Shown here one piece after another: positions 1 to 64,000 of a stretch of 64,000 bases of DNA (positions within the stretch are counted from its first letter, which is position 1; the number at the start of each line of letters is the position of its first letter). The DNA comes from an uncultured Polyangiaceae bacterium (GTDB lineage: Bacteria > Myxococcota_A > Polyangia > Polyangiales > Polyangiaceae). The position numbers and the translations under genes were made by a program. The notes beneath the pieces were generated by a model that saw only the letters and a list, made by a program, of their open reading frames with translations, was not told the DNA's origin and searched no databases. The stretch is taken from the NCBI GenBank assembly GCA_964480725.1, contig CAYZQO010000020.1, positions 3,401 through 67,400 of the forward strand, in the 5' to 3' direction.

Positions 1-674
1 CCCGGAAGGTTGGCCGCGAGGACCACCTCGGGCGCCTGGAGGTGGTGGTTCACGACCAGCGGCGCGACGCGGAAGACCACTCTATCGCTGCCACTGCTGC
101 CGTCCGCCTCGACGCGGAGGCGGACCTCGAGCACCCCGTTCCAGACGGAGGGGTCACGGACGACGTCGGTGGCCTCGAGGCCGAGTTCGATGCCGCTACG
201 CAGCGCCGCACGGTCGAGCGGCTCCCCCGCGCCGAGCGCGACGGGCTCGACGCCATCGAGGCGAAAGATCCGGCCCCTCTCGGCGGGGCTCACGCTGACG
301 AAGGCGCGCGCGCCCCGCGGCGCGTCCGGCCAGGACGAGACGAAGACGGGCGCGAGGTCCGCGCGATCATCGGCACCGTTGACGACCTCGTCCGCGGCGT
401 CACTGCAGTTGTCGAGGTCCGGGTCGGGAATGGTCGAGTCGGCGCGGCAGGCCCCGAGGTCGTCGTCGAGGTTGGCGAGCACGGTGGCACCGCGCACGGC
501 GGTCCACTCGTCCTCTCCCGCCTCGTCGGCGCCGCCCGGGGGCGCGACGACGCCGTCGCGGTCAACATCGGCCCGCAGGTCAGCGGGCAGCCCGGCCTCG
601 TGCCCTCCGCAAGCGCTCCCCCCGAGGAGCAGCGCCGCGAGCAGCGGGGTGGGAAGCAGACGGAGCGAGCGCAC
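1..674 (-). CDS. Putative lipoprotein, N-terminal part only (gene runs off the left edge); possibly a protein-arginine-deiminase (PAD)-family N-terminus
   Basis: Absent from the ORF track because there is no stop inside the window. The minus-strand frame is open from GTG 674-672 to position 1, with G/C-rich third positions. VRSLRLLPTPLLAALLLGGSAC is a lipoprotein signal peptide with a lipobox. The motif ADLRADVDRDGVV..EDEWTAVRGATVLANLDDD recalls bacterial PAD-family proteins (from memory, unverified). Confidence 0.45.
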   Translation of the reverse strand, partial: MRSLRLLPTPLLAALLLGGSACGGHEAGLPADLRADVDRDGVVAPPGGADEAGEDEWTAVRGATVLANLDDDLGACRADSTIPDPDLDNCSDAADEVVNGADDRADLAPVFVSSWPDAPRGARAFVSVSPAERGRIFRLDGVEPVALGAGEPLDRAALRSGIELGLEATDVVRDPSVWNGVLEVRLRVEADGSSGSDRVVFRVAPLVVNHHLQAPEVVLAANLP

Positions 675-848
675 GACCTTCCACGCCTGCCCGGAGCCCC
701 GGGTCGGCGCGAGAAGCCTAGCGCAACCCGTGCCGGCGGACCGTTCCCAGGCGACGACTCGGGGCGAATCTTGCGCCCCGACGCCCCCCGCGGCGATACC
801 ATCCGCCCAGCTCACACGGGCGTTGGACATCCCCCCCTTGGGCCCCAC

Positions 849-2336
849 ATGACTCTTCGCCTCCCCTCCGCGACGATCGCCGTCACCCTCCTGGGTTTCG
901 GCGTGCTGCTGCCCCGCCCCGCGCGCGCCGCAGGCGCGCTCGAGCTGGTGGGCGCGCCGACCAGCGCCAACGGGCTCACCGCGCGCACGCTCGGCCGCAC
1001 CTCGGAGACGACCTACTTCAACCCCGCGCTGATGACGCGCGCGAGCCCGCTGCTCGAGCTTGGCTGGTTCACGCTGCGAACCGCGGGGACCATCGAGCTC
1101 GACGCACGCCCGCCGGGAGTCGACGTGCCAGAAGACGTGTACGACGCGCAGGTCGTCGGGGCCGACGGATCCTCGCGCCGCCTCGCGCTCCGTCCGCTCC
1201 CCACCGACAGCCTGCCCCGACCCCGGAGCGACACGGAAACCACCGAGACGCGATCCTTCGCGGTCGTCGGCGTGGTCCGACCCCTGCTGGACGGGGAAGT
1301 GAGCTTCGGCTTCCTCGGCGTGGTCCCGCTGAGCGGCTTCCTGGACGAGCGCGGTTTCTTTGCGGACGAGCGCGAGCAGTACTTCTCGAACCGGCTCGAC
1401 TTCGAGCGGCTCGGCGATCGGAGCGGCGTCGCGAGCTTCACTCTCGGCCTGGGCGCGCGCCTGTCCCGGTTGCTGAGCGTCGGGGTCGGGATCGACCTCG
1501 GCTTCTCGACTCGCACGAGCTTCGACCTGTACGTCCCCGACGCCGCCGACCAGGGGACCGTTCTGCTCAATCCCCAGCTCAAGGCCACCACCAGCGCGGC
1601 GCCGTTGGCCGGGATTGCCCTCTCCCCGTCCGACCATCTGACCACCACGGCGACCATCCACGCCCCCGTCGGGGTCGAGATGGAGGGGGAGAACCGGATC
1701 CGGTTCTGGAACTACAGCTACCCCGAGAACCAGGACCACGTCCTCCAGCGCTACACCTTCACGCAGGCGGTCACGCCGCTCCGAGTGGGCTTCGGCGCCG
1801 CCTACGCCCACGGCACACGCCCCTCCGGCGCGCGACGGTGGGAGGTCGCGACCGAGGTCGTCATCGAGCAGTGGTCCGAGTACCGCGACCGGCACGGTGA
1901 GCACCCGGAGGATCGCTGGAAGAACACCCTGCGGCCGACGATCGGCGGCAACCTCGACACCGATCGCGGTCGCTTCGGGGTCGATGTCGGCTACGTCCCC
2001 ACCCCGGTGCCTGCCCAGACCGGGCGCAGCAACTACGTCGACAACGCGCGGGCCGCGACCAGCCTCTCCTGGGAGCTGCCGGTCCATGTGCTCGGGACGC
2101 CCGTGAGCCTCGGTTTGTACCTCCACGGTCAGTGGCTGGTGCCCCGCTCGGTGGAGAAGCGGGCGGACGCCCCGCACCCCGTGATCGACGAGTTCCCCGA
2201 CGACGCGCAGAACTTCGTGACGGGAACTCCGATCGCGTCGGCCGAGGGGCTGCAGACAAACAACCCGGGCTACCCGGGGTTCTCGAGCCGCGGACAACTG
2301 CTCGGAGCCGGCTTTTCCGTGCGCGTGCCGCAGTAG
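849..2336 (+). CDS. Secreted beta-rich protein, putative FadL/TodX-like outer-membrane transport barrel
   Basis: In-frame ATG 849 lies inside track ORF 42..2336. MTLRLPSATIAVTLLGFGVLLPRPARAAG is a signal peptide. The N-terminal ..TTYFNPALM.. and the long Gly/aromatic beta-strand-like sequence fit this family. The first 269 codons of the track ORF are Arg/Ala/Gly-rich and overlap the divergent gene. Confidence 0.55.
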   Translation: MTLRLPSATIAVTLLGFGVLLPRPARAAGALELVGAPTSANGLTARTLGRTSETTYFNPALMTRASPLLELGWFTLRTAGTIELDARPPGVDVPEDVYDAQVVGADGSSRRLALRPLPTDSLPRPRSDTETTETRSFAVVGVVRPLLDGEVSFGFLGVVPLSGFLDERGFFADEREQYFSNRLDFERLGDRSGVASFTLGLGARLSRLLSVGVGIDLGFSTRTSFDLYVPDAADQGTVLLNPQLKATTSAAPLAGIALSPSDHLTTTATIHAPVGVEMEGENRIRFWNYSYPENQDHVLQRYTFTQAVTPLRVGFGAAYAHGTRPSGARRWEVATEVVIEQWSEYRDRHGEHPEDRWKNTLRPTIGGNLDTDRGRFGVDVGYVPTPVPAQTGRSNYVDNARAATSLSWELPVHVLGTPVSLGLYLHGQWLVPRSVEKRADAPHPVIDEFPDDAQNFVTGTPIASAEGLQTNNPGYPGFSSRGQLLGAGFSVRVPQ

Positions 2337-2348
2337 CGCCGCCGCGCG

Positions 2349-2969
2349 TCACGCCGCGGCGACGAGCGCGCGGATCCTCGTCACCAACATGTCGATGCCG
2401 ACCTGGTTCTCGCCGCCCTCGGGGAGGATGACGTGAGCGTAGCGCTTGCTCGGCTCGACGAACTCGAGGTGCATGAGCCGCGTCGTCGCCTGATACTGTT
2501 CGATCACGCCGGCGAGCGTGCGCCCGCGCTCCGCGATGTCACGCTGGATGCGCCGGATGAGGCGCAGGTCGGCGTCCGTGTCGACGAAGACCCGGATGTC
2601 GAGCTGCCCCCTCACCTCGGGATCGGCCAGAATGAGGATGCCGTCCACGATCAGCACCGGACTCGGAGGGATCCTGCGCGTGCCGGACGCGCGGCAGTGG
2701 CGGGAAAAATCGTAGCTGGGCGCGTCCACCGCTCGACCCGCTCGGAGCGTCGCGAGGTGAGCGACGAGCAGGGCCGTGTCGAGCGCGTCCGGGTGGTCGT
2801 AGTTGAGGCGCGCGCGCTCCGTCTCCGGGACGTGCGACCGGTCGCGATAGTACCAATCGTGCTGGATCACGGTGACGGCACGGTCGCCGAGGGCGCCCAC
2901 GATGGCGGCGACGATGGTGCTCTTGCCGGCGCCCGTCCCCCCCGCCACCCCGATGACCACCGGCCTCAC
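2349..2969 (-). CDS. udk: Uridine kinase
   Basis: The C-terminal 206 aa of track ORF 2349..3908 carry the signatures RPVVIGVAGGTGAGKST (P-loop), NYDHPDALD, VDGILIL and RRIQRDIAERGR. The start was set to GTG 2969-2967 to give the canonical short N-terminus. Confidence 0.9.
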   Translation of the reverse strand: MRPVVIGVAGGTGAGKSTIVAAIVGALGDRAVTVIQHDWYYRDRSHVPETERARLNYDHPDALDTALLVAHLATLRAGRAVDAPSYDFSRHCRASGTRRIPPSPVLIVDGILILADPEVRGQLDIRVFVDTDADLRLIRRIQRDIAERGRTLAGVIEQYQATTRLMHLEFVEPSKRYAHVILPEGGENQVGIDMLVTRIRALVAAA

Positions 2970-3101
2970 GCCGGCAAGCGTCGCGGCTAGGGGCTCGGAA
3001 CACAAGCCCCGCCACGCCCCCGCGCAGGGGACGGCGCGGCGCGCGACCGCCGGCGCCGCCGGACTTGCTGCCCCGGGCGGGATGCTGCTACGGCCCGGCT
3101 G

Positions 3102-3989
3102 ATGCGCCGGACTCCTACCCTCGTGTCGTGGTCCGCGCTCGCCCTCGTCGCCGCCGCGGCGGCCGCGACGAGCGGGGTCCTGGCTCACGCCGTGCCCGAC
3201 GCCCGCGCGGTCGCCGCGCCGGAGGGGCCACCGCGCGTGGTGTCGCTCTCGCCCGCGGTGACAGAGACGCTGTTCGCGATCGGCGCGGGGGAGGCCGTGG
3301 TCGGCGTCAGCGACTTCTGCTCGACCCCACGCGACGCGACGCCGCGCCCGCGCACGGGGACCAGCCTGGGGCCGAGCTACGAGCAGATCGCCGCGCTCCG
3401 CCCCTCGGTCGTCGTCACCAGCAGCACGCCCGCGGCCCGGCTCGACGGGCTCCGTGCGCTCGCCCCCACCCGACAGCTCGCCTGGCTCACGGTCGCCGAG
3501 GTCGCGGCGTCGACCCGCGAGCTCGGGCTGCTCGCGGGGCGCCCCGCCGCCGCGACCGCGCTCGCGGACCGCCTCGAGGCGACGCTCGGAGCCCTGCCGC
3601 CCGCTGGCGCCCCGCGCCTCCTGCTCGTGCTCGGCGGCACCCAGGCCGAGGCGGAGATCTGGTACGTGAAAGCGAACTCCATCCACGGCAGCACTATCAC
3701 GGCCGCGGGGGCGCTGAACGCCGTCCCCGCGCCCGTCGCAGGCGCACCGGTGATGAGCCTCGAGCGGCTCCTCGCCGTCGATCCCGATCTCGTCATGGTG
3801 CTGGGCGGCGGCGAAGCGGGCGCCGCCGCGACCCTGGGCGCGCTCCGCCGGCTCACCGCGCTCACTGCGGTTCGGCACGGACGCATCGGCGCCCTGTCCG
3901 ATCCGCATCTGCTCGTACCCGGCCCTCGCGTGCTCGAGCTCGTCGAGGTGCTTTCGCGGTGGGTTGCCGCACAGATGGGGAGGCCGTGA
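3102..3989 (+). CDS. ABC transporter periplasmic binding protein, BtuF/FhuD-type (cobalamin/heme/siderophore class)
   Basis: It has a signal peptide (SWSALALVAAAAAATSG). VVSLSPAVTETLFAIGAGEAVVGVSDF resembles the BtuF N-lobe motif. It lies in an operon with a FecCD permease and an ATPase. Confidence 0.85.
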   Translation: MRRTPTLVSWSALALVAAAAAATSGVLAHAVPDARAVAAPEGPPRVVSLSPAVTETLFAIGAGEAVVGVSDFCSTPRDATPRPRTGTSLGPSYEQIAALRPSVVVTSSTPAARLDGLRALAPTRQLAWLTVAEVAASTRELGLLAGRPAAATALADRLEATLGALPPAGAPRLLLVLGGTQAEAEIWYVKANSIHGSTITAAGALNAVPAPVAGAPVMSLERLLAVDPDLVMVLGGGEAGAAATLGALRRLTALTAVRHGRIGALSDPHLLVPGPRVLELVEVLSRWVAAQMGRP

Positions 3990-4786
3990 CGACGCTCGCG
4001 CTGGCCGGGGTCACGGTCCGGCGGCGGGCCGTCGAGCTCGTCACCGACCTGTCGCTCGCCCTCCGCACCGGGGAGCTCGTGGTGCTGGTGGGTCCGAACG
4101 GCGCCGGCAAGTCCACGCTGCTCCGGGCCGCGCTCGGCCTGGTGCGCCTCGACCGCGGGCTCGTGACGGTCGACGGCCAGGACGCAGCGTCACTCTCACC
4201 CCGAGAGCGCGCAGCGTTCCTCGCCTGGCTCCCGCAGACCAGCAACGTCGAAGAGCCGCTCACGGTCGCCGACCACGTGGCGGCCGCGCGCTTCCGCTTC
4301 GGCGAAAGGGTGGTGCGGGCGAGAGAAGGGGCGAGGCGCGCGCTCGCTCAGGTGGACGCAACCGCGTTGGCGGACCGACTCCTCGCGACGCTCTCCGGAG
4401 GCGAGCGACAGCGCGTGGCGCTGGCGGCGGTCCTCGCCCAGGAGGCACCTCTCCTGCTGCTCGACGAGCCGGCGAACCACCTCGATCCCCGGCAGCGGCG
4501 CGAAACCTTCCTCCTCATCGCCCGCCTCGCGCGCGCCGGACGCGGCATCCTCTGCGTTACCCACGACGTCGGGCTACTGGCGGGGCTCCCGACGACGGGA
4601 TCGACCCGCGTGGTGGGGCTCCGCGGCGGCCGGCTCGCGTTCGAGCTCCCGCTCGGCGACCCCTCGCTCGCGGCTCACCTCGGCGCGCTGTTCGATCTGC
4701 GGCTGTCGTTCGCCGAGCGCGAGGGCGAGCGCGCGCTGGTGGCCTGGTGGCCCCGACCCGAGGCGGAGGAGCCGCCGTGCGCGTGA
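3986..4786 (+). CDS. ABC transporter ATP-binding protein (BtuD/FepC-like)
   Basis: GTG 3986 overlaps the upstream stop (GTGA). It carries Walker A GPNGAGKST, signature LSGGERQR and Walker B LLLLDEP. Confidence 0.9.
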   Translation: MTTLALAGVTVRRRAVELVTDLSLALRTGELVVLVGPNGAGKSTLLRAALGLVRLDRGLVTVDGQDAASLSPRERAAFLAWLPQTSNVEEPLTVADHVAAARFRFGERVVRAREGARRALAQVDATALADRLLATLSGGERQRVALAAVLAQEAPLLLLDEPANHLDPRQRRETFLLIARLARAGRGILCVTHDVGLLAGLPTTGSTRVVGLRGGRLAFELPLGDPSLAAHLGALFDLRLSFAEREGERALVAWWPRPEAEEPPCA

Positions 4787-5736
4787 GGCGACCTGCCCTC
4801 CTCCTGATCGCGGTCACCCTCGCGACGATCGCCGGGGCACCGCTGGTCGGCCCCCCCCTCGACCCGGAGACGGGCGCGTTCGTGCTCTGGCAGCTGCGCG
4901 TGCCGCGCATGCTCATGGCCGCGCTGGTGGGCGGGACCCTGTCCCTGGTGGGGGCTGCTTACCAGCTCGTGTTCGCCAACCCCCTGGCCACGCCGAGCAC
5001 GGTCGGCACCTCCGCGGGCGCGGTGCTCGGCGTCCTCGTCGCGGTGGTCCTCGGTCAACCGAGCACGACGGTAAACCTCCCCTGGCTCGCGCTGGCCGCC
5101 TTCGCCGGCGCCATCGCGACCACCGCTATCGTCGCCGGCTTGGCGGCAAGCGGACGCTCACGGATGCAGGACGTCCTGCTCGCCGGCATCGCGGTGACCC
5201 TCGCCGCGGGAGCGCTCGCCACGGCTATCGAGAGCATCGCCGACATCGGCCAGCGCTTCACCGTGAGCCAGTGGTCACTCGGCCACCTGCCGCAGGTGGG
5301 GTACCGCGGCGTTCTGGTGATCGTGCCACCGCTGGCCCTCGCCTGGGGCGGCGTCTTCGGTCAGACCCGCGCCCTGCACGCGCTCACCTCCGGGGAAGAC
5401 GTCGCCCGTACGCAGGGGGTCGACGTTCCACGCACCCGCGCCATCGCGCTCGGCGCCGGCGCCATCGGGGTGGCCGCCTGCGTCGCGTGGTGCGGCCCCA
5501 TCGGGTTCGTCGGGCTGATCGTCCCCCACCTCGTCCGACTCACCGGAGCCAGCTCCCCTCGGGCGCTACTGCCGCTCTCATTCGTCACCGGGATGGGCTT
5601 TCTGATCGGGTGCGACGTGGCGGCGAGGGTCCTCGTGCCCGGCCACGAAATCCCCGTCGGAGTGCTCACGGCGGCGATCGGCGCGCCCGCGCTCCTCGCC
5701 CTCCTGGCGTCACCCATCGCTCGACGCGCCTCGTAA
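4777..5736 (+). CDS. FecCD-family ABC permease (BtuC-like)
   Basis: GTG 4777 overlaps the ATPase gene end by 10 nt. The protein is polytopic and hydrophobic, with LRVPRMLMAALVGGTLSLVGAAYQ.. and GVLTAAIGAPALLALL typical of FecCD/BtuC permeases. Confidence 0.9.
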   Translation: MRVRRPALLLIAVTLATIAGAPLVGPPLDPETGAFVLWQLRVPRMLMAALVGGTLSLVGAAYQLVFANPLATPSTVGTSAGAVLGVLVAVVLGQPSTTVNLPWLALAAFAGAIATTAIVAGLAASGRSRMQDVLLAGIAVTLAAGALATAIESIADIGQRFTVSQWSLGHLPQVGYRGVLVIVPPLALAWGGVFGQTRALHALTSGEDVARTQGVDVPRTRAIALGAGAIGVAACVAWCGPIGFVGLIVPHLVRLTGASSPRALLPLSFVTGMGFLIGCDVAARVLVPGHEIPVGVLTAAIGAPALLALLASPIARRAS

Positions 5737-5748
5737 CGCGCCGGACGC

Positions 5749-8700
5749 TCAGGTCGATGCCGCCGGATCGCCCCGTGGGGGAGGGGCAACCCGATTCCGT
5801 CCCCCGCGCGCACCCGTGACCCGGCTGGTCGCGCCACCCTTCGCGGTCGTCTTGGCAGCGAGGCCCCGCTTGGTCGCGCTCTTCGTCGTCGCCTTCTCGC
5901 CGTCGGTCGGTGGGGTCCCGGCGCCCGCCCTCGCGCCCTTTGCTGACGCACCGTCAGCCTTCGATCCGCCGCTGCGGGCGGCCGGTTTGGCACCCTTGCC
6001 TTTGGCCCCGGTGGTCCCACGGGTGCCCTTGGCGCTCTTACCGTTCCCCTTCGCCGCGGCGCTCCTCGACTTGCCAGCGCCCGCCGGATCGGCGGCCTCG
6101 GCGGGGCGCTTCCGCCCAGAGCTCGCGCCGCGTGGGCGCCGCGCCGTGGACGACGGACCGCGATCGCGCCGCGCCTGGAGCAGCTCCTGGGCGCGCTCGA
6201 GCGTGATCGACGCGGGTGAGTCGCCCTTGTGCAGCGAGGCGTGGGTTTCCCCGTCGGACACGTAGGGACCGAAGCGACCCTCACGCACGACGATGGGCTT
6301 GCCCGAAACCAGGTCCGGGCCGAGCTCGCGCAGGGGGGGGGCGGCCGCGCCCGCCCGGCGCCGCGCACGAGGCTGGGCGAAGAGCGCCAGCGCCTCCTCG
6401 AGAGTCACGGAGAAGACCTGCTCCTCCCGCTCCAAGCTCCGGCTGTCTTTGCCCCGCGCCACGTAGGGACCGTAGCGCCCGAGCTGCGACGTGATGGCCT
6501 CGCCGGTCGCTGGATCGACCCCCACCGTGCGCGGCAGCGCGAGCAACTGCAGCGCGTCCGCCAGGGTCACCCCCTCGAAGGTGAGCGAGCTGAGCAACGA
6601 CGACGTCCTCGGCTTCTGCTTGCCGTCGCCACCCTCGCCGAGCTGGACGAAGGCGCCGAACCGACCGCGTCGCGCCAGCACCGGCAAGCCCGAAGCTGGA
6701 TCGGTCCCGAGCTCGCGATCGTCGGCCGGAGCCGAGAGCAGCTCCACCGCGCGCGACAGCGTGAGCTCGTCGGGGGGGGTGTCTTCCGGCAAGCGCGCGG
6801 TGGCCTCGCCGCGCTGCAGGTAGGCGCCAAACCGGCCGACCCGCACCAGGATCTCGCGCCCCTCCGCGTCGAAGCCAAGGGAGAGAGAGTTGATCGCCCG
6901 GGCGTCGATGGCGCCGAGCTGCTCGGCGACGAGAGCGCGCAGGCCGCGATCGAGCGGGCGGCCCGGGCGGCGCTCCCCGGCATCACCCTTCACGCCGAAG
7001 TAGAAGCGATCGAGCCAGGGGACCGACTGCGCCTCGCCGTTCGCGATGGCATCGAGGTCGTCCTCCATTCGCGCCGTGAACTCGTAGTCGACGAGGTCGC
7101 CGAAATGCTGCTTCAGCAGCGCCACCACCGCGAAGGCGGTGAAGGACGGCACCAGCAGGGTACCCTTCTTCCAGACGTAGCCGCGATCGAGGATGGTCGA
7201 GATGATGGAGGCGTAGGTCGAGGGGCGCCCGACGCCGAGCTCCTCCAGACGCCGAACGAGCGAGGCCTCCGTGTACCGGGCTGGTGGTTGCGTCTCGTGA
7301 CGCCGCGGCTCGAAGGTGAGCCCGGGGAGCTGGTCCCCCACCGCGAGCGGCGGCAGCGGACGCTCCTTCTCCTCGAGCTCGGCCGCCGGGTCATCGGACC
7401 CCTCGACGTAGGCGCGCAGGAAGCCAGGGAAGCGGATGGTGTGCCCGCTCACCGAGAATTCCACGTCACGACCGCTCGACAGCGCCGCCCCCAGCCGAAC
7501 GTTGACACTCTCACCCTCCGCGTCACGCATTTCCGACGCGATGGTCCGCATCCAGATGAGCTCGTAAAGGTGGGCCTCGTCGGGCTGGACCTCCCGCGCG
7601 ACCTGCTCCGGCCGGCGGAAGACCTCTCCCGCTGGTCGGATCGCCTCGTGCGCCTCCTGGGCGTTCTTGACCTTGCTCTTGTAAACGCGGGGGCTCCGCG
7701 TGAGGTACTCGGCGCCGTAGAGGCGCTCGATCTGCTCGCGCGCCGACGCGATCGCCGCGTCCGACAGCGTGATGCTGTCCGTGCGCATGTACGTGATGTA
7801 GCCGCTCTCGTACAAACGCTGCGCCGCCCGCATGGTTCGCGACGCCGAAAAGCGGAGCTTGCGCCCCGCTTCCTGCTGGAGCGTGGAGGTCATGAACGGC
7901 GCCGAGGGCGAGCGGCGGCTCGGCTTGCGCTCCACCGCGCGCACCGCGAACGACTGGCCCGCCGCGGTCGTCGCGATCTCACGCGCGACTCCCTCGTCGA
8001 TGACCAGCACGTCAGACTTGGTGAGCGCGCCGCCCGAATCGAAATCCCGGCCGGTCGCCACACGCCGCCCGTCCACCCCCGAGAGGGTGGCGTCGAACCG
8101 GGGCGGCGTCCGCCCCGCGGCCTCGAAGGCGCCCTCCACGTCCCAGTAGGAGGCGACGACGAACCGCATCCGCTCGAGCTCACGCTCGACGACGATGCGG
8201 GTGGCGACGCTCTGGACCCGGCCTGCGCTCAGCCGAGGCAACACCTTCTTCCAGAGGACTGGGGACACCTCGTAACCGTAGAGGCGATCCAGGATCCGGC
8301 GGGCCTCCTGGGCGTCAACCAGGCGCCGATCCAGCTCGCGGGGGGCGGCGATGGCCGCCTCGATGGCCCGCTTCGTGATCTCGTGGAAGACCATCCGCCG
8401 CACGGGGACTCGGGGCTTGAGGACCTCGAGCAGGTGCCAGGCGATGCTCTCCCCCTCGCGATCCTCGTCGGTGGCGAGGAAGAGCATCGAGGCGTCCGCG
8501 AGCAAGTGCTTGAGCTTGGCGATGTGCGCCTTCTTGTCGGCGCTGACCACGTAGTGGGGCTGGAAGCCGTGCTCCACGTCGACCCCGAGGCGCGCCCACG
8601 GTTCCTTCTTCAAGGCTGCCGGGACGTCGGCCGCGTTCCGGGGCAGGTCGCGGACATGCCCGATGGACGATTCGACGACGAACCCGGGGCCGAGAAAGCC

Positions 8701-8760
8701 CCCGATCGTGCGCGCCTTGGCGGGCGACTCGACGATGACGAGGGGCTTCAACCCGGGCAT
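5749..8760 (-). CDS. topA: DNA topoisomerase I (Zn-finger-less C-terminal repeat type with basic tail)
   Basis: MPGLKPLVIVESPAKARTIGGFLG is the Toprim N-terminus. Also present are DEDREGE, the active-site region ITYMRTDS, and four GRFG(A/P)Y(L/V) C-terminal repeats followed by a Lys/Ala/Gly-rich tail. The start was set to ATG 8760 rather than the track start 8799. Confidence 0.95.
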   Translation of the reverse strand: MPGLKPLVIVESPAKARTIGGFLGPGFVVESSIGHVRDLPRNAADVPAALKKEPWARLGVDVEHGFQPHYVVSADKKAHIAKLKHLLADASMLFLATDEDREGESIAWHLLEVLKPRVPVRRMVFHEITKRAIEAAIAAPRELDRRLVDAQEARRILDRLYGYEVSPVLWKKVLPRLSAGRVQSVATRIVVERELERMRFVVASYWDVEGAFEAAGRTPPRFDATLSGVDGRRVATGRDFDSGGALTKSDVLVIDEGVAREIATTAAGQSFAVRAVERKPSRRSPSAPFMTSTLQQEAGRKLRFSASRTMRAAQRLYESGYITYMRTDSITLSDAAIASAREQIERLYGAEYLTRSPRVYKSKVKNAQEAHEAIRPAGEVFRRPEQVAREVQPDEAHLYELIWMRTIASEMRDAEGESVNVRLGAALSSGRDVEFSVSGHTIRFPGFLRAYVEGSDDPAAELEEKERPLPPLAVGDQLPGLTFEPRRHETQPPARYTEASLVRRLEELGVGRPSTYASIISTILDRGYVWKKGTLLVPSFTAFAVVALLKQHFGDLVDYEFTARMEDDLDAIANGEAQSVPWLDRFYFGVKGDAGERRPGRPLDRGLRALVAEQLGAIDARAINSLSLGFDAEGREILVRVGRFGAYLQRGEATARLPEDTPPDELTLSRAVELLSAPADDRELGTDPASGLPVLARRGRFGAFVQLGEGGDGKQKPRTSSLLSSLTFEGVTLADALQLLALPRTVGVDPATGEAITSQLGRYGPYVARGKDSRSLEREEQVFSVTLEEALALFAQPRARRRAGAAAPPLRELGPDLVSGKPIVVREGRFGPYVSDGETHASLHKGDSPASITLERAQELLQARRDRGPSSTARRPRGASSGRKRPAEAADPAGAGKSRSAAAKGNGKSAKGTRGTTGAKGKGAKPAARSGGSKADGASAKGARAGAGTPPTDGEKATTKSATKRGLAAKTTAKGGATSRVTGARGGRNRVAPPPRGDPAAST

Positions 8761-9077
8761 GGTGCGCGTTCGGCTACAATCCGGGTCCTTCCATGTCAAG
8801 CCGGCCGTCCCTCTCCTGGGTGCGAGAAGGGCGCGGAAAGAAAGGCATCTCGTGAGCTTGGCCCTGGGGCGGGCTTCGCAATCGGCCCGTCAAACCGGAC
8901 GACCGGCGGACAACCAACAGTGCCGTCCCGCGACACGGGGCGGCAAACCGTCTATCCGGCCGGTGCGGGACCCCGACGCCCGTGCGCGCTTCCAAGAGGC
9001 GACCGTTCACGCGCTGGCGACAAAGCCGTGCCGAACGCCGACCCCGCGCTGATTCGCTTGTTCGCGCACCCGCGCCG

Positions 9078-9899
9078 TCAGCCCAACACGAAGCGCGTGC
9101 GCTCGCGAGCCACGAACGCCTCGCTGAAGACGGCGACCGCGTCCCGCTCGACCTGATCCATGAATGCGTCCTCGTGATCGGGATCGTGGTGAAAGATGGC
9201 GAGCCGCCGAACGCGACCGGCACGGCACAGGCGCACCGCCTCCTGCCAGGTCGAGTGGCCCCAGCCGAGGTGCTGCGGGAACTCCTCGTCCGTGTAGGTC
9301 GAGTCGTAGGCGACCAGATCGGCTCCCTCGATGAGCCCCAGCACGTTCTGGTCCGGCGCGCCGACGACGTGCTCCGTGTCGGTCACGTAGCAGAAGGAGC
9401 TTCCCCCGTGCTCGATCCGGTACCCGGTGGCCCCGTTCGGGTGGTTGAGCAGGGCGGTGCGCACCAGCACGTCGGGCCCCAGCCGGAACGAGTCGCCCGC
9501 ATCGAAGTCGAGGAACTCGAGCCGCGCCCGCATCGTCTCCAGGGGAACCGGGAAGGTGGGGCCAGCCATCTGCCCGGAGAGCACGTTGCGGACCCCACCG
9601 GCCCCTAGGTGGCCCGCCATGATCTCGAAGTGGCGATCCGCGAGGTACGCGGGCTTGAAGAAGGGGAACCCGTTGATGTGGTCCCAGTGGGTGTGCGTGA
9701 GCAGGAGCCAGGCATGGCGGTGGTCCGCCTGCAGGAAGCGATTGCCCAGCTCCCGCAGCCCGGTGCCGGCGTCGAGGATGATCCGCACGTCGCCCGCGGT
9801 CACCGCGACGCAGCTGGTGTTCCCCCCGTACCGCACGTGGTTCGGCGAGGGGCAAGCGATGCTGCCCCGTACGCCCCAGAACTCCACCTCGAGCCCCAT
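9078..9899 (-). CDS. MBL-fold metallo-hydrolase
   Basis: The start is the internal ATG 9899 (MGLEVEFWGVRGS). It has the THTHWDHINGFPFF (HxHxDH) motif and a C-terminal HHDPDH. Confidence 0.8.
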   Translation of the reverse strand: MGLEVEFWGVRGSIACPSPNHVRYGGNTSCVAVTAGDVRIILDAGTGLRELGNRFLQADHRHAWLLLTHTHWDHINGFPFFKPAYLADRHFEIMAGHLGAGGVRNVLSGQMAGPTFPVPLETMRARLEFLDFDAGDSFRLGPDVLVRTALLNHPNGATGYRIEHGGSSFCYVTDTEHVVGAPDQNVLGLIEGADLVAYDSTYTDEEFPQHLGWGHSTWQEAVRLCRAGRVRRLAIFHHDPDHEDAFMDQVERDAVAVFSEAFVARERTRFVLG

Positions 9900-10181
9900 G
9901 TGACGCCGCCGGGTAGTAGCAGTCGCACACCTGACGCGGCGTTCGCAAGGCATAACCGCCGGCGCGCCGAGCCCGGCACCCCGGAGCGGTCGCGGGCGCT
10001 GCGCGGGCCGCGCCCGCCCATCGCGCCTCGCGCGGGCGGGAGGGCGCATGCGGCTTGTCGGGTGCGAGGCGCACCGTCACGGCCGCACGGCCTCCTTGCC
10101 TCTCCCGGCGGCTCCCTGGCAGCATGGCCCTGGACCGCCCGCTCGACCGCTACCGGGGAGCGCCGCCGCATCCGGAAGACC

Positions 10182-11219
10182 ATGCGTCCCTCCGCCCCGC
10201 TCGCTCGCGCCCTCGCCCTCCTCGCCATCGGCATCACCGCGGCCAGCTGCCAGCGCCAGCCTTCGCCACCGCCCCCCGCCGCGAGCGCCTCCGGCACCGC
10301 TAGCGCTCCCGTGGCGAGCGCTCCCGTGGCGAGTGTGAGCGCGCCCCCGGACCCGTCGGGGGCGGTGGCCGCGGCCCCGCCCGCGGTGAGGGCCGACCCT
10401 TCGCGCTACGCCTGGCTCGCCGACACCTCGCGCAGCGCCGTGCCGGCGGTGACGACGCTCGCCGAGGCGATCCCCACGCCCCCCGGTTGGGACCGGGTCG
10501 CGGCGCCCGCCGGCTCCTTCGGCGCGTGGCTCCGCGATCTGCCGCTGGCAGCCCCCGGCACGCCGGTCAAGAGCTGGCGCGGCGAGGAGGTCTTCGCCGG
10601 CGACGAAGATTACGTGCAGGCGGTGCTCGCGATCGACGTCGGTAAGGCCGATCTCCAACAGAGCGCGGACGTCATCCTCCGCTTCGACGCGGAGTGGCGC
10701 TGGTCGCAGGGCAAACGCGACATGGCTTACCTCGCGGCGACCAAGGATCCGCTGCCGTACGCCAGTTACGCGCAGGGCAAGCGCGTGCTCGCCCAGGGCC
10801 CGCACCTGTACTGGGTCAAGCAGCGAGAGCCGACCGATCCCAACGATCGCGGGGCGTTCCGCGACTACCTCGACACGGTCTTCATCTGGGCCAACAGCAC
10901 CGCCGTCCGGATGCAGAGCGACCCGGTGCCAGCCAAGGAGCTGGCCCCGGGCGACTTCTTCCTGCAGCGCGACAAGACCGGACACGCTCTGGTGGTGCTC
11001 GACGTGGTGGCCAAACCGACCGGCGAGCGGCTCGCGCTGCTCGGCCAGGCGCTGACGGAGGCGATGAACATCCACGTCCTTCGACCGGGCCGAGGCACCG
11101 CCTGGTTTAGCCTGAACCCCCCCGAACCGCTGCTCACACCCCACACCAAGGCGTTCGCTTGGACCGACCTGCGCCGGCTTCGCCCCGTGACGCCGGACGC
11201 CGCCGCGGGCGGTGAGTGA
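10182..11219 (+). CDS. Hypothetical lipoprotein
   Basis: In-frame ATG 10182 gives MRPSAPLARALALLAIGITAASC (lipobox), then an Ala/Pro/Ser linker and a globular domain. I recognised no catalytic motif. Confidence 0.65.
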   Translation: MRPSAPLARALALLAIGITAASCQRQPSPPPPAASASGTASAPVASAPVASVSAPPDPSGAVAAAPPAVRADPSRYAWLADTSRSAVPAVTTLAEAIPTPPGWDRVAAPAGSFGAWLRDLPLAAPGTPVKSWRGEEVFAGDEDYVQAVLAIDVGKADLQQSADVILRFDAEWRWSQGKRDMAYLAATKDPLPYASYAQGKRVLAQGPHLYWVKQREPTDPNDRGAFRDYLDTVFIWANSTAVRMQSDPVPAKELAPGDFFLQRDKTGHALVVLDVVAKPTGERLALLGQALTEAMNIHVLRPGRGTAWFSLNPPEPLLTPHTKAFAWTDLRRLRPVTPDAAAGGE

Positions 11220-11396
11220 GCCCCCGCGCCGTCCCTCGCCGGGCGCCAATGAAAAAAGTCACTTGACTTGGGCGGTGGGTGCCTCCCAGACTCCCTGACG
11301 CCGATGGCCCGAGCCGCCAACCCCGACTGCCCGCGCACCGCGATTCCGCGGCGCGACGTGTTGGTCGTGCGGTCTACCGCGGTCGCTTCGGCGCCC

Positions 11397-11492
11397 GTGC
11401 GCGCGCCCGGTGGCGAGCGCCCCCTGGGCGTCGTCCTTCTCGGTGTCCTGCTGCTCGGGGTACTTATTACCCCGGGTGCGGCGGCCGCCTGA
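11397..11492 (+). CDS. Putative Leu/Val/Ile-rich leader peptide of the ilv-leu operon (start uncertain: GTG 11397 or ATG 11304)
   Basis: The ORF ends at TGA 11490-92. Codons 11424-11468 read L G V V L L G V L L L G V L I, including the rare codons CTT, GTA and ATT. It lies immediately upstream of an intrinsic terminator and of ilvB. Confidence 0.5.
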   Translation: MRAPGGERPLGVVLLGVLLLGVLITPGAAAA

Positions 11493-11521
11493 CGAGCACG
11501 AGCGAAATCGAGTCTCTCCGG

Positions 11522-11555
11522 CCCCCGCACCCGAACCACGGTGCGGGGGTTTTTT
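11522..11555 (+). terminator. Intrinsic terminator (attenuator) in the ilvB leader
   Basis: CCCCCGCACC (11522-31), an 8-nt loop, then GGTGCGGGGG (11540-49) followed by TTTTTTGGTTTATT. It lies 67 nt upstream of the ilvB ATG. Confidence 0.75.
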
Positions 11556-11622
11556 GGTTTATTGCCCGCCCCTGCCACATTCCCCGCTCCACACCTTGGA
11601 TCCTTCACCGCGAGACCGAGCC

Positions 11623-13425
11623 ATGTCGCTACCGAGCACCGATGCCCCGGCCCCCGCCGAGTCCACCCGGTCCCAGACCCTGACCGGCGCCCAGATCCTC
11701 TGGGCGACCCTGGTCCGGGAGGGGGTAGAGGTCGTCTTCGGGTACCCCGGGGGCGCCATCATGCCGGCCTACGACGCGCTGCCGCAGTTCCCCGAGCTGC
11801 GCCACGTGCTCTCCCGACACGAGCAGGGTGCGGCCCACATGGCGGATGGATACGCACGGGCCTCGGGCCGCGTCGGCGTCGCCGTGGCCACCTCCGGCCC
11901 CGGCGCGACCAACCTGGTGACGGGCATCGCGAACGCCATGCTCGACTCGATCCCGGTGGTCTTCATCACCGGTCAGGTCGCCTCGCACCTGCTCGGCACG
12001 GACGCCTTCCAGGAGGTCGACATCACGGGCGTGACCCTGCCCATCACCAAGCACAACTTCCTGGTCACGCGCCCCGCGGACATCGCGCCGACGCTCCGCC
12101 AGGCGTTCTACATCGCGCGCTCGGGTCGGCCGGGACCGGTCGTGGTCGACATCACCAAGGACGCGCAACAGAAGAGCGCGGAGGTCGTCTGGGAGCAGAC
12201 CCCGGTGCGGCTGCCGGGCTATCGCCCGGAGCGCCACCCCCGCGACGACGAGTACGCGCTGGCGCTGCGAATGATCGCCGAGGCCGAGCGCCCGGTCATC
12301 TTCTGCGGCCACGGCGTGATCGACGCGAACGCCACCGACGTGCTCCGCCAGGTCGTGGAGAAGACCGACATCCCGGTGGCGCAGACGCTGCTCGGCCTCG
12401 GCGGATTCCCCGCCAGTCACTCCCACAGCCTGGGCATGATGGGCATGCACGGCGAGCAGTGGGTGAACACCGCGATCCAGGAGGCGGACCTCGTCATCGC
12501 CCTCGGGATGCGCTTCGACGACCGCGTGACGGGCAACCTCAAGACGTACACCGCCAAGGCGCGCAAGATCCACGTCGAGCTCGACCCCGCCGAGGTCGGC
12601 AAGAACGTCAGGGTCGACCTGCCCCTGATCGGCGACGTGGGCGAGATCCTCGCCCACCTGCTGCCGCGGGTGTCAGCGCGAAAGCTGCCCGCCTGGTGGG
12701 CGCAGATCCGCGCGAATCGGGGCGCCGCCGCCGTGCGCGACATCATCGAGCTCCCCGACGCGGGGCGGCTGTACGCGGCCCACGTCATCCACGACCTGTG
12801 GCGCCTGACCGAGGGCAAAGCGCTGGTGGTGACCGACGTGGGCCAGCACCAGATGTGGGAGGCCCAGTACTACCACCACGACCGCCCGCGGCGGCTGATC
12901 ACCTCCGGCGGCCTCGGCACCATGGGCTTCTCCCTACCGGCCGCCATCGGGGCCAAGCTCGCCTGCCCGGACGACGAGGTCTGGGTCATCGTCGGTGACG
13001 GCGGGATCCAGATGACCCAGGCGGAGCTGCAGACCGCGCGTCAGGACGCGGTCAAGGTGAACGTGGCCATCATGAACAATGGATTTCTGGGCATGGTGCG
13101 CCAGTGGCAGGAGTTCTTCCACGAGGGCCGCTACGTCTGCACGCCGATCACCAGCCCGGACTTCGTCAAGCTGGCCGAGGCCCACGGTCTGCTCGGCCTT
13201 CGCGTCACCCGCCGCGACCAGATCGCGGACGCCGTCGCCCAGGCCCGGGCCAGCGCCGTCACCACGGTGATCGATTTTCGCGTCGAGCAGGAGGACAGCG
13301 TCTATCCGATGGTCCCGACCGGGGCCGACCTGGGCGACATGATCCTGCGCCCGCTCCCCACCGACTCCTCCCCTCCGGAGGGAGAAGAACACAACCCGAT
13401 CTACGAAACCGGAAAGGATCGCTGA
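11623..13425 (+). CDS. ilvB: Acetolactate synthase (acetohydroxy-acid synthase) large subunit
   Basis: The start is ATG 11623 inside track ORF 11410..13425. It has TGAQILWATLVREGVEVVFGYPGGAIMPAYDAL, the ThDP motif GLGTMGFSLPAAIGAK...GDGG and MNNGFLGMVRQWQ. Confidence 0.95.
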   Translation: MSLPSTDAPAPAESTRSQTLTGAQILWATLVREGVEVVFGYPGGAIMPAYDALPQFPELRHVLSRHEQGAAHMADGYARASGRVGVAVATSGPGATNLVTGIANAMLDSIPVVFITGQVASHLLGTDAFQEVDITGVTLPITKHNFLVTRPADIAPTLRQAFYIARSGRPGPVVVDITKDAQQKSAEVVWEQTPVRLPGYRPERHPRDDEYALALRMIAEAERPVIFCGHGVIDANATDVLRQVVEKTDIPVAQTLLGLGGFPASHSHSLGMMGMHGEQWVNTAIQEADLVIALGMRFDDRVTGNLKTYTAKARKIHVELDPAEVGKNVRVDLPLIGDVGEILAHLLPRVSARKLPAWWAQIRANRGAAAVRDIIELPDAGRLYAAHVIHDLWRLTEGKALVVTDVGQHQMWEAQYYHHDRPRRLITSGGLGTMGFSLPAAIGAKLACPDDEVWVIVGDGGIQMTQAELQTARQDAVKVNVAIMNNGFLGMVRQWQEFFHEGRYVCTPITSPDFVKLAEAHGLLGLRVTRRDQIADAVAQARASAVTTVIDFRVEQEDSVYPMVPTGADLGDMILRPLPTDSSPPEGEEHNPIYETGKDR

Positions 13426-14003
13426 TGACCCCCGGCAACGGCAACCATAGCCCACGGACCAACGACGGCCGCCCCCTGCGGACGTTCGTGGCCTACGTCG
13501 AGGATCAGCCCGGCGTCCTCAACCGCATCGCGTCCCTGTTCCGCCGACGGGGCTACAACATCGCCTCGCTCAACGTCGGGCGCACGCACGAGCCCGGCAT
13601 CTCGCGACTGACGATGGTGGTCGAGGCCGACGAGACGACCGCGCGGCTGCTGGAGGCGAACCTGTACAAGCTGGTCAACGTGATCAGCGTCGAGGACCTC
13701 ACCCACCGCGCCAGCGTCGTCCGCGACCTCGCCCTGGTCAAGGTGCGGACCGTGGCGGAAGACCGCGCCGAGGTGCTGCAGATCGCCGAGCGGTTCCGCG
13801 CCCGAGTCATCGACGTCGGCGACGAGACGATGGTCTTTGAGATGACCGGGACCCAGGACGCGATCGGGGAGTTCCTATCGTACCTGCGCCCGTTCGGCAT
13901 CGTCGAGATGGTCCAGACCGGCGCCGTCGCGATGGCGCGCGGCGGCGAGGGTGGCGCCTCCGCCTCCGCGCACCGACCCAGCCTGCTGCCCCCACCTCCG
14001 TGA
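13425..14003 (+). CDS. ilvN: Acetolactate synthase small (regulatory) subunit
   Basis: The start has an ATGA overlap with the ilvB stop. It has the ACT domain LRTFVAYVEDQPGVLNRIASLFRRRGYNIASLNVG and LYKLVNVISVEDL. Confidence 0.9.
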   Translation: MTPGNGNHSPRTNDGRPLRTFVAYVEDQPGVLNRIASLFRRRGYNIASLNVGRTHEPGISRLTMVVEADETTARLLEANLYKLVNVISVEDLTHRASVVRDLALVKVRTVAEDRAEVLQIAERFRARVIDVGDETMVFEMTGTQDAIGEFLSYLRPFGIVEMVQTGAVAMARGGEGGASASAHRPSLLPPPP

Positions 14004-15739
14004 ACACCGATGGCGTCCCGTCACCCGACGGGCCAGCCCTGGAGAAGATCGAGATGACCACCGAAACCATGCCACGTCCCCCCGAGCAATACGTCCGCAT
14101 GTTCGACACGACGCTCCGCGACGGCGAGCAGTCGCCGGGCGCGACCCTGACGTCCGAAGAGAAGCTCGAGGTGGCCCTGGCGCTCTCCCGTCTGGGGGTC
14201 GACGCCATCGAGGCGGGGTTCCCGGCGGCGTCGGACGACGATCTCTTCGCGGTCCAGACCATCGCGGAGCGGGTCGGCGCCACGGTGATCGAGGGGCGCC
14301 CGAGCCAGCACCCGCCGATCATCTGCGGCCTGGCGCGCGCCCGGGAGGCCGATATCCAGCGCGCCTGGGAGGGGGTCCGCCTGGCCAAGTACCCGCGCAT
14401 CCACACCTTCATCGCCACTTCGCCCATCCATCGCGAGCACAAGCTGCGCATGACGCGGGAGCAGGTGCTGGCCAAGACCCGGGAGATGGTGACCTTCGCC
14501 CGGACCCTCTGCCCGGACGTCGAGTTCAGCCCCGAGGATGCCGGCCGCACCGAGCCGGAGTTCCTGTACGAAGTCCTCGCGCTCGCCATCGAGTGCGGCG
14601 CCACCACGCTGAACATCCCCGACACCGTGGGATACACGCTGCCACACGAGTTCGGCGCCCTGATTTCCGGCATCAGGCAGCACGTTCCCGGCGTCGACCG
14701 GGCCATCATCTCCACCCACTGTCACAACGATCTGGGGCTGGCCACGGCCAACACCCTGGCCGGGATCCTGGCCGGCGCGCGGCAGGCGGAGGTCACGGTC
14801 AACGGGCTCGGGGAGCGGGCTGGCAACTGCGCCATCGAGGAGATCGTAATGGCGCTGCGAACCCGGCGGCTCGCCCTGCAGCTGGACACCGGCATCGACA
14901 CCACGCAGCTGACGCGAGCCAGCAAGCTCGTCAGCATGCGGACGGGCATCAGCGTCCAGGCCAACAAGGCCATCGTCGGCGCCAACGCCTTCGCACACGA
15001 GTCGGGGATCCACCAGGACGGGATGCTGAAACACGAGGAGACGTACGAGATCATGCGCCCGGAGACGGTGGGCGCAGTCAAGACCCGTCTGGTCATGGGC
15101 AAGCACTCCGGGCGCCACGCCTTCGCGGTGCGACTGCGCGAGCTGGGCCACTCCCTGGAGGACACCGCGCTCGAGAAGGCGTTCGCCCGGTTCAAGACGC
15201 TGGCCGACAAGAAGAAGTCGATCACCGACGCAGACCTGGAGGCGCTGGCCGAGGCCGAGGCCGAGGGGCGCGAGGAGTTCTTCGCGCTGGAGGCGCTGAA
15301 GGTGAACTGCGGCAGCCGGGGGCCGGCCACGGCCCTGGTCTGCCTCAAGGGCCCCGACGGCGTCGTCACCAACGAGGGCGAGGGGACGGGGCCGGTCGAC
15401 GCCGTCTTCAAGGCCATCGACGCCCTGGTGCAGGCCCCGAGCGAGCTGCTTGAGTACTCGGTGCACGCGGTGACGGAGGGCATCGACGCGCTGGGCCAGG
15501 TCAGCGTGCGGGTCGCTGCGCGCGGCGAGGATTCCAAGCCCAACCCGCAGTACGAGCACTCGCAGCCGCGCATCTTCTACGGGCACGGCGCGGAGACGGA
15601 CATCATCGCGGCGAGCGCCAAGGCCTACGTGGCGGCGCTGAATCGCCTGCTCGGGGCGCTCCAGCCCGAGCACCGGCGGCGAATGCCGAGCGTCGCGCCC
15701 GCGTCGAAGGACGCGGAGACGACGGAAGACCGAGGTTGA
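14000..15739 (+). CDS. leuA: 2-isopropylmalate synthase
   Basis: VRMFDTTLRDGEQSPGATL, HCHNDLGLATANTLAG and a C-terminal LeuA dimerisation/regulatory domain are present. GTG 14000 overlaps the ilvN stop (GTGA). ATG 14054 is an alternative start. Confidence 0.9.
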   Translation: MNTDGVPSPDGPALEKIEMTTETMPRPPEQYVRMFDTTLRDGEQSPGATLTSEEKLEVALALSRLGVDAIEAGFPAASDDDLFAVQTIAERVGATVIEGRPSQHPPIICGLARAREADIQRAWEGVRLAKYPRIHTFIATSPIHREHKLRMTREQVLAKTREMVTFARTLCPDVEFSPEDAGRTEPEFLYEVLALAIECGATTLNIPDTVGYTLPHEFGALISGIRQHVPGVDRAIISTHCHNDLGLATANTLAGILAGARQAEVTVNGLGERAGNCAIEEIVMALRTRRLALQLDTGIDTTQLTRASKLVSMRTGISVQANKAIVGANAFAHESGIHQDGMLKHEETYEIMRPETVGAVKTRLVMGKHSGRHAFAVRLRELGHSLEDTALEKAFARFKTLADKKKSITDADLEALAEAEAEGREEFFALEALKVNCGSRGPATALVCLKGPDGVVTNEGEGTGPVDAVFKAIDALVQAPSELLEYSVHAVTEGIDALGQVSVRVAARGEDSKPNPQYEHSQPRIFYGHGAETDIIAASAKAYVAALNRLLGALQPEHRRRMPSVAPASKDAETTEDRG

Positions 15740-15815
15740 TCCCGCGGCTGCCGCGCGGACCGTCCGCGCGGCGCTGCCCCCCGCTCCCCACCCCCGCTCG
15801 CGAGGCTCGCCGAAC

Positions 15816-17507
15816 ATGGCCGCAGATCCCGCCGTCGTATCCCCCCCGAACCGCGTCTCCGTCTACGACACCACGCTGCGTGACGGCACCCAGGGCGAGG
15901 GCGTGTCGATCACGGCACGGGACAAGCTCCGCATCGCCCAGCGCCTCGACGAGCTCGGGGTCGCCTTCGTCGAGGGGGGCTGGCCCGGGTCGAACCCCAA
16001 GGACGCCGAGTTCTTCCAGCGCGCACGCGACGTGAGCTGGCAGAGCGCGATCGTCACCGCGTTCGGCGCCACCCGGCGCGCCAAGCTCGGTTCCGACGAG
16101 GACGCCAGTATCCGGGCGCTGCTCGACTCCGGCGCCGCCGTCTGCACCATCTTCGGCAAGTCCTGGACGCTCCATGTCAAGGACGTGCTCCGGATCGGCC
16201 TCGACGAGAACCTGCGCATGATCGAGGAGACGGTCGCGCACCTGGTCCGGAGCGGCCGGCGGGTGATCTACGACGCCGAGCACTTCTTCGATGGCCACGC
16301 CACCGACCCCGCCTACGCCCTGGAGACGTTGCGAGCCGCTCAGCGCGGTGGCGCCGAGGTCCTGGTCCTCTGCGACACCAACGGGGGCAGCCTCCCCTGG
16401 CAGGTGGAGAGGATCGTCGGGGAGATCGGGCGAGCCCTCGGCCACCCGCTAGGGATCCACGCCCACGACGACACCGGCTGCGCGGTGGCGAACAGCCTCG
16501 CTGCGGTGCAGGCTGGCGCCCGCCACGTCCAGGGGACGATCAACGGGCTCGGCGAGCGCTGCGGCAACGCGAACCTCAGCGTGGTGATCCCGAACCTAGA
16601 GCTCAAGCTCGATCTGCGCTGCCTGCCCGAGGGGCGCCTGCGCGAGATCGGCGAGGTTTCTCGCTTCGTCGCCGAGGTCACCAACCACGCCCTCGGAGAG
16701 CAGATGCCCTACGTCGGGCGCAGCGCCTTCGCCCACAAGGCGGGGGTCCACGTTTCGGCGATGCGCCGCCATGGCGCGAGCTACCAGCACGTGGATCCGG
16801 CGCGGGTCGGCAACACCATGCGCGTCCTCGTCAGTGAGCTGTCGGGACGCGCCAACGTGCTCAGCAAGGCCGAAGAGCTCGGAGAGGTGCTCTCGGCGGG
16901 CGTGGAGGACGAGGCCGTGCAGGCGATCAAGGAGGCGGAGGCTCGCGGCATGTCCTACGAGGGCGCCGAGGCGAGCGTGGCGCTGCTGTTGCGCCGCCGC
17001 CGACCCGACTACCAGCCCCCGTTCTCGGTGCTCGACTACAAGGCGGAGGTCGGGCGTCGCCAGGGCACGGAAACCTTCGCCGAGGCCACGGTGAAGCTCC
17101 AGGTGGGGCACGAAGTGATGCACACCGTCGCCGAAGGCAACGGGCCGGTGGCCGCGCTCGACGCGGCGCTCCGCAAGGCGATGACGCCACTCTACCCGGC
17201 CATCGAGCACATCCACCTGGCGGATTACAAGGTCCGGATCCTCGACAGCCTGGGGGGCACCGAGGCGGTGACGCGGGTGCTCATCGACTTCACGGACCGG
17301 CACGGCGCCTGGAGCACGGTCGGTGCCTCGCCCAACATCATCGAGGCGTCGCTGCAGGCGGTGCTGGAGGGGATCGAGTGGGGCCTGCTCCGCACCGGCA
17401 CCGGGCCGGTGGCGCTGAACCCCGACGACGCCCTGGTGCGGTCCGTCCGCGGGCGTCCATCCGAACCGCCCCCCCGGGCGGCGAGGGATGACCACCCGAC
17501 CGAATGA
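15816..17507 (+). CDS. cimA: (R)-citramalate synthase-type IPMS paralogue
   Basis: VSVYDTTLRDGTQGEGVSITARDKLRIAQRLDELGVAFVEGGWPGSNPKDAEFF matches the CimA-type (Geobacter/Leptospira-like) N-terminus rather than the LeuA type. It has HAHDDTGCAVANSLAAV and a C-terminal LeuA-allosteric-like domain. Confidence 0.75.
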   Translation: MAADPAVVSPPNRVSVYDTTLRDGTQGEGVSITARDKLRIAQRLDELGVAFVEGGWPGSNPKDAEFFQRARDVSWQSAIVTAFGATRRAKLGSDEDASIRALLDSGAAVCTIFGKSWTLHVKDVLRIGLDENLRMIEETVAHLVRSGRRVIYDAEHFFDGHATDPAYALETLRAAQRGGAEVLVLCDTNGGSLPWQVERIVGEIGRALGHPLGIHAHDDTGCAVANSLAAVQAGARHVQGTINGLGERCGNANLSVVIPNLELKLDLRCLPEGRLREIGEVSRFVAEVTNHALGEQMPYVGRSAFAHKAGVHVSAMRRHGASYQHVDPARVGNTMRVLVSELSGRANVLSKAEELGEVLSAGVEDEAVQAIKEAEARGMSYEGAEASVALLLRRRRPDYQPPFSVLDYKAEVGRRQGTETFAEATVKLQVGHEVMHTVAEGNGPVAALDAALRKAMTPLYPAIEHIHLADYKVRILDSLGGTEAVTRVLIDFTDRHGAWSTVGASPNIIEASLQAVLEGIEWGLLRTGTGPVALNPDDALVRSVRGRPSEPPPRAARDDHPTE

Positions 17508-17518
17508 GGAATCCATCC

Positions 17519-18607
17519 ATGAAGGCCAACATCGTCCTGTTGCCGGGTGACGGCATCGGCCCCGAAATCGTCGCTGAGGCGCGCCGGGTGCTCGAGCGCG
17601 TCGCCGAGCTCTTCGGCCACGAGTTCGCGTTCGACACCCACCGGGTCGGGGGCGCCGCCATCGATGCCGGCGGGATCCCGCTCACCGAGGCGACGCTGGC
17701 AGCGTGCCGCACCGCCGACGCCATCCTGCTCGGGGCGGTCGGCGGGCCGCGCTGGGACGATCCGACGGCGCCGGTGCGGCCCGAGCAAGGGCTGTTCACG
17801 CTCCGGGCGGAGCTGAACCTGTACGCGAACATCCGCCCGGTGCGCGCCTTCCCCGAGCTCGCCGCGCACGGTTCTCCGCTGCGCCCGGAGCGCGTGAGCG
17901 GGGTGGACATCCTGATGGTGCGGGAGCTCACGGGGGGGCTCTACTTCGGTGAGCCGCGGCGATCCGAGGTGGTGGCGGGCGAGCGGTGCGCCGTGGACAC
18001 GATGCGCTACAGCGAGACGGAGATCCGGCGGGTCGCCCGGCGCGCCTTCGAGATCGCGCGGACCCGCCGCCGCCAGGTCACCTCGGTCGACAAGGCCAAT
18101 GTCCTCGCCTGCTCGCGGCTGTGGCGGCAGGTCGTCAGCGAGGTCGCGGCGGATTACCCCGACGTGGCGCTCGAGCACCAGCTCGTCGACTCCTGCGCGA
18201 TGCGCCTGGTCACCAACCCCACCAGCCTCGACGTGATCCTGACGGAGAACCTCTTCGGCGACATCCTGTCCGACGAGGCGGCGGTCATCACCGGTTCGCT
18301 CGGGATGCTGCCGAGCGCATCGCTGGGAGACGGCCCGCGCGGACTCTACGAGCCCATCCACGGGTCCGCCCCCGACATCGCGGGGCGAGGCGTCGCCAAC
18401 CCGCTCGGCACCGTGCTCAGCGCGGCGCTCCTGCTCCGAGACAGCCTCAGGCTCGACCGGGAGGCGGCGGCGGTGGAGCGGGCCGTGGCCCAGGCGATCG
18501 CGGGAGGCGCGCGTACGGCCGACCTCGGGGGCGGCGAGGGTGCCCTGTCCACACGCGCAATGGGGGACGCCGTGCTCGAGCGGCTGACGCGCCCCGCGGC
18601 CGCGTGA
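17519..18607 (+). CDS. leuB: 3-isopropylmalate dehydrogenase
   Basis: MKANIVLLPGDGIGPEIV, NLYANIRP and NLFGDILSDEAAVITGSLGMLPSAS are present. A GAGGA SD lies 8 nt upstream of ATG 17519. ATG 17504 (ATGA overlap with cimA) is an alternative start. Confidence 0.93.
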   Translation: MKANIVLLPGDGIGPEIVAEARRVLERVAELFGHEFAFDTHRVGGAAIDAGGIPLTEATLAACRTADAILLGAVGGPRWDDPTAPVRPEQGLFTLRAELNLYANIRPVRAFPELAAHGSPLRPERVSGVDILMVRELTGGLYFGEPRRSEVVAGERCAVDTMRYSETEIRRVARRAFEIARTRRRQVTSVDKANVLACSRLWRQVVSEVAADYPDVALEHQLVDSCAMRLVTNPTSLDVILTENLFGDILSDEAAVITGSLGMLPSASLGDGPRGLYEPIHGSAPDIAGRGVANPLGTVLSAALLLRDSLRLDREAAAVERAVAQAIAGGARTADLGGGEGALSTRAMGDAVLERLTRPAAA

Positions 18608-18687
18608 CGCAGCGGAGGCGCGCAATGGCGGGCGCCTGAGCCCTCGGTGCGTGACACCGCCGAGCTCTGCTATCCTGGAGGCCTCGC

Positions 18688-21171
18688 ATGGCCGGGTCGG
18701 GCAACCGCACGCAGATCGCCGGAACCGCGCCCGGGAACCCGGCGCCGGAGGCTGACCTCGGCTGGGAGGCCATCGACGAAGAGGCGGTGCCCACCCCGGT
18801 CCGACCCCGCCGGGGGACGCCGGCGCCCGTGCCACAGTACGGACGCGCCGGGGGGGGGCCGAGCCAGGGGCCCTCTGGCCTCGAGCTGGCGGAGCTCGAA
18901 GACGCGCGGGAGGGGCAACGGAGCGACGACGATCTCGAGGCGGCGATCCCCACGGCGTGGAGCCCGCAGCGGCCGGCGGCGGCCGCCGCCGCAGTTCTGC
19001 CTCGCCCAGCAGCCGACTCGGCGGACGACGCCGGCGAGGAGTTCGACTTCGCCGCGGACCGCTCCGCGCCACCCTCGGCCAGCGTGCAGCCACCCCGCGA
19101 CCTCGGATCGCTGTCGCCACCCGGCGCCGGCGCCTGGTTGCTTCCCGCCTCCGAAACGCCAGGGCGCGACTCCGGGACCCCGGGCACGGAGCTCTCGCTG
19201 GGCGGGGCTCCGTCGCCACCGCCGGCGGCGCGCGGGCCGTTCGCGGTGGGACCCCACGGGACCGCGGCGCAACAGCCGGGGAACCTCTTCTCGGAGCCAG
19301 CGGATCTCGGTGAGCCGCTGCCCGACCTCGACCGCGAGCGAACGCGGATCGGGCGCGGCGACTCGATGGCGGCGCTCGACCTCGACCAGCGTGCCCGACC
19401 CGCGCACCTCGACCTGGGCGCCGATCTGGAGCTCGACTCGACCGCGCTGGTGGAGGCACGTCGCTCTCGCCGCGCGATGGCCCGTACCGCCGAGCGCGGC
19501 GCGACCGAGCCCCGGATCCCGCGCGCGGCGCCGGTCCCCGTCATCCTCGCGGAAGCCGCCCCGGCGCCGAGCGTGGCACCGGCTCTCGCTTTCCCGGAAC
19601 CGGAGCTGGCGTTGTCGCCAAACGCCGGCCGACCCGCTCCGGCGCCCCTCGGCGACGACGGACTGGCGCTGCCCTCCGCTCCCCCCACGAGCCACTCCCC
19701 CGCCCTTCCCAGCGACGACGGGCTGGGGCTGCCCTCCGCCCCCCCGGTGCACGCCGGCGCCACCCACGAGGTGCCCGAGCTCGAGGTCCCGCTGGCACCT
19801 CGCTTCGCGCGGCCCGTCACCGATGACCGTGGGCTCTCCTCCCGACCTCCGGAAGGGACCTCGGCAGCGAGCGGGCCACCGGGCGCACCGGGGGCCCCCG
19901 GGGACAGCGGCGCCCCCAGAACGACCAGCGGCGCCGACGAGCTCGCGAGCGATCGTCCGCAGCACCCGCCGCGCTCTCCGGTGCCCACCTCTCCGCCGAC
20001 CTCCTTCGACATGGATCTCGACGAGGTCCCCGGGGATCCCGCGGGGGCCGCCCTTGAGATCGCCTCCGCACCGGGGGCCTCCCCCGGCGCAGCGCCGGAC
20101 GGAAAGCCGCTGCCCACCGGTCGCACGCCGGATGCGGCGGCGCTGGGGGTTACGCGCGACCAGGCCGTACGGCTGGCGCGCTTCGGGGAGCCCCCCGCCG
20201 GCGCGCTACTCGCGCCGGCGTACGCCGCGCGCGTGCTGGTGCGCCGGCAGCAGCTCGCCGCGGAAGCCAAGGCGGCTCGCGCCGCGCTCACGCGCGCCGA
20301 GCGCGACCGCGACTTGGTCCTGGCGGAGGTCTTCGTCAAGTTCCGGGACCAGCTCAACGCGGTCGTCAAGCTCCCCGAGCAGGTCGAGCCCCCCCACGGC
20401 CCCGAAGCGGAGGCGAGCGGGCAGCGGCGCGAGTTCGCCCAGGTGAGCGCCGAGTACCAGCAACGGCAGCGCGGCCTCACCGTGCGCGCGACCCACGCGG
20501 ACCAGGTCGTCGCCGCACTCCGCCAGGCCCAGTCCGCGCGGGCCGAGGTCCACGCCCAGCGCCAGGGCGAGTTCAACCGCGTCGCAGCCCGGTTCCAGCG
20601 CCTCCAGATCGAGCGGCGCAACGCGCGACAGGCGGAGGGATCGAGCGCCCCGACGCCGATCGCGCGCGCCTCGAACCCGCCCCCCAACGAGGCGGCGACG
20701 CAGACCGCGCGCATCGAGCTGCAGCTCGGCAAGCTCTACCCGGTGGCGAAGCGGCTCCAGGCCGCGATGGAGGAGGCCGAGCGCGAGCTCCACGCCGCGG
20801 AGCAGGCCACCCGTGAAGCCGAGGGTCGGATCAAGCTGATCGAGGCGGAGCGCAAGGCGGTGGACCTCTGGTACGCGAGAGAGACTCGCCACGTGGACGC
20901 GAGCCTCGCCGCCGCCGAGGGCGCGTACGTCACCGCACGCGCCGACGTCGTCCGGACGGCGCTCTCGATCGGGTCGGCGCACCTGCCCGTCAAGACCCTC
21001 GACCTGCTCCGCGATCAGGACGATCGCGTGCGGGAGCTCGCCGCCGCCAGCCACCGGCTGGAGCTCGCCCTCGCCTCGGTGGACGCCGATCGGTATCGCC
21101 AGGGGCTCGTCTCTGGCCTGACCCTGCTCGCGGCCCTGCTGCTCGTGATCCTGCTGCTCGTGCTCTTCTGA
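18688..21171 (+). CDS. Pro/Ala-rich, coiled-coil, C-terminally membrane-anchored protein (unknown function)
   Basis: A GGAGG SD lies 6 nt upstream of ATG 18688 and the frame has a strong GC3 bias. About 480 aa are low-complexity Pro/Ala/Gly, followed by about 300 aa of heptad-like Arg/Glu/Ala/Gln sequence. The C-terminus is a single hydrophobic helix, GLTLLAALLLVILLLVLF. Confidence 0.65.
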   Translation: MAGSGNRTQIAGTAPGNPAPEADLGWEAIDEEAVPTPVRPRRGTPAPVPQYGRAGGGPSQGPSGLELAELEDAREGQRSDDDLEAAIPTAWSPQRPAAAAAAVLPRPAADSADDAGEEFDFAADRSAPPSASVQPPRDLGSLSPPGAGAWLLPASETPGRDSGTPGTELSLGGAPSPPPAARGPFAVGPHGTAAQQPGNLFSEPADLGEPLPDLDRERTRIGRGDSMAALDLDQRARPAHLDLGADLELDSTALVEARRSRRAMARTAERGATEPRIPRAAPVPVILAEAAPAPSVAPALAFPEPELALSPNAGRPAPAPLGDDGLALPSAPPTSHSPALPSDDGLGLPSAPPVHAGATHEVPELEVPLAPRFARPVTDDRGLSSRPPEGTSAASGPPGAPGAPGDSGAPRTTSGADELASDRPQHPPRSPVPTSPPTSFDMDLDEVPGDPAGAALEIASAPGASPGAAPDGKPLPTGRTPDAAALGVTRDQAVRLARFGEPPAGALLAPAYAARVLVRRQQLAAEAKAARAALTRAERDRDLVLAEVFVKFRDQLNAVVKLPEQVEPPHGPEAEASGQRREFAQVSAEYQQRQRGLTVRATHADQVVAALRQAQSARAEVHAQRQGEFNRVAARFQRLQIERRNARQAEGSSAPTPIARASNPPPNEAATQTARIELQLGKLYPVAKRLQAAMEEAERELHAAEQATREAEGRIKLIEAERKAVDLWYARETRHVDASLAAAEGAYVTARADVVRTALSIGSAHLPVKTLDLLRDQDDRVRELAAASHRLELALASVDADRYRQGLVSGLTLLAALLLVILLLVLF

Positions 21172-21272
21172 CTCGGGCTTCGCCCCGCCGGCTCCGGACC
21201 GCCCCCCCGAGCGTCGACCCGGGTTCGGGTCCGCTGGTGAGGGTAGGAGCGCCGCGGGGCTTGCGCGTTTAG

Positions 21273-21286
21273 TTAACCTAGGTTAA
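21273..21286. promoter_or_regulatory. Perfect 14-bp palindrome TTAACCTAGGTTAA, candidate MarR operator overlapping a sigma70-like promoter
   Basis: It sits in an AT-rich island in 70% GC DNA, 20 nt upstream of the marR ATG. It lies between TTGCGC (21261-66) and TAATAA/TAATCT (21284-92). Confidence 0.45.
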
Positions 21287-21305
21287 TAATCTCCTCGTGT
21301 AGAGC

Positions 21306-21761
21306 ATGCCCACCGACCGCGCCACCGTCCACGAGGCCATCGTGACCCTCGGACGCCTCACCGAGGCGTTCCAGCAGCGCCGCGAGCAGCTCGCCCGGGG
21401 CGCCGGGATCACGGAGCGTCAGTGGTCGGTGCTGGAGGAGATCTCCACCGAGCACTTCATGCCGAGCATGTTCGCCCACCGCAGCGCGAGCTCGCCGGCC
21501 GCGGTGTCCAAGGTCGTCGGCAAGCTGGCCGAGAAGGGCCTGATCAGCGTGTCGCTGTCGAAGCGCGACGGTCGCCAGCGGGACTACGTCCTGACGGCGC
21601 GGGGGCGCCGCGCGATGACCACGCTCCGCGCGGCCCGCGAGGCCGCGATCGCGGACGTGTGGCTCGCGCTCGAGGACCGCGACGTGCGCGAGTTCGTCCG
21701 CGTCGGACAGAAGCTAACGGTGCGCCTCGAGCAGTACGCGCACCGGGCCAAGAAGGAGTGA
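21306..21761 (+). CDS. MarR-family transcriptional regulator
   Basis: It is 151 aa with a winged-helix region: [12 protein letters not shown]......[36 protein letters not shown]. Confidence 0.85.
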
Positions 21762-21768
21762 CGCCGTC

Positions 21769-23190
<1,422 letters not shown>

Positions 23191-23207
23191 CGTCCAGGAG
23201 GATCAGC

Positions 23208-23816
23208 ATGAACGACTCAAAGCGCATCGTGATCCGCGGCCGCGCCGTTCCCCTGCACGGCAACGACATCGACACCGACCGCATCATCCCCGCCCGGTAC
23301 CTCCGGACGGTGACCTTCGAGGGCCTCGGCGAGCACGCCTTCGAGGACGACCGCGCGGCCCTGGCCGCGCGCGGCGAGCGCCACCCCTTCGACGACCCGC
23401 GGTACCGGGGGGCGCGGGTGCTCCTGGTGAACCAGAACTTCGGCTGCGGCTCCTCCCGGGAGCACGCGCCGCAGGCGCTCGTGCGCTGGGGGATCGAGGT
23501 CGTCGTCGGCGAGAGCTTCGCGGAGATCTTCTACGGCAACTGCATCTCCCTCGGGATCCCCTGCCCCACGGTGAGCCAGGCCGTCGCGAGCGAGCTGATG
23601 GCGCTGGTCGAAGGCGATCCCTCGCTCGAGATCGCCGTGGACCTCGAGCATCGCCGGCTCACCGCCGGCACTCGGGAGCTGCCGTTCGAGATGCCCGACG
23701 GACCCCGGCACCAGTTCCTCGAGGGCCGCTGGGACACGACGGGTGAGCTGTTGGCGGCGGCGGACGCGATCCGCGCGACGGCGGCGGCGTTGCCGTACCT
23801 GCGCGGCTTCCGCTGA
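23208..23816 (+). CDS. leuD: 3-isopropylmalate dehydratase small subunit
   Basis: An AGGAGG SD precedes ATG 23208. [15 protein letters not shown] and [15 protein letters not shown] are present. Confidence 0.93.
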
Positions 23817-24074
23817 GCCGCCCGCGCGACGGGGCCCGCTCACCGCGGCGGGCCCGTCCTCGCCCGCGGGGTAGGACCCCAACGCAGCCGCCCCTACAGT
23901 GCCTCGGGGCTGCAACAATTCCGTGGGATTGCGGATGGAAAGGGCAGCGCCGTATCGGTTGTGACCCGCACGCGCGGTCGCCGCGCGCTATCCTGACGTG
24001 TCCTGAATCGACGCGGCGGGCCGGCGGCGCGACCCCGAGGCCCGAAGCGCGCCCAACCGGAGGATCCGCCCGCC

Positions 24075-25370
24075 ATGATCTTGCTTCATCGCCTCGTCCC
24101 CCCGGCGCTCGTCGCGCTCTCCCTCGGCGCCTGCGGAGACAGCGATCCCCCGGGCTGTCCGGCGGGCTTCGTCTTGTGCGCCGCCAACAACACCTGCGTG
24201 CTTTCCGCCGCCGATTGCTGCACCGGGGGCGACTGCGCCTGCCCGGGCGGGCAGACCGACTGCGGCGGGACCTGCGTCGACCTGAACAGCAGCGCGGCCA
24301 ACTGCGGCTCCTGCGGCGCGGCCTGCACGGGCGGCGCGGTCTGTTCGGTGGGCGTCTGCTCCACCGCCGGCTGCGGCAACGGCCTCACGCTCTGCGGGAG
24401 CGACTGCGTGAACCTGATGGAGCACGGGAACCACTGCGGCGAATGCGGCCTCACCTGCGACGCCGGGGCCCTCTGCGTCCAGGGGATCTGCACGGTCCCC
24501 GAGGTGGTGAACCCCGGGTGCGGCGAGAACCAGTACCTGTGCGACGGGGTCTGCGTGAACCACAACGGCCTCAACTGCGGCGGCTGCGGCCTCGCCTGCC
24601 GCGCCGGCGAGGTCTGCACGTCCACCGGTTGCGTGGGGCCCACGGTCGTCGAGTGCGATCCCACCGACAACCCGACCACGGAGCTCTGCGGCCAGTGGGA
24701 CCGGCTGGGCGTGAACTGCAGCGAGTACATCTACCAGAACAACCGCTGGAACGAGGCTGCCGCGAGCCAGACCCTCTGCGCCACCGTCACCGGGAACAGC
24801 TTCACCGTCTCGAGCTCGAGCCTCAGCGTGGGCACGTCGGGGGGCCCGGCGGCCTACACCTCGTTCTTCAAGGGGTGCCACGAGTCGACCTGCAGCGACG
24901 CGACCAAGTCGAACCTGCCGATCCAGGTGAGCGCGCTCAGCTCGGCGACGTCGAGCTGGAGCTTCTCGACGGCGGGCGGCAGCTACAACGTCTCCTACGA
25001 CCTGTGGATCCTGCCGGGCAGCGGCGCGACCTACGAAACCACCGCAGGCGGCACGGAGCTCATGATCTGGCTCGATCGTAGCGGGGTACAGCCGATCGGC
25101 AGCCAGCAGGCGACGGCGACCGTCGACGGCACGAGCTGGGCCATCTGGTGGGGAGGCAGCTACTCGACCGGAGCGAACGTCATCTCCTACGTCCGCTCCA
25201 CCTCGACCAACAGCGTGACCAACCTCAACCTCAAGGCGTTCATCGACGACGCAGTCAGCCGCGGGCAGGCGTCCAGCAGCAACTACCTTAAGTCGATCGA
25301 GGCCGGCTTCGAGATCTGGAACGGCGGCCAGGGGATGAAGACCAACTCGTTCAGCGCCTCGGCGAACTGA
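24075..25370 (+). CDS. Lipoprotein with Cys-rich repeats and a C-terminal GH12-type endo-beta-1,4-glucanase domain
   Basis: The lipobox is LVALSLGAC. There are five CV(D/N)L...NCG.CG..C..G..C repeats. The C-terminal domain has GH12 hallmarks YNVSYDLWI, GTELMIWL (nucleophile Glu) and IEAGFEIW (acid/base Glu). Confidence 0.8.
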   Translation: MILLHRLVPPALVALSLGACGDSDPPGCPAGFVLCAANNTCVLSAADCCTGGDCACPGGQTDCGGTCVDLNSSAANCGSCGAACTGGAVCSVGVCSTAGCGNGLTLCGSDCVNLMEHGNHCGECGLTCDAGALCVQGICTVPEVVNPGCGENQYLCDGVCVNHNGLNCGGCGLACRAGEVCTSTGCVGPTVVECDPTDNPTTELCGQWDRLGVNCSEYIYQNNRWNEAAASQTLCATVTGNSFTVSSSSLSVGTSGGPAAYTSFFKGCHESTCSDATKSNLPIQVSALSSATSSWSFSTAGGSYNVSYDLWILPGSGATYETTAGGTELMIWLDRSGVQPIGSQQATATVDGTSWAIWWGGSYSTGANVISYVRSTSTNSVTNLNLKAFIDDAVSRGQASSSNYLKSIEAGFEIWNGGQGMKTNSFSASAN

Positions 25371-25401
25371 GCTGGTCGGACCGCCACGGGCGGGGGGTGC
25401 G

Positions 25402-25436
25402 GGGCGCCGACCCGAGCCAGGCTCGAGACGGCGCCC
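25402..25436. terminator. GC-rich hairpin between convergent genes (possible bidirectional terminator)
   Basis: GGGCGCCG (25402-09) pairs with CGGCGCCC (25429-36), with an inner CGAGC/GCTCG helix. There is no U-tract. Confidence 0.35.
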
Positions 25437-25442
25437 GCCCGC

Positions 25443-28400
25443 TCACTTGACGGCGACCGCGAGGGTCTTGCCGCCCGGCGCCGCGACCTGCTTCCGCTCG
25501 CCCTTGCCCACGGTCACCGTGGACTGGGCCGCGACCGACACGCCGTCGCGATCCACGTCGACCTCGACCGGGACTCCCTGGACGACGACCGTGAAGACCA
25601 CCCGGGCCACGTGCGCGGGCAGCGCTGGGACGACGGTGACGCCGTCCCCGGTCACGGACAGCCCGGCCCACGTCTTGACGATTACGTCCGTCGCCGGGAG
25701 CGACTTGGCGATGAAGGGCGCGACCTGGGCCTCGTCCCAGGCCGCGGGGCCCGGCGCCGGCGCGCCGAGGACGACCCGCGCGGGCAGTCCGGCCGCGAGC
25801 TGGGCCTCGCGGGTGCTGGCCGCGATCATACGGTGGAACGTCTCCAGCCGGACCATGCGCTGAGCGACCCGATCGCCCTCGACCCCGACGTCGACCCGGT
25901 CCCAGAGCGTGTGCCAGACCGCCTGGTGGAGGAGAAGCACGTCGTCGAACCCGTCGGCCTCGCGCGCCGCCTCGCGAGCAGCGGTGACGAAGCAGGGGAC
26001 GTCGTCGTCGGTCGAGGTGAAGATGCCAACGATCTTCTCGAGGGAGATGGTGCGCCCCGCCTCGGCCTCGAGCTCGAAGACCTCGAGCGCCACGCCGCTC
26101 GCCGTCTCCACCCGCGACTCGAGCTCGATCTCCACGCCGCCGTCGTACAGACGGTGGCGGGCCCCGCAGGCCACCTCGACGGGACGCTCCCCGGCGGTCT
26201 TGACCTGGACGAACAGGCCGCCCGGCGTGGCGCCCTGGGTCACCGGCGCGGCCGCGCCGACGGTGCCATCGATCCCGGAGCGGAGGGCGATCGTCCCCGA
26301 GTAGTTCAGCGGGGTGACGGAGAGCTCGAGCGCCGCCACGTGAACCTCGGCCGCGCTGGCGAACCGACGGCTCTCGATCCGTGTCAGCCGCCCGGCCTTG
26401 TCGCGTACTACCAGGGTGCGCGACAGGGTACCGTCCAGCATGTCGAGCTCCTGCCGATAGCTCACGATCTGCATCCGGAACGGCGAGACGTACTCCCCGC
26501 GGCCGATCTTGAGCTCGCAGCGCGTCCAGTCGAGCACGGCGCCGCCGGGCGCGGCGGCGACCCGAGTGCCGGGGGCGTGGACGCCGTCGGGGCGACAGAG
26601 CTCGCTGGCGCCGCTCACCCCGAGGTACCCGTTGCCCACGGTGCCCAGGGCCGCCCGCAACGGCTCCTCGCTCGGCTCGAAGGTGTCGAACCGGAGCGAC
26701 CAGGCGTCGGTGGCGATGCCGCTCTCGAACCAGTCGAAGACGTCGTCGACCGAGATGTCGCCGAGATCGGTCACCACCACGTCGGCGCCGACCTTGGTGA
26801 GCTCGTGCCCGTCGATGTCCCGGGCGATGCCCAGCACCATCCCGAAGTTGCCGCGATATCCCGCGGTGACGCCCGAGATCGCGTCCTCGATCATCATCGT
26901 CTCCCCGGGGGTGAAGCCGAGGTTCTTGGCCGCGACGACGAAGATGTCCGGATCGGGCTTGCCGCTGAGGCCGAGCTCGGCGGAAACCACACCGCAGACG
27001 CGGGTTTCGAACAGGTCCTCGAGCTTGGCCTTCTGCAGGACGAGCTGGGTGTTCTTGCTGCTCGACGCGACGCCGACCCGGATGCCCCGGGCCTTCAGCT
27101 CGCGGATGAAGTTGACGCTCGAGGGGAAGACGTGGGCGCCCTTCTCCTTGAGGACGGCCTGGAAGGAGACGTTCTTGCGGTTGCCGAGCCCGCAGACCGT
27201 CTCCAGATCGGGCGCGTCTTCCGGCGTGCCGTACTCGAGGGTGATGCCGCGCGAGGCGAGGAAGTCGTTCACGCCCTTGTAGCGCGGCTTGCCGTCGACC
27301 CACTTGAGGTAATCCTCGCCGGTGAACTCCGCGAACGGCTCCCCCCGCGCCTTCGCCCGCCGCGCGAGGAACTCGTCGAACATCACCTTCCAGGCGGCGG
27401 AGTGGACCTTCGCCGTCTCGGTCACCACGCCGTCCAGATCGAAGATGGCGCACTTGAAGCCCGCAGGGCGGACCCGCTGCTGGCGCGTCGCCAGGCGGTT
27501 GAGCACCGTCACCAGCACGTCCACCTCGGGCACGATGATGGCGTTGGGGCAGGTCTTGCGGACCTCTGCCATCAGCGCCTCGTCACGAGTGACGAACATC
27601 GCCCAGACGTCCTTGGACTTGGCCATGCAGGCCTTCACCAGCGGCAGATCGCCCTTGGTGTCGCCGCACACGAGCGTCGGCCCCTGGTCGAGCCCGAGCC
27701 CCAGCTCGCGGTCGAGGAAGAAAAGGCCGTCGGCCTTGGAGAACTCGCCCTCGGAGGCCCCCTTGAGGATGATCTCGATGTCGAGCTTCATGTCGATGAG
27801 GCCGAAGTCGGTCCCGCCGGGGTCGACCTCCTTCATGACCCCCCGCACCACCTCCAGGAAGGCGAGCGACTCGTCCTCGGGGATGGATTTGGAGATGTCC
27901 TGACGCGCGAGGGTCGTCTCGCCGAACTTGAACTGCAGTCCGGAGCCGATGAGGCTGAACTTCTCGTACTCGGGCCGGGCGACCAGGGCCGCCAGGCGTC
28001 GGTTCAGCTCGTCGAGCTTGGCCTGCTGGGATGCCTCGATGGGGAACGTGCGGCGCACGCCCTCCTTGTCGATGAACTCGCGGGCCTTGGAGGCCGCGTA
28101 GATGTACGCGCCGACGGGCATGACGCTCACGTCGGCGACGCCGGGGTTGAGCAGCGGCGCGGAGGTCACCACCGTGGCGCTATTGGCGCGACCTCGCGAG
28201 AACCGGGTCAGGTAGATCGCGTTGTACGCGCTCTGGATGCTCGATCGGTAGCGCCCGCAGTAGTTGGAGATGGTGCCGTCCCGGTCGGTGACGAAGTTAT
28301 TGAAGTGGATCCCTTCCAGAGCCACCAGGGCCTCGACCACGCGGCGCTCGAACTGCTCGTGGATACCAGTGAGGTAGAGGTCGAAGGCAGCCTCGCCCTG

Positions 28401-28655
28401 CTGGAAGAAGACGAGATCCTTCTTGAGCTCGCCAATCTCGTAGTCGAGCTCGACGTCGATCTGCTTGGAGGCATCGAGCATCAGCTGGCGGCGGCCGTTC
28501 TGCTCCGGGATCGCCTCCAGCGTGGCGAGCGCGCGCTCGAGCTCGGCGAGCTTGCCGGCGTCGACGGTCCGCGCGTCGACGTAGCTTCGGACCATGGCCA
28601 CGCGGACGTCGCGCGTGTGCTCCATCAGTTCGTAGAATTCCTTGAGTGTTCGCAT
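25443..28655 (-). CDS. Triple-fusion protein: HAD (trehalose-phosphatase-like) + beta-phosphoglucomutase-type HAD + GH65 N- and C-terminal domains without the catalytic barrel
   Basis: The start is ATG 28655 (MRTLKEFYELM). Domain 1 has FVTDRDGTI ... LVCGDTKGD. Domain 2 has CAIFDLDGVVTET ... GKPDPDIF ... EDAISGV. Domain 3 has AWSLRFDTF...ALGTVGNGYLGVSG and ...VAQRMVRLETFHRMI, and then passes directly into a C-terminal beta-sandwich-like tail. The 191 upstream codons of the track ORF look non-coding. Confidence 0.8.
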   Translation of the reverse strand: MRTLKEFYELMEHTRDVRVAMVRSYVDARTVDAGKLAELERALATLEAIPEQNGRRQLMLDASKQIDVELDYEIGELKKDLVFFQQGEAAFDLYLTGIHEQFERRVVEALVALEGIHFNNFVTDRDGTISNYCGRYRSSIQSAYNAIYLTRFSRGRANSATVVTSAPLLNPGVADVSVMPVGAYIYAASKAREFIDKEGVRRTFPIEASQQAKLDELNRRLAALVARPEYEKFSLIGSGLQFKFGETTLARQDISKSIPEDESLAFLEVVRGVMKEVDPGGTDFGLIDMKLDIEIILKGASEGEFSKADGLFFLDRELGLGLDQGPTLVCGDTKGDLPLVKACMAKSKDVWAMFVTRDEALMAEVRKTCPNAIIVPEVDVLVTVLNRLATRQQRVRPAGFKCAIFDLDGVVTETAKVHSAAWKVMFDEFLARRAKARGEPFAEFTGEDYLKWVDGKPRYKGVNDFLASRGITLEYGTPEDAPDLETVCGLGNRKNVSFQAVLKEKGAHVFPSSVNFIRELKARGIRVGVASSSKNTQLVLQKAKLEDLFETRVCGVVSAELGLSGKPDPDIFVVAAKNLGFTPGETMMIEDAISGVTAGYRGNFGMVLGIARDIDGHELTKVGADVVVTDLGDISVDDVFDWFESGIATDAWSLRFDTFEPSEEPLRAALGTVGNGYLGVSGASELCRPDGVHAPGTRVAAAPGGAVLDWTRCELKIGRGEYVSPFRMQIVSYRQELDMLDGTLSRTLVVRDKAGRLTRIESRRFASAAEVHVAALELSVTPLNYSGTIALRSGIDGTVGAAAPVTQGATPGGLFVQVKTAGERPVEVACGARHRLYDGGVEIELESRVETASGVALEVFELEAEAGRTISLEKIVGIFTSTDDDVPCFVTAAREAAREADGFDDVLLLHQAVWHTLWDRVDVGVEGDRVAQRMVRLETFHRMIAASTREAQLAAGLPARVVLGAPAPGPAAWDEAQVAPFIAKSLPATDVIVKTWAGLSVTGDGVTVVPALPAHVARVVFTVVVQGVPVEVDVDRDGVSVAAQSTVTVGKGERKQVAAPGGKTLAVAVK

Positions 28656-28984
28656 GGGGGGTCTCTCTCGATACGGCCGCAGCCGGCGCGGCGGGGGGGG
28701 GCGATGCACGCTGTCCGTGGCCCCGCCGGAGCACCGGCGCTCGCGGCGCCGATCCAGGTCGCGGGGGGCCAGGGCGCGGCGGAACTTAGCCGATCCGGGA
28801 GCGCCATCCCAGCGGAGACTCGGCCGCGGCCTCGCCCGGCGCCCGCCCGGGGCCCCCGCTGCCGGTGGGCACCCCAGCCCGAGCCAAGACTGCCCTATGG
28901 ACCCTGGACCCGCCGCGACCCCGGGGGGGGGGGGCAGGGGCGAGCGCCCGCCGGCGACCCCTCGGGTCGGGCGGCGCCGAACCG

Positions 28985-31753
28985 TTACCGGATCTCGTCC
29001 CGACGCTTGCAGTCCTTGCTGCACTCCAGGCTGCCAACCGGGCCCGCGTCGCACTGCTCCCCCCGGTCGCTCTGGACGACGCCATCGCCGCAGAAGGGGC
29101 CCAGGGTGCAGTCGGGACTGCAGCCGCCGTACTCCCCCGTGTTGCCCTCGACGCCGTCGTCGCAGAGCTCCGAGCCGTTGCGGATCCCGTCCCCGCAGTA
29201 GGGCGCGGGCTGGCAGTCCGGTCCACACCCGCTGCCGTCCGCCGAGTACAGGACGTTCTCGTCGCCGTCGTCACAGGCCTCGTCCGGCGCGTTGACCACG
29301 CCGTCGCCGCAGTAGGGGCCCCAAGTGCAACTGGTCGCGCAGCCGCCGTAGGTCGTGTCGCTGTTGAGCGCGCCCTGATCGCAGAGCTCGTAGGCCTCCT
29401 GGACGACGCCATCGCCGCAGTACGGCGGGCGCACGCACCCCGCCGCGCAGGCGTCGGCGCCGGGGAACGAGTAGACGTCAGCGTTGAGGCCGTTGTCGCA
29501 CTCCTCGGGCCCCGGCGGGACGAAGTCCGGCCCCTGCCACACGCCGTCGCCGCAAATGGTGCGCCGGGTGCAGGTGGCGTCGCACTGACCGTATTCACCC
29601 GTGTTGTTCTCCGCCCCGTCGTCGCAGACCTCCCAGCCCGTGATGACGCCGTCGCCGCAGATGGGCGCGCAGCTCGAGCGCGGCGCGAGGAAGCCAGCGA
29701 GCGTGAGCTGGAAGTTCGACTCCACCGTGTGCCGCTCGGCGTGGAAGAGCACGATCTCGTAGACCCCACCCAGCTCGAGCCCGAAGCGGCGATCGTCGTC
29801 ACTCTCAGCCTCGCTGGGCTCGAGCCCGCACTCGGGCAGCTCGTCCTCCTCGTCCTCCAGCTCCGCGGCGTGCACGGAGCAGTCACTGTCGGTCGCGCCA
29901 TCGCCACCGTCGTCGCCGAGCACCACCCGCCCGTAGCGCGCGGTGTGCACGCCGCCGATGTCGACGGCGAGCCGCCCGTTGATGAAGACCCACACGTCGT
30001 CGTCGCCGCGGAAGGTGAGCGTCTCACCCCCACGGTACTGGAAGAAGTACCGGAGCTCAGTGGTGAAGAGGTAGTTGCGGCCGTCGTAGAATTCCCCGTA
30101 ATCGCAGGGGTCGTCGTCGAGCGGGAAGTGCTCGGTGCTGTCGTAGCGGTAGAGGTCCGAGCCGGGCGTCACCTGGTCGAGGCGGAGGGAATCCGCGTCG
30201 TGGCACATCTCGACCACGCCGTTCGGGCCCTCGGTGCTCGGGTCGTTCACGTCGCGATACCAGAGCGCGAAGGTTTCCGCGCTGGTGACGTACGTAAGGT
30301 CCTGATCGTCCTCCGTCAGGTGGAAGACCGGCTTGCCGTCGACGTCGAGCACCCCACAGGCGCCCTCGACACAGACCGCGCCCGGCTCATCCACGCAGGG
30401 CTCGGCGTTCGCCGTCGTACAGACCGGCCCCGGCATCTCCAGCGCCACCCCGCCGATTCGCCACTCGAAATCGGGGTGCCCGCCGTCCTCGGCACGTTCC
30501 ATGAAATCCCGGTACGTGACCGCGAACTCGACGAACTCGGGGAGCTCGAGGAGGCTCTCGCATGCGAAGCCGGGCTCCACGGTGCAATCCGCGGAGCAGC
30601 CGTCGCCGGAGACTCCGTTGCCATCATCGCAACCCTCGGTCGCGGTCTGCAGCCCGTCGCCACAGGTGACCGACACGACGGGGGCGGGTCCGACGGAAAC
30701 CAGGGGCTCGCTCTGGCAGGTGGGACCGCAACCGTCGCCGGCGATCTCGTTGCCGTCGTCGCAACCCTCGCCCGGCTCCACCACCTCGTTGCCGCACACG
30801 GCGGGCACGCAATCACCGCCCTCCACGGGGCAGGCGAAGCCCGGCTCGTTGCGGCACCCGGCGTTGCAACCGTCGCCGCCCTCGAGATCGCCGTCATCGC
30901 ACTCCTCGGCGCCGAGCACCACGCCGTCGCCACAGACGGGGACACAGGGCTCGCCAGGGGTGACGCAGAGCCAGCCGGCCTCCACCGCGCAGGCGGCGCT
31001 GCAGCCGTCGCCATCGTCCGCGTCGCCATCGTCACAGGCCTCGTCGGGCGAGCGCACCCCGTTGCCGCAGATCAGCGCGAGGCAGAGCTCGCCCGTCGCG
31101 GGGCAGAAGTAGCCAGGCTCCACCTCGCAGGCGTGCTCCGGATCCTCGGTCCCGCTGCAGCCATTGCCGGAGACGGCGTCGCCGTCGTCGCAGTCTTCCC
31201 CGCGCTCGAGCGCGCCGTTGCCGCAGACCGGGAGCTGAACGCAGGCGACCCCGGGGCGCGGGCAGACCCAGCCGGGCTCCACCGTGCAGAGCTCGGAGCA
31301 GCCGTCGCCGGACTCGGCGTCGCCGTCGTCGCACTCCTCGTTGCCCTCGAGCGCGCCGCTGCCGCACACCACCATGTCCACGCAGGGCTCACCCGGGACG
31401 CAGTCGAACTCGACGTCCTGGACGGTGCAGTCCGCCGAGCAACCGTCGCCATCGACAGTGCCACCGTCGTCGCAGAGTTCGCCCGGCTCGAGTTCGCCGT
31501 TGCCACAAACGTACTGGACGTCGGTGCCGCCAGTCGCGGGCGTGCCGCCGGTCTCGACGATGATCTGCTCGCCACCCGTGGAGGCCGGCGGGCTCCCGCC
31601 ACTGGCGGTCCCGCCCTCGCCGGCCGCGCCGGCGTCGGCGCCGGACTGAATCACCGACGGGTACTCCTCACAAGCAACCAGGAGCAGAACGCTCGATAGG
31701 AACGCGAGGGTCTGAACGCGGCGTCGCACGGCGGGCCTCCTCGGGGCGGGCAC
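28985..31753 (-). CDS. Lipoprotein with myxococcus-type cysteine-rich repeats flanking a fibro-slime (PA14-like) domain
   Basis: The signal peptide and lipobox are LAFLSSVLLLVAC. There are about 7 N-terminal and about 5 C-terminal CGNG..E.GE.CDDGN...GDGCS..C repeats. The central FTTELRYFFQYRGGETLTFRGDDDVWVFINGRLAVDIGGVH is the fibro-slime signature. Confidence 0.8.
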   Translation of the reverse strand: MPAPRRPAVRRRVQTLAFLSSVLLLVACEEYPSVIQSGADAGAAGEGGTASGGSPPASTGGEQIIVETGGTPATGGTDVQYVCGNGELEPGELCDDGGTVDGDGCSADCTVQDVEFDCVPGEPCVDMVVCGSGALEGNEECDDGDAESGDGCSELCTVEPGWVCPRPGVACVQLPVCGNGALERGEDCDDGDAVSGNGCSGTEDPEHACEVEPGYFCPATGELCLALICGNGVRSPDEACDDGDADDGDGCSAACAVEAGWLCVTPGEPCVPVCGDGVVLGAEECDDGDLEGGDGCNAGCRNEPGFACPVEGGDCVPAVCGNEVVEPGEGCDDGNEIAGDGCGPTCQSEPLVSVGPAPVVSVTCGDGLQTATEGCDDGNGVSGDGCSADCTVEPGFACESLLELPEFVEFAVTYRDFMERAEDGGHPDFEWRIGGVALEMPGPVCTTANAEPCVDEPGAVCVEGACGVLDVDGKPVFHLTEDDQDLTYVTSAETFALWYRDVNDPSTEGPNGVVEMCHDADSLRLDQVTPGSDLYRYDSTEHFPLDDDPCDYGEFYDGRNYLFTTELRYFFQYRGGETLTFRGDDDVWVFINGRLAVDIGGVHTARYGRVVLGDDGGDGATDSDCSVHAAELEDEEDELPECGLEPSEAESDDDRRFGLELGGVYEIVLFHAERHTVESNFQLTLAGFLAPRSSCAPICGDGVITGWEVCDDGAENNTGEYGQCDATCTRRTICGDGVWQGPDFVPPGPEECDNGLNADVYSFPGADACAAGCVRPPYCGDGVVQEAYELCDQGALNSDTTYGGCATSCTWGPYCGDGVVNAPDEACDDGDENVLYSADGSGCGPDCQPAPYCGDGIRNGSELCDDGVEGNTGEYGGCSPDCTLGPFCGDGVVQSDRGEQCDAGPVGSLECSKDCKRRDEIR

Positions 31754-31839
31754 GGTCTTGCCCCTGGCGGGAACCTATCCCCGGAAGGGTCCGCTGTCAG
31801 GCGTCTTCTCCAGCGTTCGCCGAATCGACCGAGCCCCGC

Positions 31840-32955
31840 CTACCCCGCCTCGAGCCAGGCGAGGGCGTCGCGATACAGCGCCGGCTCCCGTTCGAGAGCG
31901 ACCTCGTGAGCAAGGGAGGCCGGCGTCAGCAGGCGGAGCGGCACCCCGCTCCGCTCGAACCAGGTCCCCGCGCGGCGGGTCTCCGGCACGACGGCGTCAC
32001 GCTCCCCCGTGAGCAGGACGATCCGGCGCAGGTTCGGCCGGCTCCTCGCAACCAGTCCCGGGCCGCCGGGTCCGAGGTAACCGTCGCTGGCACCGAGGAT
32101 GAGCCAGCGAGAAAACGCCCGCGGCGACCGGACCCCCACGTTCATGGCCACGAAGGCGCCCTCGCTGAAGCCGATCAGCGTGTTCCCGTAGAGCTGGACG
32201 CGACGGCCAAACCGCGCGCGCAGCGCGGTGAGCGAGGCGGTGACGGCGGCGTACCCCGCCGACCAGTCGTTGTTCCAGGTCCGACCCCCGCCGTGGTACC
32301 CCGCGCCGCTCGGACAGACGAGCCAGCCGTGGCGGCGAGCGATCGGAGCCCAGCGGCGGCAGTCGCGCGCCGGGTCCCCGCCCCGCCCGTGGAGGTAGAA
32401 GATCACCGGTCGGAGCCCGAGCCGCCCGCGCCCCTCAGGCTCGTAGTAGTGGACGGGGGCGAGCCCGGGCAGATCGAGCCGATGCGGCCCGGGCGGGGCC
32501 GACGCCGCGGCGACCGGGGCCACGGTCGCCTCGTCCTCCGGCTGGGGCTGCTCGGGGGGGATCCGCAGGCGCTGGCCGACGCGCAGCAGGTCCGCCCCCT
32601 GAATGCCGTTGGCCCGGGCCAGGCTCGCGAGGCTGACGCGGTATCGGAGCGCGATCGAGCCGAGGGTGTCCCCGGGCACGACGACGTACCCGGCGGGCTC
32701 ACGCGGCAGCGGGGCGGCCGGGCGGGTCGGGAGGGACCCGGCCGGGATCACCAGCCGCCGACCGATGGCCAGAACGTCGGCCGGTCGCATCCCGTTCGCC
32801 GCCGCGAGCTCCTCGATCGTCACGCCGTACCGCCGGGCGATGGCGCCGAGCGTCTGCCCCTCGACGACCACGTGCTCGCGCGGCGCGGCCTGAGCGTGCA
32901 CGGCCAGCACACCCACCGTGCACGCGAGGCAAAGCACTCGGGCCCAGCGTCGCAT
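31840..32955 (-). CDS. Secreted 2x LysM domain / alpha-beta hydrolase (esterase-like)
   Basis: The start is ATG 32955 (MRRWARVLCLACTVGVLAVHAQA). Two LysM repeats are present (HVVVEGQTLGAIARRYGV.., YVVVPGDTLGSIALRYRV..). The nucleophile elbow is GFSEG. Confidence 0.75.
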   Translation of the reverse strand: MRRWARVLCLACTVGVLAVHAQAAPREHVVVEGQTLGAIARRYGVTIEELAAANGMRPADVLAIGRRLVIPAGSLPTRPAAPLPREPAGYVVVPGDTLGSIALRYRVSLASLARANGIQGADLLRVGQRLRIPPEQPQPEDEATVAPVAAASAPPGPHRLDLPGLAPVHYYEPEGRGRLGLRPVIFYLHGRGGDPARDCRRWAPIARRHGWLVCPSGAGYHGGGRTWNNDWSAGYAAVTASLTALRARFGRRVQLYGNTLIGFSEGAFVAMNVGVRSPRAFSRWLILGASDGYLGPGGPGLVARSRPNLRRIVLLTGERDAVVPETRRAGTWFERSGVPLRLLTPASLAHEVALEREPALYRDALAWLEAG

Positions 32956-33038
32956 GGACCCGCTCGCTAGCACGAGGGCCGGCGCTGGCCAAAGGAACAG
33001 CGCCGCCTCGGCGCCGCCTCGGCGCGCGAAGGGGCCCG

Positions 33039-34967
33039 CTAGTCCGCGGCCTCGGCGCGGGCTCGCCGCTGACCAGCGACGAGCCCGTAGTACGCCGTCG
33101 TCGCCTCGCGCTCGGTGATCAGCCACGCTGCCCGCCCGCTCCCGTCCACCACCGGGAGGACGTGCGTGCTCGACTCGAGCATGCTGCCGAGCACGACGGA
33201 GAGCGGATCGGTTTCCTTGACGCCCCGCACGGGCACCGCCAGATCGGCGGCGACCACGACGAAGGCGAGCGCGGGATCGAGCATCCCCTCGTCGAGGGTG
33301 CGCCGCTCGATGACGCCGTGCAGCCGACCCGCGGCATCGACCACCACGACCGCATCGTCCGCGCTGCGCTCGAGCCCCGCCGCAATATCGGCGGGCGGCG
33401 CGCCGGCCGCGACGACGACCGGGGCGCGTGGCGCCGCGACCAGATCGCGAGCCAAGAGCGTGTCGAGCAGGCTCACCTCGCCGTCGGCAGCGCGGGACTG
33501 GCGTTGGGCCGGGTACAGGCACACCCGGCGCGACAGGAGATAGCCGAGGCCGACGCTGAGCATGAGCGGGACCAAGAGGTCGTAACTCCCGGCCATCTCG
33601 CTGATCATCACCACCGCCGCGACCGGAGTGTGGGCGAGCCCACCGTAGAAGGTCCCCATCCCCACCAGGGCGAACGCCCCCGGATCGGGCGCGTCGGGGA
33701 GCACCAACTGCACGGCACAACCGAACGCCCCGCCGAGCAGCCCACCGATGGCGATGGAGGGCCCGAAGTCTCCGGCGCTGCCGCCCGACTCGAGGGTGAG
33801 CGCGGTGGCTAGCATCTTGACGATCGCGAGCCCCCCGAGCAGGAGCACGGCGGTCCAGCCGCTCGGCATCCAGTCGGGCCGCAGGATCGCCGCCTGCGCC
33901 GCGCCGTAGCCCGAGCCGAGGATCCCGATCCCCTGGTGCACGCGGCCGAGGCTCGGGTTGACGAGGGTGATCCAGAGCAGCGCCAGCAGCCCGAGCGCGA
34001 GGCCCCCGACCCCGGGCCCGAGCCACCGCGGGACCCGAGACCAACGGAAGAGCCCGCGCACGACGCGGAGCTGGGCGAGGAAGAGGTACCCACCGAGGCT
34101 GATGAAGAGGGCCAGCGGGACGAAAAGCCACAGGCCACGCGGGTCGAAGGGGTAGGCGTCAGCAACGCCGAAGACGGGCACGTCCGAGGGGAACACCAGG
34201 CGGAACACGGAGTACGCCGTGACGCTCGAAAGGATCGCGGGCACGAGCGCGTCGGACTCGAAGTCGTCGCGGTAGAGCACTTCGGTCGCCAGCAGGCCCG
34301 CGCCAAGCGGGGTGCCGAAGACCGCGGAGAGTCCTCCCGCCGTCCCCGCGACCAGCAGCAGCCGCCGATCGCGCTCGCTCAGCCGCAGGGCGCGCCCGAC
34401 GAGGTTGCCGACGGACGCGCCGATCAGCATGGTGGGCCCCTCGCGCCCCCCGGAGCCGCCGGTGCCGAGCGTGCCCAGCGTGGCCGCGAGCTTGAGCGCC
34501 ATCACCCGACGCCGCAGGCTCCCGCCGTGGTGGAAGGCCTCGACGTAGGCGTTGCCGCCGCCGCCGAGCACCTCCGGCGCCAGGAAATGCCCGAGGAGCC
34601 CGGTCACCAGCCCTCCCACCGCGGGCACCGCCACCAGGAGCCAGGGGACGAGGACACCGGAGGAGTCCTCGCCGAAGAGGGCGAGCTCCCCACGCGCATG
34701 GAGCGGCGCGTAACCGGCGAGCCCCTGGAGGAAGATCCGCTCGGTGAGGCCCAGGCCGTAGACGAAGATGCAGGCGACCAGACCGACCGCGGTGCCCACC
34801 GCCAGACCCAGGAGCAGGGTCCGACCGGCGTGGCGTAGCTCGAGATCGCGCAGCGGCGCCGCCAGCGAGCGCAGGACCGTGAGCGGCAGCTCGCGCACGA
34901 GCCGCTCGTCGGGCCACGCAAAGATGGGTGGCAGGCTTCGGAGCCGCTCTCGCGGACGATCGGGCAT
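33039..34967 (-). CDS. ClC-family voltage-gated chloride channel/antiporter with C-terminal CBS pair
   Basis: GSGGREGP, GTPLGAGLLATEVL and multiple TM segments are present. The C-terminal CBS-like region is ..VVVVDAAGRLHGVI.. and ..HVLPVVDGSGR... Confidence 0.9.
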   Translation of the reverse strand: MPDRPRERLRSLPPIFAWPDERLVRELPLTVLRSLAAPLRDLELRHAGRTLLLGLAVGTAVGLVACIFVYGLGLTERIFLQGLAGYAPLHARGELALFGEDSSGVLVPWLLVAVPAVGGLVTGLLGHFLAPEVLGGGGNAYVEAFHHGGSLRRRVMALKLAATLGTLGTGGSGGREGPTMLIGASVGNLVGRALRLSERDRRLLLVAGTAGGLSAVFGTPLGAGLLATEVLYRDDFESDALVPAILSSVTAYSVFRLVFPSDVPVFGVADAYPFDPRGLWLFVPLALFISLGGYLFLAQLRVVRGLFRWSRVPRWLGPGVGGLALGLLALLWITLVNPSLGRVHQGIGILGSGYGAAQAAILRPDWMPSGWTAVLLLGGLAIVKMLATALTLESGGSAGDFGPSIAIGGLLGGAFGCAVQLVLPDAPDPGAFALVGMGTFYGGLAHTPVAAVVMISEMAGSYDLLVPLMLSVGLGYLLSRRVCLYPAQRQSRAADGEVSLLDTLLARDLVAAPRAPVVVAAGAPPADIAAGLERSADDAVVVVDAAGRLHGVIERRTLDEGMLDPALAFVVVAADLAVPVRGVKETDPLSVVLGSMLESSTHVLPVVDGSGRAAWLITEREATTAYYGLVAGQRRARAEAAD

Positions 34968-35046
34968 GAGGACGACAGCTCCGCTGAAGCTAGATCCCGC
35001 GGGCAGGCTCCCCCGCCCCCCTCACCTTGTCAACCGGGGCCGGGGC

Positions 35047-37755
35047 TCAGCGCTCCGGCCACACGACGAGCGCGGGGTCCGGCCGGATCCCGAAGCTGCC
35101 GATGCCAAGCTCACCCTGCTCGTTGTCGCCCCAGCAGGCGACGGTCCCGTCGCCGAGCAGCGCGCAGGTGTGGTTGGCGCCGGCATCGACGGCGAGAGCG
35201 TTCCCCAGATCGACCACCGGTGCCGGCGCGCTGCCGTCGTCGAGACTGCCCCGCCCGAGCGCTCCATCGCTGCCATTCCCCCAGCAGAGGACGGCGCCGG
35301 TCCCTTGCCGTGCGCAGGTGTGCTGCCCCCCAACCGTGATGGCAACCACGTCCGTGAGCCCGGGGATCTCGACCGGAGCGTCCAGCGTCGTAGCAACACC
35401 GCTGCCGAGCTGGCCGCACCCGTTGTCGCCCCAGCAGCGGACGGTCTTGCCGGCGAGGAGCGCGCAGGTGTGGCTGTCGCCGGCTGCGATCGCGACCGCG
35501 TCGCTGATTCCGTCGACGGGGACCGGGGTGACACTGAGCGCGGGTGCTTCTCCGACGAAGGGGCCATCGCCGAGCTGGCCGTAGTCGTCGGCACCCCAGC
35601 AGAGCACGGCCCCGCTCACCAGCGCGCAGGTGTGGTAGGCGCCGGCGGCGAGCCGCGCCACCCCGGTGAGCCCGGAAACCGCTAGAGGCGTCGTGCTTCC
35701 GTCGACAGAGCCCGGGTCGCGCGCGAGCTGTCCGGAGTAGTTGCTGCCGAAGCAGGCCACGGTACCGTCGGATCGCAGTGCGCAGGTGTGGTCATGCCCA
35801 CCGGCCACCTCGAGCGGTGTGCCGGCGTCCGGCACCGCCACGGGGGCGAGCTGGTTGTCGTAGGAGCCGTCGCCGAGCTGACCGAGATCGTTGTCCCCCC
35901 AGCAGACGAGCTCGCCGCCCGTGCGCAGCGCGCAGGCGTGGGCCCCGCCTACGAAGAGCGCCGTGGCATCGGTGAGCCCCGCGACGACAACGGGATCGCT
36001 GCTGCGCTCCCCGGCGCCGTCGCCGAGCTGGCCCCAGGCGCCGTCGCCCCAGCACTCGACCGTCCCTGCTTCGAGCAGCGCGCAGCTGAAATCCATCGCG
36101 GCGCCGATCGACTCGACCCCGGTGAGGCCTGGGACGACCTGGGGCAGCGCGTAGTCTGCCACGACGCCGTCGCCGAGCTGACCCGCGGTGTTGCTCCCCC
36201 AGCAGCTCACGGCTCCGTCCGCGAGCAGGGCACAGGTGTGGTACCCACCCGCCGCGAGCGCGCTCACGCCGCTGAGCCCGGTCGACGTCGCCGGGAGGTT
36301 ACGGCCCTCGAACATACCGTCGCCGAGCTGGCCAGAGTGGCCGGCTCCCCAGCAGCTGACCGTGCCGCCCGCGCGAAGGGCGCAGGTGTGATAGCCGCCG
36401 GCGCTGAGGGCGCTCGCGTCTTCGAGCTCGACCACCGGGACCGCGGCGACCGGCAGCGTGTCGCGACCGCTGCCGAGCTGCCCGTAGTCGTTGTCGCCCC
36501 AGCAGCTCCCGCTGCCGTCGGCGAAGAGCGCACAGCTGTGGTTGTCGCCCGCCGTGATGGCGACCGCGGGCGCCACTAGCTCGATCGGTACGGGCGCGGC
36601 GCTCTGAGCGGTCGTGTTGCGATCGAGGGCGAGCTGACCGTGCGAGTTTCGCCCCCAGCACCAGACGGAGCCGTCGGTACGCCGGGCGCAGGAGTGGCCC
36701 CCTCCCGCCCGGACCTCCACAACGGGACCACCGACGTCCACCTCGATCGGCTCCGCGCTGGCCCCCACGACGGCGTCGTCACCGAGCTGGTGGGACCCGT
36801 TGTTGCCCCAGCACCGCACGGTCTGGTCGGCGAGCAGGGCGCAGGTGTGCCGGTAGCCCGCGTCGACGGCCACCACGCCGGCGAGGCGCGTCACCTTGAT
36901 GGGCACGGAGCTGCCGCCCGAGTACCCGTCGTAGACGTAGCCGAGCTGCTCCTCGCAGTTGGCGCCCCAGCAGGCGACGGTGCCGTCGGCGCGCAGGGCG
37001 CAGGCATGCTCGCCGCCCACCGTGATCCCCCGAGCATCGGCGAGCTCCACCACCTCGACGGGCAACGCGCTGTCATCGGTGAAGCCGTCACCGAGCTGCC
37101 CGAACGAGTTGAGGCCCCAGCAGAAGACCCTCCCGTCACTCCGCCGCGCGCAGGTGCCGTACTCACCCGCGGCCAATTCGGCGATGAACGGCACGCACTG
37201 CCGGTCGGAGCCGGGCGTCCCCTCGGCGATCACGCCGGCGGGGCAGACGCTCCAGGGCACGCAGGGCGTCGCCGGATCGGCGTCGTCATCCCAGCTCCCG
37301 GCCGCGCACTCGCCACCCGCCGCGCCCCCATCGCCGCCGCTCGGTGGCGCGCCGCCCTCGCCCCCCACGGCCCCCGTTCCACCGACGCCACCCGTCGCAC
37401 CACCGCCCCCGCCACCCATGCCGCCCCCGCCGCTCGGCGACTCACCCCCGTCGCCCTCGTCGCCGCCGGCGACACCGCCGAGCCCGTCGCCGCCGGCGAC
37501 ACCGCCGAACCCGTCGAGCCCACCGCCGGCGCCGCCCTGAGCAGCACCGCCCGACGACGCGCCCGCGCGGGCCGTGGCCTCGGCCCCGCTCGCGCCAGCG
37601 GAGTCGCTGGCGCCGCCCGCCTCACCCGCCGAGCCCCCGGCAGGGTCCGCGCGGCGGGAGTACCCGTCGAGATCCATACAGCCGGCGGCGAGCGCCGGTA
37701 GGGCCAGGGTGAGGGCCGCAGCCCCGAAGCGCTTCGCTCGATCCGACATCCCCAT
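35047..37755 (-). CDS. RCC1-repeat lipoprotein (14 repeats, likely a double 7-bladed beta-propeller) with Gly-rich linker
   Basis: The lipobox is LALPALAAGC, followed by a roughly 150-aa Gly/Ala/Ser-rich region. There are 14 copies of ..H(T/S)CAL..DG.V.CWG.N..GQLG.. . Confidence 0.85.
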   Translation of the reverse strand: MGMSDRAKRFGAAALTLALPALAAGCMDLDGYSRRADPAGGSAGEAGGASDSAGASGAEATARAGASSGGAAQGGAGGGLDGFGGVAGGDGLGGVAGGDEGDGGESPSGGGGMGGGGGGATGGVGGTGAVGGEGGAPPSGGDGGAAGGECAAGSWDDDADPATPCVPWSVCPAGVIAEGTPGSDRQCVPFIAELAAGEYGTCARRSDGRVFCWGLNSFGQLGDGFTDDSALPVEVVELADARGITVGGEHACALRADGTVACWGANCEEQLGYVYDGYSGGSSVPIKVTRLAGVVAVDAGYRHTCALLADQTVRCWGNNGSHQLGDDAVVGASAEPIEVDVGGPVVEVRAGGGHSCARRTDGSVWCWGRNSHGQLALDRNTTAQSAAPVPIELVAPAVAITAGDNHSCALFADGSGSCWGDNDYGQLGSGRDTLPVAAVPVVELEDASALSAGGYHTCALRAGGTVSCWGAGHSGQLGDGMFEGRNLPATSTGLSGVSALAAGGYHTCALLADGAVSCWGSNTAGQLGDGVVADYALPQVVPGLTGVESIGAAMDFSCALLEAGTVECWGDGAWGQLGDGAGERSSDPVVVAGLTDATALFVGGAHACALRTGGELVCWGDNDLGQLGDGSYDNQLAPVAVPDAGTPLEVAGGHDHTCALRSDGTVACFGSNYSGQLARDPGSVDGSTTPLAVSGLTGVARLAAGAYHTCALVSGAVLCWGADDYGQLGDGPFVGEAPALSVTPVPVDGISDAVAIAAGDSHTCALLAGKTVRCWGDNGCGQLGSGVATTLDAPVEIPGLTDVVAITVGGQHTCARQGTGAVLCWGNGSDGALGRGSLDDGSAPAPVVDLGNALAVDAGANHTCALLGDGTVACWGDNEQGELGIGSFGIRPDPALVVWPER

Positions 37756-37758
37756 CGC

Positions 37759-38787
37759 TCAGAAGCTCCTCTGCCAAGTGATCCCTGCCCCGCCCGGCGC
37801 CAAGGTCGGCGTGAGCGTCGCGCGCCGCGGCGAGCCCTCGCCGGGGCGGGCAAGCCCGAGGTACAGTCCGGCGCCGAGGGCCGCGCCGCCGGCGGCCAGC
37901 GAGACGGTGCTCACGAGCTGGCGCGTCCGCGCACGCTTCACGGCGTCCATCCCCTCCCCGTCACAGCGGAGATCGGCGTCGCAGCGCTCGTCAATGGTCC
38001 CCTGCTCGGACCAGGCGAGCGCACGCAGGACACCGCCCGCGACCAGGCCTGCGACGCCAACCCCGCCGAGCACGAGCGCGGCCGTCCGGTTACCGTGGCG
38101 GGCTTCGCCGGACTCGGCCGCGACCGCCGCTGGAGGCGCCGGCTCCACGGAGCGCGCCGCGGGAGCTCCTTCGCGGCGCGCGGGCGCGGCCGCCAGGTCC
38201 CCCGGCTCGCAGCGGAGCTCCGCGCGCTCCCCCTCCGCGAGATCGACCTCGTAGCGGCGCGCGACCCGACCGGGCGCAGCGACCACCACCACGTGGGGGC
38301 CCGGATCGGCGGGTAACCCGAGGCCGTCGCTGCTCCGCCCCACGGGCACGCCGTCGCGGGTCACCGTGACGTCGCCGTCCGGTGGGAAGCGAAGCGTGAG
38401 ACGCGGGAGGCGCGGCTCCAACTCGGCCACCAGGGCCGCCACCTGCGGCCGCCGATCGTCGTCGGGAGGGAGTTGCTCCAGCGCTTGCTGGAAGCGGGTC
38501 CACGCCGTAGCGAGCCGCCCCTGCCGCTGGTCGCAGGCCGCGATGTTGAGGAGCGTGCCCACGGCGGGGTCGAGCCGGTAGCTCTCCTCGAATTTGGGAC
38601 AGGCGATCGCGTGATCCCCGGCCGCCGTCGCTTCCCGTGCCTCCTGGAAGAGGGCCCGGGCCGCGACCGGATCCCGGGCGTCGGGATCCGCCGCCGCATG
38701 CCCGGCCCACGCCGACCCAAGCGCGCCAATCGTGAGCGCCATCGGCAGCGACCATCGACGGGAGGACCAGGGGCGGGGAGCGACCAT
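37759..38787 (-). CDS. Membrane protein with helical Cys-containing N-domain, PEGA-like beta segment and two TM helices (paralogue of 52620..53594)
   Basis: It has a signal peptide. ACPKFEESYRLDP..NIAACDQRQGRLATAW is TPR-like. Then come a beta-rich segment, TM AALVLGGVGVAGLVAGGVL, a second hydrophobic segment, and a ..WQRSF end. Its stop lies 3 nt before the RCC1 gene start. Confidence 0.65.
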   Translation of the reverse strand: MVAPRPWSSRRWSLPMALTIGALGSAWAGHAAADPDARDPVAARALFQEAREATAAGDHAIACPKFEESYRLDPAVGTLLNIAACDQRQGRLATAWTRFQQALEQLPPDDDRRPQVAALVAELEPRLPRLTLRFPPDGDVTVTRDGVPVGRSSDGLGLPADPGPHVVVVAAPGRVARRYEVDLAEGERAELRCEPGDLAAAPARREGAPAARSVEPAPPAAVAAESGEARHGNRTAALVLGGVGVAGLVAGGVLRALAWSEQGTIDERCDADLRCDGEGMDAVKRARTRQLVSTVSLAAGGAALGAGLYLGLARPGEGSPRRATLTPTLAPGGAGITWQRSF

Positions 38788-38820
38788 CACCGAGTCATAC
38801 CTCTGTGCGCGGGAATCCGG

Positions 38821-40305
38821 TCAGTACTGCCGATCGAGGAAGCTTGTGCCCGGGCGGGCGGGGGGGCGCGAGGTCGCTGCGGCGGAACCGCCGGACGCGG
38901 ACGGCGAGCGCCAGCCGGCTGACCCCGAGAGGGTCGTCCCCGTGCGCCCGCGGCCCGCCGTGGGCGACGCCGCGGCGGCCCCGCTCGCGACGGCGCTCGC
39001 CGAGGCGGAGCCCCGTAGCGCCGTAGTGGACGAGGCGAGCGTCTCCGCGCCCGAGGGCGCCGGGAGCGCGGCGGCGACGCTCCCCGTGGCGGAGGCCTCC
39101 GGGACCACCTCGACGGAGGGAGCGAGCATCCCGGAGCTGCCCAGCGCCTCGACCCCGAGGTTCGCGCCCAGCGGCGCCCCTCCGACGAGCACGCGATACC
39201 CCACCGCACCCCCCACGAGCGCGACGACGCCCAGCACCGCCCCCGCGACGATCCACCCCGACCCGCGACGCTCTCGCAACGGGAGGTGCTCCCAGGTAGC
39301 GGCGGTCGCAGCGCGCGGCGCGACCGCCGCACCGGCCGTCTCCCCCACGACGGGCGGGTCGGTGCGGCCCGGCGCGATCCCGAGGGTCCGGCGGATCCGG
39401 CTGACGGACGCGACCGCGTGGGCGGGCGCGTAGGGCTCGAGCGCGATCGCGAGCTCCCCGACGTCTGAATAACGGCGGCTCCGCTCTTTCTCTAGGCAGC
39501 GGAGCACGACCGCCTCGAGCTCCGGCGGCACGTCGGGCCGCGACACCCGGAGCGGAGCCGGCGGCTGACTCGACACCCGCGCGTGCACCTCCGCCAGCGT
39601 CTCGCCGAGGAACGGCCCGTGCCCTGCCAGAAGCTCGTAGAGGATGGCACCGAGCGCCCAGATGTCCGTGCGAGCGTCGACGTCGCGTGCCGAGAGCATC
39701 TGCTCCGGAGACATGTAGAGCGGCGTGCCGAAAACCGCCGCGGTCCGGGTCAGGTGCGACGTCTCCGCCGTGTCCGCCGCGACCGCGAGCTTGGAGATCC
39801 CGAAATCGAGGATCTTGATCAGATCGGCGCCGTCGGGGCGGCACACCCAGAACAGGTTCGCTGGCTTCAGATCCCGGTGGACGATCCCGAGACGGTGAGC
39901 CTCCGCGAGCGCCTCCGCCGCCTGCAGCACGAAGTCCACGGCCCGCGGGATGGGGATCCCCCCTTGCTCCTGGACCCACGAGGCGAGGTCGCACCCCTCC
40001 AGCAGCTCCATGACCATGTACGGGGCACCGGTAGGGAGGACGTCCACGTCGAGCACGCGCACCACGTGCTCGCTCTTGATCTTGACCGCCGCCCGCGCCT
40101 CCCGGGAGAACCGCGCCACCACGTCCGGCACGACGGCCGCGGCGGGGAGGAGGACCTTGATCGCGACGGGCTCGTCGAGCTGCACGTGGTGGGCCGCCAT
40201 CACGACGCCCATGCCGCCGACGCCGATCACCCGATCGATCCGGTACTTGTCGGCAACGAGGTCGCCGGGCTCGAGCCCGACCGCTGGCGTCGTCTCTGGT
40301 TGCAT
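38821..40305 (-). CDS. Ser/Thr protein kinase (Hanks type) with TM anchor and Ala/Ser-rich extracytoplasmic tail
   Basis: GVGGMGVV...AIK, HRDLKPANLF, DFGISK and GTPLYMSPEQ are present, followed by TM WIVAGAVLGVVALVGGAVGY. Confidence 0.9.
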   Translation of the reverse strand: MQPETTPAVGLEPGDLVADKYRIDRVIGVGGMGVVMAAHHVQLDEPVAIKVLLPAAAVVPDVVARFSREARAAVKIKSEHVVRVLDVDVLPTGAPYMVMELLEGCDLASWVQEQGGIPIPRAVDFVLQAAEALAEAHRLGIVHRDLKPANLFWVCRPDGADLIKILDFGISKLAVAADTAETSHLTRTAAVFGTPLYMSPEQMLSARDVDARTDIWALGAILYELLAGHGPFLGETLAEVHARVSSQPPAPLRVSRPDVPPELEAVVLRCLEKERSRRYSDVGELAIALEPYAPAHAVASVSRIRRTLGIAPGRTDPPVVGETAGAAVAPRAATAATWEHLPLRERRGSGWIVAGAVLGVVALVGGAVGYRVLVGGAPLGANLGVEALGSSGMLAPSVEVVPEASATGSVAAALPAPSGAETLASSTTALRGSASASAVASGAAAASPTAGRGRTGTTLSGSAGWRSPSASGGSAAATSRPPARPGTSFLDRQY

Positions 40306-40473
40306 CGGTGTCCGTCGCGCCGCCGTCCGAGCCTAGGGTGCTACGCCTACCATCTCCTCCCGACTGGGGAAAGGCCGGTGGGCGTCGGTTCGACTGGGCC
40401 CGCGACGCGAGGTGCGGGCGGCCGCGCGCTCCCGGCTCCGTCCGCGGGCCCCGGCGCGCGGCGCGACGACGCC

Positions 40474-42711
40474 TCAGGACCGGCGCGCCGCGCGCCGTAC
40501 CTCGGCGAGCTTGGCGCCGAGGTCCGCACGGCCGTAGGGCTTCTGCAGGAACGCGGCCCCCGCGAGCTCCGCCTGTCCCCCCCCGGGGTGACCCGAGACG
40601 AACACCACCTGGAGGCCCGGGTACCGCTCCCGGAGCTCCCTGGCGATGGAGGGGCCACCGCGGCCCGGCATCGCAATGTCACAGAGCAAGAGGTCGAACG
40701 GCGTCGCGCGAGACGCCGCGCAAGCGAGCGCCTCCGCGGCGTCCCCGGCCACCACCGCCCGATACCCGAGGCTCTCGAGCAGGCGCGCCGCGGTGCCCCG
40801 CACGAGCTCGTCGTCGTCGACCACGAGCACAGCGCCCTCCCCCGCGCTGGCGGGCGCCGGGGTCACCTCGTGCTCGTCGGGCGGCGCCTCCGCGACCAGT
40901 GGCAGCAGGACCGAGAAGCTCGACCCAGCGCCGGGGGTGCTCTCCACGGTGATGTCCCCGCCGTGTTGGCGCACAATGCCGTAGGAGCTCGCGAGCCCGA
41001 GCCCGGTCCCGTGGCCCTTGGTGGAGAAGAACGGCTCGAACAGGTGGGCCCGCGTCGCCTCGTCGATACCGGTGCCCGAGTCGACGACCTGAAGCGACGC
41101 GACCTCGCCGGAGAGCTCGCCACCGGGGGGGAGCGTCCGGCGCCCGACGCGCACCTCCAGGCGCCCTCCGCCCGGCATGGCGTCGCGCGCGTTGACGACC
41201 AGGTTCACCAGCACCTGCTCGAGCAGCGCCGGGTCGGCGCGAACGAAGGCCCGCGCGCCGTACTCGATCACGAGCTCGACGTCCCCACCGACCAGCGGCC
41301 GCAGCATCCGGTCCACGTGCTGCACCAGGGCCCCGAGCTCGACGACCCGGAGCTCGGCCGGCTGCCGCCGCGCGAACGCCAGCAGCTGCTGGGTGAGATC
41401 GCGCGCCCGCAGCGACGCATGGCGAATCGTCGTCAGATCGTCACTCAGGCCAGCGGGACAGCGCGCTTCCAGGAGCTCCAGCGCGCCCAGGATCGCGGCC
41501 AGCATGTTGTTGAAGTCGTGCGCCACCCCGCCCGCGAGGCGCCCGATGCTCTCGAGCCGACTCGCCCGCCGGAGCTCGTCCTCGAGGCGGTGCTGCTCGG
41601 TGACGTCCATCACGGTGCCCACGATCCTTGCCCGCGCCCCCGCTCGCTGGACCTTCCCGCGGAGCCGCGCCCAGCGCGCGACCCCGTCGCTCCCGATGAG
41701 CCGCGCGTCCAGCTCGATCTCGGTCTGACGCGCCACCACCAGCTCCTCGAGGACCCCGCGGACCTTGCCTCGATCCTCCGGGTGGACGCGCTCCAGGAAG
41801 CCGTCCACGCCGCGCCCCCTATCCCGCAGCAGGAACAGGTCGTCGAGGTTCGGTGACCACCGCCCCTCGTCGGAACCGGGCTCGAGCTCCCAGACCCCCA
41901 TGCGTGCCGCCCCCATCGCCAGGTCGAGCCGCGCGGCGCTCTCGACGAGCGCCCGCTGGGCGACCAGGCGCTCGGTGACGTCGGTGAGGATCGCCGCCGA
42001 GCCGGTGACGGCGCCGGTGGCGGAGCGCACGGGCTCGGCCGCCACGCGGAGCCAGCGCGTGCGCCCGTCCTGCTCCAGCGCGAAGACGGCGGCCGGAACG
42101 GGGCGGTCGGTCGCGAGCGCGACGAGGTCCGGCAGCGCCTCGGCGGTAACGATCTCCCCACGCTCGGTGCGGAGCGTCGCTTCGGGGGGGAAAACCCGCC
42201 TCTCGCCGAGCAGATCCGCCTCCCGCTCGGCGCCGAGGAGGCGCACGGCGACGGCGTTACAGGCCAGCACTCGGCCGTCGGCGCCACGCAGGAGGACGGC
42301 GTCGGGGAGCGCGGCCACCAGACTCCGGTAGCGCGACTCGCTCTCGCTGAGCGCGACCTGCGCGACCTGCTGGCTCGGCACGTCCTCGAGAAAGAGGGCG
42401 AGGCGCTCCGGCCCGAGCGGGACCAGGGTGAGCCGGAGGTTCAGCGTCGCCTCGGTGCGGTCGTAGCGGCGCACCGGCTGCTCGAGGACGAGCGGCTGCT
42501 GCTCGGCGACGCAGCGACGCGCGGCCTCGCCGATCTCCGGCTGGTCGCGGTAGAGCGCCGCCATCGGCTTGCCGAGCAGGACCTCGACGTGGGGGTTGCG
42601 CGACCGGCCCGCCGCGTTGACCTGCTCCAGGACGAAGGCCCCGTCAGCGGCGCGGAAGGCGTAGCCCGCCACCGGCACATGCTCGAAGAGGTCGTCGAAG
42701 CCGCCCATCAT
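40474..42711 (-). CDS. Multi-PAS hybrid sensor histidine kinase with C-terminal receiver domain
   Basis: PAS-like repeats are present. HisKA has GGVAHDFNNML. HATPase has NLVVNARDAM..DSGTGI..GTGLGLA. The receiver domain has VLVVDDDELVR...LLLCDIAMPG. The start was set to ATG 42711; the track start 42723 is TTG. Confidence 0.9.
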   Translation of the reverse strand: MMGGFDDLFEHVPVAGYAFRAADGAFVLEQVNAAGRSRNPHVEVLLGKPMAALYRDQPEIGEAARRCVAEQQPLVLEQPVRRYDRTEATLNLRLTLVPLGPERLALFLEDVPSQQVAQVALSESESRYRSLVAALPDAVLLRGADGRVLACNAVAVRLLGAEREADLLGERRVFPPEATLRTERGEIVTAEALPDLVALATDRPVPAAVFALEQDGRTRWLRVAAEPVRSATGAVTGSAAILTDVTERLVAQRALVESAARLDLAMGAARMGVWELEPGSDEGRWSPNLDDLFLLRDRGRGVDGFLERVHPEDRGKVRGVLEELVVARQTEIELDARLIGSDGVARWARLRGKVQRAGARARIVGTVMDVTEQHRLEDELRRASRLESIGRLAGGVAHDFNNMLAAILGALELLEARCPAGLSDDLTTIRHASLRARDLTQQLLAFARRQPAELRVVELGALVQHVDRMLRPLVGGDVELVIEYGARAFVRADPALLEQVLVNLVVNARDAMPGGGRLEVRVGRRTLPPGGELSGEVASLQVVDSGTGIDEATRAHLFEPFFSTKGHGTGLGLASSYGIVRQHGGDITVESTPGAGSSFSVLLPLVAEAPPDEHEVTPAPASAGEGAVLVVDDDELVRGTAARLLESLGYRAVVAGDAAEALACAASRATPFDLLLCDIAMPGRGGPSIARELRERYPGLQVVFVSGHPGGGQAELAGAAFLQKPYGRADLGAKLAEVRRAARRS

Positions 42712-42875
42712 CCCGCTCGCCAACGCTATCGTATCCGACGCCCTCGAGCAGCACCATCACCCTCTGGCGCGTCCCGCTCGCGCGCGAGGATCCCGTCCGG
42801 AGGGGCAGGGGCACGCGCTCGACGAGGCCGCCCCGATCCTGCGGCGACGAACCGCACCGTGGGCGCGCGGCGAGG

Positions 42876-43499
42876 CTACGCACCGTCATCCAACCCGAGA
42901 CGCCGGCGCACCTGCGATAGCCGCTCGGCGACCCGATCGAGCACCTGCTCCTGGCCGATGGATCGAAGAAAATCACCGTACTCGGCGAGCCGAGCCCGCA
43001 GCGCGCGCCCGGCCGGCGTGTCCTCGCGGAGAGCGCGCGCGTCGTCGTCGACGACGTCGAAGTTGATGGTGCCCCGGCACCCCGGCACCCCGCAACGACA
43101 TGGGTCCCGGCCCGGCTGGTTGACGGTCACCCAGCCGTAGAAGATGGTGACCTCCTCGCCAGGCGCGATCGGTCGCCGGCACTGGATGCGCCCCTCGCGG
43201 TCCGAGTAGAGTTCCGCGTTCGGACAGCAGGAGTGATTGCAGAGCCACCCGCCCGGAACGGCGGTGTCGGGGATGATCACGGCCCAGCCCTCGGACAGGA
43301 GGGTGAGTTTGCCTTCTGCAGCGGCGATCGCCTCCGGGTCATCGAGCGGGAGCTTGCGCTGACTCGGCGCGTAGGGGACCACCACCTCACCGGCACCAAA
43401 CGCGCGCCGCGCAAAGACCCCGCGACCCTCGATGGAGCTCTGGCGGAACGCAACAGGCGCGAGGCTGAACATCGCCTTGGCGGCGTGACGCGAGGTCAT
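42876..43499 (-). CDS. SET-domain protein (putative protein lysine methyltransferase)
   Basis: The start is ATG 43499 (or 43472). SIEGRGVFARRAFGAGEVV, the NHSCCPNAEL motif, EEVTIFYG and a post-SET-like CRCGVPGCRG are present. Confidence 0.8.
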   Translation of the reverse strand: MTSRHAAKAMFSLAPVAFRQSSIEGRGVFARRAFGAGEVVVPYAPSQRKLPLDDPEAIAAAEGKLTLLSEGWAVIIPDTAVPGGWLCNHSCCPNAELYSDREGRIQCRRPIAPGEEVTIFYGWVTVNQPGRDPCRCGVPGCRGTINFDVVDDDARALREDTPAGRALRARLAEYGDFLRSIGQEQVLDRVAERLSQVRRRLGLDDGA

Positions 43500-43702
43500 C
43501 GGGGCCGGGGCTCCAGGAGCGCCGCCGTGACGGCGGTCGGCGCTGGCCAGTATGGCGGAGCGGGCGCGTCCCTGTCTGCCCCGGGGACGCCAGGCGACCC
43601 GCGCACCCGAGCGGCCCGCGGCACCGACGAGCGCGTGGCCTTGCCGGCGGTCCGCCCCGACCGCGACCCTCCCGGCAGAGCGGCCTGGCGGCGCGGGCGA
43701 GT

Positions 43703-43731
43703 TTGACAACCCGCACGCCAGCCGGTATCGC
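43703..43731 (+). promoter_or_regulatory. Sigma70-like promoter for the riboswitch-led operon
   Basis: TTGACA (43703-08), a 17-nt spacer, then TATCGC (43726-31). The predicted TSS is about 15 nt upstream of the aptamer. Confidence 0.4.
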
Positions 43732-43752
43732 CTGGCGACAATCGAAGCGTCA

Positions 43753-43901
43753 GGTCCCAGGGTGGGGAAGGTCGGTGCGATGCCGACGCGGTCCCGCCGC
43801 CGTATGTGGGGACGAAACCGGCCAGCAAAGCCACTGGGAGCGATCCTGGGAAGGCGCCGGGAGTAGGACGATCCACGAGCCGGAATATCCGCTCCGGGAC
43901 C
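43753..43901 (+). promoter_or_regulatory. Cobalamin (B12) riboswitch aptamer
   Basis: The conserved B12-element blocks appear in canonical order: GGTGGGGAAGG, GGTGCGATGCC, GCGGTCCCGCC, GCCACTGGG, CTGGGAAGGCG, AGTAGGA and the B12-box-like GAGCCGGAATATCCGC. The outer helix is GGTCCC (43753-58) paired with GGGACC (43896-901). It lies upstream of a TonB-dependent receptor operon. Confidence 0.8.
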
Positions 43902-44026
43902 GCGTGGGTGGTCGCCTCCGAGGGGAGGAGCCTCACGCTCTCAGCGCGGCACCTCGTGCCTCCGCGCCCCCCCACGACGCCCCCACCCATGACGGAGGAT
44001 CAGTGGCGGTCGACCAGGGATTTTTC

Positions 44027-45094
44027 ATGCGCCGCGCGGGGCGGGCGGCCTCGTGCCTCCTCGGCGGCGCGCTCTCGGTGTGGGGCTGCGGCCCAGCGAC
44101 CGACGACCCGTCGGCGGACGCGCCGGCCGGCGCCGCGGGCGCGACGACCGGCGCCACGGCGGGCACCGCGGGGGCGACGCTGGAGCTACCGAGCTGCCTC
44201 ACGCCGTGGGCGCCCTTGCTGGACGGCGTTCACCCCGGCGCCGTGCTCGCGTTCACCGCACCGTCGAGCGCGCCGCTCGAGGTGGGGACCGCGCTCGACC
44301 CGGCCGCAGCCGCGCCGGAGGAGTGGCTCGACCAGGAGACGGTCACGCTGCCCGAGACGGGAGCGCTCACGGTGTTCGCCCGCGTCGCCGACCCCGCCTG
44401 CGACGCCAGCTGGTTCTCGCACCGCTACCCCGTCGTCGCCGCCTATCCCGGGCCCGCGGGCACCCCCGACACCACCGCCATCGCGCGCGACGACCCGCGG
44501 ATCGCTGGCTGGGCCGCGGCGGTCGAGGCGCTGGAGCTCGGTGCCGGGAGTGACGATCCTGATCTCCGCGATCCGGCGCGCGCGCTTGGACCCGCGGAGG
44601 GGACCGCGCTCGACGCGGTGTCGCTCGGCGAGGGCGGGACGATCACGCTCCGCTTCGACCCCCCCATCGCGGACGGCGACGGCCCCGACCTCGCCGTCTT
44701 CGAGAACGGCTTCAGCGCCTCCTTCCTCGAGCTGGGGATGGTCGAGGTGTCGAGCGACGGCGTTCACTTCGTGCGCTTCGACTGCGCCTCCCTGGGGACG
44801 TCGCCGCTCGGCCCCTTCGGGACGCTCGACACCACTCTGCTCGCCGGGCTCGCCGGCAAGTACGAGCAGGGCCACGGCACCCCGTTCGATCTCGCGTCGC
44901 TCCGCGCCCGTCCCGAGGTCCAGGTCGGCGCCCTCGATCTCGCTCGCGTCACGCTGGTGCGCGTGGTGGACGTGGTGGGGGACGGGTCGGTCACCGACTC
45001 CTTCGGCCACCCCGTTTACGATCCGTACCCCACCGCCCAGACCGCCGGCTTCGACCTCGACGCCGTGGCCGCGCTCCATGCCGCGGGCCGCTAG
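44027..45094 (+). CDS. Uncharacterised lipoprotein, first gene of the B12-riboswitch operon
   Basis: ATG 44027 has an AGGGA SD 6 nt upstream. In-frame GTG 44003 behind GGAGGA is an alternative start. The signal peptide and lipobox are MRRAGRAASCLLGGALSVWGC. The conserved-looking core is GGTITLRFDPPIADGDGPDLAVFENGF...VEVSSDGVHFVRF. I recognised no named motif. Confidence 0.7.
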   Translation: MRRAGRAASCLLGGALSVWGCGPATDDPSADAPAGAAGATTGATAGTAGATLELPSCLTPWAPLLDGVHPGAVLAFTAPSSAPLEVGTALDPAAAAPEEWLDQETVTLPETGALTVFARVADPACDASWFSHRYPVVAAYPGPAGTPDTTAIARDDPRIAGWAAAVEALELGAGSDDPDLRDPARALGPAEGTALDAVSLGEGGTITLRFDPPIADGDGPDLAVFENGFSASFLELGMVEVSSDGVHFVRFDCASLGTSPLGPFGTLDTTLLAGLAGKYEQGHGTPFDLASLRARPEVQVGALDLARVTLVRVVDVVGDGSVTDSFGHPVYDPYPTAQTAGFDLDAVAALHAAGR

Positions 45095-47180
45095 CCTCCG
45101 CGCGCGAGGGTCGCGCCTCGCCGCGGCGCTCCTGACGACCGCGCTCACGGCCCCCGCGACCGCCACGCCGGACGCGGCCCCCCCGCCGGCAGCGCCCGCA
45201 GCGGGTGGCGGGGACCAGACCCCGGACCCGGACGCTCCGGCGCGCGCGACGCCACCTCCCATCGAGATCCGGATCGAGGGCGACGGGCGTCCGGGGCCCG
45301 CGCGGGATCCGTCCGCCGCCGCCACCGTGCTCCGTGGTGAGGAGCTCCAGCGCCCCGGCGCCAGCGTCACCGAGCTGGTCGCCGACGCGCCCGGGGTGCA
45401 GACGCGGCGCACGGGCGCCGACAGCGACCTGGCCACCGCGAGCCTCCGGGGCGCCACCGCGGCGCAGACGCCCGTGTACCTCGCGGGCGTGCGGCTCAAC
45501 GACGACGTGACGGGGGTCGCCGACCTCTCTACGGTCCCGCCCTTCCTCCTCCACCGGATCGAGCTTTACCGCGGCAGCGCCCCGGCCGAGGCGGATCGGC
45601 TCGGGATCGGGGGTGCGATCCTGCTCGAGCCCCGCCTCCCCATCGGCCCCGAGCTTCGCCTCGGCGAGCTCGTCGGGAGCCACGGCGCACGCGGAGCCTG
45701 GCTCGCGGCGGCCACGGGCGACGCCCGCCGCGGCGCCCTGGTCGCGCTCCGTCACGACGCGGCGACGAACGACTTCGACTACGTCAGCGACGCCGGCACC
45801 CGCTTCGAGCCCGCCGACGACCGCCGGGTGGAGCGCGCCAACGGTGACCACTCGACCTGGGATATCTGGTCGATCGGACGCTTCGCCGTCGGCGAGCGCG
45901 CGCGGGTGACCCTGGTCTATGCCGGCTTCGCCCGAGAGCAGGGCGTCACCGGTCTGTCCGTGCTGCCCGCGGCGCGGAGCCGCGCGCGGATCGGGCGTCA
46001 GCTCCTCGCCGCCTCCGCCGTCGTCCCCTGCGCGGCGGCCGACGGTGACCGCAACCGCTGTGAGCTCGAACTCGTCACCTCCGGGCTCGCCGCGAGAACG
46101 GCGCTCGACGACCCAGCGCGCGAGCTCGCGCTCGGCTCGACGGCCATCGCCACCGACGGCCGCCGCTTCGGGCAGGTGATCCGCTGGCGCGTCTCGCCGG
46201 CGCGCGCCGTCTCCTTGACGGTGAGCGGCGAACAGAGCGTGGAGACGGTCGCCCTCGCGCGGTCGCTCGACCCGGGAGGCGCCTTCTCGCTCGCGGCGCG
46301 CCGCAGCGTCACTCGACCGGCCGCGAGCGTCACCGTCACTCCCTCCCACACCGTCGAGGCGCTCGCCCTCACGGCGCTCGAGTGCCACGCGACGGCGGGC
46401 CCGGGGGGCAGCGCCGGGTGCGACGTGCTGGAGCCGGTGGGTCGCGCCGGGCTGCGGCTGAGCCCGGCACCGTTCATCGACCTCCTCGCCAACGCAGGCC
46501 GGACCGTGCGGGTCCCGACGCTCGGCGAGCTGTACGGCCTGGCCCCCCTCGTGCGCGGCAACGCCGAGCTGGAGCCGGAGACGGGCGCCGCCGTGGACGT
46601 CGGCGTCCGCGCTCGCGGCGACGATCCGGGCTCGGGGCTCGCGGGCGATCTCGAGGCGTTCGCCTTTCGGCGCCGGGTCGAGCACTTGGTGAGCTACCGC
46701 CAGAGCTTCCGCCAGCTCGTCCCCGAGAACCTCGGCGCAGCACGGATCCAGGGCCTCGAGCTCGCGGGCGAGCTCCGCTGGCGGCGCGCCCTGCGGCTCG
46801 GCACCACGGTGACCCTCGAGGACCCGCGCGACATCTCGCCCGACCGGACGCTCGCCAACGACCTCTTGCCGCTCCACTCGCGGCTGGTGGTCGCGCAGCA
46901 CCTCGAGGGGTCGCTCGCCCCCCACCGCGCGGGGCTCGACCGGCTCACCGCCGGCGCGCGGCTCCGCCACCGCTCCTCGCGCTATCAGGACCCGGCCGGT
47001 CTGGTCGTGATCCCGCGCCAGACTGCGCTGGATCTCGAGATCACGGCCACGCTGCTCGGCGATCGGATCGGGCTCAGCGCGGCGCTGGAGAACGCGCTCG
47101 ACGCCCCGGAGTGGGATCTCGTCGGGCTCGCGCTCCCCGGCCGCACCCTGACCGGCTCGCTGGAGGCTCGACTGCCGTGA
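45078..47180 (+). CDS. btuB: TonB-dependent outer-membrane receptor, BtuB-like (cobalamin receptor candidate)
   Basis: ATG 45078 overlaps the upstream gene by 17 nt. It has a signal peptide. The plug region VLRGEELQRPGASVTELVADAPGVQTRRTG..SLRGATAAQTPVYLAGVRLND..ADLSTVP..HRIELYRGSAP....IGGAILLEPR aligns with the E. coli BtuB plug. It is under riboswitch control. Confidence 0.8.
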   Translation: MPRAASLRARGSRLAAALLTTALTAPATATPDAAPPPAAPAAGGGDQTPDPDAPARATPPPIEIRIEGDGRPGPARDPSAAATVLRGEELQRPGASVTELVADAPGVQTRRTGADSDLATASLRGATAAQTPVYLAGVRLNDDVTGVADLSTVPPFLLHRIELYRGSAPAEADRLGIGGAILLEPRLPIGPELRLGELVGSHGARGAWLAAATGDARRGALVALRHDAATNDFDYVSDAGTRFEPADDRRVERANGDHSTWDIWSIGRFAVGERARVTLVYAGFAREQGVTGLSVLPAARSRARIGRQLLAASAVVPCAAADGDRNRCELELVTSGLAARTALDDPARELALGSTAIATDGRRFGQVIRWRVSPARAVSLTVSGEQSVETVALARSLDPGGAFSLAARRSVTRPAASVTVTPSHTVEALALTALECHATAGPGGSAGCDVLEPVGRAGLRLSPAPFIDLLANAGRTVRVPTLGELYGLAPLVRGNAELEPETGAAVDVGVRARGDDPGSGLAGDLEAFAFRRRVEHLVSYRQSFRQLVPENLGAARIQGLELAGELRWRRALRLGTTVTLEDPRDISPDRTLANDLLPLHSRLVVAQHLEGSLAPHRAGLDRLTAGARLRHRSSRYQDPAGLVVIPRQTALDLEITATLLGDRIGLSAALENALDAPEWDLVGLALPGRTLTGSLEARLP

Positions 47181-47191
47181 GAGCTACATTT

Positions 47192-48505
47192 ATGCGTCTG
47201 GACATATGTATGTTTCTGGCGGGCCGCGGCACGCACCGAAGCCTCCGTGGCCTTCTCGGCGCGGCGCTCGTCGCGACGGGAAGCGCCTTCGCCGCCGCAT
47301 GCGACGTCCCCCCACCCGCGCCGGCCGGGGGGGTCCTCCTCGTCGACGAGGACCCGGGCGGCTGTGCGCGCGGCTTCGTCGTGGTCAGCTCCGACTACCA
47401 GTCGACCAGCGTCGGGCTCGTCGCGCGCGACGGGACCGTCCTCGTCCCCTCGCTGCTGTCCTCCGGGAGCGCCGCCCCGGAGCTGTCCGCCGCGCTCGGC
47501 GGCGACGTCGTCCTGCCCACCATGGCGCCCGGCGGCGACGAGCTGGTCCTCCTGGATCGCTACCCCGCCAGCGTCGTCACCTGGGTCGACCTCCGCACGG
47601 CGAAGGTGCGCGGGCAGCTCTCGGTGGCCACCGGCTTCCTCTCCAACCCGCACGACTACATCATGATGGCGCCGAACCGCGCCTACGTCACCCGGTTCGA
47701 GTCCAACGCCGCGCCGGGCTCGGAGCCCTTCGACGCGGGCGGCGATCTGCTCGAGCTCGACCCGGACCGGCTGGCCATCGTGGGGCGGATCCCGCTCGAG
47801 CCCGCCCTCGAGGGCGAGCCCGGCGTGCCGCTGCCGCGCCCGGATCGCGCAGCGTGGGTCGACGAACGGCTCCTGGTGCTCCTCGGCGGCTACTCGGCCG
47901 ATTTCGCCGTGTCCGCGGCCGCACGCCTGGTCGCGGTCGACCCGGACGCAGCGAGGATCGAAGAGACGCTGGTCCTCGATGGCGTGCACGGTTGCTCGGG
48001 GCTCGCCCTGTCCCCGGACGGGAGCGAGCTCGCCCTCGCGTGCACGGGCGAATGGGCCGGCGATGGCGTCCCGGACCTCGCCGGCTCGGCCGTGGTGCGC
48101 GTCCGGACCGCGCCCCCGCTGACCGAGCTCGGCCGCACGACGGCGACGGAGTTCGGCGAGGGGCCGATCGGGATGTCGGTGAGCTACGCGAGCCCGTCGC
48201 GCCTCGTCTTCACGACGCTGGGCCGCTTCGGCGACGCCGCGGCGCCCGCGCTGGACGATGCCCTGGTCGAGCTCGATCTCGACGACGGGACGCACCACAC
48301 CCGGCTCCGCTCGACGGGAACCCCGTTCACGCTCGGGGACGTGAGCTGCGACGCGAGCTGCGGCGTCTGCTTCGTCGCCGACGCCGGACGGGACGGCGGC
48401 GTCCTCCAGCGCCTCGTCGTCGGCGACTCTGGACTGGGAGAGCCCACCGCGATCACCCTCGCGGACGGCATCGGGCTGCCCCCACGCCACGTCGCCACGT
48501 TCTGA
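47192..48505 (+). CDS. Uncharacterised lipoprotein (beta-propeller-like), third gene of the B12-riboswitch operon
   Basis: It starts 11 nt after the receptor stop. The lipobox is TGSAFAAAC. The sequence is repetitive and beta-strand-rich (..LVLLDRY.., ..AYVTRFE.., ..LLVLLGG.., ..LALSPDGSELALAC.., ..LVFTTLG.., ..CFVADAG..), reminiscent of YncE-like propellers (inference only). Confidence 0.7.
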   Translation: MRLDICMFLAGRGTHRSLRGLLGAALVATGSAFAAACDVPPPAPAGGVLLVDEDPGGCARGFVVVSSDYQSTSVGLVARDGTVLVPSLLSSGSAAPELSAALGGDVVLPTMAPGGDELVLLDRYPASVVTWVDLRTAKVRGQLSVATGFLSNPHDYIMMAPNRAYVTRFESNAAPGSEPFDAGGDLLELDPDRLAIVGRIPLEPALEGEPGVPLPRPDRAAWVDERLLVLLGGYSADFAVSAAARLVAVDPDAARIEETLVLDGVHGCSGLALSPDGSELALACTGEWAGDGVPDLAGSAVVRVRTAPPLTELGRTTATEFGEGPIGMSVSYASPSRLVFTTLGRFGDAAAPALDDALVELDLDDGTHHTRLRSTGTPFTLGDVSCDASCGVCFVADAGRDGGVLQRLVVGDSGLGEPTAITLADGIGLPPRHVATF

Positions 48506-48616
48506 CGCGAAGCGTCGGTCGCTCGGCCTACTCCCGAACCCCAGCACCCGGCAGCACCCCCCGGCACCCGGAGCCGAATTCCAGAAACTGACGGAAGCCG
48601 TGGACGATCACGGCCC

Positions 48617-50749
48617 ATGGCAAGCCTGCGAGTCGATGCGTTCGTACTGTTCGGTGCCCTGGCGGGGGCCGCGGCGTGCAAGAGCGGGCCCGACGACGGT
48701 TGTGCGGGCACGCTCTCCTGCGACGGCACCGCCTCGATCGACGGCGGTGGATCGAGCGCGGGGGGCGAAGGCGGCACCGCCGACGAGGCTGCGAGCGGGG
48801 GTGATCCGGCCCGTGGCGGCGCCAGCGGGGGTCCGGGCGGGGCCCGGCCGGGGGACGACACCGGCGGCGCGCTCCCCAACGGTCGCGCGGGCGCCGCCCC
48901 AGGGGGCGCCGGCGGCCTCTCCGCGGAAGGACGCGCCGACGCCGGTCCGGGGAGCGCCGGCGGCCTCTTCGCGGAAGGACGCGCGGGCGCCGCCCCAGGG
49001 GGCGCCAGCGGCCTCTCCGCGGAAGGACGCGCCGGAGCGCCGCTCCCGAGCGCGGGGAGCGCGAACGACACCGGGAGCGCGGGCGACGCGGGGGGCACGG
49101 AGACCGCGAGCGATTTCGGGCCGTGCGAGGTGGATGGAGCGCTCGGGTGCGCCGAACCGGCGGGGGTGGCGGCGCTCCTCTGCCACGACGGCGCCTGGAC
49201 ACTCCGGCAGACCTGCGGCCCCACGGAGCGCTGCGACAGCGCGAGCGGGACCTGCCTCCCCATCGCCCCGGGCTGCGCCGACCTCGAGCCGGGCGCGGCC
49301 TTCTGCTCGACGGACCGGGTGCTGACCACCTGTGGGCCGGACCTCGTCACCACCGAGGACACCCCCTGCGAAGCGCGCTGCGACGAGAGCGCCCGTGCCT
49401 GTGCCGAGCCCACCTGCGGCGACGGCGTGCTGCACGACGACGAGCAGTGCGACGACGGCAACGAGGACGCCGGCGACGGCTGCACGCCCAACTGTCGGCA
49501 CGAGGCCGTTTCCCTCGCGCTCGGCAGCACGCACAGCTGCGCCCTGGGCGCGAACGGAACGGTCAAGTGCTGGGGCGGCAACAGCTCGGGACAGCTCGGC
49601 CTTGGCGACACCCAGGCTCGCGGCGACGAGCCCAGCGAGATGGGCGAAGCGCTCACCGCCGTGAACCTCGGCGAGGGGCGGCAGGCCCGGGCGCTCGCCG
49701 CCGGCTCCGCTCACACCTGCGCGCTCCTCGAAGACGGCGCGATCAAGTGCTGGGGCGCGAACACCAAGGGTCAGCTCGGCCTCGGCGACACCCAGGATCG
49801 CGGCGACGAGCCCAACGAGATGGGCGACGCCCTTCACACGGTGGAGCTCGGCGTCGGGCGCACGGCGGTCACGCTCGCGGCTGGGGGCCACAACACCTGC
49901 GCCTTGCTGGACGTGGGCACCATCGTCTGTTGGGGTGACAACGAGTACTCGCAGTGCGGCTCCTCGAGCTCGCCCGCCATCGGCGACGAGCCCAGCGAGA
50001 CGGGAGGCTCCCTCGTCCGCATCGACCCGCCCAAGCCCACGCGGTCCCTCTCCGTCGGAACCGGCCACGTGTGCGCCTTGACGACGGCCGGCGATGTGTA
50101 CTGCTGGGGCGACAACCGAGGCGGGCAGCTCGGCGTCGGCGTCGACGAGGCGCTCGACGGACCCGTCGACGAGGTGAGGGAGGGGCTCCTCGGCGTCGAT
50201 CTCGGCGCAGACCGGACCGCGATGACGGTCGGGATGGGCACCTGCAACTACGGCTACAAGTCGGACTCGGCCCCCTTCTCCTGCGCGATCCGGGACGACG
50301 GGGCGCTCCGCTGCTGGGGATACCTCGGCTTCCTCCTCGCTGACGCCAGCGAGGTCGGCAGTGAGCCGAACCAGCTGGGCGCCGCGCTCCCCACGTTCGC
50401 CCTGCCCCCAGGGCGCGCAGCGGTCGCCCTCGACGCCGGGTGCCGGCACGTCTGCGTGCTCGAGGACGACGGCGGCGTGCGCTGCTGGGGTGCGACCGAC
50501 GTGTTCGCCGGCGGGCACGATCCGGTAGCGGCGGGCATTGTCCCGGACGCCGTGCCGCTCGGCAAGGGACGCCGGGCGAATGCCCTCTCCGCCAGCGGCA
50601 GTCACACCTGCGTCCTGCTCGACGAGGGCTCGGTCAAGTGCTGGGGCCTGAACAGCTCCGGTCAGCTCGGCCTCGGGGACGTGACCGAACGGGGCAACGT
50701 CGTGACCGCGCTCGGCGACGCCCTGCCCGCGGTCCCCCTCACCTTCTGA
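48617..50749 (+). CDS. RCC1-repeat lipoprotein (7 repeats) with Gly-rich tandem repeats and one myxococcus-type Cys-rich repeat
   Basis: The lipobox is FGALAGAAAC. The Cys-rich repeat is CGDGVLHDDEQCDDGNEDAGDGCTPNC. There are seven ..CWG.N..GQLG.. blades. Confidence 0.85.
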   Translation: MASLRVDAFVLFGALAGAAACKSGPDDGCAGTLSCDGTASIDGGGSSAGGEGGTADEAASGGDPARGGASGGPGGARPGDDTGGALPNGRAGAAPGGAGGLSAEGRADAGPGSAGGLFAEGRAGAAPGGASGLSAEGRAGAPLPSAGSANDTGSAGDAGGTETASDFGPCEVDGALGCAEPAGVAALLCHDGAWTLRQTCGPTERCDSASGTCLPIAPGCADLEPGAAFCSTDRVLTTCGPDLVTTEDTPCEARCDESARACAEPTCGDGVLHDDEQCDDGNEDAGDGCTPNCRHEAVSLALGSTHSCALGANGTVKCWGGNSSGQLGLGDTQARGDEPSEMGEALTAVNLGEGRQARALAAGSAHTCALLEDGAIKCWGANTKGQLGLGDTQDRGDEPNEMGDALHTVELGVGRTAVTLAAGGHNTCALLDVGTIVCWGDNEYSQCGSSSSPAIGDEPSETGGSLVRIDPPKPTRSLSVGTGHVCALTTAGDVYCWGDNRGGQLGVGVDEALDGPVDEVREGLLGVDLGADRTAMTVGMGTCNYGYKSDSAPFSCAIRDDGALRCWGYLGFLLADASEVGSEPNQLGAALPTFALPPGRAAVALDAGCRHVCVLEDDGGVRCWGATDVFAGGHDPVAAGIVPDAVPLGKGRRANALSASGSHTCVLLDEGSVKCWGLNSSGQLGLGDVTERGNVVTALGDALPAVPLTF
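48886..49035 (+). repeat. In-frame 48-nt tandem repeat (3 copies) inside the RCC1 gene
   Basis: GCGCC(G/A)GCGGCCTCT(C/T)CGCGGAAGGACGCGC recurs at about 48905, 48953 and 49001. It encodes GGLSAEGRA(D/G)A(G/A)PG(S/G)A units. Confidence 0.7.
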
Positions 50750-50798
50750 CACGTCCGGTGTTCTCCCACGGTTTAACGCCAGGTAGGCTGCGGGCGCC

Positions 50799-51338
50799 AT
50801 GCACCGGATCGATCCCCGCGACCTCACCCTCGCCCCCTTCCGCAAGCTCGACCGGGACTGGGCGCTGCTCGTCTCCGGCTGGGAGCGGCCCAACCCCATG
50901 ACGGTGTCCTGGGGCGGCTTCGGTACCCTTTGGAACCGCCCGGTGGTGACCGTGTACGTGCGCCGCATTCGCCACACCTTCGCCTGCCTGGAGGAGTCGG
51001 GCGAGCTCACGCTCTCTTTTCTGCCCCCGGACCGGCGCGCGGCGCTGGACATCTGCGGGAACGTGTCCGGGCGCGATGAGGACAAGTGGCGCCTGTCCGG
51101 CCTCGAACCGGAGCCGAGCGAGATGATCCGGGTGCCACGGGTGAAGGGCGCGGAGCTAGCGCTCGAGGGCCGCGTGCTGGCCTCGGTGGACCTCGAGCCC
51201 GAGCGGCTCCGGGATCGGTCGGTCCTGACGCTCTACGCCGGGGACGACTGGCACCGCGCCTACTTCGCCCAGGTGCTCGCCGTCTTCACGACGGCGGCGC
51301 CGGTCGACGCCCCCGCTCAGGGAGGCGCGTCGAAGTAG
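50799..51338 (+). CDS. Flavin reductase-like (FMN-binding split-barrel) domain protein
   Basis: NPMTVSWGGFGTLWNRPVVTVYVR and GNVSGRDEDKW..SGL are typical of the Flavin_Reduct family (recognised from memory). Confidence 0.6.
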   Translation: MHRIDPRDLTLAPFRKLDRDWALLVSGWERPNPMTVSWGGFGTLWNRPVVTVYVRRIRHTFACLEESGELTLSFLPPDRRAALDICGNVSGRDEDKWRLSGLEPEPSEMIRVPRVKGAELALEGRVLASVDLEPERLRDRSVLTLYAGDDWHRAYFAQVLAVFTTAAPVDAPAQGGASK

Positions 51339-51976
51339 ATCTCGGGGATCTTGGTCCCCGCCGCGTAGCGCACGGTGAGCAGGCGAGCGCCGATGGTGGT
51401 CCACCGGTAGGCGACGGTCACTTCGAGGGAGCCGCGGATGGGCATCACCAGGCTGGCCACGCTCTTCGGCCGCGCGTAGGTCATCACCTCGCCTGCGATG
51501 ATCCCCTCGCGCTTGATCACGGCCAGATCCTGCACCGCCTCGCCGCGACAGCTCACGCGGAGCCACTCGCGGAGGAACTTGGTTTCGCAACGCAGTGGCG
51601 TGGAGTGGCGGACGTCGATCTCCTTGGGGACCGCGTCCCATTCGGCCGTGGTGGGCGGACTCGAGCGCTGCCCGATGCCGGCGAAGAGCGCTTCGGGGCC
51701 GAGGACCGGGGGTGGCGCGGCGACCGAGCTGGCGGCGGCGGCCGGGGTCGGCGGCGGGGGTGGCGGCGGCTCCTCCCGGGCGACCGAGCGCTCACGGAGG
51801 CGCTCCACCTTCGCCGCCTCGAGGCAGACGTTCGACTCGCAGAGGAAGCCATTCTTGCAGTCGCCATCCGACGAGCAATCGGCTCCGGCGCCGCCGGACT
51901 GCTTGCATGCCAGGGCCGCGAGCACGACGGCAGTAGCGGCGAGGCCCAGTCCAACCCGATCCCGATCCCGCTTCAT
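51317..51976 (-). CDS. Hypothetical lipoprotein
   Basis: The start is ATG 51976 (MKRDRDRVGLGLAATAVVLAALAC lipobox). A Cys-knot-like DCSSDGDCKNGFLCESNVC, a Pro-rich linker and a C-terminal globular domain follow. Confidence 0.6.
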   Translation of the reverse strand: MKRDRDRVGLGLAATAVVLAALACKQSGGAGADCSSDGDCKNGFLCESNVCLEAAKVERLRERSVAREEPPPPPPPTPAAAASSVAAPPPVLGPEALFAGIGQRSSPPTTAEWDAVPKEIDVRHSTPLRCETKFLREWLRVSCRGEAVQDLAVIKREGIIAGEVMTYARPKSVASLVMPIRGSLEVTVAYRWTTIGARLLTVRYAAGTKIPEIYFDAPP

Positions 51977-52067
51977 GGCGCGATCATACGGGAGACGGTC
52001 GCGGGGACGCAACGACCGGCAGCGCCGCCCGCGTGCTCGGCGCCAGTCCCCCCCCGGCGGCACTCGG

Positions 52068-52619
52068 TCAGCCGCAACTGCCGTCGAGGCAGTCCACGCC
52101 GTCGTCACAAGAGCGGTCGCAGACGCCGCAGTGCGCCGCGGTCTGGGTCACGTCGACCTCGCAGCCGTTCGCCGCCGTGCCATCACAATCGCCCCAGCCC
52201 GCCTCGCAGCGGTCGATGGAGCAATCTCCGGCAGCGCAACCGGCCACGGCGTGCTCCGGTGGGGTGCAGCGTTCGTCGCAGCTGCCGCAGTGGTCGGGGT
52301 CGTGGTAGATGTCGACCTCGCAGCCCGTCCCTTGCGGATCGTCCCCATCTTCGTCGCAGTCCGCAAAGCCCTCGCGACAGGTCGACAGGTAGCACTCGCC
52401 GCTCCGACAGATCGCCACCCCGTTGGCGAAGACGCAGGGCACGCAGTCGGCGGAGCCGCAGCCCGTCTCGGGATCGTTCAGCGAAACGCAGCGTCCGCCG
52501 CAGTCCTTGCTGCCCTCCCCGCAGCCCTCCGTGAGATCGGACGGGTCCGAGATCACGAGACAGCCCCCGGGGCCAAGCCACGCCGCGAGCGCCAGCGCGC
52601 GAGCGACCCGCCGCGCCAC
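52068..52619 (-). CDS. Cysteine-rich secreted/lipoprotein (MopE-like putative metal-binding repeats)
   Basis: GTG 52619 directly abuts the upstream stop. The signal is ALALAAWLGPGGC. Repeats of GCE(V)D....HCG.C...C......C..G.C....C..G..DCD are present. Confidence 0.65.
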   Translation of the reverse strand: MARRVARALALAAWLGPGGCLVISDPSDLTEGCGEGSKDCGGRCVSLNDPETGCGSADCVPCVFANGVAICRSGECYLSTCREGFADCDEDGDDPQGTGCEVDIYHDPDHCGSCDERCTPPEHAVAGCAAGDCSIDRCEAGWGDCDGTAANGCEVDVTQTAAHCGVCDRSCDDGVDCLDGSCG

Positions 52620-53594
52620 CTAGAACCTCCCCCGCAAGCCCACCGCCCCACCCCCGGGGACCGCGCCACCCTCGACCGTCACAGCGGCGTCACCGCGCCG
52701 CCGGTGCCACGGCTCGCCGCCGTCCAGCACCAGGACGACGGCCGCGCCCGCGGCGATCAGCGCAACACCAAAGGAGACGTCCGCGGCGCGGGCGCGGCCA
52801 CGGACCTCGCGCTCGTCGTCCGCCGTGCACAGGGGAGCGCACTGGCGGCGATGCTCGTCGCGCGTTTCGAGCGCCGAGAGGCCGAAGCCCGTGCCCACGA
52901 CGGCGCCAGCGAGCGCAGCGCCCCCGAGCCACCAGGCGAACGCGGGGGTCCGCGCAACGGGTCCCGCGGGCTCGGGCTCGGGCTCGGGCTCGAGCGCGGT
53001 CGGCGGCAACGCGGGCGGCGAGAAGTCCACCTCGACGAGGCGGTGCTTCTCACCCTCGTGCACCACAACGAACAGCTCGATCGGCCGCTCCCCGACGAGC
53101 TCGAAGCGGAAGCGGCGCGCGCCGGGGTTCACCTCGATCGCGCCGCCGTCGAGGCGCTCGCGCAGCACCGTCCCGTCGACCAGAACCCGAACCGCGACCT
53201 CGTCCCCGCGCCGCGAGCGCGCCGCCACCACCACGGTCGGGATGCTCCGCGCGACCTCCGCCTCCCAGGCAGCGCAGTCGACCCGAACGGGGCCGGGGCA
53301 TTCGGCGCTGCCACATTCGAGAAGCGCGCGCCGCGCCTCGACCAGACGCCCCTCCAGCCGGTGCTCCTGCGCCTCCCCGTGCCGCGCCACGCAGGTGCGC
53401 ACGGCGTCCGGCAGGGTCACCGCCGACCCCGCCGGCGCCGGGGTCGCCGCGGGCGCCGCCGCCGGATCCGCTGCCGGATCCGCGGGCGGGTCGGTCGCGT
53501 CGGGCGGAGCGCCGTGGGCCAGCCCTGCCACCAGGAAGGCAGCCACGACCGGGCCGATCCGCAGGAAGCCCGCCGGGGGCACGAAGAGGCTCAT
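52620..53594 (-). CDS. Membrane protein, paralogue of 37759..38787
   Basis: The start is ATG 53594 (MSLFVPPAGFLRIGPVVAAFLVAGLAHG). It has the same order of elements: Cys-containing helical region, PEGA-like beta segment, TM WWLGGAALAGAVVGTGFGL, a second hydrophobic segment, and a ..GLRGRF end. Confidence 0.6.
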   Translation of the reverse strand: MSLFVPPAGFLRIGPVVAAFLVAGLAHGAPPDATDPPADPAADPAAAPAATPAPAGSAVTLPDAVRTCVARHGEAQEHRLEGRLVEARRALLECGSAECPGPVRVDCAAWEAEVARSIPTVVVAARSRRGDEVAVRVLVDGTVLRERLDGGAIEVNPGARRFRFELVGERPIELFVVVHEGEKHRLVEVDFSPPALPPTALEPEPEPEPAGPVARTPAFAWWLGGAALAGAVVGTGFGLSALETRDEHRRQCAPLCTADDEREVRGRARAADVSFGVALIAAGAAVVLVLDGGEPWHRRRGDAAVTVEGGAVPGGGAVGLRGRF

Positions 53595-53755
53595 CGTCCC
53601 TTGGGGCAAGCAAAGCGCACCTTGCCGCCGCCGCCTATGGGTTCGTGACCGGGACTGGGCCCAGGGCAGGACCGCGGGCACCCCGACCCGTTGCCAACCT
53701 GCCGGAATCGGTGCATTTTATCCCTGTGTTCCTGTCCCGATCCGGTACCAACAAG

Positions 53756-55096
53756 GTGCACTCGGGTCGAGGAGCACGTGGGAGGGCACCCGGCACCACG
53801 CTCGGGGCGGCGCTTGGGGCTCTGGCGCTCGCAACGGCGTGCGGGGCGACTCCGCACCACGAGGACACGGTCGTGGAGGTGGTCAACTGGTGGTCGAGCG
53901 GGGGCGAACAGGAGGCGCTCGACGCGCTCATCGCCGTGCACGAGCGGCGCCACCCCGAGGCTTCCGTGGTCAACGCGGTGCACCCGGACGCGGCCGCCGC
54001 GCGCGCGCGGATCGACGACCGCATGCTCCGCCTCGCCCCGCCCGACTCGTACCAGGCCAACGTCGGGCTCGATCTATTGCGCTGGGTCCTCGTCAATGGC
54101 GTCAACGACGACGAAACCAAGCTGCGACCGCTCCACCCGGCGACGACCGCCGGGGTGAGCGACTGGAACGACGTCTTCCCCGCGGCGGTCACCGAGCGGC
54201 TCGGGGTCGGCGGGGAGGTCTACGGCGTCCCCGTCAACATCCACCGCATCAACGCGCTGCACTTCAACCAGGCCGTCCTCACGGAGCACGGGCTCGACCC
54301 ACCCGAGTCGCTCGCCGATCTCTACGCGGCGATGGACACCATCATCGCGGCCAACGCCGACCGGTCGGCGGCGGACCACGTCATCCCGCTCGCCGTGGGC
54401 GGCAAGGACACCTGGGCGGTGTCGGCGCTGCTCTTCGAGAACCTGCTGCTCGCGACGGCCGGCGTGGACTTCTACGTGAGCTACTTCCAAGGCCATGAGC
54501 CCGCCGACGCTCCGCCGATGCTGGACACGCTGGTGGAGGCCACGGCGCTGTGGACTCGGGTGCGCACCGGTGATCCCGACGTGCTCGAGCGGTCCTGGAC
54601 CGACGCCGTCGCCCTCGTCGGCACCGGGCACGCCGCCATGACGGTGATGGGCGACTGGGCCAAGGGTAGCTTCCAGGCCGCCGGTCTGGAGCCGGGGGTG
54701 GACTTCGGCACCCTCCCCTTCCCGGGATCGGCCCCGGCCTTCGTCTTCACCTCGGACGCCTTCTCCGCCCCGAAGGGGGCCGAGAACGCGGCCGCCGCCC
54801 AGGCGTGGCTCGAGACGGTCGCGTCCGCCGAGGGCCAGGCAGCGTTCAACCCGATCAAGGGCTCGATCCCGGCGCGGACGCGCGATGTGGATCTCAACAC
54901 CTACGACGAGCTCTCCCGCCAGACCATCCGCGACTTCGCGCAGGGTCCGCTGGTGCCCGCGCTGTCCGCGCTGACCCCCTCGGCGTGGGGCGATCCGATG
55001 AATGAGCGGCTCGGCGAATTCCTCGCCAGCGATCCCTTGGACGTCGACCTGATGCGGTTCAGCCTGATCAACTACTACGATCTCCTGTCGGAGTGA
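53756..55096 (+). CDS. ABC transporter extracellular solute-binding lipoprotein (family 1, sugar-type), orphan
   Basis: GTG 53756 gives the lipobox LGALALATAC. VVNWWSSGGEQEALDALI.. is typical of carbohydrate SBPs. No permease or ATPase gene is adjacent. Confidence 0.8.
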   Translation: MHSGRGARGRAPGTTLGAALGALALATACGATPHHEDTVVEVVNWWSSGGEQEALDALIAVHERRHPEASVVNAVHPDAAAARARIDDRMLRLAPPDSYQANVGLDLLRWVLVNGVNDDETKLRPLHPATTAGVSDWNDVFPAAVTERLGVGGEVYGVPVNIHRINALHFNQAVLTEHGLDPPESLADLYAAMDTIIAANADRSAADHVIPLAVGGKDTWAVSALLFENLLLATAGVDFYVSYFQGHEPADAPPMLDTLVEATALWTRVRTGDPDVLERSWTDAVALVGTGHAAMTVMGDWAKGSFQAAGLEPGVDFGTLPFPGSAPAFVFTSDAFSAPKGAENAAAAQAWLETVASAEGQAAFNPIKGSIPARTRDVDLNTYDELSRQTIRDFAQGPLVPALSALTPSAWGDPMNERLGEFLASDPLDVDLMRFSLINYYDLLSE

Positions 55097-55110
55097 CCGC
55101 CCCCCGCCGC

Positions 55111-55977
55111 TCACAGCCCGCGTAGCCACTCGGGCTTGAGCGGCAACGCGCCGCTCAGCGCGGCGTCCAGAGCGCCGAGCGCCGTCGCCCGGTCACGGGG
55201 CAGGCGCGCACGCAGCGGCAGGTGGTTCGAGGCGTGGTTCGCGTAGAAGATGCCGCGGAGCTCCACCCGTTCGATCAGGGTGCGGAGCTCGCGCAAGAGC
55301 CCCCGCGGCCCCGGGAGCACGAAGGCGCCGCGCGCCGCGTCGTCGTGGAGCGGGGTGCCCGGCACTAGCATCAAGCTGAGCGCGCCGACGTACTCGGGCT
55401 GCATCTCGGACAGCGCCCGTGCGGTGGCGAGGGCATGCTCGGCCGAACGCGCGACGCCGCCGAGGCCGAGCAACACGGTGACGAACAGCTTCATGCCGGC
55501 GGCGCGCGCGCGCTGCCCCTGCTCGACGTGCAGCCGCGCGTCGCCATACTTGTTCACGGCGCGGAGCGTCGCATCATCACCGCTCTCCAGACCCAAGTGG
55601 AGCAGCCGCAGCCCGAGGGCGCGCAGCTCCGCGAGGTCGGCGTCCGTCTTCCCGGCGATGCTGCGGGCGTTGGCGTAGCTCGCCACCCGGCTGACCGCGG
55701 GCAACTCCCGGCGGATCATCTCCAGCACCTCGACCAGCGCAGCCTGGGGCATGGCGAGCGCGTCCCCGTCGCAGAGGAAGACGCGCCCCCCCGCTGGGGC
55801 GCGCGCCGCCGCCTCGGCGATGTCGGCCGCGATCTCGTGCCGGGCCCGCACCCGGAAGCGCCGGTCCCGATACATCCCGCAGAAGCCGCAGCCGTTGTGG
55901 GAACAACCGACGGTCACCTGGAGCAGGAGACTGTCCGCCTCGCTCGGCGGCCGGAAGACGGGGCCATCTTGGCGCAT
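55111..55977 (-). CDS. Radical SAM-family protein with CX4CX2C cluster motif
   Basis: The start is ATG 55977. GPVFRPPSEADSLLLQVTVGCSHNGCGFCGMY is present, and the DNA confirms tgt tcc cac aac ggc tgc ggc ttc tgc. LCDGDAL and HLGLESGDD are also present. Confidence 0.75.
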   Translation of the reverse strand: MRQDGPVFRPPSEADSLLLQVTVGCSHNGCGFCGMYRDRRFRVRARHEIAADIAEAAARAPAGGRVFLCDGDALAMPQAALVEVLEMIRRELPAVSRVASYANARSIAGKTDADLAELRALGLRLLHLGLESGDDATLRAVNKYGDARLHVEQGQRARAAGMKLFVTVLLGLGGVARSAEHALATARALSEMQPEYVGALSLMLVPGTPLHDDAARGAFVLPGPRGLLRELRTLIERVELRGIFYANHASNHLPLRARLPRDRATALGALDAALSGALPLKPEWLRGL

Positions 55978-56127
55978 GGCAGCGGTGGGTCGGAGTCCCG
56001 CAGCATAGCACCCGGCGCGCGGCGCCCGCCCGGCGCCGCCGCGCGCCGGCGGCAGGCCTCGCCTGGCCGAAGCCGCCTGCCCGCGGGGAGCCCGGCGAGA
56101 ATTGCGCGGTTCACGCCCCAACGGTCG

Positions 56128-56133
56128 TATAAT
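56128..56133 (+). promoter_or_regulatory. Perfect TATAAT -10 hexamer 8 nt upstream of the PP2C start codon (leaderless or near-leaderless transcript)
   Basis: The sequence reads ggtcgTATAATgccccccgATG. No SD fits in the remaining space. A TTGCGC at 56102-07 is 20 nt upstream, which is suboptimal spacing. Confidence 0.35.
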
Positions 56134-56141
56134 GCCCCCCG

Positions 56142-57140
56142 ATGTTCAGATCGGCGCCGGGGACCGCACCGCTGTGGCTCCACGCCGTGGGGGCGACGGA
56201 GACGGGTCGCGTGCGCACGGCGAACGAGGATCGCCTCGCGATCCGGGAAGACCTGCAGCTCTTCCTGGTGGCCGACGGCGCCGGCGGGCACGCAGCGGGG
56301 GACGTCGCGGCGTCGATCGCGGTAGCGTCCATCGCCAATTTCTTGGAGGCGACCGCGGCCGAACAGGTGGCGCTGCCCGAGGTCGACCGCGCGGGGATCC
56401 CGAAGGCCGCGCGGTGGCTGGCGCGCGCCGTGCACAAGGCGAACCGCGACGTGCACGAGATCGCGAGTGCCCGGGCGGCGGCGACCGGAATGGGTTCCAC
56501 CGTGGTCGCGGCGCTGTTCGTGCCCCGCACGGGCCAGCTCCAGGTGGCGAACGTGGGCGATAGCCGCTGCTACCGGAGCCGCGCCGGCGTGTGTGAGCAA
56601 TTGACGCGGGATCACTCCCTGTACCGCGACGTGCTCGAGGAGCACCCGGAGGTGGACGAACAAGTACTGGCGAGGCTGCCGCGCAACGTCGTCACCCGCG
56701 CGCTGGGGATGGCGCCGACCACGCGCGTCGCGATCGGCACCCACGACGTCGCCAGCGGCGACCGGTACCTCCTGTGCAGCGATGGGCTGTCCACCTACGT
56801 CCCGCCAGCGCTCATCGCGTCTATCCTCGCCGAGCCGCGCCCCACCGGAGCCACCGTGCAGCTCTTGCTCAACGCCGCGGACGACGCGGGCGCCCCCGAC
56901 AACGTCACCGTCATCGTCATCGAGTGCCCCGAGGCGGACCCGGAGTCGGGGCGCCGCCGCGAGGCGCGCAACGCCATCGAGCAGCGGGCGGCAAAGGAAC
57001 GGGCGCGAGACACGGCGGCCCCCGAGATCCTCCTGGTCGGGATCGAGGATCTGGACCTCGCCGAGGTGGTCGCGAGCCTCGCTCAACCCGGCTCGGAGCC
57101 GCCGGGAGGCTCGGGCGGACCGCGGGGGTCGGAGCCATGA
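56142..57140 (+). CDS. PP2C-family Ser/Thr protein phosphatase
   Basis: TGRVRTANEDR, LFLVADGAGGH, GSTVVAA, VANVGDSRCY, LLCSDGL and DNVTVIVIE are present. Confidence 0.85.
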   Translation: MFRSAPGTAPLWLHAVGATETGRVRTANEDRLAIREDLQLFLVADGAGGHAAGDVAASIAVASIANFLEATAAEQVALPEVDRAGIPKAARWLARAVHKANRDVHEIASARAAATGMGSTVVAALFVPRTGQLQVANVGDSRCYRSRAGVCEQLTRDHSLYRDVLEEHPEVDEQVLARLPRNVVTRALGMAPTTRVAIGTHDVASGDRYLLCSDGLSTYVPPALIASILAEPRPTGATVQLLLNAADDAGAPDNVTVIVIECPEADPESGRRREARNAIEQRAAKERARDTAAPEILLVGIEDLDLAEVVASLAQPGSEPPGGSGGPRGSEP

Positions 57141-58276
57141 CGCCGCTCGACCTCGAGCCGCTCGTGCCCGAGCGGCGGTTCCCGGGAGCGCCGCCCGTCG
57201 CCGCCAGCGTCGGCCCCGAGCCCGAGGACTTCGTCGTCGAGGAGTTGCCGGCCTTCGCCCCCTCGGGGTCGGGAGAGCACTGGCTCGTGCGGGTACGGAA
57301 GCGCGACCTGACGACGGCCGCCCTGGTCCACGAGATCGCGAAGGCCGCCGGGGTCGCCGAGCGCGACCTCGGCACCGCGGGGATGAAGGATCGGCACGCG
57401 GTGACGACCCAGTGGCTCACGGTCCCGGCACGCGGCCGCCCCCCGGAGTCCTGGGCGCTTCCCCCGAGCATCACCGTCATCGACGCCGCGCGGCACGACG
57501 CCAAGCTCCGGACGGGACACCTCGCGGGGAACCGCTTCACCCTCACTCTGGTCGGCGCTGCGCCCGATGCGCTCTCCCGCGCGCGCGAGCGGCTCGACCG
57601 GCTCGCCGCCGGCGGGTTGCCGAACTACTTCGGGGCCCAGCGCTTCGGCCGCCAGGGCAGTAACCTCGCGGAGGCGGCGAGTTGGCTCGCGGCCGGCGCC
57701 CCGGCGCGCGGCCGGCAGACGCGCATGCTGCGCAAGCTCTTCCCGAGCGTCGTCCAGTCGGAGATCTTCAACCGGTACCTCGCGCGACGAGACTCCCTCG
57801 GGCTCGACCGCGTCCTCGCCGGGGAGGTCGTGCGGCTCGAGGGGCGCCGCGCGGTCTTCCTGGTCGAGGATGCGGCGGCAGAGCAGCCCCGCCTCGCGGC
57901 GCGGGAGATCCACCTGACCGGGCCCATGCTGGGTCCCAAGATGCGAGCCGCCGCTGGGGTTCCGCGCGAGCTGGAGGCCACCGTCGTCGCGGAGCTCGCG
58001 CTCGGTGAGGCGACCCTCACGACGCTCGGACGACTGGCGGACGGGACGCGACGGGATCTACTCCTGTGGCCAGCCGAGCTCGCCGTCGAGGCCGCGCCCG
58101 GGGCACGCCTCGTCGTGAGGTTCTCGCTGCCGCCGGGCGGCTACGCGACGCAGGTGCTGCGCGAGCTGGTGGCGACGCCCTGGGGCGAACGCGGTGCGGC
58201 GGCCGCGACGACGTCGGGCTCCGACCACGGCGACGGGGGCGGCGACGACGCGGACGACGGCGACGCGCCGGCCTAG
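57137..58276 (+). CDS. truD: tRNA pseudouridine(13) synthase
   Basis: The start has an ATGA overlap with the PP2C stop. EDFVVEE, GTAGMKDRHAVTTQW (catalytic Asp), NRF.LTL and GLPNYFGAQRFG are present. Confidence 0.85.
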   Translation: MTPLDLEPLVPERRFPGAPPVAASVGPEPEDFVVEELPAFAPSGSGEHWLVRVRKRDLTTAALVHEIAKAAGVAERDLGTAGMKDRHAVTTQWLTVPARGRPPESWALPPSITVIDAARHDAKLRTGHLAGNRFTLTLVGAAPDALSRARERLDRLAAGGLPNYFGAQRFGRQGSNLAEAASWLAAGAPARGRQTRMLRKLFPSVVQSEIFNRYLARRDSLGLDRVLAGEVVRLEGRRAVFLVEDAAAEQPRLAAREIHLTGPMLGPKMRAAAGVPRELEATVVAELALGEATLTTLGRLADGTRRDLLLWPAELAVEAAPGARLVVRFSLPPGGYATQVLRELVATPWGERGAAAATTSGSDHGDGGGDDADDGDAPA

Positions 58277-58404
58277 AACACCGAACAGGTTGCCGACAGC
58301 GACGGAGGCCCGGAAAATGCCTCCGTGCAGGGCGAGGAGACATTTTCCAGGCCTCCTTCGCCGAAGTCTGCTCCCAATTCGGCGTTCCAGCTCGTTGATC
58401 TGTC

Positions 58405-58427
58405 GCAGCAATCAACCTGATTGCTGC
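58405..58427. terminator. Perfect 10-bp stem / 3-nt loop hairpin between convergent genes
   Basis: GCAGCAATCA acc TGATTGCTGC. There is no U-tract on either strand. Confidence 0.4.
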
Positions 58428-58445
58428 TCTAGGCGCGCCCGCACC

Positions 58446-59393
58446 TCACCGCTCGCGGCGCGCGACCGCGCGGAAGAAGCGCGCGTCGAGCGCGGGGAGC
58501 ACGGCCTCCACCTGGCGCTCGATCGCGGCGACCTTGCGGCGGATCACCGGATCGGTGGCGGCGAGCGCGGCGACGTCCCCGGGCGCCGTCATCAGGAACG
58601 AGAAGACCTCGGCCTTGTCCTCCTCCAGCCCCGCCGTCGCGTAGCGGGACACGAACCCGGGCAGCCCCCGGGTGAGCCGCGAGCTGCCCGGTTCCCGCAT
58701 CGCGCGCCCACCGACGCCGTACACGAAATAGCGATCGTTCATCGCCTCCCACGCGGGGTCGACCAGCACCTGATCGTCGTCGGAGAAGTCGATGAAGTGA
58801 AAGAGCTCGTGGTGCAGCAGTCGCCGGAGGAACTCCGGCGGGGAGCCGACGTCGAGCAGCAGGGTCTGCTGGTAGTTCGGCAGCGAGGGGATGCTGGCGC
58901 CCCCCTCTGCCAGCTCGGCGCAGAGCAGCAAGCGCCGGAGGCGCGCACCCGCGAGCGCGCCCGCCGGGAAGCGACCGAGCTCGTGAGCGACCACCGTGGC
59001 CGCCTCGGCTGCCGCCGCCGCGGACGGCGGGCGGCCGGTCACCGGGCCGTGGTAGAGGTCGAGCGAGAAGCTCCGCTCGGGCAAGAGCAGCTTCAATCCT
59101 TGGGCGTGCTCCACCGCGGCCGCCGCTCGCACCAGCGCGGCCTCGGCGACCCCGGTGGACTCGAACCCAGCCGGCCCGCCGCGGCCGGGCCGCGCCCCCG
59201 CCAAGGACGGCCCGGGGGCGCGCGCGGCCGGCACCGCCACGGCGACCCAGCCTCGCTCGCCGAGGTCCCGCTCGACGAGGGACTCCGCGTAACGCTCGAT
59301 AGCGTCGGCGTGGGCGCGCGGGTCGGCGAGCTCGTGCGCGAAGAAGCTCACGATCGCCACGACGAGCGCGGCGCCGAGGATCGTCACCGGCAT
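58446..59393 (-). CDS. Membrane-anchored putative zinc metallopeptidase (HExxH)
   Basis: The start is ATG 59393 (MPVTILGAALVVAIVSFFA, an N-terminal TM helix). RRLLHHELFHFIDF contains an HExxH motif. Confidence 0.55.
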   Translation of the reverse strand: MPVTILGAALVVAIVSFFAHELADPRAHADAIERYAESLVERDLGERGWVAVAVPAARAPGPSLAGARPGRGGPAGFESTGVAEAALVRAAAAVEHAQGLKLLLPERSFSLDLYHGPVTGRPPSAAAAAEAATVVAHELGRFPAGALAGARLRRLLLCAELAEGGASIPSLPNYQQTLLLDVGSPPEFLRRLLHHELFHFIDFSDDDQVLVDPAWEAMNDRYFVYGVGGRAMREPGSSRLTRGLPGFVSRYATAGLEEDKAEVFSFLMTAPGDVAALAATDPVIRRKVAAIERQVEAVLPALDARFFRAVARRER

Positions 59394-59574
59394 GAACCCC
59401 ACTGGGTGGCGCCCGAGCCGGCGGCGAGGGAGCACGGTCCGCTCACGCACGAGCAGGGTTCTAGCGCGGGGCGGTCGGACCGCCCACCGAGCCGCGACCG
59501 GAGTACGGGCAGTGCACACCCGAGCTGGACGCGCGTCGCCGCCCCGACCTTGGCTCCGCCCCCTTGCTACCCGG

Positions 59575-60492
59575 TCAACGGGTGGGGATGCGACCGTTGA
59601 CGCCGAAGCCGATCTCGAAGCCCTCGACCTCGAACGGGTGCGGTTCCATGTGGTCCGGACGGTTGGGCCCCGGATCGGGCCGCTCGCGGCCGGGTTCGAG
59701 GAACTCGGGCCAGATGAACCAGGCGGAGAGATCGATGTTGCCGCGCCCGAGCACGACGCCGCCATGGACGCCAAGCGGGATGACCACGCTGAGATCGTCG
59801 TGTCGATCGTGGTCGTCGATGAGATCGCTCACGTACATCCCGGTGCGCGGCCCCAGGAACCCGTGCGCACCGAGATCCCAGGTGAACGCGGCGGGAACGT
59901 CGAGCGCCGCCACGGTGTTCCGGTCCCAAAAGAGCATCTCGAGCTCGAACCCCGTGTCGATGCGGAGGCTCCTGCCGACGTGGGCGAGCATCGGCAGCCC
60001 GAGGCCGAGGCCCCAGTCGTTGTAGGCGGGAAACTGCACGGTCGCCTGGAACGCCATTTCGAACGGCCCGTCGAGGAACCGAAAGCGCCCGTAGGCCTCG
60101 AGATCGTCGATGTCCGCCTCCGGGCCGAGCTTGATCGGGAGCACGAGCCCACCGACCTCGATGTCGTCGGTGATGCCCCCCGCAAAGCCGACGCCGAGCC
60201 ACGCCGCCACGTCACCGTCGGGCGGCGGCACCTGGAGCCGGAAGCCGCGGTTCTCGTTCAGCCACTGCGGGGACCCGGGGTGGAAGTAGCCGAAATCGGG
60301 GGCGCCGCCGTCGACGCGCAGCGTGCCGCGCCCGAGGGTGAGGGACCGGACGGAGTAGGCCCCGATCTGATCCGCCCGGGCGGTGACCACCCCGGCGAGG
60401 GTCGCCGCCACGACGGCGGCGGCCACGGCGCTGCGATGGAGCCGAGGTACGAGGGTGCAGGACCGAGAGGTGGAGTGTCGGTGGTTGCTCAC
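59575..60492 (-). CDS. Hypothetical secreted beta-rich protein
   Basis: GTG 60492 gives the signal peptide ..SAVAAAVVAATLAGVVTARA. The sequence is beta-strand-like with alternating Gly/aromatic residues. I recognised no named motif. Confidence 0.5.
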   Translation of the reverse strand: MSNHRHSTSRSCTLVPRLHRSAVAAAVVAATLAGVVTARADQIGAYSVRSLTLGRGTLRVDGGAPDFGYFHPGSPQWLNENRGFRLQVPPPDGDVAAWLGVGFAGGITDDIEVGGLVLPIKLGPEADIDDLEAYGRFRFLDGPFEMAFQATVQFPAYNDWGLGLGLPMLAHVGRSLRIDTGFELEMLFWDRNTVAALDVPAAFTWDLGAHGFLGPRTGMYVSDLIDDHDRHDDLSVVIPLGVHGGVVLGRGNIDLSAWFIWPEFLEPGRERPDPGPNRPDHMEPHPFEVEGFEIGFGVNGRIPTR

Positions 60493-60625
60493 GGGACTCG
60501 AATCTACCCGACTCGATCCCGGTCGGCGACCTCGGCTACAACGGTCGGCCGGACGGCGCGCCACCCGCGGGCGCCCGCGCCGCAAGCGAAGCGCGATCAC
60601 GCCGCGCAGCGGCCCCGCGCCTCGC

Positions 60626-61309
60626 TCAAGCGGGCAGCACGTAGTGGTGGGCGAGGAGCGCCGCGGTGAAGCTCGGCCGCAGGTAGAACCCGCGCGGCAG
60701 CGCCGCGAAGCTCGTCCCGTCGTGGTCCAGGGCGCGCCGGCGCGCTCGCCCGTGGGCAGCCTTGGGCCGCACCTGGAGATGCCGGCCGAGATGGCCCGTC
60801 ACCCGCTCGACGTCGCCGCGTCCGATGAGGCCGGCGAGCTCCTCCCAGTCGAAGCGCAGCGCCGCCTCCTCCTCGGGGCTCGGGCTCCAGAGCAGTGCAG
60901 CGCCGAGGCGCCGGGCGCCGACGGCGAGGGAGCGCGTCCCCTCGACGGGGACCCAGAGCACGCGCGCGAGCTTCCGTCGCACCAGGGAGCGCTCCCACTC
61001 GATCTGACCGATCGCGCCGCTGTCGATGGTGCACACGAAGGTCGACTCGCAGGGGCGGCCCCGCCCGTCGACCGGGATCGTCTTGAGCTCGACGCCCAGG
61101 TCAGGGAAGTCGGGCTCGGCACGCGAGCCCGCCGTCGCCCCGAGCGCGCGCTCGACGAGCTGTCCAGGAAAACCCTTCGCCCGCCGGAGATCGGACGGGA
61201 CAGCGACGCCGAGTTCGCCCGCGAGCTCGCCGAGGGTGAGCCCCGCCAGCCTCGCCGCCCGGGCGGCGAGGTCGGCCTCGCTCGTGGGTGCGGGGCGGCC
61301 GCTCGACAT
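60626..61309 (-). CDS. mutH: DNA mismatch repair endonuclease MutH
   Basis: The full length (227 aa) is collinear with E. coli MutH (229 aa). Matching blocks include LAGLTLGELA, KGFPGQLVERALGATAGS, PDFPDLGVELKTIPVD (catalytic D..E.K), ESTFVC, RRKLARVLWVPVEG, LLWSPS.EEE, DWEEL, LQVRPKAA and LPRGFYLR.SFT.ALL. Confidence 0.9.
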   Translation of the reverse strand: MSSGRPAPTSEADLAARAARLAGLTLGELAGELGVAVPSDLRRAKGFPGQLVERALGATAGSRAEPDFPDLGVELKTIPVDGRGRPCESTFVCTIDSGAIGQIEWERSLVRRKLARVLWVPVEGTRSLAVGARRLGAALLWSPSPEEEAALRFDWEELAGLIGRGDVERVTGHLGRHLQVRPKAAHGRARRRALDHDGTSFAALPRGFYLRPSFTAALLAHHYVLPA

Positions 61310-61381
61310 GCCCCGGATCTAGCCCAGCAGGCGGCGTGCCGGTTCCTTTCGCGACCCGCGACGATGCGCTAGGGAAGGTCC

Positions 61382-62968
61382 GTGCGTGATCCCCGCCTCG
61401 ATCGGGCCCAGCGGTGGCCGTCCGGGCCCCTGCTCCTGGCCCTCGCGGCCTGCTCGGGGCAGGAGCCGGCGGCACCCGCCGCGCCCGCGGCCACGGCGTC
61501 GGCGTCGCTCCCGGCCGCGAGCGCGGGCGCGCCCCGGGCGACGGCGCCGGTGGGCTCGGCGTCCGCAGCCCCCGCCGCCTCCGCGGCGCCCGCGGCCATC
61601 CCTCCCGACGGCCCGCGCGTGTACGTCAAGGCGCGCTTCGTCTGGATCCGGGAGGCGCCGGGGGACACGGGCTGGATCGGCTACCTGTGGACGGGCGGCT
61701 CGGTCCGCGTCCGCGACCTCGCGCCGCGCCACGGCCCGGGGTGCGAGCGCTGGGTCGCGATCGAGCCGCGCGGCTTCGTCTGCGTGGACGGCCACCGCGC
61801 GACGCTCGATCCCGACGACCCCATGCTCGCCGCGGTCGCGCCCTTCACTCCCGCGCTCGAGCGCGCCGCGCCGCACCGCTACGCCGAGTCCCGCGGCCTG
61901 CGCCGCTACGAGGCGCTGCCGACGCGCGAGGAGCAGCGCCGGCGCGAGTGGGACCTCGAGGCGCACCTCGCGCGCGTCGCGGACGCCCAACGCGGCGACC
62001 GGGTCGAGGCGCTGCGGGGCGTCGAGCTCACCCCCGCGACCGAGCCGCCGCCGCCGTTCCCCGCGCTCCACCCCACCGCGCACGAGCAGCACCGCGACCT
62101 CAAGCCGCTCTCGACCGTCGCCTACTCGCGCGAGGCGCTCCACGACGGCCGCAGCTTCCTCCTCACGGCCGATCTGATGTGGGTGCCGAAGGACCGGGTC
62201 GCACCGTACCCGGAGGTGACCTTTCGCGGCGTCGAGCTCGGCCGCGACGCGCGCCTGCCGCTCGCCTTCTTCCGCGGCGAAGACCGCCCCCAGCAGCGCC
62301 GCCTCCCGGGCGGCGGCTTCGAGCCCACGGGCGACAAGTGGCAGCGCCTATCTTTCGTCGAGCTCACCGGCGAGCGCGCCGAGCAGGAGGGCGTCACGTA
62401 CCTCGAGACGCGCGACCGTGGGTGGTGGGTCAAGGCCGACGACGCCGTGGTGCCGGTGCTCGCCCGCCGCACCCCGTGGGGCGCGCCGATGGACGGACCG
62501 GACACGACGGGCAAGGCCCCCGCCGGCCGCGCCACCTGGCTCGAGGCGAGCGTGATGGAGGGTTGGCTGGTCGCCTACGAGGGACAGCGCGCCGTCTACG
62601 CAACGATGATCTCACCCGGACGCGGCGGAGTGCCAGTGCGGGGCAAGGATCCGCTCGAAACCGCGTCGACCCCGGTGGGCACCTTCAGGATCACCGGCAA
62701 GTTCGCCACGGCGACCATGGTGGCCCCGCACCGGTTCATCCACAGTGACGTGCCCTGGACGCAGAACTTCAGCGGCCCGCATGCCCTGCACGGCGCCTAC
62801 TGGCACGACGACTGGGGCAACCGCATGAGCGCCGGCTGCGTCAACGTCTCCCCCGCTGACGGGCGCTGGCTCTTCGAGTTCACCGAGCCTCGCCTGCCCC
62901 CCGGCTGGCACGGCATGCGCTGGCAGCCGACGATCGAGCCCGCGACCGCGTTCGTGGTGCACCGGTAG
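61382..62968 (+). CDS. Lipoprotein with C-terminal L,D-transpeptidase (YkuD) domain
   Basis: The lipobox is LLLALAAC. The C-terminal HALHGAYWHDDWGNRMSAGCVNVSPADGRWLF carries the catalytic His and Ser-x-Gly-Cys motif. Confidence 0.8.
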   Translation: MRDPRLDRAQRWPSGPLLLALAACSGQEPAAPAAPAATASASLPAASAGAPRATAPVGSASAAPAASAAPAAIPPDGPRVYVKARFVWIREAPGDTGWIGYLWTGGSVRVRDLAPRHGPGCERWVAIEPRGFVCVDGHRATLDPDDPMLAAVAPFTPALERAAPHRYAESRGLRRYEALPTREEQRRREWDLEAHLARVADAQRGDRVEALRGVELTPATEPPPPFPALHPTAHEQHRDLKPLSTVAYSREALHDGRSFLLTADLMWVPKDRVAPYPEVTFRGVELGRDARLPLAFFRGEDRPQQRRLPGGGFEPTGDKWQRLSFVELTGERAEQEGVTYLETRDRGWWVKADDAVVPVLARRTPWGAPMDGPDTTGKAPAGRATWLEASVMEGWLVAYEGQRAVYATMISPGRGGVPVRGKDPLETASTPVGTFRITGKFATATMVAPHRFIHSDVPWTQNFSGPHALHGAYWHDDWGNRMSAGCVNVSPADGRWLFEFTEPRLPPGWHGMRWQPTIEPATAFVVHR

Positions 62969-63009
62969 CGCCGGGGCGGGCGCCGTCGCCCGCCCCGCGG
63001 CGCCCTCAC

Positions 63010-64000
63010 TCAGTTCTGGCCGCGCCCGCCGACACCCTTGGTGTCCGCGGCGATCGCCTTCGGCGCCTCCTTGGGGCGCAGGGAGCGCGTGGCCCTCCCG
63101 GCGAGCCAGAGCTCGGAATTCCCCATCTCGTGGAGCTCCTTCTGCAGCTCCGTCTGGTAGTCCGGCCCGCCCGTCGAGGCGAGCACCCGAGCCGTCTCCT
63201 TGCCGCTCGCGACGCGATCGTACAGCCAGTGGAACACCGGCAGCACCGCCGCCTTGAAGCGCGGTCGCCAGTCGAGCGCGCCACGCTGCGCCGTCGCCGA
63301 GCAGTTCGAGTACATCCAGTCCATGCCGTTCTCACCGACCAGACGGATGAGGCTCTCGGTGAGCTCCTCGACGGTCTCGTTGAAGGCCTCGCTCGGGCTG
63401 TGGCCGTTGGCGCGGAGCACCTCGTACTGCGCCTCCATGATCCCCGCGAGCGCGCCCATCAGGACCCCGCGCTCGCCGGTCAGGTCGCTGAAGACCTCCT
63501 GCTGGAAGGTGGTCGGGAAGAGGTAGCCGGAGCCGACCCCGATGCCGAGCGCGATGCACCGGTCGCGCGCCCTGCCCGTGGCGTCCTGCTCGACCGCGAA
63601 GCTCGAGTTGATCCCGGCGCCGGAGAGGAAATTACGCCGCACGTTGAGCCCGGAGCCCTTGGGCGCGACCAGGATCACGTCGACGCTGGGGGGCGGGATC
63701 ACGCCCGTTTGATCGCGGTACACGATCGAGAAGCCGTGGCTGAAGTAGAGCGCGTCGCCGGCCTTGAGCCGCGGCTCGATGACGGGCCAGATCGCCTTCT
63801 GCGCCGCGTCCGAGACCAGCATCTTCACGATGGTGCCGCGCTCGGCGGCCTCCTCGATCTCGAACAGGGTCTTGCCCGGCACCCAGCCGTCGGCGACCGC
63901 GCGGTCCCAGTCGCGCTGATAGCGCTTGGCCTGACCGACGATCACGTTGAACCCGTTGTCCCTGAGGTTGAGCCCCTGCGCCGGGCCCTGCACGCCATAG
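63010..64000 (-). CDS. ilvC: Ketol-acid reductoisomerase (5' end beyond the right edge)
   Basis: QGPAQGLNLRDNG, LAPKGSG..VRR, SGYLFPTTFQQEVFSDLTGERGVLMG and NETVEELT are present. The frame remains open to position 64000. Confidence 0.9.
   Translation of the reverse strand, partial: YGVQGPAQGLNLRDNGFNVIVGQAKRYQRDWDRAVADGWVPGKTLFEIEEAAERGTIVKMLVSDAAQKAIWPVIEPRLKAGDALYFSHGFSIVYRDQTGVIPPPSVDVILVAPKGSGLNVRRNFLSGAGINSSFAVEQDATGRARDRCIALGIGVGSGYLFPTTFQQEVFSDLTGERGVLMGALAGIMEAQYEVLRANGHSPSEAFNETVEELTESLIRLVGENGMDWMYSNCSATAQRGALDWRPRFKAAVLPVFHWLYDRVASGKETARVLASTGGPDYQTELQKELHEMGNSELWLAGRATRSLRPKEAPKAIAADTKGVGGRGQN

What the first reader, a model, noticed from the sequence alone, without database searches (positions are those of the whole stretch)
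11263..11622. Leader-peptide transcription attenuator (Leu/Val/Ile codon run + antiterminator/terminator switch) upstream of ilvBN-leuA-cimA-leuB
Seen in sequence, within a 403-nt leader: (i) A short ORF ends at TGA 11490-92. In it, 12 of 15 consecutive codons (11424-11468) encode Leu x7, Val x4 and Ile x1 (LGVVLLGVLLLGVLI), and it uses codons that are rare in this GC-rich DNA (CTT x2, GTA, ATT). (ii) A canonical intrinsic terminator follows: CCCCCGCACC 11522-31, an 8-nt loop, GGTGCGGGGG 11540-49, then TTTTTTGGTTTATT. I noticed no other U-tailed terminator of this quality in the window. (iii) CGGGTGCGG (11473-81, the last codons of the leader ORF) is perfectly complementary to CCGCACCCG (11525-33, the 5' arm of the terminator). 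The two helices are therefore mutually exclusive, and the upstream strand would be occluded by a ribosome that reaches the stop codon. Established knowledge: this is the logic of the enterobacterial ilvBN, ilvGMEDA and leu attenuators. Inference: branched-chain amino-acid supply controls read-through into an operon that makes all three amino acids. To my knowledge this mechanism has not been characterised in Myxococcota. Which start codon the leader uses (ATG 11304 or GTG 11397) is unclear, and no good SD is visible.
Basis: partly seen in the sequence, partly recalled or inferred. Interest (0 to 1): 0.65.

Follow-up and report, generated by a model that had tools for sequence, protein, structure and literature searches.

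The report
Branched-chain amino-acid leader-peptide attenuator
A short upstream reading frame full of rare Leu/Val/Ile codons, followed by competing antiterminator and terminator hairpins, most likely lets this myxobacterium transcribe its ilvBN-leuA-cimA-leuB operon only when those amino acids run short. The mechanism is classical, but this conserved and apparently leaderless family is not catalogued.

Summary

Comparative data support the interpretation.
- 21 related genome loci, mostly Myxococcota, and 55 of 57 metagenome model matches keep the same layout. That layout is a TTGAC promoter, an ORF starting 33-43 nt after it, a run of regulatory codons, an antiterminator strand at the ORF end, and a U-tailed terminator.
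- The elements always lie upstream of, and co-oriented with, amino-acid biosynthesis genes.
- The regulatory codons track the downstream pathway: Val/Leu/Ile before ilvB and ilvD, Leu before leuA, Ile before cimA, Thr before thrA, Phe/Tyr before DAHP synthase.
- The conserved GGUGCGG strand is read in all three frames, so it is conserved as RNA.
- Rare codons (CTT, GTA, ATT) are strongly enriched.

- The leader starts at ATG 11304 and is leaderless or nearly so, which explains the missing Shine-Dalgarno sequence.
- A covarying 1:2 hairpin completes a trp-like four-segment design.
- In a folding model, only ribosomes stalled at 11448-11462 favour the antiterminator.

No Rfam family matches, and I found no paper on Myxococcota. 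No transcript or starvation data exist.

Verdict: a real attenuator and a new member of a known kind. Confidence about 0.8.

The parts
11263..11268 (+). -35 box TTGACT of the leader promoter
   Evidence: TTGAC at an equivalent position in 75 of 76 leaders examined (all 22 from the window and genome loci). Conserved block between the window and its closest relative L001. The consensus promoter scan did not call it because the -10 is weak.
11287..11292 (+). -10-like hexamer CAGACT (18-nt spacer); inferred
   Evidence: A at position 2 and T at position 6. Relatives have CACACT, CAGAGT, CACAAT, CAGAAT, TAGGGT, TATAAT and similar at the same place. It ends 11 nt before ATG 11304, so the 5' UTR is predicted to be about 0-5 nt. 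No TSS data.
11304..11492 (+). Leader-peptide ORF, 62 codons plus TGA: MARAANPDCPRTAIPRRDVLVVRSTAVASAPVRAPGGERPLGVVLLGVLLLGVLITPGAAAA*
   Evidence: In 64 of 76 leaders the first in-frame ATG or GTG lies 33-43 nt after the TTGAC box and opens the frame that ends at the antiterminator. The N-terminal part is not conserved.
11424..11468 (+). Regulatory codon run LGVVLLGVLLLGVLI (7 Leu, 4 Val, 1 Ile) with rare CTT x2, GTA and ATT
   Evidence: Family-wide enrichment of rare codons: CTT 33% vs 2%, GTA 21% vs 2%, ATT 68% vs 8% in leaders vs IlvB coding sequences of the same loci.
11448..11462 (+). Codons (CTG CTG CTC GGG GTA) at which a stalled ribosome favours the antiterminator in the folding model
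   Evidence: With a 28-nt mask (A site -15 to +12) on RNA 11304-11556, P(antiterminator) is 0.58-0.82 and P(terminator) 0.17-0.41. At all other tested positions and without a ribosome, P(terminator) is 0.93-0.98. Model result, not an experiment.
11453..11477 (+). Hairpin 1:2 (5' arm 11453-62, loop CUUAU 11463-67, 3' arm 11468-77). Its 3' arm overlaps the antiterminator strand by 5 nt
   Evidence: -16.7 kcal/mol; in the MFE of 11390-11560. In the 16-sequence alignment, 6 of 7 pairs change on both sides. Stems differ among relatives while the AU-rich loop is kept.
11473..11487 (+). Segment 2: 5' strand of the antiterminator (CGGGUGCGG, C mismatch, GGCCG), covering the last codons of the leader ORF
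   Evidence: The core GGUGCGG is read in three different frames across the family (PGAAAA*, GCGPP*, EVRPA*), so it is conserved as RNA.
11490..11492 (+). Leader stop codon TGA, 9 nt after the core antiterminator strand
   Evidence: In the family the stop begins 9-24 nt after the first base of GGTGCGG, so a terminating ribosome would cover that strand in nearly all members.
11519..11533 (+). Segment 3: shared strand (CGGCC C CCGCACCCG). It pairs with segment 2 in the antiterminator or with segment 4 in the terminator
   Evidence: It stays CCCCGCACC in L002, L003 and L005, where the terminator 3' arm has a mismatch. L004 has a compensatory GCGA / UCGC change.
11520..11563 (+). Intrinsic terminator: stem 11520-31 / 11540-51, loop 11532-39, then the tail TTTTGGTTTATT (11552-63). 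The first two T of the TTTTTT run (11550-51) pair in the stem
   Evidence: 95% of cells paired and 4 of 10 pairs with both-side changes in the 16-sequence alignment.
11623..18607 (+). Regulated operon: ilvB 11623-13425, ilvN 13419-14003, leuA 14000-15739, cimA 15816-17507, leuB 17504-18607
   Evidence: NCBIfam TIGR00118, NF008864/TIGR00119, NF002086/TIGR00973, TIGR00977 and TIGR00169, all above their cut-offs. ORFs.

Best explanation
This is a ribosome-mediated (leader-peptide) transcription attenuator controlling ilvBN-leuA-cimA-leuB.

Proposed mechanism:
- Transcription starts a few nucleotides before, or at, ATG 11304. The 62-codon leader is translated without a Shine-Dalgarno sequence (inferred).
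- If charged Leu, Val or Ile tRNAs are scarce, the ribosome stalls in the codon run. The effective sites are about 11448-11462. The stall holds the 5' arm of hairpin 1:2 open and leaves strand 11473-87 free.
- That strand pairs with 11519-33 as soon as it is transcribed. The terminator cannot form, and RNA polymerase reads into ilvB.
- If the tRNAs are abundant, the ribosome runs on to TGA 11490 and covers strand 11473-87. Then 11520-31 pairs with 11540-51 and transcription stops at the U-run, at about 11555-60.
- Without translation, hairpin 1:2 plus the terminator form, and transcription also stops.

Shown here: the sequence elements, their conservation, covariation, the match between codons and pathway, and folding energetics. 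Inferred: the transcription start, translation of the leader, premature termination and the response to starvation.
For: 1. All elements are present and exceed chance.

2. Conservation.
- 13 further ilvB loci show promoter, ORF, branched-chain codon run, complementary strand at the ORF end and U-tailed terminator.
- A covariance model built from 10 leaders finds one hit in the window (100 bits). It also finds leaders 1-2 kb upstream of ilvB, in front of ilvD or an ilvC-like gene, in 6 more loci.
- Most Acidobacteriota and other loci in the same set of 80 lack a detectable element.

3. A gene-blind DNA pattern scan of metagenomes gave 57 model matches.
- 55 of them lie upstream of, and co-oriented with, amino-acid biosynthesis genes.
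- The nearest IlvB of the ilvB/ilvD-type contigs is myxococcal, at 69-92% identity.

4. The regulatory residue tracks the pathway.
- leuA leaders: Leu fraction 0.39.
- ilvB leaders: Val fraction 0.21.
- cimA leaders: Ile fraction 0.23.
- thrA leader: Thr fraction 0.50 (TTTTTSVTTTAT).
- DAHP synthase leader: FYFYF.

5. GGUGCGG is read in all three frames, so it is an RNA element.

6. Leaders with different terminators carry matching antiterminator strands.
- L071: 0 of 245 other windows as good. L018: 0 of 544. L017: 9 of 349.
- L004 has a compensatory G-C to A-U change.

7. Hairpin 1:2 and the terminator covary. 86.5% of cells are paired, against 78.1 +/- 1.4 in shuffles and 34-54% in slid controls. 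10 pairs change on both sides.

8. Ribosome-mask folding.
- Sequestration of the terminator 5' arm drops at the last Leu/Ile codon in most of the 14 leaders; the drop is weak or absent in L001, L007 and L048.
- In the window, the antiterminator is favoured only with the A site at 11448-11462.

9. Rare codons are enriched 8- to 16-fold in the regulatory stretch.

10. A 96%-identical relative seen in other runs changes Pro to Leu just before the run, makes a synonymous Leu change within it, and changes a terminator loop base.

11. Experimentally supported analogues exist for ilvB in C. glutamicum (leaderless leader peptide; PMC11857589) and M. tuberculosis (PMC13236596).
Against: - There are no transcript data: no mapped start, no short terminated RNA, no starvation response. 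The only RNA hint is a 169-nt compost metatranscriptome contig covering 11363-11531, which proves little.
- In S. coelicolor a similar-looking ilvB leader did not behave as a classical attenuator when its codons were mutated (reported in PMC1262725).
- In the window the -10-like box ends 11 nt before the ATG. That is long for a strictly leaderless start, so a 3-5-nt UTR is likely.
- The leader is unusually long (62 codons; 37-74 in relatives), and about 40 of them are non-conserved N-terminal codons of unknown role.
- Hairpin 1:2 overlaps the antiterminator strand by only 5 nt. In transcripts truncated before the terminator 3' arm, the antiterminator forms even without a ribosome (0.91). The basal state therefore depends on kinetics that were not modelled.
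- In the equilibrium model many family members never leave the terminator state.
- The core helix is invariant, and in the metagenome set it was fixed by the search pattern, so it gives no covariation. Tests at free flanking positions are mixed: x1:y1 and z3:w-1 are supported, x2-x4 are not.
- Antiterminator complementarity is weak in L010 and L009.
Confidence: 0.82

Rival explanations
1. The structure is attenuator-like, but the switch is set by something other than ribosome stalling at Leu/Val/Ile codons. Candidates are a protein, an RNA-polymerase pausing factor, ppGpp or Rho. The ORF would then be incidental or serve only to couple translation.
For: There is a precedent. Mutating the candidate regulatory codons of the S. 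coelicolor ilvB leader had no effect (PMC1262725). The equilibrium model leaves many family members in the terminator state whatever the ribosome position. No functional data exist here.
Against: The identity of the enriched codons follows the downstream pathway (Leu, Val, Ile, Thr, Phe/Tyr) on an otherwise constant chassis. That is hard to explain unless the codons are what is sensed. Rare synonymous codons are selected. The position of the run relative to the antiterminator strand is conserved. No riboswitch or T-box model matches.
Confidence: 0.1
2. The ORF encodes a functional small hydrophobic (membrane) peptide with its own promoter and terminator. Regulation of ilvB is a by-product of read-through.
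For: The C-terminal half (LGVVLLGVLLLGVLI) looks like a transmembrane segment. The ORF is long for a leader peptide. Trans-acting leader peptides are known (peTrpL; PMC7298713, listed).
Against: The N-terminal sequence and the length are not conserved. The conserved 3' motif is read in three frames. Family members have Thr-rich or FYFYF runs that are not membrane-like. The element is always tied to amino-acid biosynthesis genes. A dual role cannot be excluded.
Confidence: 0.05
3. Chance: an ordinary promoter, a GC-rich open frame and the terminator of the upstream gene happen to lie together.
For: Open frames are frequent in GC-rich DNA. 23% of control TTGAC sites are followed at +33..43 by an ATG or GTG that stays open for at least 37 codons.
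Against: The terminator lies downstream of the conserved promoter. It is the only canonical terminator in 64 kb. The architecture recurs in 76 leaders whose upstream sequences differ among the loci compared and whose downstream genes are always biosynthetic. The statistics exclude chance.
Confidence: 0.02

Closest known systems
Enterobacterial ilvGMEDA (ilvL) and ilvBN (ivbL) leader-peptide attenuators (from established knowledge, not tested here)
   Same: A leader ORF with a mixed Leu/Val/Ile (ilvL) or Val/Leu (ivbL) codon run. Mutually exclusive antiterminator and terminator hairpins. A stop codon placed so that a terminating ribosome blocks the antiterminator. Multivalent control of branched-chain amino-acid genes.
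   Different: No sequence or Rfam relationship. The leader here is 62 codons rather than 32. No Shine-Dalgarno sequence, and probably a leaderless start. A different operon content (ilvBN-leuA-cimA-leuB). A different phylum.
E. coli/Salmonella leu operon leader (Rfam Leu_leader RF00512)
   Same: Rare synonymous Leu codons are used as sensors. Leaders of this family in front of leuA and leuC are Leu-rich.
   Different: The Rfam model does not match the window or 15 family loci. Here the run mixes three amino acids.
Corynebacterium glutamicum ilvBNC attenuator (Morbach et al. 2000; PMC11857589)
   Same: An ilvB leader peptide translated without a ribosome-binding site, with the transcription start 1 nt from the start codon. 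A three-hairpin model (anti-antiterminator, antiterminator, terminator). Ile/Val/Leu codons.
   Different: A 15-residue peptide against 62. Actinobacteria. An unrelated sequence. That system has experimental support; this one has none.
Mycobacterium tuberculosis ilvB1NC attenuator (PMC13236596) and mycobacterial leaderless poly-Cys sORF attenuators (10.1101/834739)
   Same: A branched-chain-rich upstream ORF (LVVI) with antiterminator and terminator alternatives and an abundant short terminated transcript. Leaderless short ORFs acting as amino-acid sensors in a GC-rich genome.
   Different: A different phylum and sequence. The Cys systems act on translation rather than through an intrinsic terminator.
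Streptomyces coelicolor ilvB and leuA leaders (as discussed in PMC1262725)
   Same: A GC-rich genome, a candidate leader peptide with branched-chain codons, and a terminator.
   Different: There, codon mutations had no effect. This is a caution that resemblance does not prove mechanism. The codon-pathway correspondence across many operons seen here was not available there.

Membership tests
Classical ribosome-mediated (leader-peptide) transcription attenuator | Short ORF inside the 5' leader of a biosynthetic operon | tested here: met
   ORF 11304-11492 lies between the promoter box at 11263 and ilvB at 11623. It is longer (62 codons) than classical examples.
Classical ribosome-mediated (leader-peptide) transcription attenuator | Leader ORF enriched in codons for the end product(s) of the regulated pathway | tested here: met
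   12 of 15 codons are Leu/Val/Ile. Across the family the enriched residue matches the downstream gene: Leu-leuA, Ile-cimA, Thr-thrA, Phe/Tyr-DAHP synthase.
Classical ribosome-mediated (leader-peptide) transcription attenuator | Intrinsic terminator between the leader ORF and the first structural gene | tested here: met
   12-bp stem plus U-run at 11520-11563. Present in all 14 first-set leaders.
Classical ribosome-mediated (leader-peptide) transcription attenuator | Antiterminator helix mutually exclusive with the terminator | tested here: met
   11473-87 pairs with 11519-33 and shares 11520-31 with the terminator. It is maintained with changed sequences in L004, L018, L071 and L017. It is weak in L010 and L009.
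Classical ribosome-mediated (leader-peptide) transcription attenuator | Geometry: a ribosome at the stop codon covers the antiterminator strand, and a ribosome at the regulatory codons leaves it free | tested here: met
   The stop is 9 nt after the core strand. The mask model gives the antiterminator only for an A site at 11448-11462. A boundary at the last Leu/Ile codon is seen in most of the 14 leaders and is weak or absent in L001, L007 and L048. This is a model, not a measurement.
Classical ribosome-mediated (leader-peptide) transcription attenuator | Leader ORF is actually translated | not testable with these tools
   Only indirect evidence. The in-frame start is at a conserved distance from the promoter in 64 of 76 leaders, and the reading frame is preserved.
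Classical ribosome-mediated (leader-peptide) transcription attenuator | Prematurely terminated leader transcript, with read-through increased by starvation for the cognate amino acids | not testable with these tools
   No suitable RNA runs. Only assembled contigs of related strains were available.
Rfam leader families (Leu_leader, Thr_leader, His_leader, Trp_leader and others) and T-box or riboswitch families | Match to the family covariance model | tested here: not met
   No relevant match at E up to 10 in window 10500-12500. No match at gathering score in 15 family loci, 119 kb.
Leaderless leader peptides (actinobacterial ilvB type) | Transcription start at or within a few nt of the leader start codon, with no SD | tested here: inconclusive
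   Spacing from TTGAC to the start codon is 33-43 nt in 64 of 76 leaders. Many have 6-7 nt between the -10 box and the ATG. The control rate is 23-35% in any frame. In the window the gap is 11 nt, so a 3-5-nt UTR is likely. No TSS data.

The most novel reading that the evidence does not exclude
One modular attenuator cassette may have been re-used by swapping only the regulatory codons. The cassette consists of a leaderless ORF, an AU-loop hairpin, and the invariant GGUGCGG / CCCCGCACC / GGUGCGGGG switch. It would control branched-chain (ilvB, ilvD, ilvC, leuA, leuCD, cimA), threonine (thrA), aromatic (DAHP synthase) and perhaps methionine genes across Myxococcota and other, unassigned lineages. 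More divergent leaders of the same architecture occur at ilv operons of Acidobacteriota and Chloroflexota MAGs. This would be an uncatalogued RNA family and a natural codon-swap experiment for attenuation with leaderless translation.
Probability: 0.5. Interest if true: 0.62.

Novelty: new member of a known kind. Interest (0 to 1): 0.5.

Why it matters
- It extends classical leader-peptide attenuation to Myxococcota. Intrinsic terminators look rare in this GC-rich DNA (one in 64 kb here), and I found no published description of such regulation in the phylum.
- It defines a conserved, searchable family that is absent from Rfam. The family would improve annotation of many soil and bioreactor genomes. 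The leader ORFs would otherwise be called hypothetical proteins or missed.
- The shared chassis with swapped codons gives unusually clean comparative evidence that codon identity is the sensed signal.
- The likely leaderless start offers a system for asking how transcription-translation coupling is synchronised without a ribosome-binding site.
- For strain engineering of myxobacterial producers, deleting the terminator would be an obvious way to deregulate branched-chain precursor supply.

Tried and rejected
- Rfam scans of the window region and of 15 family loci found nothing relevant.
- The consensus sigma-70 scan called no promoter in 5-24 kb. The promoter was recognised only by conservation.
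- Search for RNA evidence. DNA runs hold the window at 99%. The 'RNA' runs hold only a 96% relative as assembled contigs that cross the promoter and the terminator, plus one 169-nt leader-only metatranscriptome contig. No ends or depths are usable.
- MAFFT and model-based alignments put the GGUGCGG strand out of register between subgroups. I therefore did not run pair counts for the antiterminator on them. I used per-sequence duplex energies with nulls and free-position tests instead.
- Those free-position tests were mixed. x1:y1 and z3:w-1 pair more often than shuffles. x2-x4 do not, so the helix does not extend inward in most members.
- Full-length equilibrium folding with a ribosome mask is informative for the window and for about 40% of the leaders. 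It leaves the rest in the terminator state, so it is not a general test.
- My first simple terminator scan missed leaders with bulged stems (L003, L005, L048, L071) and leaders lying further upstream. This was corrected by the covariance model.
- Rejected readings: terminator of the upstream gene, T-box or riboswitch, chance ORF (see rivals).
- Six literature searches found no description for Myxococcota or Deltaproteobacteria.
Full report
**Observation**

- The frame opened by ATG 11304 runs 62 codons to TGA 11490-92.
- Codons 11424-11468 encode LGVVLLGVLLLGVLI. The run includes CTT twice, GTA and ATT.
- Each of those codons makes up only 0.9-1.5% of its synonymous family in the five operon genes. 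Four or more rare codons among 12 has P about 8e-4.
- A 15-residue window with at least 12 Leu/Ile/Val occurs in 4 of 105,199 windows of all six-frame open stretches of the window.
- The terminator (12-bp stem 11520-31 / 11540-51, 8-nt loop, T-run) was found by the scan tool. It is the only canonical U-tailed terminator on either strand of the 64 kb.
- CGGGTGCGG 11473-81 pairs perfectly with CCGCACCCG 11525-33, and the helix extends by five pairs across a mismatch.
- It folds at -37.1 kcal/mol, against -25.3 for the terminator. No shuffle (0 of 500) and no other window of the locus (0 of 247) pairs as well.
- The downstream genes are ilvB, ilvN, leuA, citramalate synthase and leuB, identified by NCBIfam equivalog models above their cut-offs.

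- A further hairpin lies at 11453-62 / 11468-77, with loop CUUAU and an energy of -16.7 kcal/mol. Its loop holds the rare CTT ATT codons, and its 3' arm overlaps the antiterminator strand. The leader therefore has the four-segment 1:2, 2:3, 3:4 layout of the trp paradigm.
- The two global folds are close in energy. The 276-nt fold chooses the antiterminator. The 171-nt fold chooses 1:2 plus the terminator.

**Relatives in genomes**

- A search for IlvB relatives in one-genome-per-species contigs returned 80 loci. The best is an 83%-identical Polyangiaceae MAG.
- Thirteen loci show the same upstream layout as the window. Twelve are Myxococcota and one is labelled Acidobacteriota (L055). The layout is a TTGAC box, an ATG or GTG 35-42 nt later opening a 37-52-codon frame, a C-terminal Leu/Val/Ile-rich stretch, a stop next to a strand complementary to the 5' arm of a U-tailed terminator.
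- A covariance model built from ten of them finds exactly one significant hit in the window (11445-11561, 100 bits).
- The model also finds leaders 1-2 kb upstream of ilvB in six loci that I had scored as negative. There the leader precedes ilvD or an ilvC-like gene that heads the operon.
- Weaker matches with their own sequences occur in Holophagaceae, Acidiferrales and Anaerolineales MAGs.
- In most other Acidobacteriota loci of the same set neither the model nor my simple terminator scan detects an element. That scan also missed true leaders with bulged stems, so this is weaker evidence. The feature is therefore probably not a general property of GC-rich ilvB upstream regions.

**Relatives in metagenomes, found without reference to genes**

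- I scanned metagenome contigs with the pattern GGTGCGG-N30-55-CCCCGCAYC-N6-18-CGGGGNNYTT.
- 57 matched the model at E below 0.001.
- 55 of these lie upstream of, and co-oriented with, amino-acid biosynthesis genes: ilvB 10, ilvD 9, ilvC 14, leuA 17, cimA-leuB 2, leuCD-leuB 1, thrA 1, DAHP synthase 1, and a Cys/Met-family PLP enzyme 1 (groups tallied). One ilvC call (L128) rests on a short partial match.
- The two exceptions are L106, which looks like an ordinary terminator after a cold-shock-like gene, and L142, which is unclear and has no BCAA-rich leader ORF and no identifiable downstream gene.
- The ilvB/ilvD-type contigs have myxococcal nearest IlvB neighbours at 69-92% identity. The taxon of the leuA/ilvC-type leaders (GC 52-58%) is unknown.

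**The codons follow the pathway**

In the 20 codons ending six codons before the stop:
- Leaders before leuA are Leu-rich (0.39).
- Leaders before ilvB are the richest in Val (0.21, with Leu 0.24).
- Leaders before cimA are the richest in Ile (0.23; AIIITSASGLII).
- The thrA leader is half Thr (MLAFTTTTTSVTTTATHEVRPA).
- The DAHP synthase leader has FYFYF.

On an otherwise constant switch, this is what ribosome sensing of charged tRNA predicts. It is hard to explain otherwise.

**RNA-level conservation**

- The strand GGUGCGG is translated as PGAAAA in the window's subgroup, as GCGPP in another subgroup, and as EVRPA or VVREPAA in a few leaders. All three frames are used.
- The shared strand CCCCGCACC stays intact in L002, L003 and L005, where the terminator's 3' arm carries a mismatch.
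- L004 changes GCGG/CCGC to GCGA/UCGC.
- Leaders with quite different terminators have matching strands at the ORF end. For L071, 0 of 245 other windows are as good. For L018, 0 of 544. For L017, 9 of 349. For L055, 25 of 543. For L007, 32 of 544. L009, L049 and L010 are not distinguishable from background.
- On the 16-sequence model alignment, hairpin 1:2 and the terminator have 86.5% of cells paired. Shuffles give 78.1 +/- 1.4 (0 of 500 as high), and slid controls give 34-54%. Ten pairs change on both sides, six of them among the seven pairs of hairpin 1:2. That alignment was fitted to the structure, so it leans towards it.
- At positions not fixed by the search pattern the result is mixed. 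x1:y1 pairs in 34 of 68 leaders against 25.1 +/- 2.8. z3:w-1 pairs in 37 of 68 against 22.2 +/- 3.4, with U-A, G-C and C-G types. The next inner positions do not pair.

**Start codon**

- In 64 of 76 leaders the first in-frame ATG or GTG lies 33-43 nt after the first T of a TTGAC box. In many, a TAnnnT-like -10 box is followed after 6-7 nt by the ATG.
- Among 1,779 control TTGAC sites, 35% have any ATG or GTG there, and 23% have one that stays open for 37 codons in any frame.
- The leaders are therefore probably leaderless.
- In the window and its nearest relatives the gap from -10 to ATG is 11-12 nt. A 3-5-nt UTR is more likely there than a strictly leaderless RNA.
- There are no start-site data.

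**Folding model with a ribosome**

- I used a 28-nt mask (A site -15 to +12). On transcripts truncated before the terminator's 3' arm, the 5' arm is sequestered (about 0.9) until the A site reaches the last Leu/Ile codon. It then drops. This holds in most of the 14 leaders; the drop is weak or absent in L001, L007 and L048.
- On the complete window leader (11304-11556) the terminator dominates in three situations: without a ribosome, with a ribosome early in the run, and from 11463 to the stop (P 0.93-0.98).
- The antiterminator dominates only for A sites at 11448-11462 (P 0.58-0.82).
- In many other family members the equilibrium model never leaves the terminator state. This is expected for a kinetic switch, but it limits the test.

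**Rare codons**

In the regulatory stretch of 13 myxococcal leaders, CTT is 33% of Leu codons, GTA 21% of Val codons and ATT 68% of Ile codons. In the IlvB coding sequences of the same loci the figures are 2%, 2% and 8%. The motif CUU AUU or CUC AUU sits in the loop of hairpin 1:2 in most members.

**Other evidence**

- Contigs of a 96%-identical strain in other runs change the Pro codon just before the run to Leu. They also make a synonymous Leu change within the run and alter a terminator loop base.
- A 169-nt compost metatranscriptome contig covers only 11363-11531. This is compatible with an abundant leader RNA but proves nothing.

**Comparison with what is known**

- The logic is that of the enterobacterial ilvGMEDA, ilvBN and leu attenuators (established knowledge).
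- The probable leaderless start is as in the C. glutamicum ilvBNC leader (PMC11857589).
- The BCAA-rich uORF with alternative antiterminator/terminator hairpins is as in the M. tuberculosis ilvB1 attenuator (PMC13236596).
- There is no sequence relationship to those systems, and no Rfam model matches.
- Six literature searches found nothing on Myxococcota or Deltaproteobacteria.
- One caution: in S. coelicolor a similar ilvB leader was not affected by codon mutations (PMC1262725).

**Verdict**

The element is a new member, and a new sequence family, of a known kind of regulator. Its features of interest are:
- a long and probably leaderless leader ORF;
- a covarying sensor hairpin with rare codons in its loop;
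- a switch core shared by attenuators for several amino acids.

Function remains inferred until transcript ends and starvation responses are measured.

Noticed in passing
L155:485-599 on the strand opposite to the stored one (positions count on the reverse complement, as), and the downstream ORF: The same switch core with a Thr-rich leader (MLAFTTTTTSVTTTATHEVRPA*) lies directly upstream of a bifunctional aspartokinase/homoserine dehydrogenase I (NF006959, 941 bits). This looks like a threonine attenuator on the same chassis.
   Followed up: partly
L120:5363-5469 on the strand opposite to the stored one (positions count on the reverse complement, as), and the downstream ORF: The same core with leader ...SSGFYFYFTPETGRCGPPA* lies upstream of a DAHP synthase (NF006421, 431 bits). 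This looks like an aromatic amino-acid attenuator on the same chassis.
   Followed up: partly
L141:2110-2227 on the strand opposite to the stored one (positions count on the reverse complement, as): The same core with a Met/Ile/Thr-containing leader (MFRWTRTMPIVIGSMCIGAMTTGCGPPG*). It lies upstream of a Cys/Met-metabolism PLP enzyme (all matches below family cut-offs), then a panB-like gene and an aspartokinase. Specificity is unclear.
   Followed up: partly
L091, L157 (leaders before cimA-leuB): Where citramalate synthase has its own leader, the leader is Ile-rich (AIIITSASGLIIGSGAAAS*). This fits the citramalate route to isoleucine. In the window, cimA sits inside the ilvB operon with no internal match to the model.
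   Followed up: partly
window 1-64000, both strands: Only one canonical U-tailed intrinsic terminator is found in 64 kb, and it is the one inside the ilvB leader. Ordinary gene ends here evidently do not use such terminators.
   Followed up: partly
window 13419-13425, 14000-14003, 17504-17507: Start and stop codons overlap at ilvB/ilvN, ilvN/leuA and cimA/leuB. This suggests translational coupling within the operon.
   Followed up: no
L006:3753-3990: In one Polyangiaceae MAG an extra ORF of about 46 codons (MTKTDTKKPMTAQQADRMAPPLPPTREVLRRCRAERLGHRFAENMF*) lies between the attenuator terminator and ilvB.
   Followed up: no
window 10179-11219 (+): The upstream gene has a lipoprotein-like signal (MRPSAPLARALALLAIGITAASC) and no NCBIfam match. 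L001 and L003 appear to share its 3' end upstream of their leaders.
   Followed up: no
L071:863-991, L017:1957-2092, L049:2063-2172, L055:3837-3944: Loci labelled Acidobacteriota (Acidiferrales, Holophagaceae, and an unclassified MAG) and Anaerolineales also carry branched-chain leader ORFs. These have their own antiterminator/terminator sequences before ilvB or ilvD. Leader-peptide control of ilv genes therefore seems to reach beyond Myxococcota.
   Followed up: partly

Follow-up and report, generated by a model that had tools for sequence, protein, structure and literature searches.

The closest described system to the locus analyzed here is BtuB-BtuG of Bacteroides thetaiotaomicron (PDB 8BMX, 8P97, 8BLW), a riboswitch-controlled operon in which a TonB-dependent B12 receptor is encoded beside a beta-propeller lipoprotein, the seven-bladed BtuG (Pfam DUF5074/PF16819), which forms a lid and binds B12 with femtomolar affinity. 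Also pertinent are BtuH2 (BT1956, PDB 7BIZ), which has three PKD domains and is encoded upstream of a btuB-type receptor in the same operon, the BtuH domain that is fused to BtuG1, and BtuJ/DUF4465 (PF14717), accessory, extracellular, B12-binding jelly-roll proteins found well beyond Bacteroidota. Finally, the E. coli btuB leader, which acts by translational control, has an RF00174 aptamer ahead of an operon for an outer-membrane B12 receptor.

We examined a 64-kb stretch of DNA (the window) from an uncultured Polyangiaceae bacterium, in which a cobalamin riboswitch precedes genes for a lipoprotein (gene A), a BtuB-like receptor (gene B) and a second lipoprotein (gene C). Taken together, the evidence makes it likely that these genes form a divergent BtuH-BtuB-BtuG operon for corrinoid (vitamin B12) capture and uptake in a Polyangiaceae-type myxobacterium. 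The locus shares with BtuB-BtuG the riboswitch-controlled pairing of receptor and propeller lipoprotein, with BtuH2 the position of its first gene, and with E. coli btuB the aptamer, the lack of an intrinsic terminator and the placement of the Shine-Dalgarno (SD) sequence and start codon within a conserved leader. Unlike E. coli btuB, its first regulated gene encodes a lipoprotein and its leader is GC- and C-rich.

Table 1. Positions in the window of the riboswitch-controlled operon and of the candidate inner-membrane importer.
Feature	Coordinates	Strand	Basis or detail
Unlinked candidate inner-membrane partner	3102-5736	+	Pfam, NCBIfam
Periplasmic binding protein, Peripla_BP_2	3102-3989	+	
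ABC ATPase	about 3986-4786	+	
FecCD/BtuC-like permease	about 4783-5736	+	BtuC the best match
Candidate sigma-70-type promoter	43703-43731	+	-35 TTGACA 43703-08, 17-nt spacer, -10-like TATCGC 43726-31
Cobalamin riboswitch aptamer RF00174	43743-43910	+	cmscan, full length
Expression platform	43911-44002	+	hairpin, C-rich tract, SD 5' of GTG 44003
Gene A, BtuH-like lipoprotein	44003-45094	+	GC3 frame, AF2, Foldseek, hhalign
Gene B, BtuB-like TonB-dependent receptor, 700 aa	45078-47180	+	Pfam Plug and barrel
Gene C, BtuG-like beta-propeller lipoprotein, 437 aa	47192-48505	+	AF2, Foldseek, hhalign

Riboswitch and leader

The first-pass annotation had proposed a B12 riboswitch from a series of short sequence blocks, and cmscan against Rfam 15 bore this out with an untruncated RF00174 match (71.1 bits, E 1.6e-15, model positions 1-189; gathering score 31.5) that was the sole match above gathering in the whole window. 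All of the strings on which that proposal was built lie where it had placed them, including both promoter hexamers, the seven aptamer blocks, the closing stem GGTCCC (43753)/GGGACC (43896) and the downstream CCTCC (43915 and 43959) and GGAGG (43924 and 43994) elements. The aptamer is almost unchanged in four related loci (L005, L167, L001 and L168). The promoter fared less uniformly: five related leaders keep TTGACA and TATC 17 nt apart while their spacer and upstream flank differ, but a consensus promoter scan did not call the site because the -10 hexamer is weak. Transcription from this candidate promoter would start a few bases 5' of the aptamer.

Downstream of the aptamer, a hairpin (CCUCC-GAGG-GGAGG, 43915-28) is followed by a C-rich tract containing CCUCC (43957-88) and by the SD sequence GGAGGA (43994-99), which is separated by 3 nt (UCA) from the GTG codon. 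The segment GACGGAGGATCAGTGG is unchanged in five leaders, the C-rich tract of all five contains CCUCC at shifting positions, and the hairpin arms differ in concert in L001 and L168, where CCUCC/GGAGG becomes CCUUC/(G)AAGG. The leader folded no better than shuffled sequence, and RNAalifold on the five leaders gave zero covarying pairs. Since no terminator-like site was found in the leader, control of the operon is probably exerted at translation initiation.

Gene organization and receptor

Third-position GC content (GC3) delineated three successive plus-strand genes after the riboswitch, in agreement with the tight packing described initially: genes A and B overlap by 17 nt (ATG 45078 versus stop 45094), and an 11-nt gap separates B from C (stop 47180, ATG 47192). 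The three genes are translationally coupled. The most likely start of gene A is GTG 44003 (363 aa) and not ATG 44027 (355 aa), which is disfavored because the GTG is in frame, because GGAGGA and the GTG are invariant in five related leaders, because L167 lacks an ATG where the later start would be, and because the closest homologues are 363 aa long, i.e., 355 plus 8. For gene C, ATG 47210 may be the true start, giving 431 aa, since the homologue P0121 has this length.

The assignment of gene B as a BtuB-like receptor held up: Pfam identified Plug (2e-14) and TonB_dep_Rec_b-barrel (2.7e-19) domains, and the nearest solved relatives were E. coli BtuB (8e-12) followed by B. thetaiotaomicron BtuB2 and BtuB3. 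The likeness to BtuB resides mostly in the plug region, and the score against TIGR01779 (65.5 bits) is far under the equivalog cut-off.

The lipoproteins are related to BtuG and BtuH

Both lipoproteins had initially been described as carrying no nameable motif and as possible functional analogues of BtuG and BtuH. Searches of Pfam, NCBIfam and PDB sequences indeed returned no match for either, and structural and profile comparisons upheld the suggested resemblance while pointing beyond analogy. The AF2 model of gene C (pLDDT 90) contains 27 strands forming a propeller consistent with seven blades, as in BtuG, and Foldseek ranks 1-13 in the PDB were BtuG throughout, before every other propeller, with TM-scores of 0.68-0.78 (target length) at 12-14% identity. 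In hhalign, gene C aligned over its full length (324 columns) with true BtuG at 94.5% and E 7.7e-8, the BtuG set comprising six sequences that match DUF5074, one of them at 3.6e-65 to BtuG3; negative controls gave at most 1.5%, and the match to BtuG1-type propellers was weak (10.7%). In addition, a plain BtuG HMM weakly matched two members of the gene C family, and one Spongiibacteraceae propeller was matched by both HMMs. These comparisons of profiles and a predicted model support gene C being a remote homologue of BtuG, and more than an analogue. Like BtuG, gene C has a conserved N-terminal lipid-anchor cysteine (Cys37), which is invariant together with four more cysteines. Unlike BtuG, it has these four extra invariant cysteines, is approximately 80-100 residues longer, lacks a DUF5074 match (as do all 45 gene C family members) and a Bacteroidetes export signal, and is found in a Myxococcota host.

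Gene A has a signal peptide with a conserved cysteine (Cys21, at least 90% conserved), followed by a disordered linker and two folded parts: an Ig-like beta-sandwich (residues ~50-136, counted from the ATG) and, at the C terminus, a "domain X" of ~215 residues (~140-355). The best Foldseek PDB match of its AF2 model (pLDDT 88) was BtuH2 with B12 bound (7BIZ_B), and rank 5 was a BtuG1 chain, which bears a BtuH domain. Global TM-scores to BtuH2 were low (0.33 by query length, 0.26 by target length) because the proteins are multidomain. By hhalign, the C-terminal domain aligned with BtuH domains at 95.2% (E 2.9e-8), and the two share the motifs YxPAxGQ and SLGxGGxITxxF..PIxN..G.DFxxxxN and a D..(W/F)(Y/L)EL-type stretch. 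The kinship was undetected by BLAST or single-HMM searches, and the sole PDB sequence match of the domain profile (E 0.068) was the BtuH domain of BtuG1. Profile and model evidence thus support remote homology of gene A to BtuH, beyond mere analogy. The two differ in that gene A has one Ig-like domain in place of three PKD domains, and its C-terminal domain constitutes a well-conserved family of its own. It is also unlike BtuJ: gene A has no PF14717 match, and the module in the window has no DUF4465 gene.

Distribution of the module

The gene A domain family, for which there is no Pfam model, occurs in at least 516 species of about eight phyla at 45-57% identity across phyla. A same-strand cobalamin riboswitch precedes the domain in 45 of the 55 loci scanned (82%), again spanning about eight phyla, and its neighbors include TonB receptors, true BtuG and DUF4465/BtuJ proteins, the last often within the same riboswitch-controlled loci (L017, L054, L079). 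At least 11 further loci from Myxococcota carry the A-receptor-C module, among them those of cultured Minicystis and Sorangium; two of the 11 (L011 and L166) lack a riboswitch at gathering score. In Bacteroidota, the family occurs alongside true BtuG, and the gene order is the same with true BtuG last. Synteny behind B12 riboswitches, which the first-pass annotation had put forward as a check, is conserved across relatives. The first-pass annotation had also raised the module as a candidate new one; it is instead a divergent version of the BtuH/BtuB/BtuG arrangement of Bacteroides and no new kind of module.

The same annotation had described a BtuFCD-like importer without a riboswitch elsewhere in the window. 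Cmscan of the window found no riboswitch near these genes, but their order is binding protein, ATPase, permease, and all three score under the equivalog cut-offs. In L004, the same three genes lie in the same order directly 3' of an A-receptor-C module, and its binding protein shares 30% identity with the one in the window (E 1e-28). We consider the importer a candidate BtuF/D/C-type partner of the operon on the strength of these sequence comparisons.

Alternative interpretations

We infer that both lipoproteins bind corrinoids and are surface exposed. They might instead serve the same uptake role from the periplasm, at the inner leaflet of the outer membrane, where they would receive or chaperone the corrinoid once it has passed the receptor, or stabilize the receptor, and would not act as a ligand-capturing lid at the cell surface. 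In diderms other than Bacteroidota, lipoproteins are by default sorted to the periplasmic side, and the Bacteroidetes surface-export signal is absent following Cys37 of gene C (CDVPPP). Moreover, lipoprotein-capped TonB transporters are apparently exclusive to Bacteroidetes (PMC10404256). Nevertheless, we regard a periplasmic location as unlikely: the B12-binding face of BtuG is directed at BtuB from outside the cell (PMC10404256), a BtuF-like periplasmic binding protein already exists, Bacteroidota homologues of the gene A domain bear a type IX secretion (T9SS) C-terminal sorting domain and are therefore at the surface or secreted, and the adjoining DUF4465 proteins have PEP-CTERM or T9SS tails.

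Rather less likely is a substrate other than complete cobalamin (incomplete corrinoids, for example cobinamide, or else cobalt chelates or another tetrapyrrole), with the riboswitch serving only as a sensor of B12 status. Cobalamin riboswitches also govern cobalt transport and biosynthesis genes, the receptor scores under BtuB equivalog cut-offs with a likeness largely confined to its plug, and the Sorangium module adjoins CobT, CobS and CobC-like genes for assembly of the nucleotide loop, an arrangement compatible with cobinamide salvage. However, BtuG and BtuH bind cobalamin and cobinamide alike through the corrin ring (PMC10404256, PMC8941943), and thus this alternative mostly narrows the substrate range of the same function; in other phyla, the neighbors are B12-specific (BtuG, DUF4465 and BtuF/C/D-like genes). 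Propeller, beta-sandwich and jelly-roll-like domains are common folds and, given 11-14% sequence identity and no family-model match, the lipoproteins could be unrelated envelope proteins co-transcribed with the receptor and lacking a corrinoid role. This we consider very improbable in view of the frequency of cobalamin riboswitches at gene A-domain loci, the gene order kept from Bacteroidota to Myxococcota, the precedence of BtuG over other propellers in Foldseek and the low hhalign negative controls.

Proposed mechanism and significance

For the favored corrinoid-capture operon, we propose that at high intracellular cobalamin the aptamer would bind its ligand and the leader refold such that a conserved CCUCC tract masks GGAGGA/GTG, turning off translation of the operon without a terminator, whereas all three proteins would be produced when B12 is scarce. 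Gene A, which its lipid anchor and flexible linker would tether to the outer membrane, would catch corrinoid with its BtuH-like domain. The gene C propeller, with one face binding the corrinoid, would sit on or transiently dock with the gene B receptor and pass the ligand on. TonB would then power import to the periplasm, from which a BtuF/D/C-type ABC system, possibly the candidate in the window, would take over. BtuH and BtuG have so far been reported almost solely from gut Bacteroides, and the literature searched agrees with the initial remark that such partners are undescribed for Myxococcota; the relatives supported here would place them in a soil-type myxobacterium.

Organization of the operon and its leader

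GC3 analysis of this DNA (73% G+C) indicated three consecutive genes on the plus strand, encoding a lipoprotein (gene A), a TonB-dependent receptor (gene B) and a second lipoprotein (gene C). As the first-pass annotation had described, the genes are tightly packed, gene B overlapping gene A by 17 nt and gene C following after an 11-nt gap. We placed the start of gene A at a GTG rather than at the ATG at 44027 considered initially, because the GTG is in frame, lies 3 nt (UCA) past GGAGGA and yields the 363-aa length of the nearest gene A homologues, and because L167, a related locus, has no ATG at the position of the later start. A gene for a SET-domain protein lies divergently just upstream of the proposed promoter, and a 710-aa lipoprotein with RCC1 repeats and a myxobacterial cysteine-rich repeat begins after a 111-nt gap downstream; both neighbors recur in L167.

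Coordinates of features in the window and in related loci (L-numbers, loci in other genomes)
Feature	Sequence	Coordinates	Strand
PRK/uridine-kinase ORF	window	2349-3908	minus
Peripla_BP_2 ORF	window	3102-3989	plus
Binding-protein/ATPase/permease trio	window	3102-5736	
SET-domain protein gene	window	42876-43709	minus
Cobalamin aptamer (RF00174)	window	43743-43910	plus
Hairpin CCUCC-GAGG-GGAGG	window	43915-43928	
Gene A (GTG start)	window	44003-45094	plus
Gene B	window	45078-47180	plus
Gene C	window	47192-48505	plus
RCC1-repeat lipoprotein gene	window	48617-50749	
A-receptor-C module locus, Sorangium sp. So ce1182	L166	417-7350	
Double cobalamin aptamer locus, Deltaproteobacteria MAG	L019	1935-3615	
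RF03167 match, Desulfobacula	L023	794-877	
Gene A-domain locus, Akkermansia muciniphila MAG	L082	5995-8986	
Double riboswitch locus, Spongiibacteraceae	L075	1-7333	
427-aa propeller, Bacteroidota	L084	3396-4679	
427-aa propeller, Bacteroidota	L059	5655-6938	

The covariance-model search proposed for the leader returned a Cobalamin match (RF00174) of 71.1 bits (E 1.6e-15; gathering score 31.5) that spans model positions 1-189 without truncation and is the sole match above gathering score in the whole window in an Rfam 15 scan. Every promoter, aptamer and leader motif quoted in the first-pass annotation was found in place. The aptamer is on the same strand as gene A, with 92 nt between its 3' end and the GTG, and a BtuB-like receptor gene is located downstream; we classify it as a cobalamin riboswitch with a predicted response to this ligand.

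To examine conservation of the leader, we aligned the window with four relatives (L005, L167, L001 and L168) that have 63-94% identity in the gene A protein. Across the five leaders the aptamer hardly varies and GACGGAGGATCAGTGG does not vary at all. TTGACA, the 17-nt spacing and TATC are likewise invariant, and the spacer and upstream flank vary. A consensus promoter/terminator scan called no promoter, so that the case for the promoter is one of conserved hexamers and spacing. The same scan found no intrinsic terminator, which points to translation initiation as the likely level of control. With regard to the proposed platform that sequesters the Shine-Dalgarno sequence, its GGAGG and CCUCC elements are present, but no masking helix emerged from folding: minimum-free-energy folds of the leader were no better than those of shuffled sequence (z-scores 0.80 and 0.87), and RNAalifold on the five leaders gave zero covarying pairs and an implausible long-range fold. 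CCUCC occurs at shifting positions within the C-rich tract of every aligned leader; in L001 and L168 the two arms of the hairpin that follows the aptamer have jointly become CCUUC and (G)AAGG.

Gene B resembles BtuB

Gene B has a plug domain and a barrel domain (PF07715, 2e-14; PF00593, 2.7e-19), as expected of BtuB with its 22-strand barrel, and its assignment as BtuB-like held up, E. coli BtuB being its best solved relative (8e-12), followed by B. thetaiotaomicron BtuB2 and BtuB3 (4e-8 to 5e-6). It scores far below the BtuB equivalog models (TIGR01779, 65.5 bits versus 599.7; NF007926, 57.4 versus 836), and the match to them is limited to the plug region. We describe gene B as a BtuB-like receptor and predicted cobalamin transporter.

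Relationship of gene A to BtuH

Neither lipoprotein had carried a nameable motif in the first-pass annotation, and searches of Pfam, NCBIfam and the PDB sequences were indeed empty for both, including, for gene A, those made with its family HMM. Relaxed Pfam scans of all 47 gene A and 45 gene C family members returned only fused EGF-like repeats or noise, and identification of gene A as DUF4465/BtuJ was rejected since PF14717 matched neither gene A, gene C nor their families. Neither phmmer nor the gene A family HMM found BtuH among the PDB sequences, and gene A falls outside the published BLAST criterion for BtuH (E≤0.03 to BtuH1, BtuH2 or BtuG1; PMC8941943). A profile of the gene A C-terminal domain from 44 loci had a single PDB sequence match, to BtuG1, inside its BtuH domain (E 0.068).

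Profile alignment connects gene A to BtuH, and structure comparison may point the same way. In the model of gene A (pLDDT 88), a disordered linker leads to a beta-sandwich (about residues 50-136), which is followed by the C-terminal domain. In the Foldseek comparison that had been proposed, its best PDB match was 7BIZ_B, BtuH2 with B12 bound (E 4.7e-6, probability 1.00), a protein in which PKD Ig-like domains precede a globular B12-binding domain; rank 5 was a chain of BtuG1, to which a BtuH domain is fused. The global TM-scores of 0.33 and 0.26 are low, these being whole multi-domain chains that differ in domain arrangement. For profile alignment, BtuG1 and BtuH loci were recovered from gut metagenomes in a scan seeded by an 80-aa match to a 48-residue BtuG1 fragment. 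With hhalign, the C-terminal domain aligned with the resulting BtuH domain profile at 95.2% (E 2.9e-8), compared with 0.4% or less for controls, and the two share YxPAxGQ, SLGxGGxITxxF..PIxN..G.DFxxxxN, a D..(W/F)(Y/L)EL-type stretch and a C-terminal strand. Gene A also has the layout of BtuH, namely an Ig-like domain (the modelled sandwich), a lipoprotein signal whose Cys21 is at least 90% conserved, and a place in a btuB-like operon.

Probable relationship of gene C to BtuG

Neither gene C nor its family profile found a relative among the PDB sequences, and DUF5074 (PF16819) matched neither gene C nor any of the 45 family members at E≤1. In comparison, both true-BtuG lipoproteins scanned matched PF16819, and one of them matched BtuG3 at 3.6e-65. 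The AlphaFold2 model of gene C (45 homologues, mean pLDDT 90) contains 27 strands, consistent with seven blades, and BtuG structures (BT2095, BT1954/BtuG2, BtuG3 and BACUNI_02894) occupied PDB ranks 1-13 in the proposed Foldseek comparison, before every other propeller (E 5e-13 to 2e-11; TM-score on target length 0.68-0.78). With hhalign, the gene C family aligned over 324 columns with a set of six BtuG2/3-type true BtuG lipoproteins from Bacteroidota loci (94.5%, E 7.7e-8), only weakly with BtuG1-type propellers (10.7%), and at 1.5% or less with negative controls. A plain BtuG HMM matched two gene C family members weakly (about 6e-4 among 4482 ORFs).

Consistent with the definition of BtuG, gene C encodes a predicted lipoprotein directly behind the receptor gene in a B12-riboswitch operon; Cys37, the lipid anchor, and four more cysteines are invariant in the family. 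In a rough mapping, Asp68 of gene C, which is near-invariant, falls opposite the invariant Glu in the "LNEG" motif of BtuG, a hint that Asp68 may be the counterpart of that Glu in contacting the corrin. The family comprises 1290 clusters at 50% identity (E≤0.001, profile against a representatives library). One homologue, P0279, seemed to have an N-terminal domain fused to its propeller, but its gene has probably been called too long: the additional stretch lacks a Pfam match and looks non-homologous.

Propellers of related type were also seen in other phyla. In the Spongiibacteraceae (Gammaproteobacteria) locus L075, a riboswitch, a gene A-domain protein, a propeller, a second riboswitch, a TonB receptor and a weakly gene C-like lipoprotein follow one another. 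The HMMs for Myxococcota gene C (1.6e-8) and for BtuG (2.6e-6) both match the L075 propeller, which in this way links the two propeller families. In the Bacteroidota loci L084 and L059, the gene for a 427-aa propeller separates the riboswitch from the gene A-domain gene. These two match the BtuG HMM weakly (1.5e-9 and 3.2e-7) and could be B12-binding propellers of the BtuK type; a type IX secretion tail was seen in the copy scanned for this feature, that of L084.

Distribution of the module and of the gene A domain

Synteny, which had been suggested as a check, was found in at least 11 other Myxococcota loci that carry the module of gene A, receptor and gene C in this order; among the loci examined, the complete module was confined to this phylum. 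In the cultured Minicystis rosea DSM 24000 (L165), a riboswitch accompanies the module. The module of the cultured Sorangium sp. So ce1182 has no RF00174 match at gathering score, opens with a shorter gene A-family protein (99.3%) and is divergent to adjoining CobT-, CobS- and CobC-like genes. In another locus, L004, genes for a binding protein, an ATPase and a permease follow directly on the module, and the same trio in the same order is present in the window, 40 kb from the module and without a riboswitch. The first ORF of the trio, Peripla_BP_2, is overlapped for about 800 nt by the opposite-strand PRK/uridine-kinase ORF, and it is likely that one of these mechanically called ORFs is spurious or too long.

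The gene A C-terminal domain extends much further: at least 516 species representatives contain it, it forms at least 1666 clusters at 90% identity, and across phyla its identity is 45-57%. Its hosts are Myxococcota, Desulfobacterota, Verrucomicrobiota (Akkermansia and Haloferula among them), Planctomycetota, Spirochaetota, Beta- and Gammaproteobacteria, and Bacteroidota. In five Rfam batch scans (a MAFFT alignment of the diverse aptamers was too poor for a covariance model of our own), a cobalamin-class riboswitch was found upstream of the domain in 45 of 55 loci (82%), in every case on the strand of the gene and at a distance of 0.1-5.5 kb. Neighboring genes encode TonB receptors, true BtuG, DUF4465/BtuJ proteins and BtuF/D/C-like proteins, and in Bacteroidota the order of domain protein, receptor and BtuG is that of the window.

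The gene A-domain gene of L019, a locus from a Deltaproteobacteria MAG, is preceded by two cobalamin aptamers, and a c-di-GMP-I-GGC variant riboswitch (RF03167, 63.3 bits) lies directly past the second, suggesting a tandem arrangement; the Rfam scan of a Desulfobacula locus found RF03167 and no cobalamin aptamer. In four Planctomycetota loci (L021, L028, L029 and L055), ORFs of about 6 kb behind cobalamin riboswitches encode proteins of about 2000 residues with the gene A domain as their N-terminal part. A 697-aa gene A-domain protein lies directly behind a cobalamin riboswitch in an Akkermansia muciniphila MAG, a candidate for B12 capture in this medically interesting gut species.

A predicted corrinoid-capture operon outside Bacteroidota

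The best-supported reading of the riboswitch, gene structure, fold and profile relations, synteny and riboswitch linkage, each obtained by computation, is that the operon is a B12-repressed unit predicted to capture corrinoids and take them up across the outer membrane. In its organization it resembles the BtuH/BtuB/BtuG system of Bacteroides, with which it agrees in operon context and lipoprotein status, in fold most clearly for gene C and in profile homology most clearly for gene A, but its families are too divergent for any of the curated models. On this reading, the products of genes A and C would bind corrinoids at the cell surface and could form a lid over the receptor, with synthesis controlled by a translational mechanism.

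Other readings differ on where the lipoproteins reside, what they bind and whether their folds are informative. Both could be oriented to the periplasm: the Bacteroidetes lipoprotein export signal is absent from gene C, in which DVPPPAP follows Cys37, yet this signal is phylum-specific and its absence does not settle localization. The type IX secretion tail borne by the gene A-domain protein in Bacteroidota favors a surface or extracellular site in that phylum. The substrate might instead be narrower than or different from that assumed; the distance of gene B from the BtuB equivalogs leaves room for this, and the CobT-, CobS- and CobC-like neighbors in Sorangium hint at salvage of incomplete corrinoids; against it stand the B12-specific neighbors in other phyla (BtuG, DUF4465 and BtuF/C/D-like proteins). 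Finally, the folds of both lipoproteins might be coincidental, a reading for which the empty family-model searches speak and against which stand the riboswitches in 82% of the gene A-domain loci, the gene order conserved from Bacteroidota to Myxococcota, the first 13 structural ranks of BtuG and the low hhalign scores of the negative controls. We continue to favor B12-repressed corrinoid capture.

In the literature, BtuG homologues have been described as exclusive to Bacteroidetes (eLife 2018, PMC6143338), as lipoprotein-capped TonB transporters seem to be (PMC10404256). A review dated September 2026 places BtuH outside Bacteroidota in three Firmicutes only and reports wide distribution only for BtuJ/DUF4465 (PMC13616437). 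In agreement with the first-pass annotation, which knew of no such partners in Myxococcota, our literature search returned no link between BtuG and this phylum, save a DUF4465 survey that names it in passing. We tentatively propose, at slightly less than an even chance, that lipoprotein-assisted, possibly capped, TonB-dependent B12 uptake is old and widespread rather than a Bacteroidota speciality, that Myxococcota have a complete BtuH-BtuB-BtuG-type relay made from families too divergent for current models, and that the gene A C-terminal domain defines a large unrecognised B12-binding family in about eight phyla, with Akkermansia, Planctomycetota, Desulfobacterota and Beta- and Gammaproteobacteria among its hosts. 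If true, these diderms would also need a route for exporting lipoproteins to the cell surface. If both lipoproteins bind corrinoids, two sizeable families that have no Pfam or NCBIfam match would gain a function, the cultured Minicystis rosea and Sorangium could serve as test strains, B12 scavenging capacity could be better predicted from environmental genomes, and the extracellular cobamide relay model would reach soil and sediment bacteria.
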